DNA from: Octopus vulgaris
Taxonomy: Eukaryota
Direction: 5' to 3'
NCBI GenBank assembly: GCA_951406725.2
Contig: OX597815.1
Location: 182,342,001 to 182,406,000, forward strand
DNA: 64,000 bases
The notes below the pieces were generated by a model. The model was given only the letters and a program-made list of their open reading frames with translations, made no database searches and was not told the origin of the DNA. This document shows, in pieces, positions 1 to 64,000 of this stretch. The translations under genes and the position numbers were made by a program. How positions within the stretch are numbered: position 1 is the stretch's first letter; every line of letters starts with the position of its first letter.

Positions 1-133
1 TCCATCATATTTTCACTTCCAACAGTAAAATATCTCTTATTTTGTCATATATTTGTAATCGTGATTACATAACCGAAAATAGAAAAATACGTTTAATCAA
101 CATCCTTACCTTAAATGACGCCTTCTGTGTCTG

Positions 134-175
<42 letters not shown>

Positions 176-330
176 GAATAATATATGTAATATCTCTATA
201 CATACTTATATATATATATATATATATACATATATATAATTTATATACACACACATATGTATATATGTGTGTGCATATAGATGATGAGTAAAGCACCGGC
301 AGAATTTCGATTACCTGTTGTTATCCGTAG

Positions 331-391
<61 letters not shown>

Positions 392-394
<3 letters not shown>

Positions 395-666
395 AATTAA
401 GGACTGGACACGAAAAAGTGGACAGTCAACATGCTAGATATAGATGTCAAATCGCCATTCTCCACAAAGATTATGTTCTCAAATAAAATAAAATTCAGCA
501 CGACCCAAAGCAATAGATAAGACAAAAGAAATATACGAAATGGAATAATCACCTGTGTACCGAACGGTTTCAGTTATTAATATCACAAGGATATCTGTAA
601 CTTCGTCAGCACAGTTTGTTATGAAAATAATTTGGTGTACTAGATGAAAAACGATACCGGAGTCTC

Positions 667-668
<2 letters not shown>
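392..668 (-). mobile_element. Short non-autonomous Penelope-pLTR-like element (family D) carrying a hammerhead ribozyme, embedded in (TA)n
   Basis: Bounded by (TA)n on both sides; homologous to 41108-41385 (shared start ccaattaaggactg.acacgaaaa.gtggacagtcaacatgctagatataga); contains the hammerhead at 553-614. Confidence 0.75.
553..614 (-). ncRNA. Type I hammerhead ribozyme, canonical core
   Basis: Minus strand reads CTGTG-CTGACGA-AGTTA(cagatatccttgtgatattaa)TAACT-GAAA-CCG TT CGG-TA-CACAG. Stems I, II and III all pair, the CUGANGA and GAAA boxes are intact, and the cleavage triplet is GUA. Confidence 0.85.
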
Positions 669-726
<58 letters not shown>

Positions 727-740
727 ATATGTATATATAT

Positions 741-951
741 GACCGCCATGTTGATTCGTTAGCTCCTGCACGCATTTATTTTCTCTCCTTGTTTCTCTCC
801 GTGTTTCTTTTCTGTGTATCTTTCTGTTGAAGAGCGTAGTCTCGAAACGTAAAAGACTTGTTTTATTTCTATTCCTGAGCGCCATACTAATACAATTGTT
901 TGTTTGTACTCCACCTGCATTCGTCTTTTGTTTATTTTCGTAAAGCTTCCT

Positions 952-954
<3 letters not shown>
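741..954 (+). mobile_element. Short Penelope-pLTR-like element (family F) with a minimal hammerhead motif, flanked by (TA)n
   Basis: Closely similar to 40052-40263; T-rich 3' end running into (TA)n. Confidence 0.7.
819..856 (+). ncRNA. Minimal type I hammerhead variant (core CUGUUGA)
   Basis: TCTTT-CTGTTGA-A-GAG(cgtagt)CTC-GAAA-CG-TA-AAAGA: stem I TCTTT/AAAGA, palindromic ACGT stem III as in Penelope minimal hammerheads, A6>U substitution. Confidence 0.65.
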
Positions 955-1027
<73 letters not shown>

Positions 1028-1057
1028 AAAAAAGGAGATGTCGAACACGAGTGGTGA

Positions 1058-1378
1058 TATATAAAAAAGGAAATGAAGAAAATGCTGACAAATAATTGAA
1101 GTAATTTAAGTAATTTAATTAGGTGAAAGTTCTTTTTACCGGTTGCGCATTTGTTATGCTTATCAAAATATAAAAGAGAGATTAGAGTCTGTCTCTTATA
1201 TGTGAAAAAAAGAGGCTCCAGAGTTGTTTTGGATTTGCTTGGTTTCGCGCCTAAAATTTTGATTGGTCATTATGAAGGGGTCACGTGAATGTTGGTGTTG
1301 GGGTAAGAAAAAAGGCTCCAGAGAAGTTAAAATTTGGCTAGTGTCCCGCCTAAAATTTCTTATTGGCCATAATAAAGA
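1058..1378 (-). repeat. Inverted pLTR copy (left arm)
   Basis: Reverse complement of 2440-2772. Confidence 0.9.
1131..1177 (-). ncRNA. Hammerhead-like motif in the inverted pLTR
   Basis: Exact reverse complement of 2653-2699. Confidence 0.6.
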
Positions 1379-1943
1379 CACCATCCTCCAGAACATTCCT
1401 GTATTACAACAGGACCATAGAATGAACCAAATCCTCCTAACACACGAAATCATAAAGAGCAAAAGGCAACCCAAATCATTGAAAACCATCCTAACAAATG
1501 CCAAAGTACTGCCAACCACAACAACTAAACCCACAGTAAACAAATGCAATAGACCCAACTGTGGTATATGCATCAACCTAATAGAAGGTCCGGAATTCCT
1601 TTTTAAACAAGGACAACGTTTCACAGTAAAACACAACTTCACATGCGCATCAGAAAACCTAGTATATGTCTTAACTTGCTCGGGCTGTAATGAACACTAC
1701 ATAGGCCAAACAAAAAATAGCCTCCGCCAACGCATGACTGTCCACAGATCCCAAATAAAAATACAGGAATATAGAAAAATAGCATTTAGTGCACATATTG
1801 ATACCTGTGCCGCACAACTCCATCCCAATTTTAGAATATTTCCCCTCTACAAATTTAAAGACAATGCCACTCATACCCAGCGAATAACTATGGAATCCCA
1901 CCTTATTAATAAATACAGACCACTTCTAAACACATGCCCCTAA
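1263..1943 (+). CDS. GIY-YIG endonuclease (C-terminal domain of a Penelope-like element ORF)
   Basis: RQPKSLK linker, CNRPNCGIC Cys cluster, NLVYVLTCSGCNEHYIGQTKNSLRQRMTVH (GIY-YIG with CxxC and catalytic Arg), ESHLI (Glu), LLN. The first ~39 codons derive from the inverted pLTR; no RT domain. Confidence 0.9.
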   Translation: MVIMKGSRECWCWGKKKGSREVKIWLVSRLKFLIGHNKDTILQNIPVLQQDHRMNQILLTHEIIKSKRQPKSLKTILTNAKVLPTTTTKPTVNKCNRPNCGICINLIEGPEFLFKQGQRFTVKHNFTCASENLVYVLTCSGCNEHYIGQTKNSLRQRMTVHRSQIKIQEYRKIAFSAHIDTCAAQLHPNFRIFPLYKFKDNATHTQRITMESHLINKYRPLLNTCP

Positions 1944-2423
1944 CACGAACCCACAACAAACACACTTACACCTGCACACACCCTACACACACCTTTACCC
2001 AGATATTAACACCATGACACACACAAATATATGGTTCCACACATACACATAATTGAATACGGGTGCAAAACATCCAACACTATTTTTGGAAATGGCTGTA
2101 AATATTGACTTCACACAAATACGTTGCTTCCCGATACAGGCACAAGGCCAGCAGAACTATAAATATTGAAAATTGTACCCACACACACACACATATATAC
2201 ACGCGCGCGCGCCCCAACATACATATAAACACACACGCGCGCGCGCGCGCACACACACATACATACATACAGCTCTCCCTGTTCTAAACGAACTTACTTA
2301 TCCAGTCAAGCGGAAAATACACTCCCTTACTACGCGCTAAAAAGCTATTTAAAATATCCACATGACGTCTACTGACCAGCCTGAACAATAAGAATTTCCA
2401 ACAACACTATTTTCGAAAATTCT

Positions 2424-2625
2424 AAACATTCACGTGACCTCTTTATTATGGCCAATAAGAAATTTTAGGCGGGACACTAGCCAAATTTTAACTTCTCTGG
2501 AGCCTTTTTTCTTACCCCAACACCAACTTCCATTCAAACATTCACGTGACCCCTTCATAATGACCAATCAAAATTTTAGGCGCGAAACCAAGCAAATCCA
2601 AAACAACTCTGGAGCCTCTTTTTTT
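2424..2625 (+). promoter_or_regulatory. Duplicated E-box/CCAAT/E2F-like motif cassette in the pLTR
   Basis: Two tandem units, each CACGTGAC ... CCAAT ... TTTTAGGCGGGA or TTTTAGGCGCGAAA. Confidence 0.4.
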
Positions 2626-2766
2626 CACATATAAGAGACAGACTCTAATCTCTCTTTTATATTTTGATAAGCATAACAAATGCGCAACCGGTAAAAAGAA
2701 CTTTCACCTAATTAAATTACTTAAATTACTTCAATTATTTGTCAGCATTTTCTTCATTTCCTTTTT

Positions 2767-2772
<6 letters not shown>
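2440..2772 (+). repeat. 3' pLTR (right arm)
   Basis: Matches 1058-1378 in inverted orientation; contains two ~110-bp internal tandem units. Confidence 0.9.
2653..2699 (+). ncRNA. Hammerhead-like motif in the pLTR (variant core UUGAUAA...GCAA)
   Basis: TTGATAA-GCAT(aacaa)ATGC-GCAA-CCGG-TA-AAAAGA; U3-A8 replaces the C3-G8 pair; palindromic ACCGGT stem III; mirrored at 1131-1177 on the minus strand. Confidence 0.6.
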
Positions 2773-2809
<37 letters not shown>

Positions 2810-2817
2810 ATAACTAT

Positions 2818-2854
<37 letters not shown>

Positions 2855-3639
2855 CAAATATATATACATATATGTATGTATATATCTTTATATATATATG
2901 TATGCATATATGAGTGTGTGCATGAAGGAGTGAGTAAAATATTGTCTAAAGCTTTCCCATGTTCTTCTCCATCATTAAGCATTAGTGTACATGTACTTAG
3001 CTCTACTTCTATCACTATTGTCACAAACGTACGGGCGTATATGTTTCGCTGATGGAGTCAGATATCAAAGAAAAACTTTCTGAATTACTCATCTTATTTG
3101 ACGAAATAATTACTCAATGTGTTTAATACCTTTTCTCTTCACCTAATTATTTCTACTACGATTTTGCATCATCCTTTATTAAATATGCTGGCACTAAGGA
3201 TTTTCATGTATGTTCCATTTGTTTGTAGCATATAATGAGAAACGCAGATTAATATAAACACAATTTCCACCGTAACCTTAAATAGAAGTCTAGAAAACAG
3301 GTTTACTGCAATTATACATACACATAAATAAACAATAATCAAAGTGAGCTTTGACCTGTCACACTTAGCTGCAACACCACAGTGTATTAGCTTCAGCAAA
3401 AAAGGTTGAGTGTATAGAGCAATTTCGTTATAGCTGCCACAAAAGGTGTATTTTCCATCACAGAAAAGTATTAAAACAACTGTCATTTGGAGGAGGCAAA
3501 GATTGTTGGATGTTAGCGAGAGAGGTTTTCGGAGGTTGGCGACAAAGTACTGTGATTCGTCGTGGAATTTTAAAGGTGAACTTTATGAAAGCTAATTTAT
3601 TACGGGTAATATATAAATGTAGCATATATGTATATAAAT

Positions 3640-4925
3640 ATATGAATGAAGTGTTTAATGTTTAAGACTGAAATGAAGAAAGTGCAATAATAATGTTCAC
3701 ACTCACTCATGGTCGCTCTCAGTAACTGCTTTAGCTTATGGAGTTCTTGTTTTTATAACTATTGAAAAGCAACCAGAAGGATAGACATATTGTTGAGAAC
3801 AAATGGTTCCGTTGCAGGTTTGTTATCTCTATTCCAGCCAGTGGTGGCCTAGAAGTTAGAAGGGTCAGATGGCAAAGACATAATCATGCTTAGCGAAAGA
3901 ATCTGGGAAATGTATAACTGCTGTCATTCACAGGAAAACTATAGATTTAACGAGAGAAAAGTGCTGTTGAAGTGTTAAGTGAAATTTGCCAATCGAGGAT
4001 CGAATCCACGCTGTACCTGCATGAAGCCACTACAAATACGTTGTAGAATGAAAAATTAACCTACTGCCATGGAAAAAGTGTAACTGTAAAAATTTATATA
4101 TGTATAGAAATGTATGAATGTAGTCTTTAAGGTTTAAGATTCAAATCAAGGAAGTGCTATAATAATGTTTAGCAGTTCAAAACTGAGTAGTGAAATGCAG
4201 AATTTAGTCGTCTGATCTAGAGAATCAAATTTTGATCGCTTCGCTAAAAACTGCAGGTGGTATGCGTTATTTCCTTATTTCCTTTGGGTTGTTTAAATGA
4301 AATATTAGTAATATGTAGTAGGTAGAAGGATCCATTGGAGGGGCCCTATTATTGATTTTTTTCAACAATCTAAATATGTTACGAGGTTTCCAGACTTGAG
4401 TTCTACTCACGTGTCAAATAAAGTTTAAAAGTGATATTGTCTGCAAAAATTAGAAATTGGACACACAAAAAATCAATATTGAAAGTAATGGAGCATGAAC
4501 AATGAAACCTATAAAATATTTCTAAATTCGATGGCTCATTTAGCTTCATGAAAATGTTGAATGAACTGTAAATAAGCAATAAATATTATGATTTGTAAAA
4601 TAAGTATAAATGATACACAGTGTCCGAACTGAACTTGGTGTGGAAGTTTAGTTTCATTTTTAAAGAATTTTAAGCATTTAAAGTATGAGTTGATTGTATT
4701 GGGTCACACTTATTAAATACGTTCTGGAATCAAATAATTATGTACTGTCTTTGGAAACGTTAATCTGGAAAAATGCAGAATTATCTGAGTTATGGGCATT
4801 GAAAGTGTACATGTATTAAGAAAGTGCAATAATAAGGTTTACCAGTTAAAAACTGTAAGTAGGGAAATGTAGAATTAAGTCCGCTGATCATGAGAATCAA
4901 ATATTGAGTGCTTCGCTAAAAACTA
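3640..4925 (+). repeat. Diverged local direct repeats
   Basis: aagtgc(a/t)ataataa(t/g)gtt block at ~3680, ~4150 and ~4820; the last two extend ~105 bp to cttcgctaaaaact. Confidence 0.55.
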
Positions 4926-4933
4926 ACAATTGT

Positions 4934-5034
4934 AAGTGAATGAGTGAGTGAATGAGTGATTGAGTGAGTGAGTGAGTGAGTGAGTGAGTGAGTGAGTGAG
5001 TGAGTGAGTGAGTGAGTGAGTGAGTGAGTGAGTA
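4934..5034 (+). repeat. (TGAG)n microsatellite
   Basis: Direct reading. Confidence 0.95.
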
Positions 5035-5109
5035 AGAGCAGTTCATGTTTTGATTAATATTCCATTGTTGCTAAAACTTTACATCCAGAGATTATGTGGT
5101 CCGCTGTTT

Positions 5110-5340
5110 TAATCTCATCGTTGCAGAATCGGTACTTTGGATTTACTCCACGTTTCGTCACAACTTTCCAGAACATAGAGTGAGAACCATCAAAGCTAAT
5201 AAACTGGTTATTATTGTGAAAGACCCAAACAATAAATTCTGCTTAATGACTGACATGAGTATTTCTTGTGATCATAATATCTCGATAAAAAAATTTGACA
5301 GCCTCAGAAAATATAAAGATTTGCTAAATGAAATCGAAGA
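5110..5340 (+). pseudogene. R4/Dong-type LINE restriction-like endonuclease fragment
   Basis: TIKANKLVIIVKD...CLMTDMSISCDHNISIKKFDSLRKYKDL aligns by eye with the IKANRPDIVVRD...KYKDL region of the element at 11.8-15.3 kb. Confidence 0.7.
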
Positions 5341-5399
5341 AGCCCAGTCGGCGGATTCCTTAGCACACTAGACGAAAGTCCTCAGCACACCAGACAAAA

Positions 5400-6215
5400 G
5401 TCCTTAGCAGCATTTAGGCCTCCTCTTCACGTTTTGGATTCTATGAAATAGGTACCAGTCAAGTACAAGGGACGATGATATAGACTTACCACGTCCATAA
5501 AATTGCTAGCATTGTGACAAAATTTGAAACCATTTGTTATTGATAACATCATCATAATGAAAGTGGCAAGCTGACAAACCGTTAGCACACCGGACGAAAT
5601 GCTTTGCCGAATTCCGTCGGTCCTTACGTTACGAGTTCAAACTCCACCGAGATCGATTTTGTTTTTTTCTCACTTGTGGGTCGATAAAATAAGTCCTAGT
5701 TGACTACAAGGTCGATGTAATTGATTAGTCCCCACCCCGCGAAATTGTTGGCCTTGTGCCATAATTTGAAACCATTATTAATAATCAATAATGGCGACGA
5801 GCTGGCAGAATTGTTAGCATCCAGAGCAATACGCTTAGAGACATTTCCTCTGTCTTTACGTTCTGAGTTCAAATTCTGCTGAAGCCGACTGTACATTTTG
5901 TGCTTTCGTGGTCGACAAAAGACGTATCAGTTGAACACAGGGGTCTAAATAATCACCCAGCCACCTCCCCCAAATTTTCAGGCCGTTTGCTTATATTAGA
6001 AAGAATTATTATCACCAATGCAGAGAGCTTACAGAATTTTTACACACTGGTTCTACGGTCTGAGTTCAAATTTCACCGAGGCCGACTATCCATTTTTTCC
6101 TTTCCTGTCAATAAAACAAGTTCCAATACAATACTGGAATCTATGTAATCGACAAGCAGACATACCCCGCACTCCTCATAATTTCAGGATTTTTGCGTAT
6201 AGTAGAAAGAATTCT
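5400..6215 (+). mobile_element. Tandem cluster of degenerate tRNA-derived SINEs (family B, Meta-domain-like core)
   Basis: Repeated ggcgagctggcagaa..gttagca...gagttcaaattc...gtcgataaaataagt...gtcgatgtaatcga motifs at ~5400, 5562, 5792, 6020. Confidence 0.75.
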
Positions 6216-7401
6216 TGATGCTATCTACATTTAATATACCTTCATTTTAAAAGACTTCAGATTGTGATTTGATACAAATGCTTTGTTTACTTCTAGTCGG
6301 AAATGTCGTCTCTTAAAGCTTCTTTTTTAAGTGAGATGTGTAAACTATACTACATAAATGGAATTTATATGTTACTTTGGAGAATACTAGAATACTAGAT
6401 TGTTATCGTTAAGTTATTAGGCGCTGTTTTTATTGATCGTGTTATAAATTCCTGGAATAATTACTTGACAGAGTTAAAGAACCTACATTAATGAAAGTAC
6501 TTAAAATGGAAACGATAAATTATTTTATTACAAAAGTATAAATAAATCAAATGTCTATTTTATTCTAAAAACTGATACGTGTCACTTGTTGCGATCAATA
6601 ATCTTAATTAGCTCACTGATTGAATATTTGCTTCACTAATGAGAAGTGTATTACTCTATATTAACATTCGATTTGTTTGATACATCACAGGAATTTGAGC
6701 AGAAGAATGTGTCTACGCTTTTACGTTACAAGATGTATGTAAAGTCATATTTCAAATACTTCATTTGATTTATGGTGACATTTGCTATCGTTTATTAAGA
6801 TTTAATGCAAAATCAATTAGATAAATAATTATCATTTAACCATCCAAAAATGTTTTAGTTAAACAATATTAACAATTTGAATTCTTTTACGTGTTGAACA
6901 ACTTTGTTCACTTAAAACAATTTACAAATATTCTATAGAAAGTTTTCGAAAAGTTGTGAAGATTAGAAGATGAATAAAACCAATCATTGAAACATTTAAT
7001 AGCATTAACGGCAAACATTTTCGAAAATGCAAGAAAACTATTTCTTATAAGTTATCTTGCTGCTGCAGATCTATTTGATTGTCTGAGATGTTTCACCAAA
7101 TAGTTGGTAGTTTTCAGCGATAAAAATGGTAAAATATAGCGAGTGGTGTCTGTGACGAGACATTTAAAACAACAGCGGAAGTTTACGAAACACCAGTATG
7201 TGTTTTTATTCTTTTGATACCCATAAGAGTAAAGACGGACAACTGAAAAAAAATTAGATGGAAGATAAAAAAGGAATTTGAAATACTTTTGAAACTCTCA
7301 AACTGAAAGAATATTAAAATAGGAATCTGATTTTAATAAAGAAAGGTTCTGTTCTAAGAGAATAGACAAATTTACATATCATACACGAACACATGTATAC
7401 A

Positions 7402-7434
<33 letters not shown>

Positions 7435-7675
7435 CATATCAGTATATGCTATCTGTATCCGTTACCTGTATTATACCCTGGCAATGGTTTGATTTCATTG
7501 TTATGCTTTGTATTAAAAAATAAGCTATAAATGTGGTCCAATCGATGTGTTCGTTTATCTGTGGTTTTCTCCATATTCTAAAAATCTACTACACACACAC
7601 TCGTACGCACAGATGCACACACACAAACACACACACATATACACACATACATGCATATATACATACACACATACA

Positions 7676-7713
<38 letters not shown>

Positions 7714-8530
7714 AGCAAAACGCTCCCCGTCCAACAACATCTATCTCACTATCCCTAAGTAAATCATAACTTACATTGCTTTTTATTGGACGGGGAGCGT
7801 TTTGCTGAGTTGTCAGACATTTAAACCAAATTTTCTCAAAACAACCTATCCGACCGTCCCATAGGCCTCCCCGCTGAGATTTAACTTAAATTTGAGACAC
7901 CAGCAAAAGAAGAAATAAGTGTCTTCTCGCCGTAAAAACGCCAATACCTTTGAAACAATAACACAATTATAATTAAAAATGCAAAAGTATCGCATTTTCA
8001 TTAAAAAAAAAACTGGTCAATTGTAGGTTGTGTAAGTTTAGAAAATGCTAATATTGCACGATTAAGAAGCAGGCAAATAGTCATTTGTTTCTAAAATTGA
8101 AGTATTTTAACTACATTCACCTTGAAATAAAGCTCAAACAATCTTCATTGAATACGAGCGTGGTCATTGTCAGTGCCGCCGGACTGCCCCACCCCGTGCA
8201 GGTGACGCGTAAAACACAGCTTTTGAGCGTGGTCGTTGCCACTACCGGCTGACTGGCCCTCGTGTGCAGATTTGCATGTTTTGTTTTACGTATGTATTCT
8301 CATGCATATAGTTGCATATCTAGAATGCTCATAAATATTTAAATGATAAACTTCTGGTACGTATAACAGATTTTTACAGTTCCAGTGAAGTATGTATGTA
8401 TGTATGTATGTATGTATATATGTTTGTATGTATACATGTGTTTGTGCATGTATGTATGCTTACAGTTATAAATCTAATATAAGGACATCTCAATAAATAA
8501 CCGAACTCAAGTCTGTTTACGTATATATAT

Positions 8531-8815
8531 GTGGTTAGGGCAGCGGACTCACGGTCGTGAGATCGCGGTTTCGATTCCCAGACAGGGCGTTGTGAGTGTT
8601 TATTGAGCGAAAACACCTAAAGCTCCACGAGGCTCCGGCAGGGGGTGGTGGCGGTCCCTGCTGTACTCTTTCGCCACAACTTTCTCTCACTCTTTCTTCT
8701 ATTGGCCTGCTCGCTTAGCCAGCGGGGTGGCGTCATTCGAAGGCTAAAGCAATGCGAACGCATTGTGACCAGCGATGTGTAACAACATCTGATGGTCTGG
8801 TCGGTCATGTGATCA
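8531..8815 (+). mobile_element. tRNA-derived SINE (family G), flanked by TA repeats
   Basis: A-box-like GTGGTTAG and B-box-like GTTTCGATTCC head; 3' part repeated at 53087-53197. Confidence 0.7.
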
Positions 8816-8857
8816 TGGGATATATATATATATATATATATATATAACCCACGACAC

Positions 8858-8970
<113 letters not shown>

Positions 8971-9130
8971 TGATTGTGGTTTTTTCTACCAACATCTATC
9001 TCACTATCCCTAAGTAAATCATAACTTTCATTGCTTCTTATGTGAATGACTCTTAGATTCAATGAAATAGAGACTGTCTGAGAAATGTGTGGAATTAACG
9101 AGAATATATTCTAATATGAGACCAACCGTA

Positions 9131-9342
9131 GGGGGCGAGCTGGCAGAGGTGTTGCCGCACCGGGAGAAATGTTTAGTCGCATTTCTTCCAACTTTACGTC
9201 CTGGGTTTAAATGCTTCCGGGATCGACTTTGCCTTTCATCCTTTCGGATTCGATAAAATAAGTACCAGTTGAAAACTGTATGTCAATCTAATCGATCTAC
9301 CCTATCCCTCGAAATCAGTGGCCTTGTACCAAAATCTGAAAC
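9131..9342 (+). mobile_element. SINE family B copy
   Basis: ggcgagctggcaga...tcgactttgcctttcatcctttcgg.ttcgataaaataagtaccag. Confidence 0.8.
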
Positions 9343-10574
9343 TAAGTTAACCTATCTTTTCTATCTGTATGGAATAGATGAAAAAAAAAAAGAAATCTTA
9401 GAATTTTTTTTGTTAATATTTTAATAAAGTTCTTTTCTTTCTCGTTCATTTTGAATTCTTCAGTCATTCAAAGTCCTAATTGTTTTTCTCACCATCTCCT
9501 ACTCACTTGGATCTATGTTCTACCTTTAAGTGAAGATACAATTTTTGAGCCTTATGTTTTCCCGAATGATGTCATTCACTATATTTGCATTACTATATTG
9601 TGATGGGAACTTAACTTTAAAGAAAGGAAATATTCACGTAATGCAAAAATAATTTGTGCCCTGCAACGTCCATATTCATCTGTAATCCACAGCAAATCAA
9701 AATATTTTAAAATTTCATTATTTCATGACGTTCGACGATTTTATATAAACGTTTAAAAATTATTTCCCAATTTATTTATTTCAGTCTTATAAATATTCAA
9801 AAATATTTCAGTAATTTTTCATTTACCTGTCATATTTCACTATTTCATAACTTTCTACAGTTCTTACAGATATCTAAACACGTTTTACTACTGTTTTTGT
9901 CTTTATTTCAATATTATATTTTGTTTCCATGTTTTTGATAAATGCTTCAGCAAAACGTTGCAGATGCGCAGTTATTTTGATACAAGTTAAAGTTATTTTG
10001 TTATATCCATATTTATTTCATTTCTTCTTATTAATCTCTAATAGTTTATTTCTATAATATTTTACGTTGTCATCTTTCTTGCAAGCATCTATCAAACCTC
10101 GTAAAGAATAATGTTACGTGTGTTCCGTATGTGGAATAGCTTGGGATCGGCACCAGGATAGACAGGGCGTCTGTCAAGCTGGAATGAAAATATAACGATC
10201 AGTATTAAATAAAAATTGAAATGTTAAACCCATGTAACAATTTCAAGACAACAAAATCTACTGAATATCTTTCAATACTGAGTTAAAATATTTATGACTG
10301 ATATGTTACTTCTGAGAGGAAATTATTAATATCCATTATATAATAATTTTGGGCACTTGTGGCTGTATATATTTATCAAGTTGAGTAAAAAGAAGGCAAC
10401 GTTTTGAACCCTGAAGCATTTCTACCAGATTTTGCAGTTTTGCATGTTTTAAAAAACATTCTTCTACAATTGTCCGATAATACAGACATAGTCTTACCCA
10501 ATTACATCTATAGATTAACATTAATATCTTTTTTCACCGTTGTTACAATCATCTGGAATGGAACTGTGAAAGCG

Positions 10575-10762
10575 CGATGTTCGAGCAATTTTGCTATTCA
10601 ACTTCGTAAAACAGCAGAAACTGCTCGAGATATCAACGAAACCTTTGGTAGGGAAATGACCAGTGAGTGGTCAGTTCGAAAATAGATTAAACGATTTCGC
10701 AATGGAGACCTGAGCCTTGATGATTGTGAGCGTAGTGGACGCCCATCTGTCATCAATGACAG
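10575..10762 (+). pseudogene. Mariner transposase N-terminal (HTH) fragment
   Basis: AETARDINETFG...SEWSVRK*IKRFRNGDLSLDDCERSGRPSV matches the mariner F.RFR.GD.SL.D..RSGRP motif; in-frame stop. Confidence 0.75.
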
Positions 10763-12899
10763 AACTCCAGATTTTTATCTTACGAGAATAAACAAAACTC
10801 CTTGGCAAAAATGTGTTGGTTGTAATGGTACTTATTTTGATGGATGAAATTTCTGTATTGTTGAAATAAATTGAGATTGATTTCATGTTTCAAAACGTTG
10901 CTTTCTTTTTACTCAGCTTGATATTTTACCTGGACGCAACAATAGACCGCTTACAGATCAACATTCGCAAAACAGCTTGTGCTGTCAGTTTCACTCTCCT
11001 TGCGATCCTTTGCACAATGTAGCGTTTTCTCAACGTAAAGATGACAGATGTCAGGTTGAGTACAAAGTTTGAGTGTTTCTCAAGCTCAACAAAATTGAAA
11101 TACTGTAGCGTCTTCTCAAAGAAGCTCTCGCTCTTGTCGAGGGTTCTGAGAGCTTGGCGATAAGAAGCAAAAGTAAAATGAAAGAAAGCGATTTTATAAT
11201 CGATGGGTTTAAAAGCGGAAGACTTCTGTAATATAAACAATAAACTGGAAAACAATAAACTAACAAGAGAACGATCTGTTTCTGGGACATCTGAGTTTGA
11301 AAATAAGAAGAGTGTCTATATCAAAAGTTTCAAAGAAGCCATCGAGATAATTGAAGTTCGAAATATTGATCTTGCCCAGCTGACAGAAAAGTACATGAAG
11401 CTATCTATTGATACCAACAGGGTATACATCCTGCCGTGACATTCCAAATGGAAGAAACCAAGTCAAGCGAATCTACTTGCACAAAGTTGATGATCGATCA
11501 TGACGCCTAACTGAATAAGGAACTAATGAGGTCCGCCGATCTTCTGACCCACTTCATTATGTCCCCTTTTAGCCGCATAGCTACAACGCTGGACACCTCC
11601 ACTGAAGTGAAACAAAACTCTAGCTTCAATGCATTTATATGTGTAGACAATACAAATGCAACAACATGAATACAAAACTATGGCGAAGAGTCGGTGACTT
11701 ATGCAGTAGTACCCAATGGATGCGTAGGCCAATGCAGAACTCAGCAAGCCGTTTCGAGTTTTGAAAATCCATAATAATAATAATAATAATAATAACAATA
11801 ATGATAACATAAATATAGACTTGGATACAGCAATGAACCCTAATAAACTAGCTAACGTACGAAAATACATTCTCAACGCAAAAAAAAATATCAGAAATAG
11901 AAATAGAACATCTAAAAGAAAAACTACACCAGGAAAATGTAGATAGAAGCCACACAACAATGCCCAATAGTATAAATACTGAAACAGTAAAACACGAAGA
12001 CAAATGTAACATTCCCAACAAACACGATGTAAACAAAAAACAACAAACCCAGACCGTAAGGATGCATAATAATACACGACAAACAGCAAGCCAAAACACG
12101 ACAAACAAACATATAAATAAGAAAGAAAGCGACACAAATCTAAAACCTGGAAACAACAAAGGGGAGCCTAATGATTATGATAATATAAAAAGTAAAGTAA
12201 TCAAAGAACTGAAAACCACAGAGCTCAAAATGGACCACCGACCATACCTCCCACAAATCAAAATAGACGAAACAACAACACCAATTATAAACACATAAAC
12301 CTAGCCGTCACGGAACTAATAGCCACTGAAAGAAAAAGCGATATCACTGAGCTAAATGACTTAGTATACGCAGCAGCCACTGCAGCCACAAAAGAAGCTG
12401 GATACTCACTCAAACCTATCCAAACAGGAGTAACACCACCCAAACAAACCCTGTGGATAAATAACATCCAAAACAAAATACAAAAAATGAGAAAATATCT
12501 GTCGATTCTTAACGAAATCAGTAGACAATCAACACTACTGAGCAACAAAAAGAAAACAAAAATACTCCGCAAATATAACATCACAGAAAAAGATTTACCT
12601 GAGATAAAAGAAAAGCTGAAGCAAGATATCCTTGCCAAAGCACAAAGGGTCCGTCGGTACGAGAAACGCCGGTGCTTCATTGAACAAAACAAAAAGTTCA
12701 ACTCCAACACCAAAAAGTTCTACCAAGAACTTGGCAAAAATAAAATAGAAATCACTGCAGCACCAACGGCAGAAGAAGTGTACGAATTCTGGAGAGAAAT
12801 ATGGTCGGCGAACGAACAACCAAAAAAAAAAGGAGTATTAAAACAACAAACTCAGCATCTGAGCAACTTTGGACCTCCATAACAACTGAAGAGGTCACC

Positions 12900-13818
12900 C
12901 AGGCACTGCAAAGACTAAGCAACTGGAAGGCACCTGGGCATGACAAGATCCACAACTTCTAGTTGAAATATCTAACGGGAATGCACAAAAAGCTGGCTGA
13001 AAATTTTAACAACATACTAGCAGAACCAGAGACAATGCCTGAATGGCTCACGAAGGGGAAAACCATCTTAATTCCCAAATCAAATGAGACAGCAAAACCA
13101 GAAAACTACAGACCAATAACCTGTTTCCCTACATTGTACAAGGCATTTACTGCAGTAATATCGCAAAGGTTGAACAAGCACCTGGACGAAAACAACTGTT
13201 TCCAGAAGAGCAGAAGGATGCCGCAAAGGCTCATATGGTTGTATAGATCAACTAATGATTAATAAAGCCATAACTGAAGACAGCCACAGAAAGAATAAAG
13301 GCCTCAGTATGGCCTGGATCGACTACAAAAAGGTGTTTGATAACATCCCCCATACATGGATCCTCGAAACACTAGCCATTAACAAAGTAGCACCAACAAT
13401 TATAAAATTCATAGGGCACTCTATGAATAAATGGCAAACAGTGCTACAGCTCCAAACAAAAGAGGGACTCATGAAAACCGAAGCCATCCCCATTAGAAGA
13501 GGAATATTCCAGGGAGACACGCTCTCTCCACTCCTTTTCTGCTTGGCATTGTCACCTCTATCTGATATGCTAAATAGAACTGGATGCGGATATAAATGTT
13601 ACGGCAAAACGATCAGCCACCTTTTATATATGGATGACCTAAAACTATACGCTGCAAATGACAAACAGCTGGAAACACTATTAAAGACAGTTCATGGATT
13701 TACCAAAGAGATAGATATGAAATTTGGATTAGAAAAATGCGCCAAAGTAACCATGAAAAGAGGAAAACTAGTTAAGAATAGCAACATCACACTAGATAAA
13801 ACCAATGAAATAAAATAA
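12900..13818 (+). pseudogene. Reverse transcriptase domain of the R4/Dong LINE (frameshifted)
   Basis: ORFs 12963-13262 and 13255-13818: ENYRPITCFPTLYK, GIFQGDTLSPLLFCLAL, HLLYMDDLKLYA, FGLEKCA. Confidence 0.92.
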
Positions 13819-13884
13819 TTAGACCAAAGCCAAACTTACAAATACTCAGGAATCCATGAACTAGATAAGACACAACACACACAA

Positions 13885-15175
13885 ATGAAAGAGAAAATAA
13901 AAAAAGACTATTATAGACGAGTTAGATCAATACTAAAAACAGAGCTCAATGCTAAAAACAAGATAATAGGTATTAACACTTTAGCTGTCCCAGTTATAAG
14001 TTACAGCTACAATATCCTTAACTGGACACTAAATGAACTGACCAAAATAGATAGGAAAACAAGAAAAATAATGACAGGATCTAGGATGCATCACCCAAAA
14101 TCTGACATAGAAAGACTATATATACAACGTATAGAAGGTGGTAGAGGCCTTATACAGCTGGAAAACTACTATAAAATAACCACCATAGGACTGCAAAAAT
14201 ATCTACTTCAGAAGGAAGGAAAACTGATACAAATAGCGACAAAACACGAGCAACACAAAAAACTGTTCTCAGTATTCAAGGAAGCTGACAAATACAAACA
14301 AGAAATCATACCACCTAATAAACACGAAGAAGAAGAAGAAGATGATGAAGAAACAACAAAAGCTATAAAACAAATGAAATCCAAACTAAAAATAGAACAG
14401 CAACGAACCATGATAAAACGATGGCAAGAAAAGCCCCTTCATGGTAAATACTGGACTAAACTAAACGCAAAAGAAATAGACAAAGAGAAATCCCAGCAAT
14501 GGTTGAGAAGCTCAGGGCTCAAAGCAGAGACAGAGGGATTTTTAATTGCAGCACAAGACCAAAGCCTCCCCACAAGAAATTACCAAAAATATGTAATGAA
14601 AAGAAATATAACAAGTAACTGCAGAATATGTGGAGATGGACAAGAAACAATAAATCATATTATCTCTAGCTACCCAGTCCTGGCTAAGAAGGAATATATT
14701 CACAGACATGACAGAGTTGGAACCTACATACACTGGAAGCTATGCCAACATTATGGAATAACAACAGAAAAAAGATGGTATAGGCACACACCAGAACAGG
14801 TCACAGAAAACGAGAAAGCAACCATACTCTGGGATATGCCGATACACACAGATAGAGAAATTAAGGCCAACAGACCAGATATAGTTGTCAGAGATCATGA
14901 AGAAAAAAATGCTTTCTAATTGATGTATCAATACCGGCAGATGACAACGTGTCTCTAAACTTTCAAAATACAAAGACCTGGAAATAGGGGTAACCAGAAT
15001 GTGAAATCTAAAAACAGAAACAATTCCTATCATAGTAGGTGCATTAGGCATGATAAAAAAGTATTCAGACAAATACATAACAAAAACACCAGGACTTACA
15101 AACACATATAACATACAGAAAATTGCACTACTAGGCACTGCACGCATCCTACGCAGAACACTTTCCATACAATAA
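13885..15175 (+). pseudogene. RT thumb, Zn-knuckle and restriction-like endonuclease of the R4/Dong LINE
   Basis: ERLYIQRIEGGRGL, KPLHGKY, AAQDQSL, CRICGDGQETINHIISSY (last Cys lost), RHDRVG, ANRPDIV; frameshifts after 14915; ends RILRRTLSIQ*. Confidence 0.88.
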
Positions 15176-15268
15176 CCATCAGAGCATCACAACAAATCAC
15201 AGCACATACCTAAAGCACACAGAGCTTCGCTCGGTAGTGAATTGAAAGCACGCTATAAAAATAATAAA

Positions 15269-15331
<63 letters not shown>

Positions 15332-15351
15332 AAGAAGAAGAAGAAGAAGAA

Positions 15352-15777
15352 TCCTTTTTACTGCAGGCACAAGGCCTCAAATTTGTGGGGAGAGGACTAG
15401 TCGATTACATCGACCCCAATGTTTCACTGGTACTTGATTTATTGACCCCAAAAGGATGAAATGCAATGTCGACCTCGGCGGAATTTGAACTTAGAATGTG
15501 AAGACGGACAAAATACCCGGCATGCTAACGACTCTGCCAACTCGCCGCCTTTTACAGTAATAACAATAATCCTGTCTACTCTGGGCACAAGGCCTGAATT
15601 TTTGTGGGAGGGGCCATTCGATTAGATCGACTCTAGTATGCAATTGGCATTTATTGACCCCGAAACAACTAAGGGCGAAGTCAGCATCGGTGGAATTTGA
15701 ACTGAAAGCGTAAGGACGGAGAGAATATTGCTAACCATTTTGCTCGACACGCTAACGATTCTGCCAGTTCACCACCT
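15352..15777 (-). mobile_element. Two tandem SINE family B copies
   Basis: Reverse-strand gtcgattacatcgacccc...gtcgacctcggcggaatttgaact motifs, twice. Confidence 0.8.
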
Positions 15778-15782
15778 TTCAC

Positions 15783-15862
<80 letters not shown>

Positions 15863-16681
15863 TAATAATAATACCAATAATCACTTTATTCATTATAAGA
15901 GAGCTGTTCTATCTGATGCAAATTAACATTGTTAAGAAAAGAAAAACCCGGATTTTCGCTAATTTAATCCATTAATCTAAAAGCCTATAATTTTTCCAGA
16001 GTTTAGTATGTAATTTTGGCAGCAGCAGATTGTTTAAAGAGATCATCTATGTCTTGGTTAATTTTAAAAAGTGTTTACATTGATAGGGCATAGATACATA
16101 TTTATTCAGTTAGTCGCACATACATAGGTATATATATGTATATATATGAAATGGGTGTCAACAAATTACATATAAAAGCTATCTTAAAATGTTTGAACAT
16201 GTTTTAGAATGTTTGAGATGTTTTATAATGCTTGAACATTGTTATTTTAAGGACCGGATATTCCAGGATTGAAAGATGAAAAGAATGTGATTAACAAAAA
16301 AAATTCACAAATTGTTCATTAAAAGCAAACGTGGCTCAAATTACGGTCTTTCACTTGCAATCAACAATTACAGTCTGCACGTATTAGTCATATGGCTATG
16401 TATGTTAACCTACTAATATATAAGATATAATTGAGATTTTATAATGTTTCGATAATGGACTTGATAAAACATTGGTGGTTTTACTAATGTGTTTATTTCT
16501 AGAGGGCTTTTTGTGCGTTTCATTGACATAGATTCTGGACGTTTCCTTTTAACTGTTTCAGAACAGTTTTCAATAAGAATGGTTGAAGAAGAATATTGAG
16601 AGCTAAAGAGAAATATATATAAAGCTAAGTATATGAAAATATCAGTAAAGTTATAAGGGAAAATAAATGGAAAATATTTAC

Positions 16682-16791
16682 CTGCAGAAGCACAAACATT
16701 TCCTTTTCAATGGAGATCTGTTTAATGGCGGCTCGAGCAGTAGAATAGAATTGACAAACTTTCTCATATAAATAATTTCATTCTTATAATA
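16682..16791 (-). other. Candidate 110-nt host exon
   Basis: Acceptor ctttctctgcAG and donor CAG|GTAAAT; open frame YYKNEIIYMRKFVNSILLLEPPLNRSPLKRKCLCFC; no family recognised. Confidence 0.3.
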
Positions 16792-18387
16792 CTGCAGAGA
16801 AAGTTATTACAAATGAACTGAGATTGAGATAAAACATTCGTGTTGTGGTAGCAAAGTAGCTTTTATAAACTTTGAATTGTCGTTTGATGAAATCAAAATT
16901 ATTCATATTGAAGATAGAAATGCGAAGTGAGGTATATACTTATCAATTGATCGATTTCTGATGTTATCTCCTAGTGCCATGTGGAAGAAATTATATTAAT
17001 CCGCTTCTTAAAAATAAGACACTGCAGTTGATAAACAATCAAAATTAATGTAGAGATTAGCTAATGTGAATCTGGTATGTATGTTAAGATTAAGTTGTTT
17101 ACTATGCAACTGCAGTAACTTTCATAGTCACCCTAGAAACCTATTTCTTCATAGTATCTTCGATTTCAAAACTGATATTTTACGCTATGTTAGAGTGTAT
17201 ATACAGTCGAGATTATAAAGATTACACGACAATCATATGCCTCTACGTTTTGAATAAAGCGACAAATAAACATTTTTGTTTAGTATTAAGTAAACCGGCA
17301 TCAAAATAGAATAAGCTTATGAATTTTCTTTTATGAATTGAAGATAATTACTTTTAAATTTATCCAACAATCAACACAAATTACTTAAATAACAGGTTAT
17401 AGTTTTTAACTTTTTGCTCAGTCTCTCTTTCTCAGTTGTGTTTCCTCCGAGATCCGTTGTAAGATATATAGTTTAATTCTTTCACGGCGAATATTACGAA
17501 CTTGAAATGTCATCTGAAACCATTGTTTTATGAGGAAATATTTACTGATTTCAATCTTGTATTGTTGAGAAATAGCCATATGTAAATGACATTCTATATA
17601 ATCGTATAGCGTGACATTGCAAGTCCTCCGTTATCAACAGTGAAATAAATTTAATTTAAAAAATAATGTAACAGTTCGATAAAATTATGAGATATTTTAA
17701 TTCTAGGGAAGCATTATTCTTTTGCAACAAGAAAATTAAAATACTAAAGTATTTGCAATTTATTTTGATGGTTATATTTGAAAAGCATCCTATTTATAGC
17801 CAGTGTCATAAGAACGCCACTCTGAGAACAGATATGTCTTGTAATGTCTTTAGAAAAGAAGAGAAATAATTGATTATCTCATAATTATAGACTTTCAAGA
17901 TGGTGGCAACTGCTGTTACTACAATATCCGTTTTATGAAGCATTTATACGTGGCATTTGACTAAAATAAAATTAATTCTATGCACAATTTGATAAGATTC
18001 AGTCAAATAAAATCTGAGCAATCTAAGATGCTTTTTCTGCTATCTTGGTTCTTGGGTTCGTGGGGGTAAACATGGCCGATTCGATCGTTCGTGATTGTTT
18101 CAAATATTCCTTTCTATTACAGGCAAAATGTCAGAAATTTTAAGAGAGCTGGATAGTCGATTACATCGGCTGCGATCCCCAACTGGTACTTATTTATCGA
18201 CTGCGGCGGAATTTTGAACTCAAATTCGAAAGACAGTTATCGGCCAGAGCGTCAAACGCAATTTCGCGCCTTAACGAGAATATTGAACCACTATCTGGTG
18301 GCGCCTACGGCGAAAATGCCGCCGGGAATTACCCCCCCCCCCCTCAGCACCCATATAACCCCTTATATACACGAACCTATACACAAA

Positions 18388-18610
<223 letters not shown>

Positions 18611-18819
18611 TTCACTTTTGTAATTCTCCAACACACCAAAAGCCCTCCATCACTTAAATCACCTGTTAAGTTTAACTCTACAGATATTCTATAGAAATCA
18701 TGGCCGGCACTGACTTTTGTTACGATGTTTCATATCCGAGACGTAAAATGTAAAAACAAAAACAACGAGACCGAAGATGAAAACTGAGTAATGTATGTAT
18801 ATGCCATATTTCGGAATTT

Positions 18820-19250
18820 TTGCCCCTTCAACATTTGATACCTTGATACCAACGTTTGATACCATGATACTTGACTGACAGGTAGAGGAAATCCACTTCA
18901 TAGACAATAAAACCCGCTGGATCTTGATATTAACTGGATGCTTCCAACGAAACAATGATATTGACAGACTCTAACTAAAAAGAGATGAAGGAGGAAGAGG
19001 CTTGACAGCAGTGCAAGACAGCTTCCGAACATCATGTAGTCTCTTTCGTTCAACACTTGCTAAACAACAGCAGCAAAAGTCATATAAACCAAGCGCTGAA
19101 AAGCGAAAATAACAATGTTCCACGTGTCAACAGTAAGTATTCTGTTTCTGACGACCTCCCACACAGCCGAACTACGATACGTCGAGAAGGACAAGTCCTT
19201 CTCGACGCCAAAACAAATCATCATGCATGGATATATTTCTTAATAAACAA
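18820..19250 (+). pseudogene. R4/Dong-like LINE RT-thumb fragment
   Basis: IDNKTRWILILTGCFQRNNDIDRL*LKRDEGGRGLTAVQD followed downstream by MHGY. Confidence 0.65.
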
Positions 19251-19316
19251 AGGAGCCCCAAGATACAGCCAAAGACGTCGATTATGTCATATTTTTGTTG
19301 AAGACATCACACACTT

Positions 19317-19369
<53 letters not shown>

Positions 19370-19555
19370 ATTAGGGGTTAGTAAAATAAATTACTTTGCC
19401 ACATACTGAACTTGCTAGAAATAGCAGCCAAAAAAGTTTTTTTGCCATTTCCACTACTTAAAGAAAATTTCTCTCAGATAATGTTTACTCAAAATAACTC
19501 ACGATGGTATGGAGGTAAAAACAGAAAAATATCACAAGTACAAAGATTATTTGAG

Positions 19556-19615
19556 AACGTTAACGTTTCTAGATTAGCCAAATAAACTCAGCATTTCTTT
19601 CGTCAGCTCAACATT
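19556..19615 (-). ncRNA. Type I hammerhead ribozyme motif (inverted copy)
   Basis: Reverse complement of 20207-20266. Confidence 0.7.
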
Positions 19616-20206
19616 TCTTATTTTGGATTTGGACGCACTAAAAAGAAAGAACATACCCTTTGGCGACTTATCACCTCAGATGACCCGTTCAGACTGCCAG
19701 TACCAACAAATTCAAAATGTGCAAGCGAAGATTCCCTGCTCTCCCCTTCCACCCACGTGGGTTATCTAGCAAACATTATATTTTAACGGTGAGAACCGAG
19801 GCAATATGACAGAGAGAAATGAATTATAATATCAACAATTGAGGGTAAAATTAATTAGTTATTAATCAATTTCACCAAGTATTCAATATGTAAAAGGACC
19901 ATTTAAGGCGAATTCAAAATATTACATTATATAATTAGGGCTTAGTAAAATAAATTACTTTGCCACATACTGAACTTGCTAGAAATAGCAGCCAAAAATG
20001 TTTTTTTGCCATTTCCACTACTTAAAGAAAATTTCTCTCAGATAATGTTTACTCAAAATAACTCACTAAATGGAAGGGGAGAGCAGGGAATCTTCGCTTG
20101 CACATTTTGAATTTGTTGGTACTGGCAGTCTGAACGGGTCATCTGAGGTGATAAGTCGCCAAAGGGTATGTTCTTTCTTTTTAGTGCGTCCAAATCCAAA
20201 ATAAGA

Positions 20207-20266
20207 AATGTTGAGCTGACGAAAGAAATGCTGAGTTTATTTGGCTAATCTAGAAACGTTAACGTT
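20207..20266 (+). ncRNA. Type I hammerhead ribozyme motif
   Basis: AATGTT(gag)-CTGACGA-AAGA(aatGCTGAGTttATTTGGCtaa)TCTA-GAAA-CG-TT-AACGTT; intact boxes, extended stem II, palindromic stem III. Confidence 0.7.
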
Positions 20267-20551
20267 CTCAAATAATCTTTGTACTTGTGATATTTTTCTG
20301 TTTTTACCTCCATACCATCGTGAGTTATTTTGAGTAAACATTATCTGAGAGAAATTTTCTTTAAGTAGTGGAAATGGCAAAAAAACTTTTTTGGCTGCTA
20401 TTTCTAGCAAGTTCAGTATGTGGCAAAGTAATTTATTTTACTAAGCCCTAATTATATAATGTAATATTTTGAATTCGCCTTAAATGGTCCTTTTACATAC
20501 TGAATACTTGGTGAAATTGATTAATAACTAATTAATTTTACCCTCAATTGT

Positions 20552-20593
<42 letters not shown>

Positions 20594-20656
20594 TAATCAA
20601 TATAGGGTGGCAAAAAATTTCGTAGAATTCTTTTGCCACCAGCGGCCTAAATGCTG

Positions 20657-20698
<42 letters not shown>

Positions 20699-20926
20699 TG
20701 TGGATAGACTGATATTGTTTGTTAGGATGGGCGGGGGTGGTGTCCTTTAAAAATGAATAAACATCTTTTAAAATTGCATTTTCAAACTTTCTTTCATATA
20801 AATTCCACTCGTGCGGTACCTTACAACTTCACTTTGTTATATACATATATGTCAACATATGTACAGATATACTCGTATATTAACATATGTGTGGGTGCAG
20901 TAAATCGTATATAAAATAAAATATGA

Positions 20927-21130
20927 AGGCAGTGAGCTGGCAGAAACGTTAGCACGCCGGGCGAAAAGTGTAGCCGTATTTGTCTACCGTTACGTTCTGA
21001 GTTCAAATTCCGCCGAGGTCGACTTTGCCTTTCATCCTGTCGGGGTTGGGGTCGATGTAATCGACTTAATCCCTTTGTCTGTCCTTGTTTGTCCCCTCTA
21101 TATTTAGCCCCTTGTGGGCAGTAAAGAAAT
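20927..21130 (+). mobile_element. SINE family B copy (small internal deletion)
   Basis: ggcagtgagctggcagaaacgttagcacg...gtcgactttgcctttcatcc...gtaaagaaata. Confidence 0.85.
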
Positions 21131-21403
21131 ATATATAAAATATATCACACGGAGTAGACAGTGTCATGAATTTAAATACCAAGGAATGAAGGAATTATAT
21201 ACAAAATAGCAAATACGATAAAATCTACGCACCCCGAAACAAAGAAAACAAGCACTTAACGACAATTACACACGGCGTTGAATAAGAATTCACAGTAACG
21301 AGATAATGCCAAGCAGTCAACAAACCTCTTTCACACAACGAAATTTATTTCTAGAAACAAGAGAGCTGCTTGGATTACCCTTTTATCCCCTCAGTGCGCG
21401 ATG

Positions 21404-21434
<31 letters not shown>

Positions 21435-21452
21435 CTATATATGAATATGTAT

Positions 21453-21518
<66 letters not shown>

Positions 21519-21529
21519 AATGTATATTA

Positions 21530-21710
21530 TGTATGTATTTGTGTGTCTCTGTGTGTCCCTTCACCATCGCTTGACAACCGACGTTGGTGCGTTTATGTCT
21601 CCAAACTTAGCGGTTTGGCAAAAGAGACCAATAGAATAAGTACCGGTGCTCCGGTATGGCCAAATTCAAATGACTGAAACCAGTAAAAGAATAAAAGAAT
21701 GAAAGAATAA
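21530..21710 (+). mobile_element. SINE family A, 3' portion
   Basis: catcgcttgacaaccga...cttagcggtttggcaaaagagacc...aaatgactgaaac. Confidence 0.75.
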
Positions 21711-21785
21711 CAGAAAATACGTATACACACATGTGTATACACATACATGCATACATACATACATGCATGCATACACATATACGGT

Positions 21786-22050
21786 CAACGGAACAGCCTG
21801 TTCGTGAAATTAACGTGCAAGTGGCTGAGCTCTCCACAGACTCGCGTACCCTTAACGTAGTTCTCGGGGAGTTTCAACGTGACACAGAGTGTAGCAAGAC
21901 TGACCCTTTGAAATACAGGTACAAGAGAAACAGCCCCTACCGTAATCATGTGGAGCTTTAGGTGTTTTAATTCAATAAACACTGACAACGCCCGGTCTGG
22001 TAATCGAAACCGCGAGTCCGAGGCCCTAAACACTAGGCCATTGCGCTTCC
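21786..22050 (-). mobile_element. Degenerate tRNA-derived SINE
   Basis: Minus-strand head tggcctagtgtttagggc...gtttcgattacc (A and B boxes). Confidence 0.55.
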
Positions 22051-23352
22051 CAACATATACGAATATACTTACGAACACCACAAAGTAATAGTTTCCTGTT
22101 AAGCCCTATACATTCAGCCAACCCTCTCTCTACCATACATATACTCAAACACATTCACACACGTATACAGACACGCACCTTCTTTGGTCTTCTAATTGCA
22201 AGTGTCTTTTTATTTTGTTCTAAATGTTTTGAACTTCTTTGTTTTGTCTTGTTTTTTTTTTCTTATTCTCTCCCTTACTCGGTCTTTGCAGAATCTATTG
22301 ATATCTCTTACTTACTTCACCTTGTCTGTCATTTTAATTACTTTATGAATTGTTCCTGTCATGTATGCATGGAAATTACTTCATCTCTTTGATAAAGTAA
22401 GCAATATCATTCTTCGGTTTTATGTGGTGTGATTTGAGGATCAGAGATACGCAGGAAATTATTTTAGGAATGCGATTGTTTGCTTAAGAATACATTAGCC
22501 GAAATAGATTTGCGCTACAATGGACTGTTTTTGGCGAATTCCTCGTATACGTAAACAGAAATACCGTTTCCCAATTTGCATATATATATATTCAGGGAAA
22601 GAGAGAAAGAAAGAGAAAGAGTGAGAGATACATATTATTTATTTAATGTACACAATATACAGTTACGAGCTACCAATAGTTTCATGCTTTAGAGAAGTAA
22701 ACTAGGAAAGATTTTATATAGGTCATATGCTCAAAACCTATTGATTGCTTGGACATACAAAGCGTGTTATTAAAACATTCCTAGATTACATCTCCAATGC
22801 ATGAAACTATTAGTGGCCTGTAAGAATATAATGAGTATATAAAATAACATTTATCTCTCACTGGATGGAGAACTTAGTTTGTTCAGCTTACGTTACATAC
22901 ATACATACACACATACATACATACATACATACACACGCACACACATATATATTATACGTCCGTGGATATGTGTGTTTGTGTGTGCTGTATACATATATAT
23001 ATATATATACGTGTGTGTGTACATACATATACATTTATATATACACATACATACATTTTTCCTTAATTCTTTCATTCTTAAAAGTGTTCCGGTTTTAAAG
23101 CTGCAGTCATGCTGGGGCGCCACGGCTGGCTATGCTACACTCTTATTTGAATATATATACCATTGGGTGAATGAGGGAGTTTGATGCTGCTGCCCTCGTC
23201 TCTGCTTCCTGTCGTGAAGTAGGCTCATCTAGAACTCTTGACAGGAGGAGACCCAGTTTTGCTTTGAAGACACCTACAGGATCTTTGTGGTTTTCGTCAC
23301 TGTTTACAATTATCCTTTAAAAAAAAATTAATGTACATAGATAATGTACATA

Positions 23353-23514
23353 GGCGCAGGAGTGGCTGTGTGGTAAGTAGCTTGTTTACCAGCCACATGG
23401 TTCTGGGTTCAGTCCCACTGCGTGGCACCTTGGGCAAGTGTCTTCTACTATAGCCTCGGGCCGACCAAAGCCTTGTGAGTGGATTTGGTAGACGGAAACT
23501 GAAAGAAGCCAGTC

Positions 23515-23597
<83 letters not shown>

Positions 23598-23803
23598 TGT
23601 GTCTGTGTTTGTCCCCCCAACATCGCTTGACAACCGATGCTGGTGTGTTTACGTCCCCGTAACTTAGCGGTTCGGCAAAATAGACCGATAGAATAAGTAC
23701 TAGGCTTGCAAAGAATAAGTCCTGGGGTCGATTTGCTCGACTAAAGGCGGTGCTCCAGCATGGCCGCAGTCAAATGACTGAAACAAGTAAAAGAGTAAAA
23801 GAG
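23353..23803 (+). mobile_element. Full-length SINE family A (tRNA-like head, internal (TA)n(TG)n, GTAAAAGA-repeat tail)
   Basis: ggcgcaggagtggctgtgtggtaag...ggttcagtccc...ccttgggcaag...gaaagaagcc; more than 10 related copies in the window. Confidence 0.9.
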
Positions 23804-24654
23804 AAAAAAATCCGAATTTGTTATTCATTCACTCCAGAAAAATTTTGGAAAAATGTTACAGGTGTTCAAAGTTTGATAATTTTCAGAATTTTCAGCCAGT
23901 CAGAAAAGAGAACGTTCGCTGCTCTTCCATCATTGGGGTGGGTGTGCGGCGTCGGAATGTTAAAACATTGCTAGGAATAACAGTCAAAATATTAAAATAT
24001 ACACAAATGAAGTTAATATTAAAACATTCGCGAGCAAATTTAATATTTAAAAGCTACAAACAAACCAACAGGAGTTGCTAGAAATAACAATCAAAACATT
24101 GCTGAAAACAGACATTTATTAGTTTTAAAAAATTCAAGAATGAAAGTTACGCTGTTTGATTTTTCTTATCAGCGTTGATTGTTCACTACCCCACTTCCAT
24201 TGCACACACACACAGACATTCACATACCTCCCTTTTACATACACAAACACATATACTCACACAGAGTTGAAACGCTCCCTCCTCCAGTTTGCCATCACCT
24301 CTTCCTTCCTTATTCATCTATCACCCTTCCTTTCTCATTCATATTTGGTGACGGAGAAAAACACAAGTGTATTATTATGGTAGAAGATTATCTTTCTCGT
24401 ATTTCCTTCTCCTTGTGCACATGCACAGCATCTTTGGTTACTATGGAAACAAAATTTTCGCCACGGTGACGTGTAAGATATTCGCTTTCGATTGGCTAAA
24501 ATACCCAAATTTTGCAAATTTCAAGGCTAATAACTTTTTTATTATGGATTTACAGGAAAAGTGAATTTCATTTTCATAATTAGTATACAAAACTTAATCC
24601 ATAAACCAAATTTCAAAACAACTGGAATAAAATTGTAAACAGTGAAGAAAACCA

Positions 24655-24943
24655 CAAAGATCCTACCTACATCCACATCATGCAGGTCTCTCAGGTATTT
24701 TGGAAGGATACTGAAGAGTTGTGGACCCTTGGACCCCAAGCTGTTGCAGTATCTAGTCCTGTATTTTGATGGTGATGCTGAGAACTTTGGCATTATGCAG
24801 TGGCACCTCGTTCTGCTGTTTGTGTAACTTTCAATGCCAAAGTGTGGTACAAGGCCTTCTAGGATTTTCCAGGTATGTAATACTGCATATCTTTCACGCC
24901 TTCGTTTTATAGAGAAGAGTTTTAACTCTTTCAGTCTTTCCAT
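24655..24943 (-). pseudogene. CR1/L2-type LINE ORF2 C-terminal fragment
   Basis: ERLKELKLFSIKRRRERYAVLHTWKILEGLVP...NSLGSKGPQLFSILPKYLRD, typical of the CR1-like RT C-terminus. Confidence 0.75.
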
Positions 24944-25301
24944 ACATACACTCAAACACACACGCACACACACACATACAAACACACACGGATTATAACA
25001 CGACATATAAACAAACATTAATATATTCGAACACACAAACACAATTGCAAAAAAAGCTACAAATATTTTCATACTTTGACAGATTTACTTAACATGACAT
25101 GTATCTCTAAGAAATATTTCTGGCTAAGTTCAAAACGTCAGTTGTAGTAAAAAAAAAAACAAGGTCAGTGGTCTAGATTAAAACATGAGAAAGAATACAA
25201 GTGAAGAAAAAATGCGAAGAAGTTTGATACGGAAGTGGATCGAAAAAGTAGAAAAGTAAGAAAAACAAGATCCTGGCTATAATGGAACAGCAAACTATGT
25301 A

Positions 25302-25395
<94 letters not shown>

Positions 25396-25434
25396 TAGAT
25401 AAGAAAGTTTGTTTGGTAAAGCACGTGGGTGAAT

Positions 25435-26152
25435 ATATAAGAAAATAGTAAAGTGTGAAAAAACGACAGAAGGCTTAAATGTTAAAAAATATATATATTT
25501 GTGTCAAAATGTCTGGAGAATATTGGAAAAATTTTTTTCCTTTCCTTAAAATGACATAATTTTAAAATTTTTAAAGAAATTACCGGTTTCGCGTGTAGCT
25601 TTTCAAATTTCTTGAAGCTACACGCGAAACCGGTAATTTCTTTAAAAATTTTAAAATTATGTCATTTTAAGGAAAGGAAAAAATTTTTTCCAATATTCAG
25701 GAGTGGCTGTGTGGTAAGTAGCTTGCTAACCAACCACACGGTTGCGGGTTCAGTCCCACTGCGTGGCATCTTGGGCAAGTGTCTTCTGCTATAGCCCCGG
25801 GCCGACCAATGCCTTGTGAGTGGATTTGGTAGACGGAAACTGAAAGAAGCCTGTCGTATATATGTATATATATATGTATGCGTGTGTTTGTGTGTCTGTG
25901 TTTGTCCCCCTAGCATTGCTTGACAACCGATGCTGGTGTATTTTGGTCCCCGTCACTTAGCGGTTCGGCAAAAAGAGACCGATAGAATAAGTACTAAAAG
26001 GTGGTGCTCCAGCATGGCCGCAGTCAAATGACTGAAACAAATAAAAGAGTAAAAGAGTAAAGAGTATTCTCCAGACATTTTGACACAAATATATATATTT
26101 TTTAACATTTAAGCCTTCTGTCGTTTTTTCACACTTTACTATTTTCTTATAT
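25435..26152. mobile_element. Foldback palindrome of two head-to-head pLTR 3' ends, interrupted by a SINE
   Basis: 25435-25600 is the reverse complement of 25616-25698 plus 26065-26152; each arm starts with the hammerhead 3' half GC-GAAA-CCGG-TA. Confidence 0.8.
25698..26065 (+). mobile_element. SINE family A inserted in the palindrome arm
   Basis: Family A head and tail; short tattc duplication at the junctions. Confidence 0.88.
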
Positions 26153-26944
26153 ATATATATATATAGTTGAAAGAACGATGATTATTGATTACATAAAGTA
26201 AATGTCTATAGTAATACTCAATGGTATAATTAAAGTGAAGATACACAGTGTCATCAGGAATGCAGTGCAATGATGTCGTTGACATTCCTGCACGTGAATA
26301 ATTGATGAAGATGCCAGAAAAATAAATTACTAATTTATAGCGCCATCGAAACTGGCATCTATGCATAAAGGCGTTGGAGGTAGTTTCTTCGCTAAAGTTA
26401 GAAGCAAATGCTTATATATTATATGGTTACAGAAATGATGACGGCCGCCATTCACACAAAAGCTTTTCGTAGAAGTAATATATTTGTCTGTTTGATAAAT
26501 ACACGAAACTAAAACTCATTCAGCAGGAATATAACGTTTTTTTTCTGTATTATTCCATAAGTCAAGTAATTTCGTTCATCATAGAAAATATCGTTTTTAT
26601 ATCTGTGTTTTGTTTTAAGTTTTTATTACACACTGATTTACGAAGCTTTTGGAATTGATGGCAATTTCTTGTCTACATTTGGTATCAGCGCTTATTTTCT
26701 TTGGTTACAGGTATAAACGACCGACTACATTCAAAGACCTATATATGTCTACATACATCAATACATACATGAGAACATATATGCGTGGGTGAGTGCAGGC
26801 GTATGTATGTGCATGGGTACACACACACACACACACACACGCACACACACATACAAACATATTAAGACACAAATGTAAATCTTTATGTGCTTATATGTGT
26901 TCGTGTGGCGTGTGAGCGTACAAATGTATCTCTTTATTCATATA

Positions 26945-27005
<61 letters not shown>

Positions 27006-27711
27006 TCAATATTTACAAATACATACACATATATATATATATAATCCGCCATATTTATATATGAATACTTACATAAACATTGATAGTTTGTGTCTCTGTA
27101 CAAGTATTCGTATATGTATATACTACCGGAACGCTTGCGAACATATGCGTGTGTGTGAGTGTGAGGGCAATTGTATGTATGTGTGTATTTCTGTGTGCAT
27201 GTGCGCGTTTGTATGTATGTGTTTATGTGTACTTGCAAATGCCTATTATATTATGTGCCATCGTGCAGTCGTTTTTGTTTCTCACTAACCTGGCTATGAT
27301 GACATCATTCTATTTCTGTTCTTAAGCGCTGTCCATTATTTTTGCGCGGGTAAATTCATGTGTTTTTAATACGGATTGACTGTCTGACTGCTATTAGAGA
27401 TAAATAGTTGCTGCCCTATACTCATTTCAATAGGTACTTATCTATTTTCACTTCAATTTCCTATTTTCTGTCTTCTAATCACGGTTTTTTTCTCTGAATG
27501 ATTGCGTTACCTGATTCTGGCATTGAGGTCAACAGCGATTGTAGCTTCACCGACGGTAGTGCAGATGCAAAGTTAGAGATGAAAAGCCTCTGAACTTATT
27601 CTACAGTGCATCCCTATAGAACAGTGATCCTCATCAGGGGTTCATGTGGCCCTTGTGGCTGCACGTTACATTTTCTGCTTAAAATTCATGGATAGAAATA
27701 TTTAAAAATGT

Positions 27712-28307
<596 letters not shown>

Positions 28308-28380
28308 AATTCCTAATGTTACATAATTATAATTATGTAATATCAGTATTTCTTGAATGAAATAGTAGTCAAATGGTCTA

Positions 28381-28492
28381 TACTCTTTTACTCTTTTACT
28401 TGTTTCAGTCATTTGACTGCAGTCATGCTGGAGCACCGCCTTTAGTCGAAGAAATCGACCCCAGGACTTTGTAAGCCAAGTACTTATTCTAC
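28381..28492 (-). mobile_element. SINE family A, 3' fragment (tail-to-tail with the previous copy)
   Basis: tactcttttactcttttacttgtttcagtcatttgactgc. Confidence 0.85.
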
Positions 28493-28899
28493 TGCTATAG
28501 AACATCGTTACACAATTAGGTGAGAAATGTATTGGTTTGGCAATAAAAGAAGAAATATTGCTTTGGTGACACTAACGAAGAATGCAAAGCAGGAAGTCCA
28601 TGTTTCCTCTGAACATGATCCGACATTCATTGGGAATAAATCACAATATCAGGATTTCACACCGAAACGTCAAACACGAAACAGCGACTTTCAAATAAAC
28701 TGGTGACGACAAATGCCGAAAGAACTTGAGAATAGCTATCTGCAAAAATTTTAAGCACGAACCATCGTTGTGTACGCGAACCACCAGTTATAAGGAGTAC
28801 ACCCAAGACATAGGGAAGAGCTAAGAGAAGATTTAAACTCTTATTGACCAGGACGACCATCAACGCAAAAAAGACTTTCTACAAAACCTAGGCCCACAT

Positions 28900-29020
28900 T
28901 GTCCACGAAATTCGTTATCAGTCCCATATAGTCTCGAAAATCGACCGAAGCCATCAATAGAGTGAAGCCAAAGAAAGCATTCGGACCAGGGAGAATTCTT
29001 CTGGAACTTACTCATAAAAA
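28900..29020 (+). pseudogene. Possible LINE RT N-terminal remnant
   Basis: AINRVKPKKAFGPGRILLEL resembles the A...K..KA.GPD.I..E motif. Confidence 0.4.
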
Positions 29021-29167
29021 AGCCTTATAGTTAAAAAAGAATACTTTTTATGTTTATCCTTCAAAGTTGGAGAAACCAATTAGTACACGGTGATCTGAAA
29101 AATGTTGTTCTCAACAAACGAGTTTGGAATATCCATCACAATTATGGTAGCAATTTTTGTATATATA

Positions 29168-29460
29168 GGTGCAGGCGTGGCATGTAGCAAGAAGTTTTCT
29201 CCCCAACCACATGGTCCTGGGTTCAGTCCCATTGCGTGGACACCTTAGGCAACTGTCTTCTACAATAACCTCGAGTCAACCAAAGCCATGTGAGTGGATT
29301 TGGGAGATGGAATCTGAACGAAGCCCGTCGTATATATATATATATTTGAATGTATGTGTGCGTTTATGTGTGTGTGAGTGTGTGTGTGTGTGTTTGTGTG
29401 TGTTTTTGTATGTGTGTGTGTGTGTGTGGTGTGTGTATATGTGTGCGCGCGTATGTGTGT
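29168..29460 (+). mobile_element. SINE family A, 5' half (diverged)
   Basis: ccacatggtcctgggttcagtccc...gtgagtggatttgg...gaagcccgtcg(TA)n(TG)n. Confidence 0.75.
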
Positions 29461-30032
29461 GAGCGTGTCTGCGTGCAAGCGGCCTTATAATTAAACCATA
29501 ACTGTTCAAAAAGTCTTATCTTGATAATAAAAATGTTCAACTAAAACTTCTGATTTACACTCCCGCAAGGAAGACTAGAACGAAATATAAACTCCTCTTA
29601 ACCTAGAGCATAAACAAATATATTCTAAAACTGTTTGAGAAACACAACCATAATTGTTTGTATCTGGAATACTAATCGCAATCTTATAGATAAAACCCAA
29701 ACACAGACATAGGGCGAAAATAAGCGACGTAAAAAGAAGCAATTACTTACAGTATAAATCAATCTCTACAAATTAATTACTAGTGAATAAATAAAATTTT
29801 TTAAATAAAACAACCAAATCACCAAAAAAGTTAAGAAATATACATTGATTCCAAAAGATTAATGCATAAAGAAAAATATGTTAGGTAATTCACTCTCAGT
29901 CGTAGAATATGTTACTAGAAAGCCAAACCCCGCCCGCTTAGGTTTACGTTCTGTTTTGAAAATAACCACTGTCATTCGAACCAGACTACCGGGCGAAGAA
30001 AACGTTCCAAAGCGGAAATGGTTTCATTAACC

Positions 30033-30085
<53 letters not shown>

Positions 30086-30699
30086 GAATAGGAGTAATAA
30101 AAGGAAGTCCATTGCTACAACTGGAAGAAAGTCCACCCGCCGGGTAGCTTTCTATTACTTGCATTTAATTCCCATTTTGTGGTATTTGTCTATGTTATGT
30201 CTAATTTTCCTTCGAATCTTATATTCCTTTGTTAGTATTCAGTCGCTTAGTAAATTTAGGGCATAAATACAGAGATGTACCCCACCGAATTTGTTTCTTC
30301 ATACCTTTCTCAAAAATCGTTATTCATCGATGTAAATTTCGACAAATTCATTTCTGATGGTGCACATGATGATCTTATCGGAATTTGTTGTTAATAACAC
30401 ATCGGGAGGAGACTTTCGGATAATTCCCACGCCTAAAGTTTGTTTCTTTCTAACTTTCAGAAAAATGGGTATTTTTAAATGAAATTTTCTACAAATAATT
30501 TTCAAATGACGTAGATTATGATTGTACTGGAATTTAATATGGAAAAAATGGTGGAGGACGGTTATCTAATGCATCTCGTCATTCTTTCTGCATAGTTTTG
30601 GTAATTTAATTATAGTTATGTTAGAAAAACGTACTTCTGAGACTCATATGGTCCCTTATATTTCTAGCATACTAACTTGGCCTTGTAGGTGGAAAGACA

Positions 30700-31357
30700 G
30701 ATTAAAATCTCTAAAATATTGGTTTCAAAGTTTGGGACAAGGCCGGAAAGTTCTGGGTGAATTACATCGACTCCGCCACCCCCAGCCCCAGTCAAACTGA
30801 TACTTATTTTATTGTTCCCCAAAAGAATGAAAGTCTAAGTCGACTTCGGTGGAATTTGAACTCAAAAAGTAAAGGCCGACGAAATGACACTTAGCATTTT
30901 GTCTGGCGTGTTAACGATTCTGCCAGCTCACCGTTCTATCGCAACAAAATAATCTTTTCTACTCTAGGCACGAGTCCCGAAATTTTGAGAGAGAGGGCCA
31001 GTCGATTAGATCGACCCCAGTACGCAACTGGTACTTAATTTATCGACCCCGAAAGGATGAAAGGCAAAATCGACCTCGGCGGAATTTGAACTCAGAACGT
31101 AGCGGCAGACGAAATACCTATTTCTATTTCTTTACTACCCACAAGTGGCTAAACACAGAGAGAACAAACAAGGACAGACAAACGGATTAAGTTGATTATA
31201 TCGACCCCAGTGCGTAACTGGTGCTTATTTAATCGACCCCGAAAGGATGAAAGGCAAAGTCGACCTCGGCGGAATTTGAATTCAGAACGTAAAGACAGAC
31301 GAAATACCGCTAAGCATTTCGCCCGCCGTGCTAACGTGTTTGCCAGCTCGCCGCCTT
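30700..31357 (-). mobile_element. Three tandem SINE family B copies
   Basis: Repeated gaaaggatgaaaggcaaa.tcgacctcggcggaatttgaa motif. Confidence 0.85.
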
Positions 31358-32270
31358 CCAATCGCGATAAAATATTGAAAGAAATACACATTCCTTAGTT
31401 GGTGCTCGTAGAGTATTCTCCTTTGTACAAAGATTTCTTTCAGAGAATTTCTGGAAAAAGGTGGAATAATCCTCAAACTATATTTTCAACGTAATTGTAA
31501 TTAAGAAAAATGTGAAGATGCGTTAAATATTCCCCTCCCTAATGTTTTTCACATGACATTTTAATATGAGATATTCTACGCCATCAGGAAGACAATTGCA
31601 GAAAATTTCATTAGAAATACTCATATTTCTAAAGTTATGAGGAAATAAAATTTGTAAGTGAAGTGTTACACAGTTGACGTACATCGCAATTGTTGTAAAT
31701 TAATTTAAGTTTTCTTATTTAGTTTTCTATTACTTCAACAAAAGCCTACGCATATGAAGGGATGTTAAAATCAACATAACTTGGCTCACACTAGATTAAA
31801 CTTATCATTTGTAGGAAAGGTAGCATTGCAATTACCTGGGCAACCTTTATATTTGCAACACTATAAAGAGAGGTTAAAAAATACAACCCTGCAGCAAATT
31901 GTATATGATTGTATATGATTTGTGATTGAAGCTCGTATTTCAAATATCCAATAATAGAAGATAATCCAAAACCACATTCTGATGAAAATATATTAAAACG
32001 GGAATTTATAAAAGATTTCTAGTCTACACTTTAATAATTGATCTTTTAATAAAAGTCTCATAATTCCGGCTAATTAATCACCTGTTTTCTCCGTTATAGA
32101 ATAGATGCAGAGGTATTGAAAAATTTAATATAACTCAAGTACACATTCTGTTGTTTGTCAACGGTAACTAAATTTACTACACTTTCTAATCTTGACACAA
32201 GGTACTGATCGATTCCAAGGGATTGATCGATTACATTGGAGGAAAGAACTAATCGATTACATCGACCTCA

Positions 32271-32501
32271 GGCGGTGAGCTGGCAGAAACGTTAGCACGC
32301 CGGGCGAAATGCTTAGTGGTATTTCGTCTGCCGCTACGTTCTGAGTTCAAATTCTTCCGAGGTCGACTTTGCCTTTCATCCTTTCGGGGTCGATTAAATT
32401 AGTACCAGTTACGCACTGGAGTCGATATAATCGACTTAATCCGTTTGTCTGCCCTTGTTTGTCCCCTCTGTGTTTAGCCCCTTGTGGGTAGTAAAGAAAT
32501 A
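32271..32501 (+). mobile_element. Full-length SINE family B with 17-bp TSD, nested in an older opposite-strand copy
   Basis: TSD gattacatcgacctcag at 32255-32271 and 32502-32518. Confidence 0.9.
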
Positions 32502-33699
32502 GATTACATCGACCTCAGTAATTGATTAGTACCTTATTTTACCGACCCTTGAAGGAGAAGAATTAAGCCCGGCGTCATTTTGACCCAGAACGTAAGGAGC
32601 CAAAAGAAATACTACTAAGAACCGTTTTTGACACGCGGACGTTTTTGGAAGCACTTTGGTCCGATGCGTTAACGATTACACCAGTTCAGTGCCTTAATTA
32701 CACAACTCATATTAGTAATATTCGGTATTAATTTTAAACTTATTTGCAGCTGCACATGAATACAAATTCAATTATATCTTTATACAAATCTACAAATAAA
32801 TAGCTTCATTAATATTTTTGCATTATACACTTAGAAACTTTTCGCTTTATAAGATTACTCGTAACACCTATCAATACATCACATCTCATCACGATCACTT
32901 GGTAAGGTGTAAACTGCCCAGTAAATACGTTGTATACTCACTTAATGCGTGTGCTGCCATCTGCATATAGCATACCTGAAATTATTCGCTAATCTTACTG
33001 TAAAAGAGATTTATTACAAATCTCATCTGAGGCGTCTAAATAATTAATTTTAATTACATCCGCACCTCTTCGGCCAGTTTCAAGTACCTACGCTAAATAT
33101 TATATTATACATTCTCACAGAAGCTATAATTTTAAAAGAAAATGTCATCTATGTAATTTCAACACCCACGAAGTTATTTGTTTAAGCATAACTGTATATA
33201 TGAGTGGGGGGTGTTTATGTGTGAATGTGTACGTGTATTATGTTATAAGGAATAATATAATTTACAGATATCATATATGCGTGTGCGTGTGTATGTGCGT
33301 GTGTTTATTTATATGCCACAAAATAATTTACAGGAATAACTCGCATTTACTACTCAATTATTTCAAAATGCCCAGTCGTTGTCAGAGCGCATACTCCATG
33401 TCACTAAGAAACGAAAGTCTTTCGATGATCCCACGTGGTCGAAGTACTTGACAATACATTCACAATTCGATCTTTAGCGGATCGATATGTGTTATCCGAT
33501 TCCAACAAATGCGTAAGGTTTTTCAGCGAGAGTTTGCTCGAATTTTGAAACAAATAGTGGGATAGATCGTATGATGGACTTCAATACTTAATCTTACTGT
33601 CTGCGAACACACTTGACAAAAGAATCGGGGTGTTACGAAACGCTGATAATAAAAAGAAACACAAAAAGCGATGATTGGATACACAGGTGCCCATTGTCT

Positions 33700-35176
33700 G
33701 GCTGATATGATTTTTCATACGAGCTTTACTGGTCAGACTTAGTTAATGTTCACCAGATTACTTCCAGTTCTGTGATTCAACAAGCGGTCCTACCACTGAT
33801 GAAAGAAAAAAGACCGACTGCATTGATTATTTTTCCGGCTCATAACTCTGTTATGCGCAAATTTCAAGATTTGGGCCAAAGTGCTAACGAAAGGATTAGC
33901 GCTTGTCGCCGGGATCTGATAAGAGATACTGTAGTCCCTTCTTACGTAATTCTTCTTCATGTTCTTTTTGTACTTCTTCCTCAAAAGCTTTTGTCAACAT
34001 CAGCGTTATTAGCTCTCTTTGGGTATTTACCATTGAGGGGTTTTTCTTGCCATTTATCAGGCAGAATATCTAAGGCAGCAGTTTTAGCACGGGTTTTTAT
34101 ACACTTAGCTTTTTCTGTGCTTGTTTCCAGTACGTCTAATTCTGGCATTTGTTGTTTTGGGAATTCACTTTGATATTTCTTTGCCTACTTTGTTGCTGAG
34201 TATGATTCTTTCTTGTTTTTACACTTTAAAACAAGTTTAACATCCAGTCACCAGAGTTTTTCAGGTAGGTATTGAGGCCAATTGTGGAAATTTTCATTGT
34301 TAATGCCAGTTGTAAAAGTCCACGGCCTCCTACTTTTCTTGGCAGCTAAAGTTGTTCTATACTTGCCTTAGGGTGATGCATTCTATGCATTGTCAACAAT
34401 TGTCGTATTTTTCTGTCAAGATTACCTACTTCAGTAATTGACCAGTCAATGATATTGAAACTGTAAGTCACGACTGGTATGGCTAAAGTATTGATCACTT
34501 CGATCCTGTTTCTTGCGTTCGGTTCTGTCTTGAATATTGCTCTCTCTCTGCGATAACATTCTCTTCTGATCCTTTCCCTCATCATTGAATGTTTGATTCC
34601 ATCATCTTCAAATACCCCTAGGTATTTGTAGCTCACCGCTGGTTCTAACTTATTTATGACGTTCTGCTGGTCAAGATTAACGTTGGATGTTTCTGTAATT
34701 TTTCCTTTGATAAAGGTAGCTTTTGTGCATTTATCAAGGCCAAATTCCATCCTAATGTCATTACTGAACTGCTTAACAATTGCTAGTAAGCCCTGTAGTT
34801 ATTGGTCATTTTTTGCAAAGAGCTTTATATCATCCATATAAAAGAGATGATTTATATTTTTATCAAAAATGTTTTAGCTATATTGAACATCATCGAGCAA
34901 TTTCAAGAGAAGAATTAAAATTAGACAAAAGACAAGTGGTGGTAGAGAGTCACCCTGGAAAATGCCGCATAAAATTCTTGCATCTCCAGCATTGAGAAAT
35001 TCATTGTCATTGGTCAAAATCAGTGTGGTTCTCTATTCAGACAAGAAGTTTCGCAGAGTAGGTGCTATCTTAGACATTTCCAGACATTTCTTAATCAAGC
35101 TATGTGATAAACTAGCAAAAGCTTTTTTATAGTCTACCCAGGTTGTCGACAAGTTTTTGTGTCGTTTGTAACAATC

Positions 35177-35177
<1 letters not shown>
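33700..35177 (-). pseudogene. Second decayed R4/Dong-type LINE (RT to CCHC region), abutting (TAA)n
   Basis: WVDYKKAF, FYMDDIKL, MEFGLDKCTKA, YKYLG, INTLAIPVVTYSF, DRKIRQLLTMHRMHHPKA; many disruptions. Confidence 0.85.
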
Positions 35178-35244
<67 letters not shown>

Positions 35245-36560
35245 CATTATTATTATTTCAGACAATTCTAGCGATGCCTCGTTTCATGCATGAGGAAGAG
35301 TGTCGCTTGTCCATCAATTTGCTTAAATCTGGTCACAAGGAAAATAAGCAAGAGAACGGTTGTTGTTAGCCTTAAGGTTCTTTTTTTTTTTTGTCTCTTC
35401 CTTTAAAGGTCAGCTTTTATAGTTCAACCCTAGAATCAGCAACATCCCCAAAGAGATTCTTTATCTTTCCGAACATATCTAAGATTGCATTTTCCTATGT
35501 CTCATTACCGATGTTATTTCGTCACAGATGGACAGATATGTAGCCCCTGTTTCTAGCAATTCCAGAGACTCCTTAGTGGCTATCGGAAGATTACCTAATA
35601 ACACAATTTAACCAAGAAGGCTTTAGTAAGAACGCAAGGAAATATTTAATCCTGTTTTTCTCCCTATGGACCAATATAAAACTAGAATGCAACAAGTTTT
35701 CCTTCCCTACAGTAGTGTAAAGTAGCATAGAATCGTATGATCACTACAAGTAATTCAATGTGCTCATGAATTATATAGAATTGCTATAGCCGACAACGCC
35801 TGTCAGCCAAAATCACGCAATATATTCGAGTCTATTAATATATGCGGTTATAAACTTAACGTTGAGAATTACATGTGTAAATTACAATCCTGATTGTCGG
35901 TTTCCCTATATTTTGGTAATCCTCTAGCGATATATCTTTCTGCTAGTTTAACCTATTTAAATGTTAAATAAATTGAGGACAGAATTATAAGGGAGAGTCA
36001 TTGACTGTGCTAAAATAAACTTATTTTCTTGTGAAGCTAACACCTTGTCCATTCAAGTATTGATTTATAACGGACATAAGACAACATCGTTTTAGCGATA
36101 GAACAATTAATTTATCGACCTGTGCTTGTCGGGTGCTCGTTTCATTTTATCTACTTCCAAAAGAAGTAAACGCAAATTTGTCCTCGGCGAAATGTGGAGT
36201 TCCAACATCTACCAGCACCATCCCATTCACACCCTGAGACACTTTACGGGAATATTAAATCGACTACAATACCTCAGTGTTAAAAGTGCTGACCTCAGTA
36301 GGATGAAAAGCAAATTTAGTAGATTTGCGATTTGTACTCGGAAAGTAAAGGGATGATTTGCCTGGCTATCTAACCATTCTGCTCATACATCACTGAACGT
36401 AAATAACCGCCAACAGTTAAATGCCAGAAGATATTTTATTTGTTACTCTAGCCATCTATCTATTTTCTATCCTTTGAAAAATCGCCACAGATTAGATGTG
36501 ACTACATTACGCAGGAACATGTTAAAACGATAGTTGTGTGTGTGTGTATATATATATATG

Positions 36561-36618
<58 letters not shown>

Positions 36619-36703
36619 TATATGTATATGCATATATGTATATGCATATATATATGCATATATGTATTTATAATTATATATGTATATGTATGTATATATA
36701 TAC

Positions 36704-36749
<46 letters not shown>

Positions 36750-36754
36750 TCTTC

Positions 36755-36994
36755 TTACTTTCTTTTATTTGTTTCAGTCATTTGACTGCAGCCATGCTGT
36801 AGCACCGTCTTTAGTCGAGCAAATCGACCCCTGGACTTATTTTTTGTAAGCCTAGTACTTATTCTGTCGGTCTCTCTTCCCGAACAGCTAAGTGACGGAG
36901 ACGTAAACACACCAGCTTCGGTTGTCAAGCGATGTTGGGGGGGACAAACACAGACACACAAACATACGCACATATACACATACACACACAGACA

Positions 36995-37026
<32 letters not shown>

Positions 37027-37175
37027 CGACGGGCTTTTTTCGGTTCCCGTCTACCAAGTCCACTCACAAGGCTTTGGTCAGCCCGAGGGTATAGTAGAAG
37101 ACACTTGCCCAAGGTGCCACGCAGTGGGACTGAACCCGGAACCATGTGGTTGGCAAGCAAGCACCTTACCACACA
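36755..37175 (-). mobile_element. SINE family A
   Basis: Reverse complement of the 23353-23803 type. Confidence 0.88.
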
Positions 37176-37176
37176 C

Positions 37177-37317
<141 letters not shown>

Positions 37318-38002
37318 ACATACTTCAACTTCTTATATTTTTATATTTTATCAGCCATTACAAGATGAATCAGGAAATTCAAATTCAAAGGATCGTGTTG
37401 GTTCGTTGTCACAACAGAGATTGAATACTGTGCTTTATTGAGGATTACTTTAAGTGTATGACTTGAACAGATAAAGCGTCCCTAACCATGGCTTGTCACT
37501 GGAAGTTCGCATTTATTCCCTAGCACAATTTCAGATTTGAATTAGAAATAAAACTTAAATTTCATATGAATCGCTTGCCACAGCGCTCTGGCATGCAGAA
37601 CACGAGGTTGTATAAATATGTGTGTTCTGAGATGCAACAATGAAATCAATTTATGTGTCCTTTTGTGATGGAATCGATTCCTGGGCATAGAACTATATTA
37701 TTTACAACATTCAATAATGCATTTTCATAGCTTTTCTAACAACAGCTTATGGCAGCTACACTGCTTCTGAATATCAGGGGATATGTCCTACATATACACC
37801 GCTCTTCTCCGTAATGACTACCTTTAAAGGCAACTCAGTTGTATTTATGGGGACTACAGTTTTCTTATAATTTCTATACACTAGTTTTAGTCACGGGCGG
37901 AGATGGAGAGTTTATGTTGGAGCCCGATATTTTAGCATAGGAACATAACATGAACTGAATATATCAGCAAAATACAAATACGCGAGCATGCAATGTAACA
38001 CC

Positions 38003-38234
38003 TATTTCTTTATTACCCACAAGGGGCTAAACATAGAGGGGACAAACAAAGACAGACATAGGTATTAAGTCGATTACATCGACACCAGTGCGTAACTGGT
38101 ACTTAATTTATCGACCCCGAAAGGATGACAGGCAAAGTCGACCTCGGCGGAATTTGAACGCAGAACGTAGAGGCAGACGAAATACCGCTAAGCATTTCGC
38201 CCGGCGCGCTAACGTTTATGCCAGTTAGCCGCCT
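38003..38234 (-). mobile_element. Full-length SINE family B with 16-bp TSD
   Basis: TSD catgcaatgtaacacc at 37987-38002 and 38241-38256. Confidence 0.9.
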
Positions 38235-38509
38235 TTGTTACATGCAATGTAACACCACGCGACTGGTAGAGAGTCTCTTACCAATAAGTACAAGTGGCCG
38301 GTCTGCGACTGGACTTGTTGGTTTTCTATTGACCTGAATAGAAGTAAGCACATCAACAGTTTAGTCTTCTGGACTATTATCCTTGGGCCTCAGTAATTGC
38401 CGTAACAACGACATTTACTACGTTTGTTGAAGTATTCTACATGCTTACTGAAATACTTGAAACATGTTTACGACTATTTTACCGATAATTACACTCCTCG
38501 GAAAAGACA

Positions 38510-38910
38510 GGGAGCTGGCAGCAGTATCATTACGGCGCCAAGCAAAATACTTAGCGGAATTTCGTTTGTCTTAATGTTTTTGCTTCAAATTCAACCGAAG
38601 CCCAATTAGCCTTTCATCTTTTTGGGGTCGATAAAATAAGCACCAGTTGGCCACTGGAGTCGATGTAATCGTCTTAACCCATCTCACGAGATTGCTGGCC
38701 TTGTGCCAAAATTTAAAACCATTTTTTTAGGCCATGAATTGGCGGAATCTTTAGAGTGCCATATGAGATGCATTGCAGTGTTATTTTCGGCTCTTTACAT
38801 TCTGCGTTCAAATCCGTCAGAAGTCAACTTTGCCCTTAATCACTCCGAGGTCGATAAAGTATAGTTAGAGTTAAGTGATGATGTCGGTAGCATCGACTTA
38901 CCATCTCCTC
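38510..38910 (+). mobile_element. Two degenerate SINE family B copies
   Basis: gcctttcatc...ggggtcgataaaataag.accagtt. Confidence 0.7.
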
Positions 38911-39445
38911 TAAATTAGAAGCAATTATCATTACTATATTTTGCGCCATAAATTTTATTATAATTATAGTTCACTGCTACAAACGGCCAGAGATTTCGGA
39001 GGTCTCAGTTTCACTAAAATAATCATAAACGCAAGTCAAGTAATTTTTGCTGAGGGTTTAAAATATTTCAGCCACTGAAATTGTGAAAAACTGTCGGTGC
39101 CGTGGCAATTACTCGAGTTTCAAGAAGATTATGCTGTAGATTTCACTTTTTCATATATATAATTACTGCTATAGATGGATATTATGAATAAGAGTTTTCA
39201 TATGAATAGTTTTTACGGTTATTCGAAACATCGATGACAGTCTGTATTGTCCTTCATTCAGGGAGTGGTTTCATCGACTTCTCACTATCGTCCAAAATAC
39301 GTATGTCAATGTACATCATATAATTATAGATATTATGAGTGTTACCTGTTCACTTGTTTAGTTGCACAAATATATATACGACGGATTTCTTTCGGTTTTC
39401 ACTACCAAATTCAGTCACAACACATTGGTCGCCCAGGAACTATAG

Positions 39446-39794
<349 letters not shown>

Positions 39795-40051
39795 AATACT
39801 CTATTGCTTTTACTCCTTTTCTCGTTTTATCCATATATCTTTCCATATAAATATATATATATATATATATACTAATACATACTAATACATACACCAACCC
39901 TATACATACACACGTCCAGACCTCTCATACGCACTAATACTCTCTCATACACACACACACCCTTATGTTGGAGCAGGTCATTCAACCCTATTATCTCCCC
40001 TAATTTCGCTCTCGCGTCTCATGTTTGATCTTTGACTTCTGGCCGAAATCA

Positions 40052-40261
40052 GATCGCCATGTTGATTCGTTAGTTACCGCACGCATTTTTTCTCTCCTTC
40101 TTTCTGTGTTTTTTTTTCTCTGTGTATCTTTCTGTTGAAGAGCGTAGGGTCGAAACGTTAAAGACTTGTTTTATTTATATTTCCTGAGCGCCATACTAAT
40201 ACAATTGTTTGTTTGTTTTCCACCTGCCTTCGTCTTTTGTCTATTTTCATAAAGCTTCCCG

Positions 40262-40263
<2 letters not shown>
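40052..40263 (+). mobile_element. Family F hammerhead element, second copy
   Basis: Matches 741-954; ends in (TA)n. Confidence 0.7.
40127..40164 (+). ncRNA. Minimal type I hammerhead variant
   Basis: TCTTT-CTGTTGA-A-GAGC(gtag)GGTC-GAAA-CG-TT-AAAGA. Confidence 0.6.
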
Positions 40264-40300
<37 letters not shown>

Positions 40301-40321
40301 CATACATACATACATACATAA

Positions 40322-40360
<39 letters not shown>

Positions 40361-40363
<3 letters not shown>

Positions 40364-40780
40364 TCTTACTCTTTTACTCTTTTACTTGTTTCAGTCATTT
40401 GACTGCGGCCACGCTAGAGCACCGCCTTTAATCGAGCAACTCGACCCCGGGACTTATTCTTTTTGTAAGCCCAGTACTTATTCTATCGGTATATTTTACC
40501 GAACCGCTAAGTAACGGGGACATAAACACTCCAGCATCGGTTGTCAAGCAATGCTAGGGGGACAAACACAGACACACAAACAAACACACGCATATATATA
40601 TATATATACATATATACGACGGGCTTCTTTCAGTTTCCATCTACCAAATCCACTCACAAGGCTTTGTTCAACCCGAAGGTATAGTAGAAGACACCTGCCC
40701 AAGGTGCCACGCAGTGGGACTGAACCCGGAACCATGTGGTTGGTAAGCAAGCTGCTTAGCACAAAGCCACTCCTTCGGCT
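40361..40780 (-). mobile_element. SINE family A
   Basis: Full reverse-strand copy. Confidence 0.88.
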
Positions 40781-41056
40781 ACGTATGTATATATTTATGT
40801 ATATATGGTGGGGAGGTATATATGTGTGTATATGCGGGTATGTATTTTGTGTATGCCTATATAGTCATTGAAACGTTTGTATCTGTGTGTATGTGTACCA
40901 TAAACTCATTATTTAATTTTCCAGCCTGGAACTTATTTAATCCATAGACAACTAAATTTATAAAAACAAACATACGATTCGATTAATTATTAATTATTAA
41001 TGAATCTCTACTGGAAATGTATTATTCCCTACTTCACACAAGGTTTTTTCGATATG

Positions 41057-41107
<51 letters not shown>

Positions 41108-41110
<3 letters not shown>

Positions 41111-41385
41111 AATTAAGGACTGCACACGAAAAGTGGACAGTCAACATGCTAGATATAGACGTCAAATCGCCATTCTCCACAAAAAAAGTTTATGTTCTCA
41201 GATCAAACTCAACAAAACCAAAGCAATAAACAAGTGAAAAATATACGAAATAAATATTTACCCATGTACTAAATTTAGTTTCAGCTGTTATTTTCCGCAA
41301 GGAAAAGTGCAGCATCATCAGCATGGTCCCATATAAAATGTAATTTGCTGGACTAAATGCCAACACGACACCAAAATATCGCGTG
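41108..41385 (-). mobile_element. Family D hammerhead element, second copy
   Basis: Homologous to 392-668; (TA)n on both sides. Confidence 0.75.
41262..41326 (-). ncRNA. Type I hammerhead ribozyme, canonical core
   Basis: CCATG-CTGATGA-TGCTG(cacTTTTCCttgcGGAAAAtaa)CAGCT-GAAA-CTAAATTTAG-TA-CATGG; helices covary with 553-614. Confidence 0.85.
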
Positions 41386-41770
41386 CATATATATATATTA
41401 TATATATATATAATATATATATTTTAATGTTTAATTTATACACCCACAACGCAAATTTATACACCTCAATTGTTAGCGAATGCAACACAGTTTATATTTT
41501 GAAATTAATTCATCCAATCAAATTCAAATACTTATTCGTCAAATAGAATTGCATTAAATCATATATTACATGGACCATCACAATTTTATTCCTGTCTTGA
41601 TCACAACTGTCCGACGATGGGAAACACGGCACATTTTTTTCTTTCAATGTTTTTGCAGCTTTGATAAAAATGCATACATACATACATACACATACATATA
41701 TACACACACACACACATATATATATATACACACACACATATATATATATACATACACAGACACGGACAAT

Positions 41771-41855
<85 letters not shown>

Positions 41856-42171
41856 GGGTAGGTGGGTAGGTAGGTAGGCATGTAGACATGTGAGAGAGAG
41901 TGTGTGTGAGAGAGAGAGACTTCATTAGAGATATTAGAACCGGATGTAGAAATAAAATAAACGAAAGAGACTCGGAGGAAACATGTCCTATATCTACAGT
42001 TGCTCATATCTACAAGAAATGCTTTCAACGTCTAAAGTGAAATTAACGACTTGAAAGCTTTGAACTGAAAGTAGAGACAATCTCATTATCGCTTACGAAG
42101 AACGAATAAATATGCATGCACGCGAAGAAAATGTGTCTTTGAAATGAAAAAAAGGTTGATATACATACATA

Positions 42172-42219
<48 letters not shown>

Positions 42220-42253
42220 TATGTATATATACATATGTATACATCTATATATG

Positions 42254-42342
<89 letters not shown>

Positions 42343-42384
42343 GTATATATATATATATATATACATATATATTTACATATATAT

Positions 42385-42449
<65 letters not shown>

Positions 42450-43435
42450 CATATATAGACACACACATACATACATATTTATATGCACACACAAGATATA
42501 TATTGTATTCTTCTTTATATCAATATATATATATATGTGTGTGTGTGTGTGTAGAAATTGCTAGTCAATGTTTATGTATATATTTTACAACTACTAAGCT
42601 CTGAGGTTGATTATATATTAGTTACTGGTTGAATTAAAGATATAATGAATGGAGCCTACATAAATCAGTTTTAGGTAAATATTTATTAATCTGTTAAACA
42701 AATACTTTCCATAAGATAAATGAAACCATTGGTTATATCTTCGAACAGATTTCTAAGAAAGCCGAGTGAACTACATTCATATTATTGTTAAATATAGACG
42801 ATTGATGCCGACAGACGAGACAATACAGCAAATTAATATCGAAGAATGTTGAAATTTCATTTCCAATAGTTGTTTGTATTCACTCTCTTAGAAGGAGCAG
42901 CACCCTAAATGTTAGAAGCTGTGTCTCAGCACAACAAATCAGATTACTATGCTCTAACAACGATTCATTTTTGCCGGTGCAGATCACCATCCGTTCATTA
43001 GATTATGACTGTTATCATTATTATCTTACGCTATTTAGATCTATCTCTGTCTGAAGTGTGGAATATTAAAGACATACAAGGTCCGTTTACTAGCCATACG
43101 GTCACTAACTAGATGCTGTATTATAAGTGAACAATACAGAGGTTATTTAACGAGATGCTCCTTGTGAAATCACATGACGAGACACTTCTGAATCGGGGGT
43201 GCCCCACAACCTGTTGTACAGTATAGCATCCTTTAGGGATCGATGTAAGTGGAGTGGAAACGATTGTTGGGAGTAATAAAGCCTGGGAGCAATAAACTTT
43301 GTTGCGAGCAATAAAGTTTCTCTATAATTTGTTATACACACACATACACACACACACAGTCACACGCGCGTGGGTGTGAATATGTGTGCTTGTATGTGTG
43401 AATATGTGTGCTTGTGTGTGTGTGTGTGTGTGTGC

Positions 43436-43474
<39 letters not shown>

Positions 43475-43645
43475 TTTGCCAGCCAAAAGATAGTGCAATT
43501 AGTAACCAGGCGAAATACTTCTTGAGCTGTCTGTAAGTAAAAAATACGTCTGGCTAACAAACAAGACCTCTGATCTGTATTGTACATCTGATGATCTGGA
43601 ATCAAAATCTCTCACTAGTCAAAGTTGTAAATCTATGGTTCTGTT

Positions 43646-43812
43646 CTATATTTAAGAGATGAGGAATTATTTACATTTGACGGATATTTGTCCTCATCTT
43701 GTTTGTTGTTAACACAATGTTTCGGCTGATATACCCTCCAGCTTTCATCAAGTGTCTTGGGGAAATTTCGAACCTGGGTTCTCATTCCTAAGGTATTTTT
43801 TGACGTTATTAA

Positions 43813-43845
<33 letters not shown>

Positions 43846-43937
43846 CATCATTATTCAGGTCGCTGATTGGAAACGAACTCGGAATCTTGAGGTTAGTAGC
43901 CCGCGCTCTTAACCACTAATCCGTCAAATGTAAATAA
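43646..43937 (-). mobile_element. tRNA-headed, hammerhead-tailed SINE-like element (family C) with 5' inverted segment and ~20-bp TSD
   Basis: tRNA-like head 43861-43918, (AAT)n spacer, hammerhead 43711-43756; TSD tgtaaatct(a/c)tggttctgtt at 43626-43645 and 43938-43957. Confidence 0.8.
43711..43756 (-). ncRNA. Minimal type I hammerhead (degenerate copy)
   Basis: GACAC-TTGATGA-A-AGCTG(gagggtatat)CAGCC-GAAA-CA-TT-GTGTT. Confidence 0.65.
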
Positions 43938-45029
43938 TGTAAATCTCTGGTTCTGTTACCAAGTCAAGGTAGTATGTGTTCACAGAGTATTAGAGAAAAT
44001 AGACAAAAAAATAAAGGGTTATATACATTTATTTATTAGAGCTTTACAGCTGTTTCAGGTTGAATCTTATCTATCGATTGATTGACCAACAGAAAATATA
44101 GAGAACTGCTACCCAAGGTATCTTCTTCCTTGGAAGAATCGATCTATCGATTAGATTGTGAGTTGCTAGTGGCACTTCATTTGCAAGCATCTTATCTCTG
44201 ATGGGTATTTTGTGTTCATTGGTTTTTCGTTCTCACGTGGGACACACAAGCAGCTTCCTCTTAGACCGTGTGTGAATGTATGCATCATCGGTTCATGTTC
44301 CAAAGCATACACCAGCACGCACGCACATACGCACACATTAACACACACACACTTAGTCACACGCCCATACATTCATGAACAGACAGATACATACATACTT
44401 ATTGAATTGTAACTGACTGTCCTAATTTCTTTTTATAGTTGTCTGTTCAAGAAATATGAAATTAAGTTTTATCAAAAGGAAGGTGTTAAATTCCATTCTG
44501 AGCGCGTTGATGAATGTGCGTCTCTTTGATATAGCACCCTAATATTTAATTGTACAAGGGATTACATTTTCTGTGTGGCGAGAGAAATGTAACCGATTAA
44601 AACAATAGCCTAGTGGTTGAATAGTGCTTCATGTTATTCATTCTGGAAGAATATTTGATAAAGCTGACCTCGGTAAAATTTGAATTCATAAAATGTACAG
44701 GACCGTGAATAAATCCTGCAAGAGTTCTAATGACTCTGCAAACGTACATTCTTAAAATACTCTTAATAAAAATTTTAGCAGAAGGAAAAGATATTAAAAG
44801 ATCATTTGAAAATCAGCGACATATTTCAGAATAACCAAAACCACTACAGCTATAGATTCTACGAAACTCGCAGAGCCCATAATTATTTTTTAAAGGAAAT
44901 CGCTGCCCTTTGAATTATTTGAATGAAGCATATGTTAATTTAGAGAGACAATTTATTCGTATAAAAATATATATATATAACATACAATTTAAAATAAAAC
45001 TGTGAATAATGTACTTATATTTTTTCTCT

Positions 45030-45246
45030 CTCTTATCTTTTCTCTTACTTGTTTCAGTCATTTGACTGTGGCCATGCTGGAGCACTGTCTTTAGTCGAGC
45101 AAATCGACCCCAGAGCTTATTCTTTGGAAGCCTAGTACTTATTCTGTCGGTTTCTTTTGCCGAACCGCTAAGTTACGGGAACATGAACACACCAGCATCG
45201 GTTGTCAAGCCATCTTGGGAGGACAAACACAGACACACAAACATAT

Positions 45247-45295
<49 letters not shown>

Positions 45296-45459
45296 CGACG
45301 GGGTTCTTTCGGTTTCCGTCTACCAAATCCACTCACAAGGCTTTGGGTGGCCCGAGGCTATAGTAGAAGACACTTGCCCAAGGTGCCACGCAGTGGGAAT
45401 GAACCCGGAACCATGTGGTTGGTAAACTATCTACTTACCACACAGCCACTCCTACGCCT
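45030..45459 (-). mobile_element. SINE family A
   Basis: Full reverse-strand copy. Confidence 0.88.
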
Positions 45460-47154
45460 ATACTATATGAAACAAATATTAAAAAAAAAATTATTCAAAG
45501 ACACTTTATATCATCGAACTATAGAATTTAATACAGAACCTACTTTGAGAAAAACTGGGTTAGGGCAGCGATGTTCAATCTCTTTCCATCCATAACAAGT
45601 TGGATAAGGCAGTAAAAGTCTTAATGCATCTCATTATTTTATAAACGTTTTGTTTTATGACTAAAATTACGTTAGACTTGTTTAAAGACAGCCAGCAGCG
45701 CATATTGCAAATTGCTACAAATAATTACAGAGGTACCGAAGTGATGCATTAAATTTACTCAAGTCCGCTAAATGGCCTGACATTTTACAACTTGCCTCAA
45801 AACCTCGCCAGACAACTGCGGACTGCATACAGCACACGATTCTGTCGCAGCAAAGTATTCTGTGGATAAGAAAATAGATAAGAATTAGGCAGTGTGTTGT
45901 TGCTGCTGCTGTTGTTGTCGTTAGATAAAACCAAGAAAAAAAAACAAAACAAAAAAACACTTTAATTTAATAACAGTAACTAAAACAACTCTGATCAATA
46001 AAGTCTTAGTCATTTTGCAACCAACTCATTCCATGGTATGAAGTAACATCAATAACGCCAGAACATGTGGTAATGGGATGATCTGGAAGGGGAAGGTTGT
46101 ATTGGTGAGATGGGGAATATGCCAATATTCGAATACACCTCCTTTAAGATGCACAGTACACCCATCCACTATTCTTGGCTATTATCACGGCTTATACCTG
46201 CACCTGTGGAACTGCAGATACTTATTACTATCACGGCAACTACTGCCGCCTCCAAGTCACCATCACCGCCAACACCACCACAATAGTTCCTAGCGCTACT
46301 GTCGCCACCATTATTCCCCTCTACGGTTGCTTTCGGCATCTGATGTAGCTGCTTCTAGTGGCACTGCAGGGAGCAAGTAACGACACCACCGTACATAGGT
46401 TCTTACGATTGTTGCATGCCTGCTTGTTCACCTGTAAATCATTGAGCACGTGAAACCGGTGGAGAAAGCAGACGATCGTTAGAAGGAGAGAAGCGAGAGA
46501 AAAAGTGAAACTGAAGCAGGGAGAGAGATGCAGTGTGTGTGTAAAAGAGAAAGGGAGAGGAGGATCGAGGAGAGCAGACGATAGGAAGGAAATGATAACA
46601 ACAGTAAGAGAGAAGAGAAAGGGAAAGAAATATCGGAGAAATAGTGTGACTAAACAAGAGAGTAAGAAAGAAAATGAGAGAAAGAGTCATAGAATGAGAG
46701 AAAAGGAGTGTAAAACGAGGGAAGATAGACAAACTAAGTACCTTACAGGACAAACCATTCCTTTATATTTCCAATGCTTGCTGAGAATGGCTTGAGTATC
46801 ATGACTTCACAATAATTTTACCTGCGGAATCAGGAGCCCTTTTTTGAACATTTAATAGAATCTGTGCTTTGTGTAATATAAACATCCGCAGCACATGCAT
46901 CAGCACACATTCATTATCAGCCAAATCTCAGCAATAAACAACGATTTTAGATTATATCGTCACATAATCTCGACAATAATACGCTTTAAGCTCTTTTGAA
47001 CCTCTAACACTCGCGTCCCTTATTGACAAATCAATAATCTTACATGATCCTTTTTTTCTTTTTTTTTGGGGGCGGGGGACTGCTTAGTATTCTAAAGGGT
47101 GGCACAAAACATTTCAAACAATTGTTATGGAAATATTTCCCAATTAATAGAGAA

Positions 47155-47500
47155 GGTGGCGAGCTGGCTGGAAGAAACGTTAGCTTAAGGTGGCGAACTG
47201 GAAGAAACGTTAGCACGCCGGGCGAAATGCTTTGCGGTATTTCGTCCGCCGCTACGTTCTGAGTTCAAATTCCGCCGAGGTCGACTTTGCCTTTCATGCT
47301 TTCGGTGTTGACAAATTAAGTACCAGTTATGCACTGGCGTCGATGATATCGATTTAATGCGTTTGTCTGTCCTTCTTTGTCCTCTCTGTATTTAGGCCCT
47401 TGTGGGCAGTAAAGAAATAGGTATTTCGTGTATTTATGTTCTGAGTTCAAATTTCGCCGAAGTCGACTTTGCTTTGCATCCTTTCGGGGTCGATAAATAT
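47155..47500 (+). mobile_element. SINE family B with duplicated head and partial tandem copy
   Basis: aaggtggcga.ctgg..gaagaaacgttagc twice; second core at 47420-47498. Confidence 0.8.
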
Positions 47501-47865
47501 TGTGCTGCGGATCTCATTCCTGCGGCTCATTTCATAAATGCGTTCATGAATATATCATTTATGTACTTCTTTTTTTTTTTAATTGTTTCAATCACTGGAC
47601 TGCGGGCATACTGGAGCAGTGCCTTGAAGAATTTTCAGTCGAATGAATTGAACCCAGTACTTATTAGTTTTCTAGTCTGGTACTTATTCAATCCAACCGC
47701 TATGTTCTGAGAACGTAAACACACCAACACCGGTTGTCAGGCTGTCGTGGAAACACACACACACACACACACATACACACACACACAAACATGTATGTAA
47801 AAGATAAAAGATGACCATTTTATTGAATGCAGTTCCTAATAATATTTAATTATAAAAATATAAGA

Positions 47866-48006
47866 TTTATTTAAAACATGAAATTGCTATGTTGATCCAG
47901 TTGGGTAAAGTATGAATCAAGCGGCTCCATAGATGGAAAATGTCTGAGAAACCTGACCTGACACAGTTTGACCAAGCAATGGTGAGCGGACAAACACAGA
48001 CACACA

Positions 48007-48058
<52 letters not shown>

Positions 48059-48420
48059 ACGGGCTTCTTTCCGTTTCCGTCTACCTGACCTGACACAGTT
48101 TGACCAAGCAATGGTGAGCGGACAAACACAGACACACAAACATAAACATATATATACGACGGGCTTTTTTCAGTTTCCGTCTACCTGACCTGACACAGTT
48201 TGACCAAGCAATGGTGGGCGGACAAACACAGACACACAAACATATACATATATATATATACGACGAACTTCTTTCAGTTTCCGTCTACCAAATCCACTCA
48301 CAAAGCTTTGGTCGGCCCGAGGCTCTAGCAGAAGACACCTGCCCAAGGTGCCACGCAGTGGGAATGAAACCGGAACCATGTCGTTGGTAAGCAAGCTACT
48401 TAGCACAAAGCCACTCCTGC
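47866..48420 (-). repeat. SINE A 5' half plus flank, with an internal ~100-130 bp triplication; paralogous to 49304-49612
   Basis: acctgacctgacacagtttgaccaagcaatggtg occurs at 47951, 48083 and 48183, with a variant at 49389. Confidence 0.85.
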
Positions 48421-48899
48421 CAGAAAAAAAGAAACCTTATAGCCTTCAAATTGTACCGTACCGACTTACAGAAAAAAGAGATCTTATGGAATGCTGGATA
48501 AGTTTAACTGCTGAGACAAAGAGGTGAAAGTCTACCGTTTTAGGTTCTTACCAGTCATCAAAGAGTTCCTACAAGTGGCCGAAATGTTACACTTTGTTAG
48601 CCTCACATCTTTACTGTTGTTTTGTTCCTGCCTTCGCTGATTCTCACTAGTCTCGTGGGGTTCCAGAATTTACTTGACTTAATTTAAAACAGGATCGTAA
48701 AATGAATGCTCGCACAACTTATGTGGTAAAAGTGACAACATTAATCAAACGATAACAAATATAATTATATTAAGGCGAGGATAACATCGTTGAACTGCGG
48801 CTAATCAACCGAACAAAAACAAAATAGGATAACAACTAAAACAGTAAGTAACCACTGAATTCAAAATGAAAATAGATATTTTGTGGGATGAAGTATAAC

Positions 48900-49295
48900 C
48901 GGCGCTGGATTAACCATTAAGCAAATTAAGCTCGTGCTTAGAGCATCAAGTGAAGGAAGGGGCGCCACAGAAATTGTAAATGGTTTACGACACAAAAGAA
49001 ATCCCTTTTATCTCTACTAAATATAGATACAGATGTGTTACCTAAGATTAATTTTGAGGATCTGATCAAAGACTTTGCAATTCAAAAATGTAGGAGGAAA
49101 CTTTTCAAATATAAATAAAGTGGAAACATACAAAAATAAACATTGTTTTCCCTCTTATGGTTTTGTTTCGTTTTGGAAAATAAAAAATTATTTTATTGTT
49201 TGTTATTGTTTTATATTTTGAATTACATGATCTTTTATGCGGGATCCAAAGTCTTTTAAGTGCTTAGGGCCTCGATGCGTCTTAATCCGGTCCTG
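48900..49295 (+). mobile_element. Internally deleted hAT (Tip100-like) DNA transposon
   Basis: Imperfect TIRs cggcgctggattaa / ttaatccggtcctg; encodes LSLLNIDTDVLPKINFEDLIKDFAIQKCRRKLF*, resembling the hAT C-terminal dimerisation end; degenerate 8-bp TSD agtataac/ggtatatt. Confidence 0.7.
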
Positions 49296-50607
49296 GGTAT
49301 ATTTTTATTAAAACATGAAATTGCTATGTTGATCCAGTTGGGTAAATTATGAATCAAAGCGGCTCCATAGATGGAAAATGTTTGAGAAACCTGACCTGAC
49401 AAAGTTTGACCTAGCAATGGTGGGCGGACAAACACAGACACACAAACATATACATATATATACGACGAACTTCTTTCAGTTTCCGTCTACCAAATACACT
49501 CACAAGGCTTTGGTCGGCCGGAGGTATAGTAGAAGACACCTGCCTAGGTGCCACGCAGTGGGACTGAACCCGGAACCATGTGGTTGGTAAGCAAGCTACT
49601 TAGCACAAAGCCAGAAGGTTGCATTAGACAAAATAATTTCTGATAGAGACACGGTGGCCTAAGACGTAACTCTTAGCTCGGCTCGATTGAAGCTGGCCTG
49701 ACGTTCAAACTGCAATAGACGTTGACAACATGTCCTTCGGTTTCATGCCTCGACGACACTTCACACTCTTCTGCAAAATAGAGAGCTTTCAACGCTCGTG
49801 AAATGGGCGGAGAATATGACCACCGATAACAGAGAAGCAGTGAAATTATTTCCATAAATCAAGTACAAACATCTATAAAATAAATTTTAAAAAAACGTGT
49901 ATTTAGGTTAATATTGTCCTAGATACACATCATCTAGGACGTGATGGTCATGACTGGATTGAATTTCATAATGAATCTGCACAGTTGGAAATGATTTTGG
50001 TTTTAAAATATAACACCTAATAAATTATGTATTGGAGGAGGAAGACAGAGATATGGAAAATAAACGGGGTGGTCATGAGAGGAGCATCTTTGATTGTCTT
50101 CTTGATTAGCGCTGTCCTGAGGCGCAAAAATAACAGCGGTAAGCATCCGCACATACGTATTTGTAGCGTGTAAACCTTTACTAGAATTCATTCTTTGATA
50201 CTGTCTTATATGCTATGCACGAACAAGGAGATGAGGAAAGTGAGAAACAGAGAGAGAGAGAGACTCTCCAGCCGCTCATTGTCTCTTTTGCTTTCGCTCA
50301 AAATTTAAAAGCGCGGTCACACAAGCACACTAACACTCTCCCTTCTCCCTTCTCCCTCCTCTTTCCACTTTTATATATCGATCCAACTTGGGAGCCTTTT
50401 AAAGGCGTTCCATCTGTTAGAAATAACAACCAAATCTCTGCACAACTGAAATTTAGGGCTTTTAAAAGAAAAAGAAAAAAAGAATGAAAGGAGATATGAG
50501 ATAAAAAGATTATGTTCGATGCCCCTAAAAATGAACTTTTGGACATAAAGTGCTTCGTACAGGTTCCCGGTCGACCAGCGAATAAACAACATTTATATAT
50601 ATAAATG

Positions 50608-50663
<56 letters not shown>

Positions 50664-50782
50664 CAATATAAGCAACACCCCATGGATTTATATGGATAAC
50701 ACCATTCAAAATTCTGGTGCATCTAACTTAAGTACCATATTCAATTGAATCTAAATTTTGCTGAACTTATATATATATATGT

Positions 50783-50945
50783 AGATGAAACCATGGCGAC
50801 TGAAGAAGGGTTTTTTTCCTTGTGTTATTTGTCCTGTACTCTATTTTTTGTTGTTTAAGAAAAATGTCCAGTTCCTTGGGTTTGTGTCTATGTTTTCGTT
50901 TCTCATTGTGTTCGACGTTTTTTTTTTTGTGTCCTGTACTCATAT
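50783..50945 (+). mobile_element. Short TA-flanked element (family E) with a CTGAAGA box
   Basis: Homologous to 56530-56674 (ctga.gaaggg....ttccttgt...tttgtcctgtactc ... gtcctgtactcatatat). Confidence 0.6.
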
Positions 50946-51412
50946 ATGCGTGTATATATACATGTAGAGGTAGGTACGTACATATATGTATATATATATG
51001 CATATGTTTTATTTATTAATATATTATATGACGGAACGCACGCATCCCTTTCTAAGTAAGATTGTTCTTGATATATATATATATATATACGTCACACACC
51101 AGTGACAGTATGTGATCTCATCCGTCTATATGAAGCTTCTTTTTTTATTTTTGAGCGCGCAGACGGCACACACACACACACGCACACAGGCACGCACACA
51201 CACACATACACACACGCACACACACACGATCGCTCGCGCTCATACACTTACATGTAAGCATGCATAGATGTACACTCATACGCAGAAATGCGCACCTGCG
51301 TATACATACGTGTAAACATTTAAACGCTCACAAACACACACATGGACAAATTCATACACACGTGCACATTATATAAGACATCTATAAACCTCCAACAAAC
51401 GCGTGTATATAC

Positions 51413-51456
<44 letters not shown>

Positions 51457-51729
51457 CATAAACGATGGCACACCGTAGAGATTATCCACAACCGAGACAC
51501 GTGTAAATATTTATACATGCACATACACGCATACCTGTAAAGTCATACACATACATACATTCTTGTACACACATACACATAAATGCATTCTCAAACATAC
51601 ACACAATCACACACTGAGAAATATACGTCTGCAGATGACTTCCGAAACACAGAAGTGTAAATGTATGTACAGTCACGCATATACGCATATGTGAGCAAAT
51701 GTCTATAAACACACACATACGCAGTAATA

Positions 51730-52050
51730 CCTGTTTCTTTACTACCCACAAGGGGCTAAACACAGAGAGAACAAACAAGGACAGGCACAGGGATTAAGTC
51801 GATTATATCTACCCCAGTGCGTAACTGGTGCTTATTTAATCGACCCCGAAAGGATGAAAGGCAAAGGCGACCTCGGCGGAATTCGAACTCAGAACGTAGC
51901 GGCAGACGAAATATCTATTTCTTTACTACCCACAAGGGGCTAAACAGAGAGAACAAACAAGGACAGACAGACGGATTAAGTCGATTATATCGACGCCAGT
52001 GCGTAACTGGTACTTTATTTATCGACCCCGAAAGGATGAAAGGCAAAGTC
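51730..52050 (-). mobile_element. Two tandem 5'-truncated SINE family B copies
   Basis: tttctttactacccacaaggggctaaaca twice. Confidence 0.85.
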
Positions 52051-52197
52051 TTACTACCCACAGTAGTAATACCGACACATATTCTACACCCACGATCATG
52101 CATACATGCACACATACACACACACAAGCATACAAGCAATTATGCACTGGCTCAGAAGTACATATGAACATTTGTAGGCGTGCTCCTACTCACTCAC

Positions 52198-52261
52198 GTC
52201 TGCATACACACATAGGTAGAAACACACAGGCAGTCGTACACAGATGCAAGCCCGATGTCAT
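52198..52261 (-). other. Candidate first coding exon (short hydrophobic, signal-peptide-like)
   Basis: GCAGC-ATG start, MTSGLHLCTTACVFLPMCVCR, phase-1 donor C|GTGAGT; unique, relatively GC-rich sequence upstream. Confidence 0.25.
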
Positions 52262-52721
52262 GCTGCAGTAGGAAGACGGGAAGTGAACGTTGAAGACAGA
52301 GATATCAGGAGGCACATTGACTTGCTGTTGCAGCAGCAAGACTACTAGCAGCACCGAACAGACATACCAAACACACACACACACACGCACAATCAGTGCA
52401 CTGACGCGATTTGTGAGCGATTGCGCGCACATGTCGGAAGGCGCCTACAGGCAGTTACAGTGTGAAGGAATTGCGATTGGAACTTCGTTGGTATTGTGGT
52501 TAAGAAATGAAACAACGGAAAGGAAGGGAGGACGAATCGGGAATAGGGAAAGTTCAACAGAGAGAAGAAAAAAGGACGGAATAGAAAAGAAGGAATAGGA
52601 GAAAGTGGATTAGAGGTGAACGGCCTGGGCCGGTTTAAACTAAAAGCTTATATATACATATCAATAATTCCTAACCTACAAATGTTTTTTTTTTTCAAAT
52701 TTAGGCGGGAATAGTGTAGTC

Positions 52722-52801
52722 CAGTGGTTCCCAAACTTTTCACAGCGGTTCCCAAGCCTTTTATTTAAATGAGTTTTCCCACGGACCCCTTTAAGTATAC
52801 C

Positions 52802-52856
<55 letters not shown>

Positions 52857-53299
52857 ATCCAAACATGAAAGCACAAAAAAACACAACAACGCGAGAACGT
52901 GGAACAAATATAGTATTATTGGACGCTAAGGAAAGAAGGAGGGGTATTAAGGTTTCGAGCGGAGCTCTTCGTCGGAAACATAGGAGAAGGAAAGATCCAG
53001 AGAAGGGAAGACAGAGGAAAAAAAATCACCGACAGTACACACACGGTCACATTTTGAAGGCATATATATATATATATATATATATATTGGCCTGCTCGCT
53101 TAGCCAGCGGGGTGGCGTCATTTGAAGGCTAAAACAATGCGAAGCATTGTGACCAGCGATGTGTATCAACATCTGATAGCCTGGTCGGTCACGGTGATAT
53201 ATATATATATGAAATTTTGAATTTAGTTGACGGACCCCCCCCCCCATTACTACCTTTGCTGACCACAGGGATCCGCGGAGCACTGGTTGGGAACCACAG
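52722..53299. mobile_element. hAT-Charlie-type MITE with nested insertions
   Basis: TIRs CAGTGGTTCCCAA / TTGGGAACCACAG; 8-bp TSD gtgtagtc (52714-52721) and gtgtaatc (53300-53307). Confidence 0.85.
52853..53061 (-). mobile_element. Family F-related hammerhead element inside (TA)n
   Basis: Minus strand TGTTT-CCGACGA-A-GAGC(tcc)GCTC-GAAA-CC-TT-AATAC (52944-52980) followed by ttccttagcgtccaataatac, similar to family F ttcctgagcgccatactaatac. Confidence 0.65.
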
Positions 53300-53443
53300 G
53301 TGTAATCATTTATATCGATTCCGATACTTCACTTAGTGATTTTCTATTGGGGTTCATATGACGTTTGGGGGTTCATATCAGATTTTGGTGTCATCATTTA
53401 TCTGCAATAAATTGGTCACATTTCTACAACACAAAATACACTT

Positions 53444-53724
53444 CTATATTTAAGAGATAAGGAATTATTTACATTATTTGCATTATTTACATCTGACGGA
53501 TATTTGTCCTCATCTTGTTTGTTTTTAACACGTTTCGGCTGATATACCCTCCAGCCTTCATCAGGTGTCTTGGGGGAAATTTCGAACCTGGGTTCTCATT
53601 CCTTAGGTATTTTTCGATGTTGTTGTCATTATTATTATTATTATCACTGCTTGGAATCGAACTCAGAATATTGGGGTTAGTAGCCCGCGCTCTTAACCAC
53701 TATGCCATATGCCCGTGGGCATAT
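53444..53724 (-). mobile_element. Family C tRNA-headed hammerhead element, second copy
   Basis: Head GGGCATATGGCATAGTGGTTAAGAGCGCGGGCTACTAACCCC...GAGTTCGATTCC with A and B boxes; 5' palindrome atatgccc-gt-gggcatat. Confidence 0.8.
53527..53569 (-). ncRNA. Minimal type I hammerhead (canonical core, 3-nt deletion at the cleavage site)
   Basis: GACAC-CTGATGA-A-GGCTG(gagggtatat)CAGCC-GAAAC-GTGTT. Confidence 0.7.
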
Positions 53725-55337
53725 TTCAACATTTTTTTTTTTTTTTTTAATACAGTTCCTAATAGGATATAATTATAAAAATACAAGGAGATTTTTTAAA
53801 CATCAATGGCTATGAGGCGGCGCCAGAGTCAATTAGGAATCGAAGAGATGGATAGATGAAAAATATTTGAGAAAAACTGAATATTAACAGCCAGTGGCGG
53901 ACTGGCCAGGTTGCCAGCTTGCCTGATGGCAAGTTGGCTCCTGCGCCATTAGAATCCATATATGGGGGTCCATCCCCTCAAGTTTGAGAATTTTTTTATA
54001 TTCACTCCTGGAAGAATGCAGTATTTCAGCCTGGCTGTGTTTGTAGACAGTTGAAATGAATACTCTTAACAAATAAAAAATAATAAATAAATAATAGCAT
54101 TGTAGTTTCAGGTGGTCCCCTTTAGTCTCCTGGCAACCAACATTTTTCGACCCAGTTCGTCACTGTTAACAGCAGAACTGAGTTTAGTGGAGTTTGGATT
54201 AAGAACATAGATGCCGAAAGGTATTTTGTCCGACTCTGATTAGTAGAACTAAAACGTCTGAACTGGTCTGTAAGGCAAAAATGTAATGCCACTTGCTGTG
54301 GCTCCAAATGAACTCGACAAATATTGAACCAGCTGGAAAGCCCCTAGGTCAGACATTTTCAATCTATTTGACTTGGTGGCACATTGGAGATTAAGTGAAT
54401 TACGGACCGTATATTGTATGGAAACTTTAACAAAAGACTGTTTTAAAGTTTAGAATTTAGAAAAAAAGAACTTGAATACAACAAAGTTATAAGTACGTTC
54501 TATTTTTAAATATAGATTCAAGACGTGCAAGCATCACTTCTATTTTTCTTTAAAACATTTTTTTCTAAAAATCCGTAGCCTGCTGTTTAAGAAATACTGG
54601 CTTACATGATCACTCAGCCTGCTAGAAATAACAGCCAAATCTTCCACTACCATCATCTTACGTTGTAAATTAAAAAGAAAACTCGGTTTGATTACCGCTG
54701 GAATAATATTGAATATTGGTCTGTCTCCTTTGATCGGGGCTAACCAAGGGCTAAGAAAACAACAAGAACAACAACAACTACAGCAACAACTGTAAAACTA
54801 TAGGGCCGTGTTCAAGTCCAAAACAACGGCAAAGAAAAACAGCAGTTTATTGGGTTGAACGAATTAAAACCCAAAGATAGGAAATAAATGTACGGTTGAA
54901 AAAAATTGTGAGAGACAACATAAAACAAGATATCAGAGTTTGACAAACCGTATCAATGACGCACGATTTCAATTCCCAGCTGAATCTTTCTGAAATAAAT
55001 GAATATCGAAATAATCGAATAAAGAAGTAAATAAAAGTAATTACAGGAAAAAAAATTATCCTTGTTCCACATTCAGCTTTTCTACCAAATGATAAATATA
55101 GAAATTACTCGGTGGTCCGGCCTGCAAGAAGTAACAGCTAAATGACTTTGAGGTGCCATCTTGCCGTTTTCAAAAAAGGGAGGCACATTAGATAATATAG
55201 TCCAAGACATACCATACCGGGGAAAAGGACAAGAACATAGTGGGGTAGACTTTATTTAATTAAAACTCATTTAGGGCTAATCTGATGATGAATAACAACA
55301 ATAACAATAAACAGCAATATTTATAATGCTTCTTAAA

Positions 55338-55790
55338 GTGGTGAGCTGGCAGAATCGTCAGCAGACCGGGCAGAAATGGTTAGAGGCATTTAGACCGTCC
55401 TTATGTTCCGAATTCAAATTCCGTCGGCGTCGATTTTACATTTTATTCATTCGGGGTCGATAAAACAAGAACCAGTTAAGTACTGGGGTTGAAGCAATTG
55501 ACTTACGCCCTCAACTGAAATAGCTGACCGTGGGCCAAAATTTGAAACCAACGTCTACATACTTCTAAAAGTGGTGAGCTAGCAGAAACGTTAGTACGCC
55601 GGGGCAAATGCTCAGCGGCATTTCGCCCGTCTTCATGTTCTGAGTTCAAGTTCTACCGAGGTCGACTTTGCCTTTCATTTTTGTCAAGATCGATAAAATA
55701 AGTACCAGTTGAATACTGGGTCGATGTAATCGACTAGTACTCTTCCCCGAAATCGCTGCTCTGTTTTCGTGCCAAAATTTAAAATCAATA
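55338..55790 (+). mobile_element. Two tandem SINE family B copies
   Basis: gtggtgagct.gcagaa heads at 55338 and 55571. Confidence 0.8.
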
Positions 55791-56115
55791 CTTATCTACT
55801 TGTTATCAAAAGGGGAGCCGCTATATAGCTTCTTGACCTTGTAGAAACAGCAGTAAAGAAATCTTCCTCAAATCATAATAACACATCTCCATAAAAAGGA
55901 CTATTATTATGGCATTAAATAAACACGGTTTGACAAAAGCTATTTATCAAAAGGCAGGATAGCCGCGGCTGGAATTATTTAGATTTTGGATGTGCACCAC
56001 CAGCATCTCAACCACTATTATGATTGATCTGAAGGGGTCAAACAATAACAATAACAGCAAGAAAACGGCCCCAATTAGTCAAAGAGTAAGCTTTTGTTTT
56101 CCGTTTGTATTTTCA

Positions 56116-56670
56116 GGTGTGGCTATGTGGTAAGAAGTTTGCTTCCCGACCACATGGTTCCGGGTTCAGTCCCACTGTGTAGCGACTTGGGGAAAGGACT
56201 TGGTCGACCTAGGGCATAGCCTCAGGTTGATGAAGCCCTTGCGAGTGGATTTGGTAGTAGAAAATTGAAAGAAGCCCCGATAAAGCAGCCAAAACCACAT
56301 AAAATGTTTATACAGCACCTGGTGCTGTATGAACATTTAATGTGGTTTTAGAGTCAAGTTTTGGGTGCTATATCTAACATGGTGGTATCTTTTAGATACC
56401 CTTAATTATAATTTTAATAATAATTATTACCTATGAGGTTTTTTCCCATGCTAGCCACCTGATATGATCGGTATTTTAAATAACGATCTTATCCTTATTT
56501 ATATATATACCTTCGAAACACGCATTGAGTCGAACCAGGGGCAGCTGATGAAGGGGAATTTTCCTTGTATTGTTTGTCCTGTACTCTGTTGTTAAAAAAA
56601 GTCCGTTTCCTTGTTTGATTTTATGTTTTCGTTTCTCGTCGTGTTCTACGTTTATTTGTGGCGTCCTGTA

Positions 56671-56730
<60 letters not shown>

Positions 56731-56803
56731 TGTATATATACATATAGATGTAAGTATGTACAGTTATGTATGTATATATGCATATGTTTTATTTATTATA
56801 TTG

Positions 56804-56851
<48 letters not shown>

Positions 56852-57090
56852 GTGTGTGTGTGTCTTTGTGTCTTTGTGTCATTGTTCCCCCGCTATTACT
56901 GGGCAACAGGTGTTGTTTTGTTTACATCCTCGTGATCTAGTGGTTCGGCAAAAGAGACCGATAAAATAAGTATCACGGTTAAAAAAAATCAATAAGTACT
57001 GGGATCGGTTCATTCGGCTAAAAGTTCTTCAATGCGGCGCACCAGCATGGCCGCAGTCCAATGAATGAAACAAGTAAAAGATAAAAGAAA
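56116..57090 (+). mobile_element. SINE family A split by nested insertions
   Basis: 5' half 56116-56279 and 3' half ~56851-57090, separated by a foldback element, a family E element and (TA)n. Confidence 0.7.
56510..56674 (+). mobile_element. Family E element with permuted hammerhead boxes
   Basis: CCTTC-GAAA-CACGCATTGAG-TC ... CTGATGA-AGGGG; TA repeats on both sides. Confidence 0.55.
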
Positions 57091-57230
57091 ATAACATAAA
57101 ACAACACACTAACAAAACAACAAAATAAAGTTAAAACAATAATAGGTAAACAGAAAGATAAAGAACTAAAAGTGAGTGAAGTTTAAGGGGTTAATATTTT
57201 GCTTTTTTTCTACTTCTTTTTTAGACTCAC

Positions 57231-57311
57231 CTGTTTATTAAGAATTGGATATTAGGAAATAGAACTGCATTACTCAACATCTGGTTCGGCTGGAGGAGAC
57301 ATTTCCTCTGT
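57231..57311 (-). other. Candidate 81-nt host exon
   Basis: Long polypyrimidine acceptor ttttttattcttctctttctttctcatttAG and consensus donor CAG|GTGAGT; one open frame (QRKCLLQPNQMLSNAVLFPNIQFLIN). Confidence 0.45.
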
Positions 57312-57716
57312 CTAAATGAGAAAGAAAGAGAAGAATAAAAAACATCATAGAGGTTCTATAAATTCTCCTCTAATTCATGCCATTCACCTCGCACCCTCAA
57401 CTCCCGTCTGAGGTCTGTGTGAGAGTGTCTGTTGCTTTGCCTGTTCCTTCGTACGCGCGCCTAGCGTGTATACATGTGTGCATGAGTGTGTGCACGTGTG
57501 TACGTGTTAGTTGCATGGTGTTGAGAGTTCGGTCTTTGTTGTTGCTTTTCTTTTATCTTTATATCATTTACATATTTACCAGGTTATTCTTTTTTTTTTT
57601 TTGTAATATTTCTTTTCCTTCTTTCTAATTGGTCCTTTTTTTTCTTTTCATATTTAATTATCCGCTTTATCTACAGCTTTCTCCATTCATTCATTTATTG
57701 CTTTTGGCTTCCGTTC

Positions 57717-57853
<137 letters not shown>

Positions 57854-58047
57854 TTGCATATATATATGCATATATATGTGTGTGGGTGTTTATACATATA
57901 ATATATATTATATGTATAAACACACACACATAATACCTACATACATACACACATGAATACATACACACATATACATACATACATACATACATACATATAT
58001 CTTCCACTTCGCAGCAGTTGGGGGATCCCAACAAATCGTAATTTATA

Positions 58048-58084
<37 letters not shown>

Positions 58085-58551
58085 GTGTGTGCTTGTGAAT
58101 GTTTGTATAAATGTATCTATGCATGTATGTGTATATGTTGAGATGTTTGTGAAATTTATTTTTTTTAATATTTATGTCAATTTTGTTATTACTTTAAGCC
58201 ACTAAATTTATGGCTCGTTTATCCCACACTCACTAAATAAAATACAAACATAACCACGTACACAATCTCTCCTCCTCTCTCTCTCTCTCTCACACACACA
58301 AACATACATACTTACTTAAACACACACACACACTTAAACATACATACACACTCACAGAACTATATTCATACATGCACAGTCATACACATAGAAATATAGT
58401 TATTTACATGTCAGAAAAAAAAGGTATTTATTTAGATTAGATAGATAATGTCTTCGTTAAATATAGTTAATGTTAATGTGTTCAAGTGTCTTTTAATATT
58501 GTATTAGATGTATCGGGCTTCAAAACTAGTGGACCGTGGTTAGAAAAACAT

Positions 58552-58594
<43 letters not shown>

Positions 58595-59288
58595 TAGAGA
58601 GAGAGTGTGGTGGAAGCGAGTGAGAGAGAGAGAGAGAGAGAGAGTCAAATAGGCAGGTAGGCAAGGCAGACGGACAGAGATGCGAAGGTGCGTAGAGATG
58701 CGAAGACTGATAGAGAGAAAAAATTGGATTAAAAAATAGCTCCAGAAACATAACAAATGCTAGGAATAAGACATGCGAAGGAAATAGAGAGAGAACTGAG
58801 CAAGAATGAGTGGAGTGAGTTTGGAGGGGAAGTAAAAATTAATCAGGACACTGGATTGGAAACAAAAGAACAGGATGAGAAGTAAAATTGAGCACACGGA
58901 AGATAAGAAGAAGAAGACGAACGACGACGGGAAGAAAAATATGTTTGAGACTCTACACATATCATTGTTCGGAAAACTATGACAATATCCATGATTCTAT
59001 AGACGGAGAGAGCGAGCGAGAGAGAGAGAGATAGAGTCGGGGAGAGAGAGAGAGAAAGGGGGGGAGAGAGAGATTTAACCAACAAACTAACTAACGGAGT
59101 TACTTCCACCACTTTTAGATGGAAAACACTGGGATGCCGGCATTTTTACTGGAAATATAAAGTTTGTAAAATTACTTGCTGCAACTGTGTATTCTAAGAA
59201 CGTTAGTGGCAGGTAAGTAATTCCTTCTTTGGGACTCACAACACTTCCATCGTGTTTGTTTATGTGTAAGAGTGTAAATGCTTTGCAG

Positions 59289-59359
<71 letters not shown>

Positions 59360-59394
59360 CCTATCTATCTATCTATATATCTATCTAATCTGTC

Positions 59395-59425
<31 letters not shown>

Positions 59426-59529
59426 CTATCATCTATCTATCTACATACCTATTTATCTATCTATATATCTATCATTCTATCTACCCATCTATCTGTCTGT
59501 CTGTCTATCTATCTATTTCCTCTTTCTCT

Positions 59530-62055
<2,526 letters not shown>

Positions 62056-62734
62056 GGACAGACGCTGCTGTCAAGCGAGGCGTTACTGCTGTTTAGTCCC
62101 GGGTCAAGTCTGAACGGGAAAAAAACATATGTTTAAAAACATTCCAGGTGTGAGCTTTGCATTATTTGTTTTCTTTCGTTGTCTTTCGGTGAGGGGGGAC
62201 CCACCATTACATAATCTAATGTGTTCTTTTCTAATATCGTCGGGATGGGATTTAAAGGAGACGCTACTGATATTTCTAAATTACGAAGGGATTGTAAAGA
62301 GAGCCCTTTCGCTGCTTTGGCTCCCACAGCTATGTTTATGTCGCTTGGCTAATGGGAACACTATTTATGTAGTTGGGACGCTGTAGTATTGTATTACTGA
62401 CCAATAATATCACCAAATACCCTTAGTATGGCCGCAGTCCAATGACTAAAGCGAGTAAAAGATAGATTTTATATATATATATAATTTTTCTCTTACTTAT
62501 ATACATGTATGATTTATGTCATATGTGTGAGTGTATGTTTGTGCGTGTGTGCGTGTTTGCGTATGTATGTATGTACGTATGTATATATATATATGTATAT
62601 GTATATATATATACATATATTTATATATATGTATATATATATATGCATATATTTATATATATACGTACATATATTTATGTATATATATATATATGTACAT
62701 ATAAATATGTATGTATATGTATATATATATATAT

Positions 62735-62765
<31 letters not shown>

Positions 62766-62795
62766 CATACATACATACATACATATATATATATA

Positions 62796-62918
<123 letters not shown>

Positions 62919-62954
62919 GTATGTATGTACGTATGTATGTATATGTATACACAT

Positions 62955-63165
62955 TTGTTTCAGTAATTGCTCTGCAGCTATTATGAAGCACCGCCTAGAA
63001 GAATTTTAGTCGCACGAATTGACCCTACTGCTTGCTTTTAAATCTTGGAACTTATTCAGTCGGTCTCCTTCGCCGAACTCTTAAGTTATGGGGACAGAAA
63101 TACACCAACAATGGTTGTCCAGTAGCAGTTGTCTTGGGCAATTACAAACATAAAGACACATATAC
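62955..63165 (-). mobile_element. Old SINE family A-related 3' fragment
   Basis: ttgtttcagt..ttg..ctgcagc.at...gcaccgcc...gccgaac...taagtta.ggggac. Confidence 0.6.
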
Positions 63166-64000
63166 AAACACCCATATATGTAGAAAAAAATGAAAGTAAA
63201 AACGGGATGGTCAGTATTAGAACGCCTTTAATCCATGCCTGGTTCCTATTAATGCCAAACTTGTGCTAAATATCTTCATCCGAATGTAGATGCAAGGTTG
63301 TGTGGTTGTGCTTGTGGTGGGAGCGCGAATACTTATGTGCCCTTGTCTGGTTTTGTGTCTGTATTGCGTTCATATGGTTGTGTCCCTCAAATCGTGTTTC
63401 TGAGACTTATTCTATAAACAACATGACAAAGACGTCAGAGAATCGTGTGGAATATTTTGCAGGATTTGTTTCGGCTTTCTGTCGTGGACGAATTTGCCGT
63501 TTAACACTTTCTGGGGCAATAATTAAAATTCCCACAGAGCAATTCTCTCTCTCTCTCTCCCATTCTCTCCCCCTCTCTCCCCCTCTCTCTCTCACTCTCT
63601 CTGCTTCTCCCCCTAAATACCTACCCACCTGCCTATCTTTTTTATCTCTCAGTCCTGCCATGTATTGGTGACACGCATTCAATACGAGAATTACTTTAAG
63701 AGTACAAACGCCTGAAGTATACTCAGCTGCCTACACATTAATTTCACAAGAAAGTGTTTACATGTTCACGAAACTGTGAAACTGAGTGTATAATCTCGAA
63801 ACCGACGGAGAATTTACCATGCGTATAGCCTTTCAGTGTGTTACCTGATTAAAAATACAATCATTTAATAATAAGATGATAAAACAGTGAAATAAATGTG
63901 TTACTAACTCCTCCATTCCATTCTCCGTATGCTCATTGTTATCCATAGCATATAATAAAGTGTAATGAATATACTGTTAGTATATAACAGGCAAACCTCT

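What the first reader, a model, noticed from the sequence alone, without database searches (positions are those of the whole stretch)
553..614. Hammerhead pair (553-614 and 41262-41326) with compensatory changes in every helix
The two family D copies keep CUGANGA, GAAA and GUA but swap paired bases: stem I CTGTG/CACAG vs CCATG/CATGG; stem II AGTTA/TAACT vs TGCTG/CAGCT; distal stem II GATATC/GATATT vs TTTTCC/GGAAAA; stem III CCG/CGG vs CTAA/TTAG. This covariation indicates selection on RNA structure in the source elements. Stem III is long enough that monomeric folding may be possible.
Basis: seen in the sequence. Interest (0 to 1): 0.85.

Follow-up and report, generated by a model that had tools for sequence, protein, structure and literature searches.

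The report
Hammerhead retrozymes with Penelope-style insertion signatures
Both motifs are predicted self-cutting hammerhead RNAs inside a roughly 506-base repeat with no long reading frame, present at an estimated thousand sites, whose insertion pattern suggests it is likely copied, probably as an RNA circle, by the enzyme of a Penelope retrotransposon.

Summary
Largely confirmed. Both motifs are type I hammerheads on the minus strand (predicted cuts 558^557 and 41267^41266). They differ by nine pair-keeping double changes. Two corrections: one 'pair' is a U·U mismatch, and stem III as drawn closes impossible 2-nt loops. Across 32 variants, 14 of 22 pairs covary; a tree-aware test gives 15 double changes against a null mean of 1.9.

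The ribozyme is larger than reported. Stem I continues past a 4x4 loop, and stem II carries a conserved CAG/UAA internal loop. It sits in a 505–544-bp unit without a long ORF (2,048 exact hits of a 27-mer), inserted in (TA)n.

In 50 position-ordered loci, 87 of 89 arms end at two sites about 90 nt apart. 41 loci are inverted pairs using one site each, which is the Penelope 'tail' signature. Tandem units within an array are near-identical, and all 46 read-throughs of the cut are exact, consistent with rolling-circle reverse transcription. (TA)n-joined 5' ends cluster just 3' of the cut, a post-hoc hint of cleavage in vivo.

No autonomous partner was found. Cleavage, expression and circles are untested. 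Verdict: a non-LTR retrozyme (non-autonomous Penelope-like element), a new variant of a known kind.

The parts
393..667 (-). Family D copy 1 (subfamily A): single 5'-truncated arm of the ~507-bp unit between two (TA)n tracts. 3' end at the first inferred RT start site, 165 nt past the cut; 5' end about 110 nt before the cut
545..622 (-). Extended type I hammerhead 1. Stem Ib 622-619/548-545; 4x4 loop; stem Ia 614-610/557-553; CUGACGA 609-603; stem IIa 602-598/576-572; CAG 597-595 / UAA 579-577 internal loop; distal hairpin 594-580; GAAA 571-568; stem/loop III 568-559; predicted cut 558^557
41109..41388 (-). Family D copy 2 (subfamily D, young: the 40 best-scored relatives are 98-100% identical over 171 nt): single 5'-truncated arm between (TA)n tracts. 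3' end 158 nt past the cut
41254..41334 (-). Extended type I hammerhead 2: U10.1·U11.1 mismatch, CAC/UAA internal loop, exact 12-nt palindrome across stem III, predicted cut 41267^41266
393..470 (-). Conserved block before RT start site 1 (unit positions about 90-170), the part least changed between subfamilies; inferred binding element for the mobilising enzyme
335..392 (.). (TA)n target tract at the 3' junction of copy 1; a second tract at about 668-718 forms the 5' junction
41052..41108 (.). (TA)n target tract at the 3' junction of copy 2; a second tract at about 41387-41423 forms the 5' junction

Best explanation
The two motifs are predicted self-cleaving type I hammerhead ribozymes in two subfamilies of a roughly 506-nt repeat without a long reading frame (a non-LTR retrozyme) that is likely cut out of tandem transcripts, probably circularised, and likely reverse-transcribed into (TA)n microsatellites by the RT/GIY-YIG protein of an autonomous Penelope-like element. 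Steps: (1) Shown: the unit occurs as tandem arrays and inverted 5'-truncated pairs, with one hammerhead per unit and conserved structure. (2) Inferred: transcripts of arrays self-cleave after GUA, helped by dimerisation through palindromic loop III and by docking of the stem I 4x4 loop on the CAG/UAA loop of stem II. (3) Inferred: the monomer is ligated to a circle. (4) Inferred from junctions: the Penelope-type enzyme nicks both strands of (TA)n and primes at two internal sites, about 165 and 260 nt past the cut, both next to short UAUA runs. (5) Inferred: each cDNA runs back through the ligated cut, up to several times round, and the two cDNAs join head to head to give the inverted pair; single arms like the two window copies arise when only one cDNA is joined. 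The window copies hold one ribozyme each and are likely dead-end inserts.
For: Covariation. No ORF: longest stop-to-stop 60-99 aa in 4 units read as circles. A PLE protein hit only 2 of the loci not fetched with it, neither joined to a D unit. Abundance: 2,048 exact 27-mer matches, control 0; 831 hammerhead-pattern matches, control 2. Unit lengths are 505-512 bp in 28 of 30 complete units, outliers 495 and 523, and 509-544 bp in old subfamilies. Signature in all 50 loci behind the first 100 listed matches: 48 of 89 arms end at site 1, 39 at site 2, 2 elsewhere; 41 of 50 loci are inverted pairs with one arm from each site. PMC11167929 links two RT start sites to the PLE 'tail'; PMC8557442 describes inverted truncated copies, a one-ended tail and (TA)n bias. 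33 of 89 arms cross the cut, 8 cross it at least twice, and 46 of 46 read-throughs are exact. In one subfamily (18 units, 6 loci), units differ by 1.8 within an array and 6.9 between loci, and some arrays share private changes in all units. Circular fold z-scores are -3.0 to -8.5. (TA)n-joined 5' ends: 13 at +1..+16, 5 at +21..+47, 0 at -9..0, 2 at -58..-32 (binomial p 0.003, 0.002 and 1e-5). The genome holds intact RT+GIY-YIG frames of 784 and 781 aa whose sampled copies end in (TA)n. A second hammerhead family in the window (568-bp unit) has the same signature and similar motifs near both ends.
Against: No cleavage, expression or circle was shown. No autonomous partner was found: the D unit matched none of 30 loci of the 784-aa family or 10 further GIY-YIG loci, against thousands of candidates not examined. 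Copy 1 is not predicted to fold as a monomeric hammerhead, and its in-silico dimer does not use loop III either. None of the 33 arms that reach the cut stops within -4..+5. The 5'-end excess is post hoc, rests on 20 loci, and +7..+16 is AT-rich, so microhomology with (TA)n could contribute; only 3 of the 13 join at +2. Array homogeneity could come from local expansion or conversion, and some arrays hold units differing by 4-8 changes. Antisense folds are about as stable relative to shuffles as sense folds (z -2.6 to -7.0). In the anole PLE, ribozyme mutants still inserted in vitro and no RNA-seq reads ended at the cut (PMC11167929); 8 of 9 Xenopus retrozyme dimers showed no cleavage in vitro (10.64898/2026.07.22.740005). 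Core invariance in my alignment is forced by the search pattern.
Confidence: 0.62

Rival explanations
1. Same non-autonomous Penelope-mobilised element, but the template is an uncleaved linear multimer. The ribozyme is kept for another step (for example trimming read-through transcripts), and homogeneous arrays come from homogenised source arrays or local expansion.
For: 33 of 33 arms that reach the cut read through it. Unprocessed RNA was the dominant substrate for the anole PLE in vitro (PMC11167929). Some arrays hold units differing by 4-8 changes.
Against: Private changes shared by all units of an array, in one case across both inverted arms (L210; also L138, L220), need a single-unit template or prior homogenisation. 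Arrays end in register at the two RT sites. 5' ends are in excess just 3' of the cut.
Confidence: 0.25
2. The copies are truncated pLTR remnants of an autonomous Penelope-like element that I did not find.
For: Most PLE hammerheads in genomes are truncated pLTR copies (PMC4209133). My search for a partner covered only 40 GIY-YIG loci plus the D loci.
Against: Wherever arms are long enough they continue into the same 505-544-bp unit, in young and old subfamilies. None of the 50 sampled loci has an ORF joined to an arm.
Confidence: 0.06
3. The unit is a hammerhead satellite or SINE mobilised by a non-Penelope LINE or by DNA-level recombination among (TA)n tracts.
For: No sequence link to a PLE was found. 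LINE RT fragments lie in the window.
Against: Two fixed internal 3' ends, inverted pairs using one of each (41 of 50 loci), and no poly(A) or tRNA-like head seen in the unit sequences (tRNA scan not run).
Confidence: 0.05
4. The motifs are chance look-alikes in AT-rich repeat DNA.
For: No Rfam hammerhead model matches either site at E<=10. Folding z-scores are modest, -1.1 to -2.7.
Against: Shuffle control, 831 versus 2 pattern matches, covariation tests.
Confidence: 0.01

Closest known systems
Metazoan non-LTR retrozymes (Cervera & de la Peña 2020, PMC7229834; coral, mussel, axolotl)
   Same: Type I hammerhead in each tandem unit, no ORF, AT-rich, predicted self-paired; U·U mismatch at the base of helix II as in axolotl HHR_Amex2; PLEs proposed there as the mobilising partner
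   Different: Units of 505-544 bp against 150-450 bp. Insertions here show two fixed internal ends and inverted pairs in (TA)n, which the parts I read do not describe. circRNA expression is shown there and not here.
Vertebrate non-LTR retrozymes as non-autonomous PLEs (bioRxiv 10.64898/2026.07.22.740005)
   Same: Same conclusion on origin; the 51-972 bp size range covers this unit; monomers, dimers and multimers
   Different: Their evidence is co-occurrence and pLTR homology in 35 genomes (vertebrates, 3 insects, 1 coral). Here there is no pLTR homologue, but junction evidence on mechanism.
PLE pLTR minimal hammerheads (PMC4209133)
   Same: Type I, 5-bp helix I, optional extra base between positions 9 and 10.1, palindromic loop 3, many covarying families per genome
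   Different: Stem III of up to 4 bp, a covarying stem I extension and a conserved internal loop in stem II suggest an extended, not minimal, ribozyme; not attached to an ORF.
Poseidon PLE of the green anole, PAc (PMC11167929)
   Same: Two internal RT start sites downstream of the hammerhead defining a 'tail'; both target strands primed; AT-rich targets
   Different: Tail about 90 nt rather than 30-40. Start sites here lie beside short TATA runs that match the target, whereas PAc start sites were reported as non-homologous to the cut DNA. No ORF.
Non-autonomous Chlamys PLEs such as MRC1 (PMC8557442)
   Same: Non-autonomous, head-to-tail multicopy insertions, microsatellite bias
   Different: [quoted passage not shown]

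Membership tests
Type I hammerhead ribozyme | Core CUGANGA, GAAA and NUH in type I order | tested here: met
   831 versus 2 pattern matches
Type I hammerhead ribozyme | Three helices supported by covariation | tested here: met
Type I hammerhead ribozyme | G10.1-C11.1 closing pair | tested here: not met
   A-U in copy 1 and U·U in copy 2; G-C in several other subfamilies. U·U is reported as a tolerated natural variant (PMC3088659 passage; PMC7229834)
Type I hammerhead ribozyme | Match to an Rfam hammerhead model | tested here: not met
   no hammerhead family at E<=10 in 400-655 or 41110-41385
Type I hammerhead ribozyme | Mg-dependent self-cleavage after NUH | not testable with these tools
   only an indirect excess of 5' ends at +1..+16
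Non-LTR retrozyme | Tandem repeats with a complete type I hammerhead in at least two consecutive units | tested here: met
   arrays L045, L151, L138, L206, L210, L205, L220; the two window copies themselves are partial monomers
Non-LTR retrozyme | No protein coding | tested here: met
Non-LTR retrozyme | Unit size of a few hundred bases, GC under 50% | tested here: met
   505-544 bp, inside the 51-972 bp of the 2026 preprint and above the 150-450 bp of PMC7229834; ribozyme GC 0.35-0.36
Non-LTR retrozyme | No LTR, PBS or PPT | tested here: inconclusive
   arrays are seamless head-to-tail units without a separate terminal repeat; PBS and PPT were not searched
Non-LTR retrozyme | Expressed as linear and circular monomer RNA | not testable with these tools
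   no run on record as RNA; contigs only
Penelope-like element (autonomous) | ORF with RT and GIY-YIG endonuclease | tested here: not met
Penelope-like element (insertion signature) | 5' truncation, partial tandems, inverted truncated partner | tested here: met
   44 of 50 loci have inverted arms
Penelope-like element (insertion signature) | One-ended tail defined by two fixed 3' ends | tested here: met
   87 of 89 arms end at two sites; 41 of 50 loci have one of each; tail about 90 nt, longer than the usual 30-40
Penelope-like element (non-autonomous) | Sequence similarity to the terminal region of an autonomous family | tested here: inconclusive
   none in 30 + 10 GIY-YIG loci; thousands of candidates not examined
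PLE minimal hammerhead (min-HHR) | Helix III absent or minimal and no tertiary loops | tested here: not met
   stem III up to 4 bp with covariation; covarying stem I extension; conserved loop II bases

The most novel reading that the evidence does not exclude
This family is a genomic record of an animal retrozyme circle being copied by rolling-circle reverse transcription by a Penelope enzyme from two internal start sites. It carries a fossil trace of ribozyme cleavage in vivo (5' ends piling up just after the cut) and a hammerhead whose tertiary contact joins two internal loops (CAG/UAA on stem II, NRRA/GURA on stem I), an architecture no Rfam model detects.
Probability: 0.4. Interest if true: 0.72.

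Novelty: new variant of a known kind. Interest (0 to 1): 0.5.

Why it matters
Three open points in the papers I read become directly testable: which enzyme mobilises animal retrozymes, whether circles are the template, and whether hammerheads in Penelope-type elements cut in vivo. Here young copies (98-100% identical), long homogeneous arrays, mapped start sites and intact Penelope-type ORFs sit in one genome, so RNA, ribozyme and candidate enzymes can all be made from natural sequence. The subfamily series is also a natural mutational scan of a hammerhead fold that Rfam misses. The class itself is known, so surprise is moderate.

Tried and rejected
Rfam: the whole-window scan listed only the best 150 of 275 matches, nearly all microsatellite artefacts, so it says nothing on hammerheads. 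The two targeted scans found none.

RNA evidence: no RNA holder listed. Laying 4 of 24 runs (three guessed RNA, one unknown) gave contigs only, and no listed piece from the guessed-RNA runs has 31 letters on both sides of a cut. This is uninformative.

Autonomous partner: the adjacent GIY-YIG element (784-aa family) shares no DNA similarity with the unit in 30 loci, nor do 10 other GIY-YIG loci (best hit an 18-nt AT-rich match). Two hammerheads 5.6 kb apart in L191 proved to be a local duplication across an assembly gap. PLE fragments in L201 lie on the other strand beyond the element's 3' end.

Intron idea: the conserved GT after stem I could be a splice donor, but no convincing acceptor or ORF was seen and it falls in the 4x4 loop. 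Left open.

Template jumping on a linear monomer is disfavoured by 46 of 46 exact junctions, not excluded. The relaxed motif scan missed known sites because of its matching rule and was not used for counts; the one-mismatch setting added nothing and may not have worked. Earlier scan findings: none.

Literature: 5 searches found no description of this family. The supplement of PMC7229834 could not be read, 1 file of PMC4209133 was not searched, and bioRxiv supplements are closed. Repbase and Dfam were not available, so the repeat may already be catalogued there.

Full report
OBSERVATION. Read on the minus strand, 553-614 and 41262-41326 both give a type I hammerhead: stem I, CUGANGA, stem II, GAAA, stem III, GUA, stem I. 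The same descriptor finds two more sites, belonging to another family (19551-19611 and 20211-20271), and a mean of 0.1 sites in 30 shuffles. The two copies align over about 270 bp at 75% identity and have no other relative in the window. Each lies between two (TA)n tracts. The predicted cuts are 558^557 and 41267^41266. The first stem II position is A-U versus U·U, so it is not compensatory. Stem III as drawn would close 2-nt loops. No Rfam hammerhead model matches either site at E<=10.

THE ELEMENT. The genome (G000, 2.8 Gb, 227 contigs) is that of an animal with an AT-rich, microsatellite-dense sequence. Its repeats look cephalopod-like to me; that is recalled, not tested. Searches with each copy returned 40 scored relatives at 91-100% and 98-100% identity, several in tandem about 506 bp apart. 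Units cut between successive ribozymes are 507 and 505 bp. Of 30 complete units, 28 are 505-512 bp and the others 495 and 523; old subfamilies measure 509-544 bp. A 27-mer of the conserved core has 2,048 exact matches (control 0). The first 100 fall in 50 loci over 134 Mb, so I estimate about a thousand such loci. A hammerhead pattern has 831 matches (control 2). Four units read as circles have no frame above 99 codons. Across five subfamily representatives, identity is 0.88-0.95 in 40-nt bins from unit position 121 to 240 and 0.51-0.59 in the bins around the ribozyme. So the ribozyme region changes fast in sequence while keeping its pairs.

COVARIATION. From 76 distinct ribozyme variants in the fetched loci I picked 32 by hand. 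I left out single-change decayed copies of the same subfamily, 5'-truncated copies and the two most divergent motifs (L129, L211). On their MAFFT alignment, 95.4% of 700 cells pair, 14 of 22 pairs have double changes, and 0 of 500 shuffles reach the covariation score of 0.522; slid controls give at most 0.117. One measure, further pair types, is not above its shuffle: 28 versus 30.2. RNAalifold finds the same 22 pairs plus one. To allow for relatedness I built a tree from the ~160 nt after the ribozyme and counted same-branch pair-keeping double changes by parsimony: 15, of which 13 are on internal branches, against a null mean of 1.9 and a maximum of 9 in 10,000 random re-pairings. The core and part of the 3' strand of stem I are fixed by my search pattern and are no evidence. 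Not fixed by it, and nearly invariant, are the CAG/UAA internal loop of stem II (0-2 changes per column) and U89 and A91 of the 4x4 loop in stem I (0 changes), against 2.3 changes per stem column. Tertiary contact between loop II and an internal loop of stem I is the known feature of extended hammerheads (PMC3088659, passages). I infer that these two internal loops dock; this is untested. Loop III is an exact palindrome in 9 of 32 variants and near-palindromic in most others. The monomer probability of A15.1-U16.1 is 0.00-0.18 in five of six variants computed and 0.48 in copy 2. Copy 2 co-folds as the expected dimer; copy 1 does not.

INSERTION ANATOMY. I examined all 50 loci behind the first 100 listed matches; this sample favours young copies. 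Of 89 arms holding the anchor, 48 end at site 1, 39 at site 2 (about 90 nt further) and 2 elsewhere. Of 50 loci, 41 are inverted pairs with one arm from each site, 3 are other inverted pairs and 6 are single arms. In the junctions I read, the flanks are (TA)n, and the unit itself continues with short TATA runs at both sites. Two internal RT start sites defining a one-ended tail were shown for the anole PLE in vitro (PMC11167929, parts 1-2 of 4 read). Inverted truncated partners, tails and (TA)n bias are described for PLEs (PMC8557442, passages). The window's other hammerhead family has a 568-bp unit with ends at positions 205 and 299, the same arrangements in 20 loci, and weak motif similarity to D near both ends (E 0.002 and 0.24).

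TEMPLATE. 33 of 89 arms cross the cut, 8 cross it twice or more, the longest arm is 2,148 nt, and none stops at -4..+5 (95% upper bound 9%). All 46 read-throughs are exact; the 4 other places examined are truncations short of the cut. In the commonest array subfamily (18 units, 6 loci), units differ by 1.8 within arrays and 6.9 between loci, with a minimum of 3. L138, L210 and L220 carry identical units with private changes, while L151 has units up to 8 apart. A circle explains this most simply; homogenised linear multimers or local expansion are not excluded. Three of 6 single arms ended at +7..+14, so I counted (TA)n-joined 5' ends genome-wide for the main subfamilies. Leaving out loci where a short inverted arm intervenes (1, 3 and 1 in the three searches), there are 13 at +1..+16, 0 at -9..0, 5 at +21..+47 and 2 at -58..-32 (binomial p 0.003, 0.002 and 1e-5). 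Three join at +2. A 5-nt TA-type microhomology at +23..+27 has none, which argues against microhomology alone. The test is post hoc and small: a hint that cleaved linear RNA is sometimes copied.

PARTNER. The window's GIY-YIG frame (1263-1943) is the 3' part of a family with several intact 784-aa RT+GIY-YIG frames; a 781-aa sister family at 65% identity also exists. Both carry a CxxxxCxxC linker, which I read as Neptune-like (clade feature from PMC8557442; no tree was built). Neither family, nor the other GIY-YIG loci among the 10 fetched, resembles the D unit. The partner is unidentified.

COMPARISON. It works like, and on the tested features is, a metazoan non-LTR retrozyme (PMC7229834, parts 2-4 of 6 read). 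That paper proposed PLEs as partners and circles as templates. A 2026 preprint (10.64898/2026.07.22.740005, parts 1-3 of 5 read) supports a PLE origin by co-occurrence and pLTR homology and leaves the mechanism open. PLE hammerheads with covarying families and palindromic loop 3 are known (PMC4209133, parts 1-2 of 4 read, 2 supplement files searched by term). I also saw passages of PMC6962438 (235 Rfam hammerhead loci in a squid genome) and PMC6155905. Five searches found no description of this family; unread supplements and repeat databases may hold it. Expression as circRNA, a defining feature, could not be tested.

VERDICT. Real, ordinary in class, unusual in detail: an extended hammerhead that Rfam misses, and junction evidence tying a retrozyme to Penelope-type priming and probably to rolling-circle copying. 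Identity as a Penelope-mobilised hammerhead element is about 0.87 (best explanation plus first rival); the full cleave-circularise model is 0.62. New variant of a known kind; interest 0.5.

Noticed in passing
window 19354-20562: Second retrozyme-like family: inverted pair with type I hammerheads at 19551-19611 (-) and 20211-20271 (+). It has a 568-bp unit, two fixed ends 94 nt apart, near-identical copies (40 scored of 2,379 candidates) and motifs resembling family D near both ends.
   Followed up: partly
window 1025-2773: 5'-truncated Penelope-like element with a GIY-YIG frame at 1263-1943 and an inverted terminal copy. Member of a young family with several intact 784-aa RT+GIY-YIG frames; a possible degenerate hammerhead with a U3·A8 core lies near its 3' end.
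   Followed up: partly
L258, L261, L263: 781-aa sister PLE family (65% identity) with a U3·A8-core hammerhead-like motif near its 3' end and repeated CCAAT-box and CRE-like words (labels recalled) in the 3' region.
   Followed up: no
window 742-953 and 40055-40259: Common repeat with a minimal hammerhead-like motif (stem GAGC/GCTC, GAAAC, GUA/GUU). Core position 6 is U rather than A in nearly all of about 20 copies seen, so it may be inactive or a core variant.
   Followed up: partly
window near 25612, minus strand: Another small hammerhead-like motif with a U3·A8 core, 6-bp stem I and palindromic loop III.
   Followed up: no
L205:1373-3890: Tandem array of 512-bp units whose loop III differs between neighbouring units (three variants) although the two complete units differ by one base overall.
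   Followed up: partly
L129:1339-1432 (-) and L211:1485-1577 (+): More divergent hammerheads with the same stem I/III style but a different stem II; L211 shares the D core downstream.
   Followed up: no
window 11852-14919: Broken non-LTR retrotransposon with an RT domain (PF00078) and a weak zf-RVT match.
   Followed up: no
L123, L136: Inverted arms join inside the ribozyme at its own palindromic words, 10-20 nt before the cut.
   Followed up: no

Follow-up and report, generated by a model that had tools for sequence, protein, structure and literature searches.

A probable dead head-to-head insertion of a Neptune-type Penelope-like element with an intact GIY-YIG endonuclease frame in Octopus vulgaris

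Near the start of a 64-kb stretch of Octopus vulgaris DNA (the whole stretch is hereafter referred to as the window), an intact GIY-YIG endonuclease (EN) reading frame is joined in frame to an inverted copy of the 3' end (pLTR) of a Penelope-like element (PLE). This arrangement raises the question of what the locus represents. A first-pass annotation had left two readings side by side, a one-off insertion and an endonuclease-only family. The published anatomy of comparable insertions and the young arms of the unit favored the former reading, and the failure to find a protein sharing the N-terminus of the ORF among the matches listed argued, weakly, against the latter. The analysis presented here indicated that the unit is most probably an ordinary, recent dead copy, in which two 5'-truncated pieces of the same Neptune-type element lie head to head in a (TA)n array. 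Both pieces are likely to stem from a single recent insertion, and the copy is likely inactive. Without a reverse transcriptase (RT), the unit is unable to move itself.

Anatomy of the unit and published counterparts

The features of the unit are listed in Table 1. The inverted arm (1057-1378) and the reverse complement of the main-copy 3' end (2440-2773) were identical at 322/322 aligned bases, with a single 12-nt gap in the left arm at 1293/1294 that corresponds to 2525-2536 in the right arm. Since the inverted match ends and protein homology begins at 1378/1379, this position was taken as the junction, at which no palindrome was present. To its right, a plus-strand piece of 1395 bp (1379-2773) holds the end of the RT thumb/linker, an intact endonuclease, the 3' UTR and the pLTR. 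Joined to it is a minus-strand piece of approximately 350 bp (1378-1025), consisting of pLTR and tail. As previously claimed, the inverted pLTR runs into the coding remnant without a stop, and the frame remained open to 1941-1943. The start of the unit, earlier placed at 1058, had to be moved to near 1025 to include a 32-bp tail beyond the left arm; the outer boundary of this tail is approximate, as it blends into the TA array. No second copy of the tail was found in the 64-kb window. Both ends of the unit lie in (TA)n, within which a target-site duplication is unreadable. The inverted repeat and the GIY-YIG domain are far beyond chance expectation, but the in-frame ATG is not.

Table 1. Coordinates of features in and around the unit, numbered from the first nucleotide of the window.
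Feature	Coordinates	Strand	Basis or remark
Left (TA)n array	954..1023	.	Left side of target site; masks any target-site duplication
32-bp tail extending the 3' end of the element	1025..1056	-	Left copy only, by flank-versus-flank comparison
Inverted 5'-truncated copy of the element 3' end (inverted pLTR)	1057..1378	-	Adjoins tail 1025..1056
Chimeric 223-aa ORF	1272..1943	+	Residues 1-36 antisense pLTR, residues 37-223 retrotransposon coding remnant
C-terminal stump of RT thumb/linker (residues 37-78, including Met51)	1379..1505	+	Aligns past the RT in relatives
CX4CxxC zinc-finger-like linker motif (C92, C97, C100)	1545..1571	+	Type known from Neptune, Nematis and Naiad
GIY-YIG core with CCHH (C136, C139, H158, H175), then stop	1659..1943	+	Pfam, conservation
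3' untranslated region with short CA/GC microsatellites	1944..2439	+	No duplicate in left arm
Two modules of ~90 bp, 112 bp apart (predicted pLTR promoter)	2424..2625	+	Repeat search
Main-copy 3' end (pLTR), template for the inverted arm	2440..2773	+	Repeat alignment
Degenerate minimal-hammerhead-like motif	2664..2693	+	Pattern scan; left-arm counterpart 1137-1166 (-)
Right (TA)n/(TG)n array	2767..2809	.	Right side of target site
Second head-to-head unit in TA array	25398..26152		No endonuclease, one-tailed

Truncated Penelope-like insertions are described in PMC8557442 as carrying an inverted, 5'-truncated copy at their 5' end and a one-sided tail of 30-40 bp, in a microsatellite target, and PMC11167929 shows that the tail is bounded by two sites at which the RT can start. 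The unit showed the corresponding traits of a 5'-truncated insertion of an element with a C-terminal endonuclease: a terminal EN, a collinear remnant, an inverted copy, a one-sided tail and a microsatellite target. The earlier statement that inverted 5' pLTRs are a known product of Penelope truncation agreed with the same layout in accounts given in PMC8557442, PMC2377424, and PMC3846280. A second head-to-head unit in the window, with 88-bp arms at 100% identity and approximately 35 bp of extra sequence on the left only, provided an internal control for this architecture; it contains a later repeat insertion and shares the 3' half of the hammerhead-like motif discussed below.

Closest in structure were the truncated Neptune-clade insertions of PMC8557442, which share with the window unit a C-terminal GIY-YIG domain with CX2-5CxxC and CCHH, the inverted 5' copy, the one-sided tail, the microsatellite target and, tentatively, a hammerhead-like pLTR motif. 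The window copy differs in that it retains only the last 187 codons, the clade-defining RT being absent, and in that its hammerhead-like core is degenerate, with a C at A13. The inverted-repeat form of Penelope in D. virilis is likewise a truncated copy with inverted terminal repeats of variable length, and its tail measures 34 bp (PMC2377424) versus 32 bp in the window unit. The D. virilis form has a full-length ORF and is active according to that account, and Penelope/Poseidon endonucleases are described as being without CX2-5CxxC, unlike that of the window unit. Copies of Pen2, Pen5 and Pen6 in Adineta vaga, which the account in PMC3846280 regards as inactive, are also 5'-truncated, bounded by inverted pLTRs and marked by short microhomology deletions. 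Their junctions are often palindromic and their ORFs often broken, whereas the window junction had no palindrome and its remnant is intact.

Three other types of element resemble the unit in part. Naiad, with an endonuclease described in PMC8557442 as essentially indistinguishable from that of Neptune and with a (TA)n target, has its EN N-terminal to the RT, whereas the window EN ends the ORF after a thumb/linker stump. Animal retrozymes and Chlamys MRC1 are also derived from PLE 3' ends and lack an RT, but they are multi-copy and non-coding or tandem, in contrast to the single copy with a coding remnant in the window. The unit resembles TIR DNA transposons and MITEs solely in having what look like long terminal inverted repeats; its arms derive from the 3' end of the retroelement itself, are unequal and carry a tail on one side only. 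The earlier remark that the unit looks like a TIR element was not sustained, as no transposase accompanied these unequal arms (GIY-YIG was the sole Pfam match), and a TIR DNA transposon was rejected for want of a DDE transposase and of equal arms.

In the likely mode of origin, an autonomous parent encoding both RT and endonuclease, located at another site in the genome, would have nicked the TA array. The RNA of this parent would have been reverse-transcribed from two start sites flanking the tail, giving one tailed and one tailless copy. Both cDNAs would have ended early and then joined 5' end to 5' end, in which case the 223-aa ORF would have been created at the junction by chance, as a by-product.

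Origin, clade and age of the coding remnant

The 164 proteins that were pooled for comparison comprised nine matches among 52 candidates of similar length, five among 215 longer ones and the best 150 of 4267 representatives (E ≤0.001). Among the best 150 of the 4267, alignments started at query residue 33 or later in 147/150 cases. Proteins of at least 690 aa made up 19 of the 164 listed, and in all of these (19/19) an RT [YF][LI]DD motif preceded the endonuclease in a single ORF. From its residue 35 onward, the window protein matched positions 557-740 of a 742-position profile of these 19 full-length relatives (E 2e-67). Because homology starts at the junction and the match covers this part of the profile, 1379-1943 reads as the final quarter of an ORF for RT plus endonuclease. 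In tblastn searches of the 64-kb window, the same 19 relatives matched only 1377-1934; no RT domain was found elsewhere in it, and the earlier description of the unit as RT-less held. An autonomous EN+ Penelope-like element was rejected, there being no RT in the ORF or in the 64-kb window.

The direct parent was not found: the best RT-bearing relative was 59% identical, and the 64-kb window contained none. Among the matches listed, the sole named relative was a protein of Argonauta hians (51% identity). A tree was constructed from the window protein and the 45 closest of 92 relatives (out of 171) that covered the whole remnant, with no labeled clade references. In this tree, the window protein fell within a 99/91 clade of eight rows, four of which are RT-EN ORFs. 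Shorter matches, including P0001 (63% identical), were left outside the tree.

A CX2-5CxxC linker is reported in PMC8557442 for Neptune, Nematis and Naiad, and as absent from Penelope/Poseidon; the same source places the Naiad endonuclease N-terminal to the RT. The window protein contains such a linker (C92-X4-C97-XX-C100) upstream of its C-terminal GIY-YIG domain, a combination that is also a Nematis trait and hence not exclusive to Neptune. Based on the CX4CxxC linker, the CCHH residues and the RT-then-EN order of its relatives, the element appears to be Neptune-type, a label that is to be read with the Neptune clade itself being defined by RT phylogeny. The presence of the linker led to rejection of the Penelope/Poseidon clade. 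Naiad was rejected on the basis of a stop directly after the EN, the thumb/linker stump upstream of it and the upstream RT in 19/19 full-length relatives.

The endonuclease itself was complete. Pfam assigned residues 130-217 to GIY-YIG (PF01541, E 7e-7), and Y132, Y143, R154, E208, N220 and C125 were present. Among 39 RT-bearing relatives, 29 columns reached a conservation of at least 85%, and the window protein matched every one of them (29/29; the relatives themselves score 27-29), in agreement with the previous observation that the catalytic Tyr, Arg, Glu and Asn and the Cys clusters are intact. An AlphaFold model had a pLDDT of 97-98 over residues 91-220 and of approximately 50 over residues 1-30. 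Foldseek returned nothing at E ≤0.001; its top ranks were all GIY-YIG domains, led by the catalytic domain of I-TevI (E 0.017, probability 1.00, TM-score 0.72 over the target). A sequence search of solved structures yielded T4 endonuclease II (E 4e-4) and one chance match.

The two arms differ by 0 substitutions in 322 bp, which corresponds to a 95% upper bound of 0.93% divergence. At 0.46%, half of this bound per copy, the probability that the 187-codon remnant has acquired no nonsense change is 0.90. Intactness of the catalytic residues can therefore be explained by a copy that is too young to have mutated. If the octopus calibration of PMC13282606 applies (a distance of 0.09 for 25 million years), the arms would suggest an insertion age of about 1.3 million years or less. 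Gene conversion between the arms could make them seem younger than they are.

The chimeric frame, its start codon and its possible expression

Counted from the ATG at 1272, the chimeric ORF encodes 223 aa; the in-frame ATG reported earlier was confirmed, but the accompanying length of 226 aa is that of the frame from stop to stop (1263-1943). Codon 36 spans the junction. The pLTR does supply a new start at ATG 1272, as proposed, but a nuclease ORF does not depend on it, as the native Met51 (ATG 1422) suffices to open a 173-aa ORF that contains the whole endonuclease. A Met occupies the position of Met51 in 38/68 relatives and is the first residue in 10 of those.

In the phase of the ORF, the antisense strand of the pLTR is open for 38 codons and includes an ATG. 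How often such a start would arise by chance was estimated by shifting the position of the junction through the antisense sequence of the 3' region of the element, in three phases and over three length ranges, with truncation points assumed to be uniform. An in-frame ATG without a stop was obtained for 906/2343 (39%), 303/1353 (22%) and 285/903 (32%) of the simulated junction-phase pairs, with add-ons of at least 30 aa in 234 of 2343, 39 of 1353 and 39 of 903. When the tail was included, 906/2289 simulated junctions had an in-frame ATG. The strict event, an add-on of at least 35 aa, was seen in 159/2289 cases (6.9%), and 201/2289 (8.8%) had a purine at position -3 relative to the ATG, which places the actual junction among the less common outcomes. 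Loosely defined, gain of a start is a common event; strictly defined, it is uncommon, though not remarkable. The 12-nt gap was neutral to the ORF, with the frame open in either arm's version; since this includes the right-arm version, the gap was rejected as a frame-opening change.

Two modules in the pLTR each contain, in the same order, motifs at 2431/2452/2468 and 2543/2564/2580, which we take to be an E-box, a CCAAT box and an E2F-like site, in that order. This motif pattern, which was written after the sequence had been seen, occurred in 0/2000 shuffles. An E-box, a CCAAT box and E2F-like motifs are also present in the left arm and could work in either direction. A search of the open-access literature returned no paper on E2F/CCAAT promoters in Penelope elements. 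A sigma-70 promoter scan, based on a model unsuited to an animal locus, returned two sites versus 2.5 expected.

The hammerhead-like motif near the end of the pLTR combines a U3/A8 core variant, of a kind described in PMC4209133, with a 4-bp stem II, a palindromic CCGG and a C replacing core A13. It folded no better than shuffled sequences (z -0.7). An Rfam scan of 1-4000 gave 60 matches, all below the gathering score and none to a hammerhead; most were to microRNA models on microsatellites. The motif is regarded as a lead only.

A rival reading is a one-off copy that is nevertheless expressed, either from the inverted pLTR acting as an inward promoter or by read-through from the host. From ATG 1272 or Met51, such a copy would make a free GIY-YIG nuclease that nicks AT-rich DNA without an RT. 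This reading was considered unlikely. The intact catalytic and Cys/His residues, the confident GIY-YIG model and the E-box, CCAAT and E2F-like motifs of the left arm are in its favor, as is AATAAA at 1908, a possible poly(A) signal at which a transcript might terminate ahead of the 3' repeat, so that no hairpin would form. A bidirectional pLTR promoter has moreover been proposed in PMC3846280, without demonstration there, and, according to work cited in PMC11167929, the endonuclease domain from D. virilis cleaves DNA on its own.

Against expression, ATG 1272 sits within one of the motif modules, flanked by its CCAAT and its E-box, and is preceded by five short ATG frames (1038, 1073, 1082, 1156, and 1200). 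In the predicted fold of a 1230-2620 RNA, 149/149 bases of 1230-1378 paired with the 3' repeat, with ATG 1272-1274 pairing with 2556-2558. Because of the five upstream frames and this pairing in transcripts that reach the repeat, translation from ATG 1272 is predicted to be poor, and the long perfect duplex formed by such transcripts would likely trigger silencing. Furthermore, the mapped D. virilis Penelope promoter drives a downstream copy in the sense direction, according to the account in PMC2377424.

A possible nuclease-only family and significance of the unit

Another alternative is that the unit belongs to a young, non-autonomous family, in which the whole unit is transcribed and re-inserted in trans by a parental RT, the junction is kept and the EN ORF is under selection. 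Precedents exist, as pLTR sequences alone can mobilize unrelated DNA in trans in an NRPS case described in PMC3846280, and non-autonomous PLE derivatives are reported in PMC8557442 and, as non-coding retrozymes, in bioRxiv 10.64898/2026.07.22.740005; intactness of the ORF is also compatible with such a family. These points have to be weighed against the single-copy status, in the 64-kb window, of the junction, the coding remnant and the tail, and against arms so free of substitutions that any master copy would itself have to be very young. Nor did the 12-nt gap give the ORF any benefit.

Searches for the N-terminus of the ORF pointed in the same direction. Three protein forms (the third starting at 1434 instead of at Met51) gave 0/3 exact matches in the protein collection, residues 1-48 used as a query returned no candidate protein, and residues 1-36 BLASTed against the 164 listed matches gave at best a 5-residue match (E 0.48). 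Foreign N-termini of at least 20 residues were found in 13/145 short proteins among the matches listed, with differing junctions and without relation to the N-terminus of the window ORF; some of these 13 may be gene-calling or frameshift artefacts. No protein among the matches listed carried the N-terminus of the window ORF. This absence is weak evidence, because protein collections sample animal genomes thinly.

Sequence conservation in the thumb/linker stump was informative on the same point. The stump was 59% identical to that of the five nearest RT-bearing relatives, versus 57% among those relatives, and the GIY-YIG core 52% versus 57%. The stump therefore showed no relaxation and appears undecayed relative to the EN, which argues against an old as well as a young nuclease-only family. 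Taken with the finding of no second junction in the 64-kb window, these results make a young family very unlikely. The same low probability applies to the full proposal, namely that the inverted pLTR acts as inward promoter and start donor, and that the resulting endonuclease gene, devoid of an RT and able to nick (TA)n, is expressed and has begun to spread in trans as a nuclease-only family.

Least probable of all is an assembly artefact, in which collapse or faulty joining of a more extended Penelope array, tandem or inverted, produced a 1378/1379 junction that is unreal: PMC8557442 warns that such structures trouble short-read assemblies, the arms are without substitutions and the flanks are long TA arrays, but the 12-nt gap and the one-sided tail differ between the arms in a way that collapse would not produce, the window contains no N, and the structure fits a known biological product.

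Searches of the open-access literature yielded no description of a Penelope family consisting only of an endonuclease; consensus sets in supplements may already contain such a family. If true, a nuclease-only family would invert the pattern of known EN-loss lineages, having retained the nuclease of a PLE while shedding its RT, and would show how the debris of retrotransposons can give rise to new nuclease genes. Under the preferred interpretation as a recent dead copy, the unit is of limited consequence; it is a clean example of a Penelope-like insertion and marks a Neptune-type family that was active recently. Microsatellite targeting by the CX2-5CxxC linker is treated as a hypothesis in PMC8557442, and, whichever interpretation applies, the intact 173-aa domain offers a ready construct for probing the role of the linker in this targeting.

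Insertions in and around TA arrays

The first 1 kb of the window consisted of a nest of short-repeat insertions in TA arrays. A well-formed hammerhead-type core, beginning at 609 on the minus strand, was found in the leftmost of the tabulated repeats (392-665), which is likely a pLTR or a retrozyme from another family. The second repeat (740-953) lay immediately to the left of the 5'-truncated Neptune-type insertion that carries the GIY-YIG remnant (main unit); by eye, the stretch around 825-850 of this repeat may hold a degenerate hammerhead core.

Features in the window, with strand and setting or second copy
Feature	Position	Strand	Details
Short repeat	392-665	-	between TA arrays; second copy 41108-41372, 75% identical
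Short repeat	740-953	+	TA array at its end; second copy 40052-40259, 89% identical
Duplicated module with E-box, CCAAT and E2F-like motifs	2424-2625		within pLTR
Candidate start region	2680-2773		ATG 2680 inside hammerhead-like motif, then possible 55-nt GT-AG intron 2691-2745
Non-LTR retrotransposon ORFs, stop-interrupted	12196-14919	+	RT-like region
Complex tandem-plus-inverted unit	19362-20556		between TA arrays
Unit B, second head-to-head Penelope-like unit	25398-26152		set in TA array
Related non-LTR retrotransposon fragment	34346-34798	-	related to 12196-14919
Minimal hammerhead-type core	53564	-	6-bp stem II; pattern scan

Unit B had 100% identical arms of 88 bp, a near-palindromic centre of 181 bp and, on its left side alone, approximately 35 bp of extra sequence. 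Interrupted by a repeat at about 25699-26064, it lacked an endonuclease and had the 3' half of the hammerhead-like motif in common with the main unit. The complex unit, with inverted repeats of 420 bp (97.6%) and 237 bp (99.2%), a direct repeat of 141 bp and a hammerhead-core-like stretch spotted by eye, contained no ORF longer than 66 aa and is likely a further Penelope-like insertion. The non-LTR ORFs and their related fragment are presumably R4/Dong-like.

Upstream starts in truncated copies

Foreign N-termini were present on 13 truncated Penelope-like remnants (P0109, P0128, P0144, P0151 and nine other protein matches), which shows that truncated copies often acquire upstream starts. IY runs in some of these N-termini suggest translated TA arrays.

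Hammerhead-like core, candidate start and motif module of the main-unit pLTR

Position 13 of the hammerhead core was C in both arms of the main unit (2684-2687 and 1143-1146) and A in unit B, a distribution from which we infer that the C likely predated copying and was already present in the template RNA. With the possible intron spliced out, the frame from ATG 2680 was predicted to be open through the tail, so this ATG may be the true ORF start of the parent, the presumed autonomous RT-endonuclease source element. Given that predicted frame, the position-13 C would be synonymous.

The duplicated pLTR module resembles promoters of cell-cycle genes. A search of open-access papers for E2F/CCAAT promoters in Penelope elements found none that covered the whole combination. 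If the module is functional, transcription of the parent would be tied to dividing cells.
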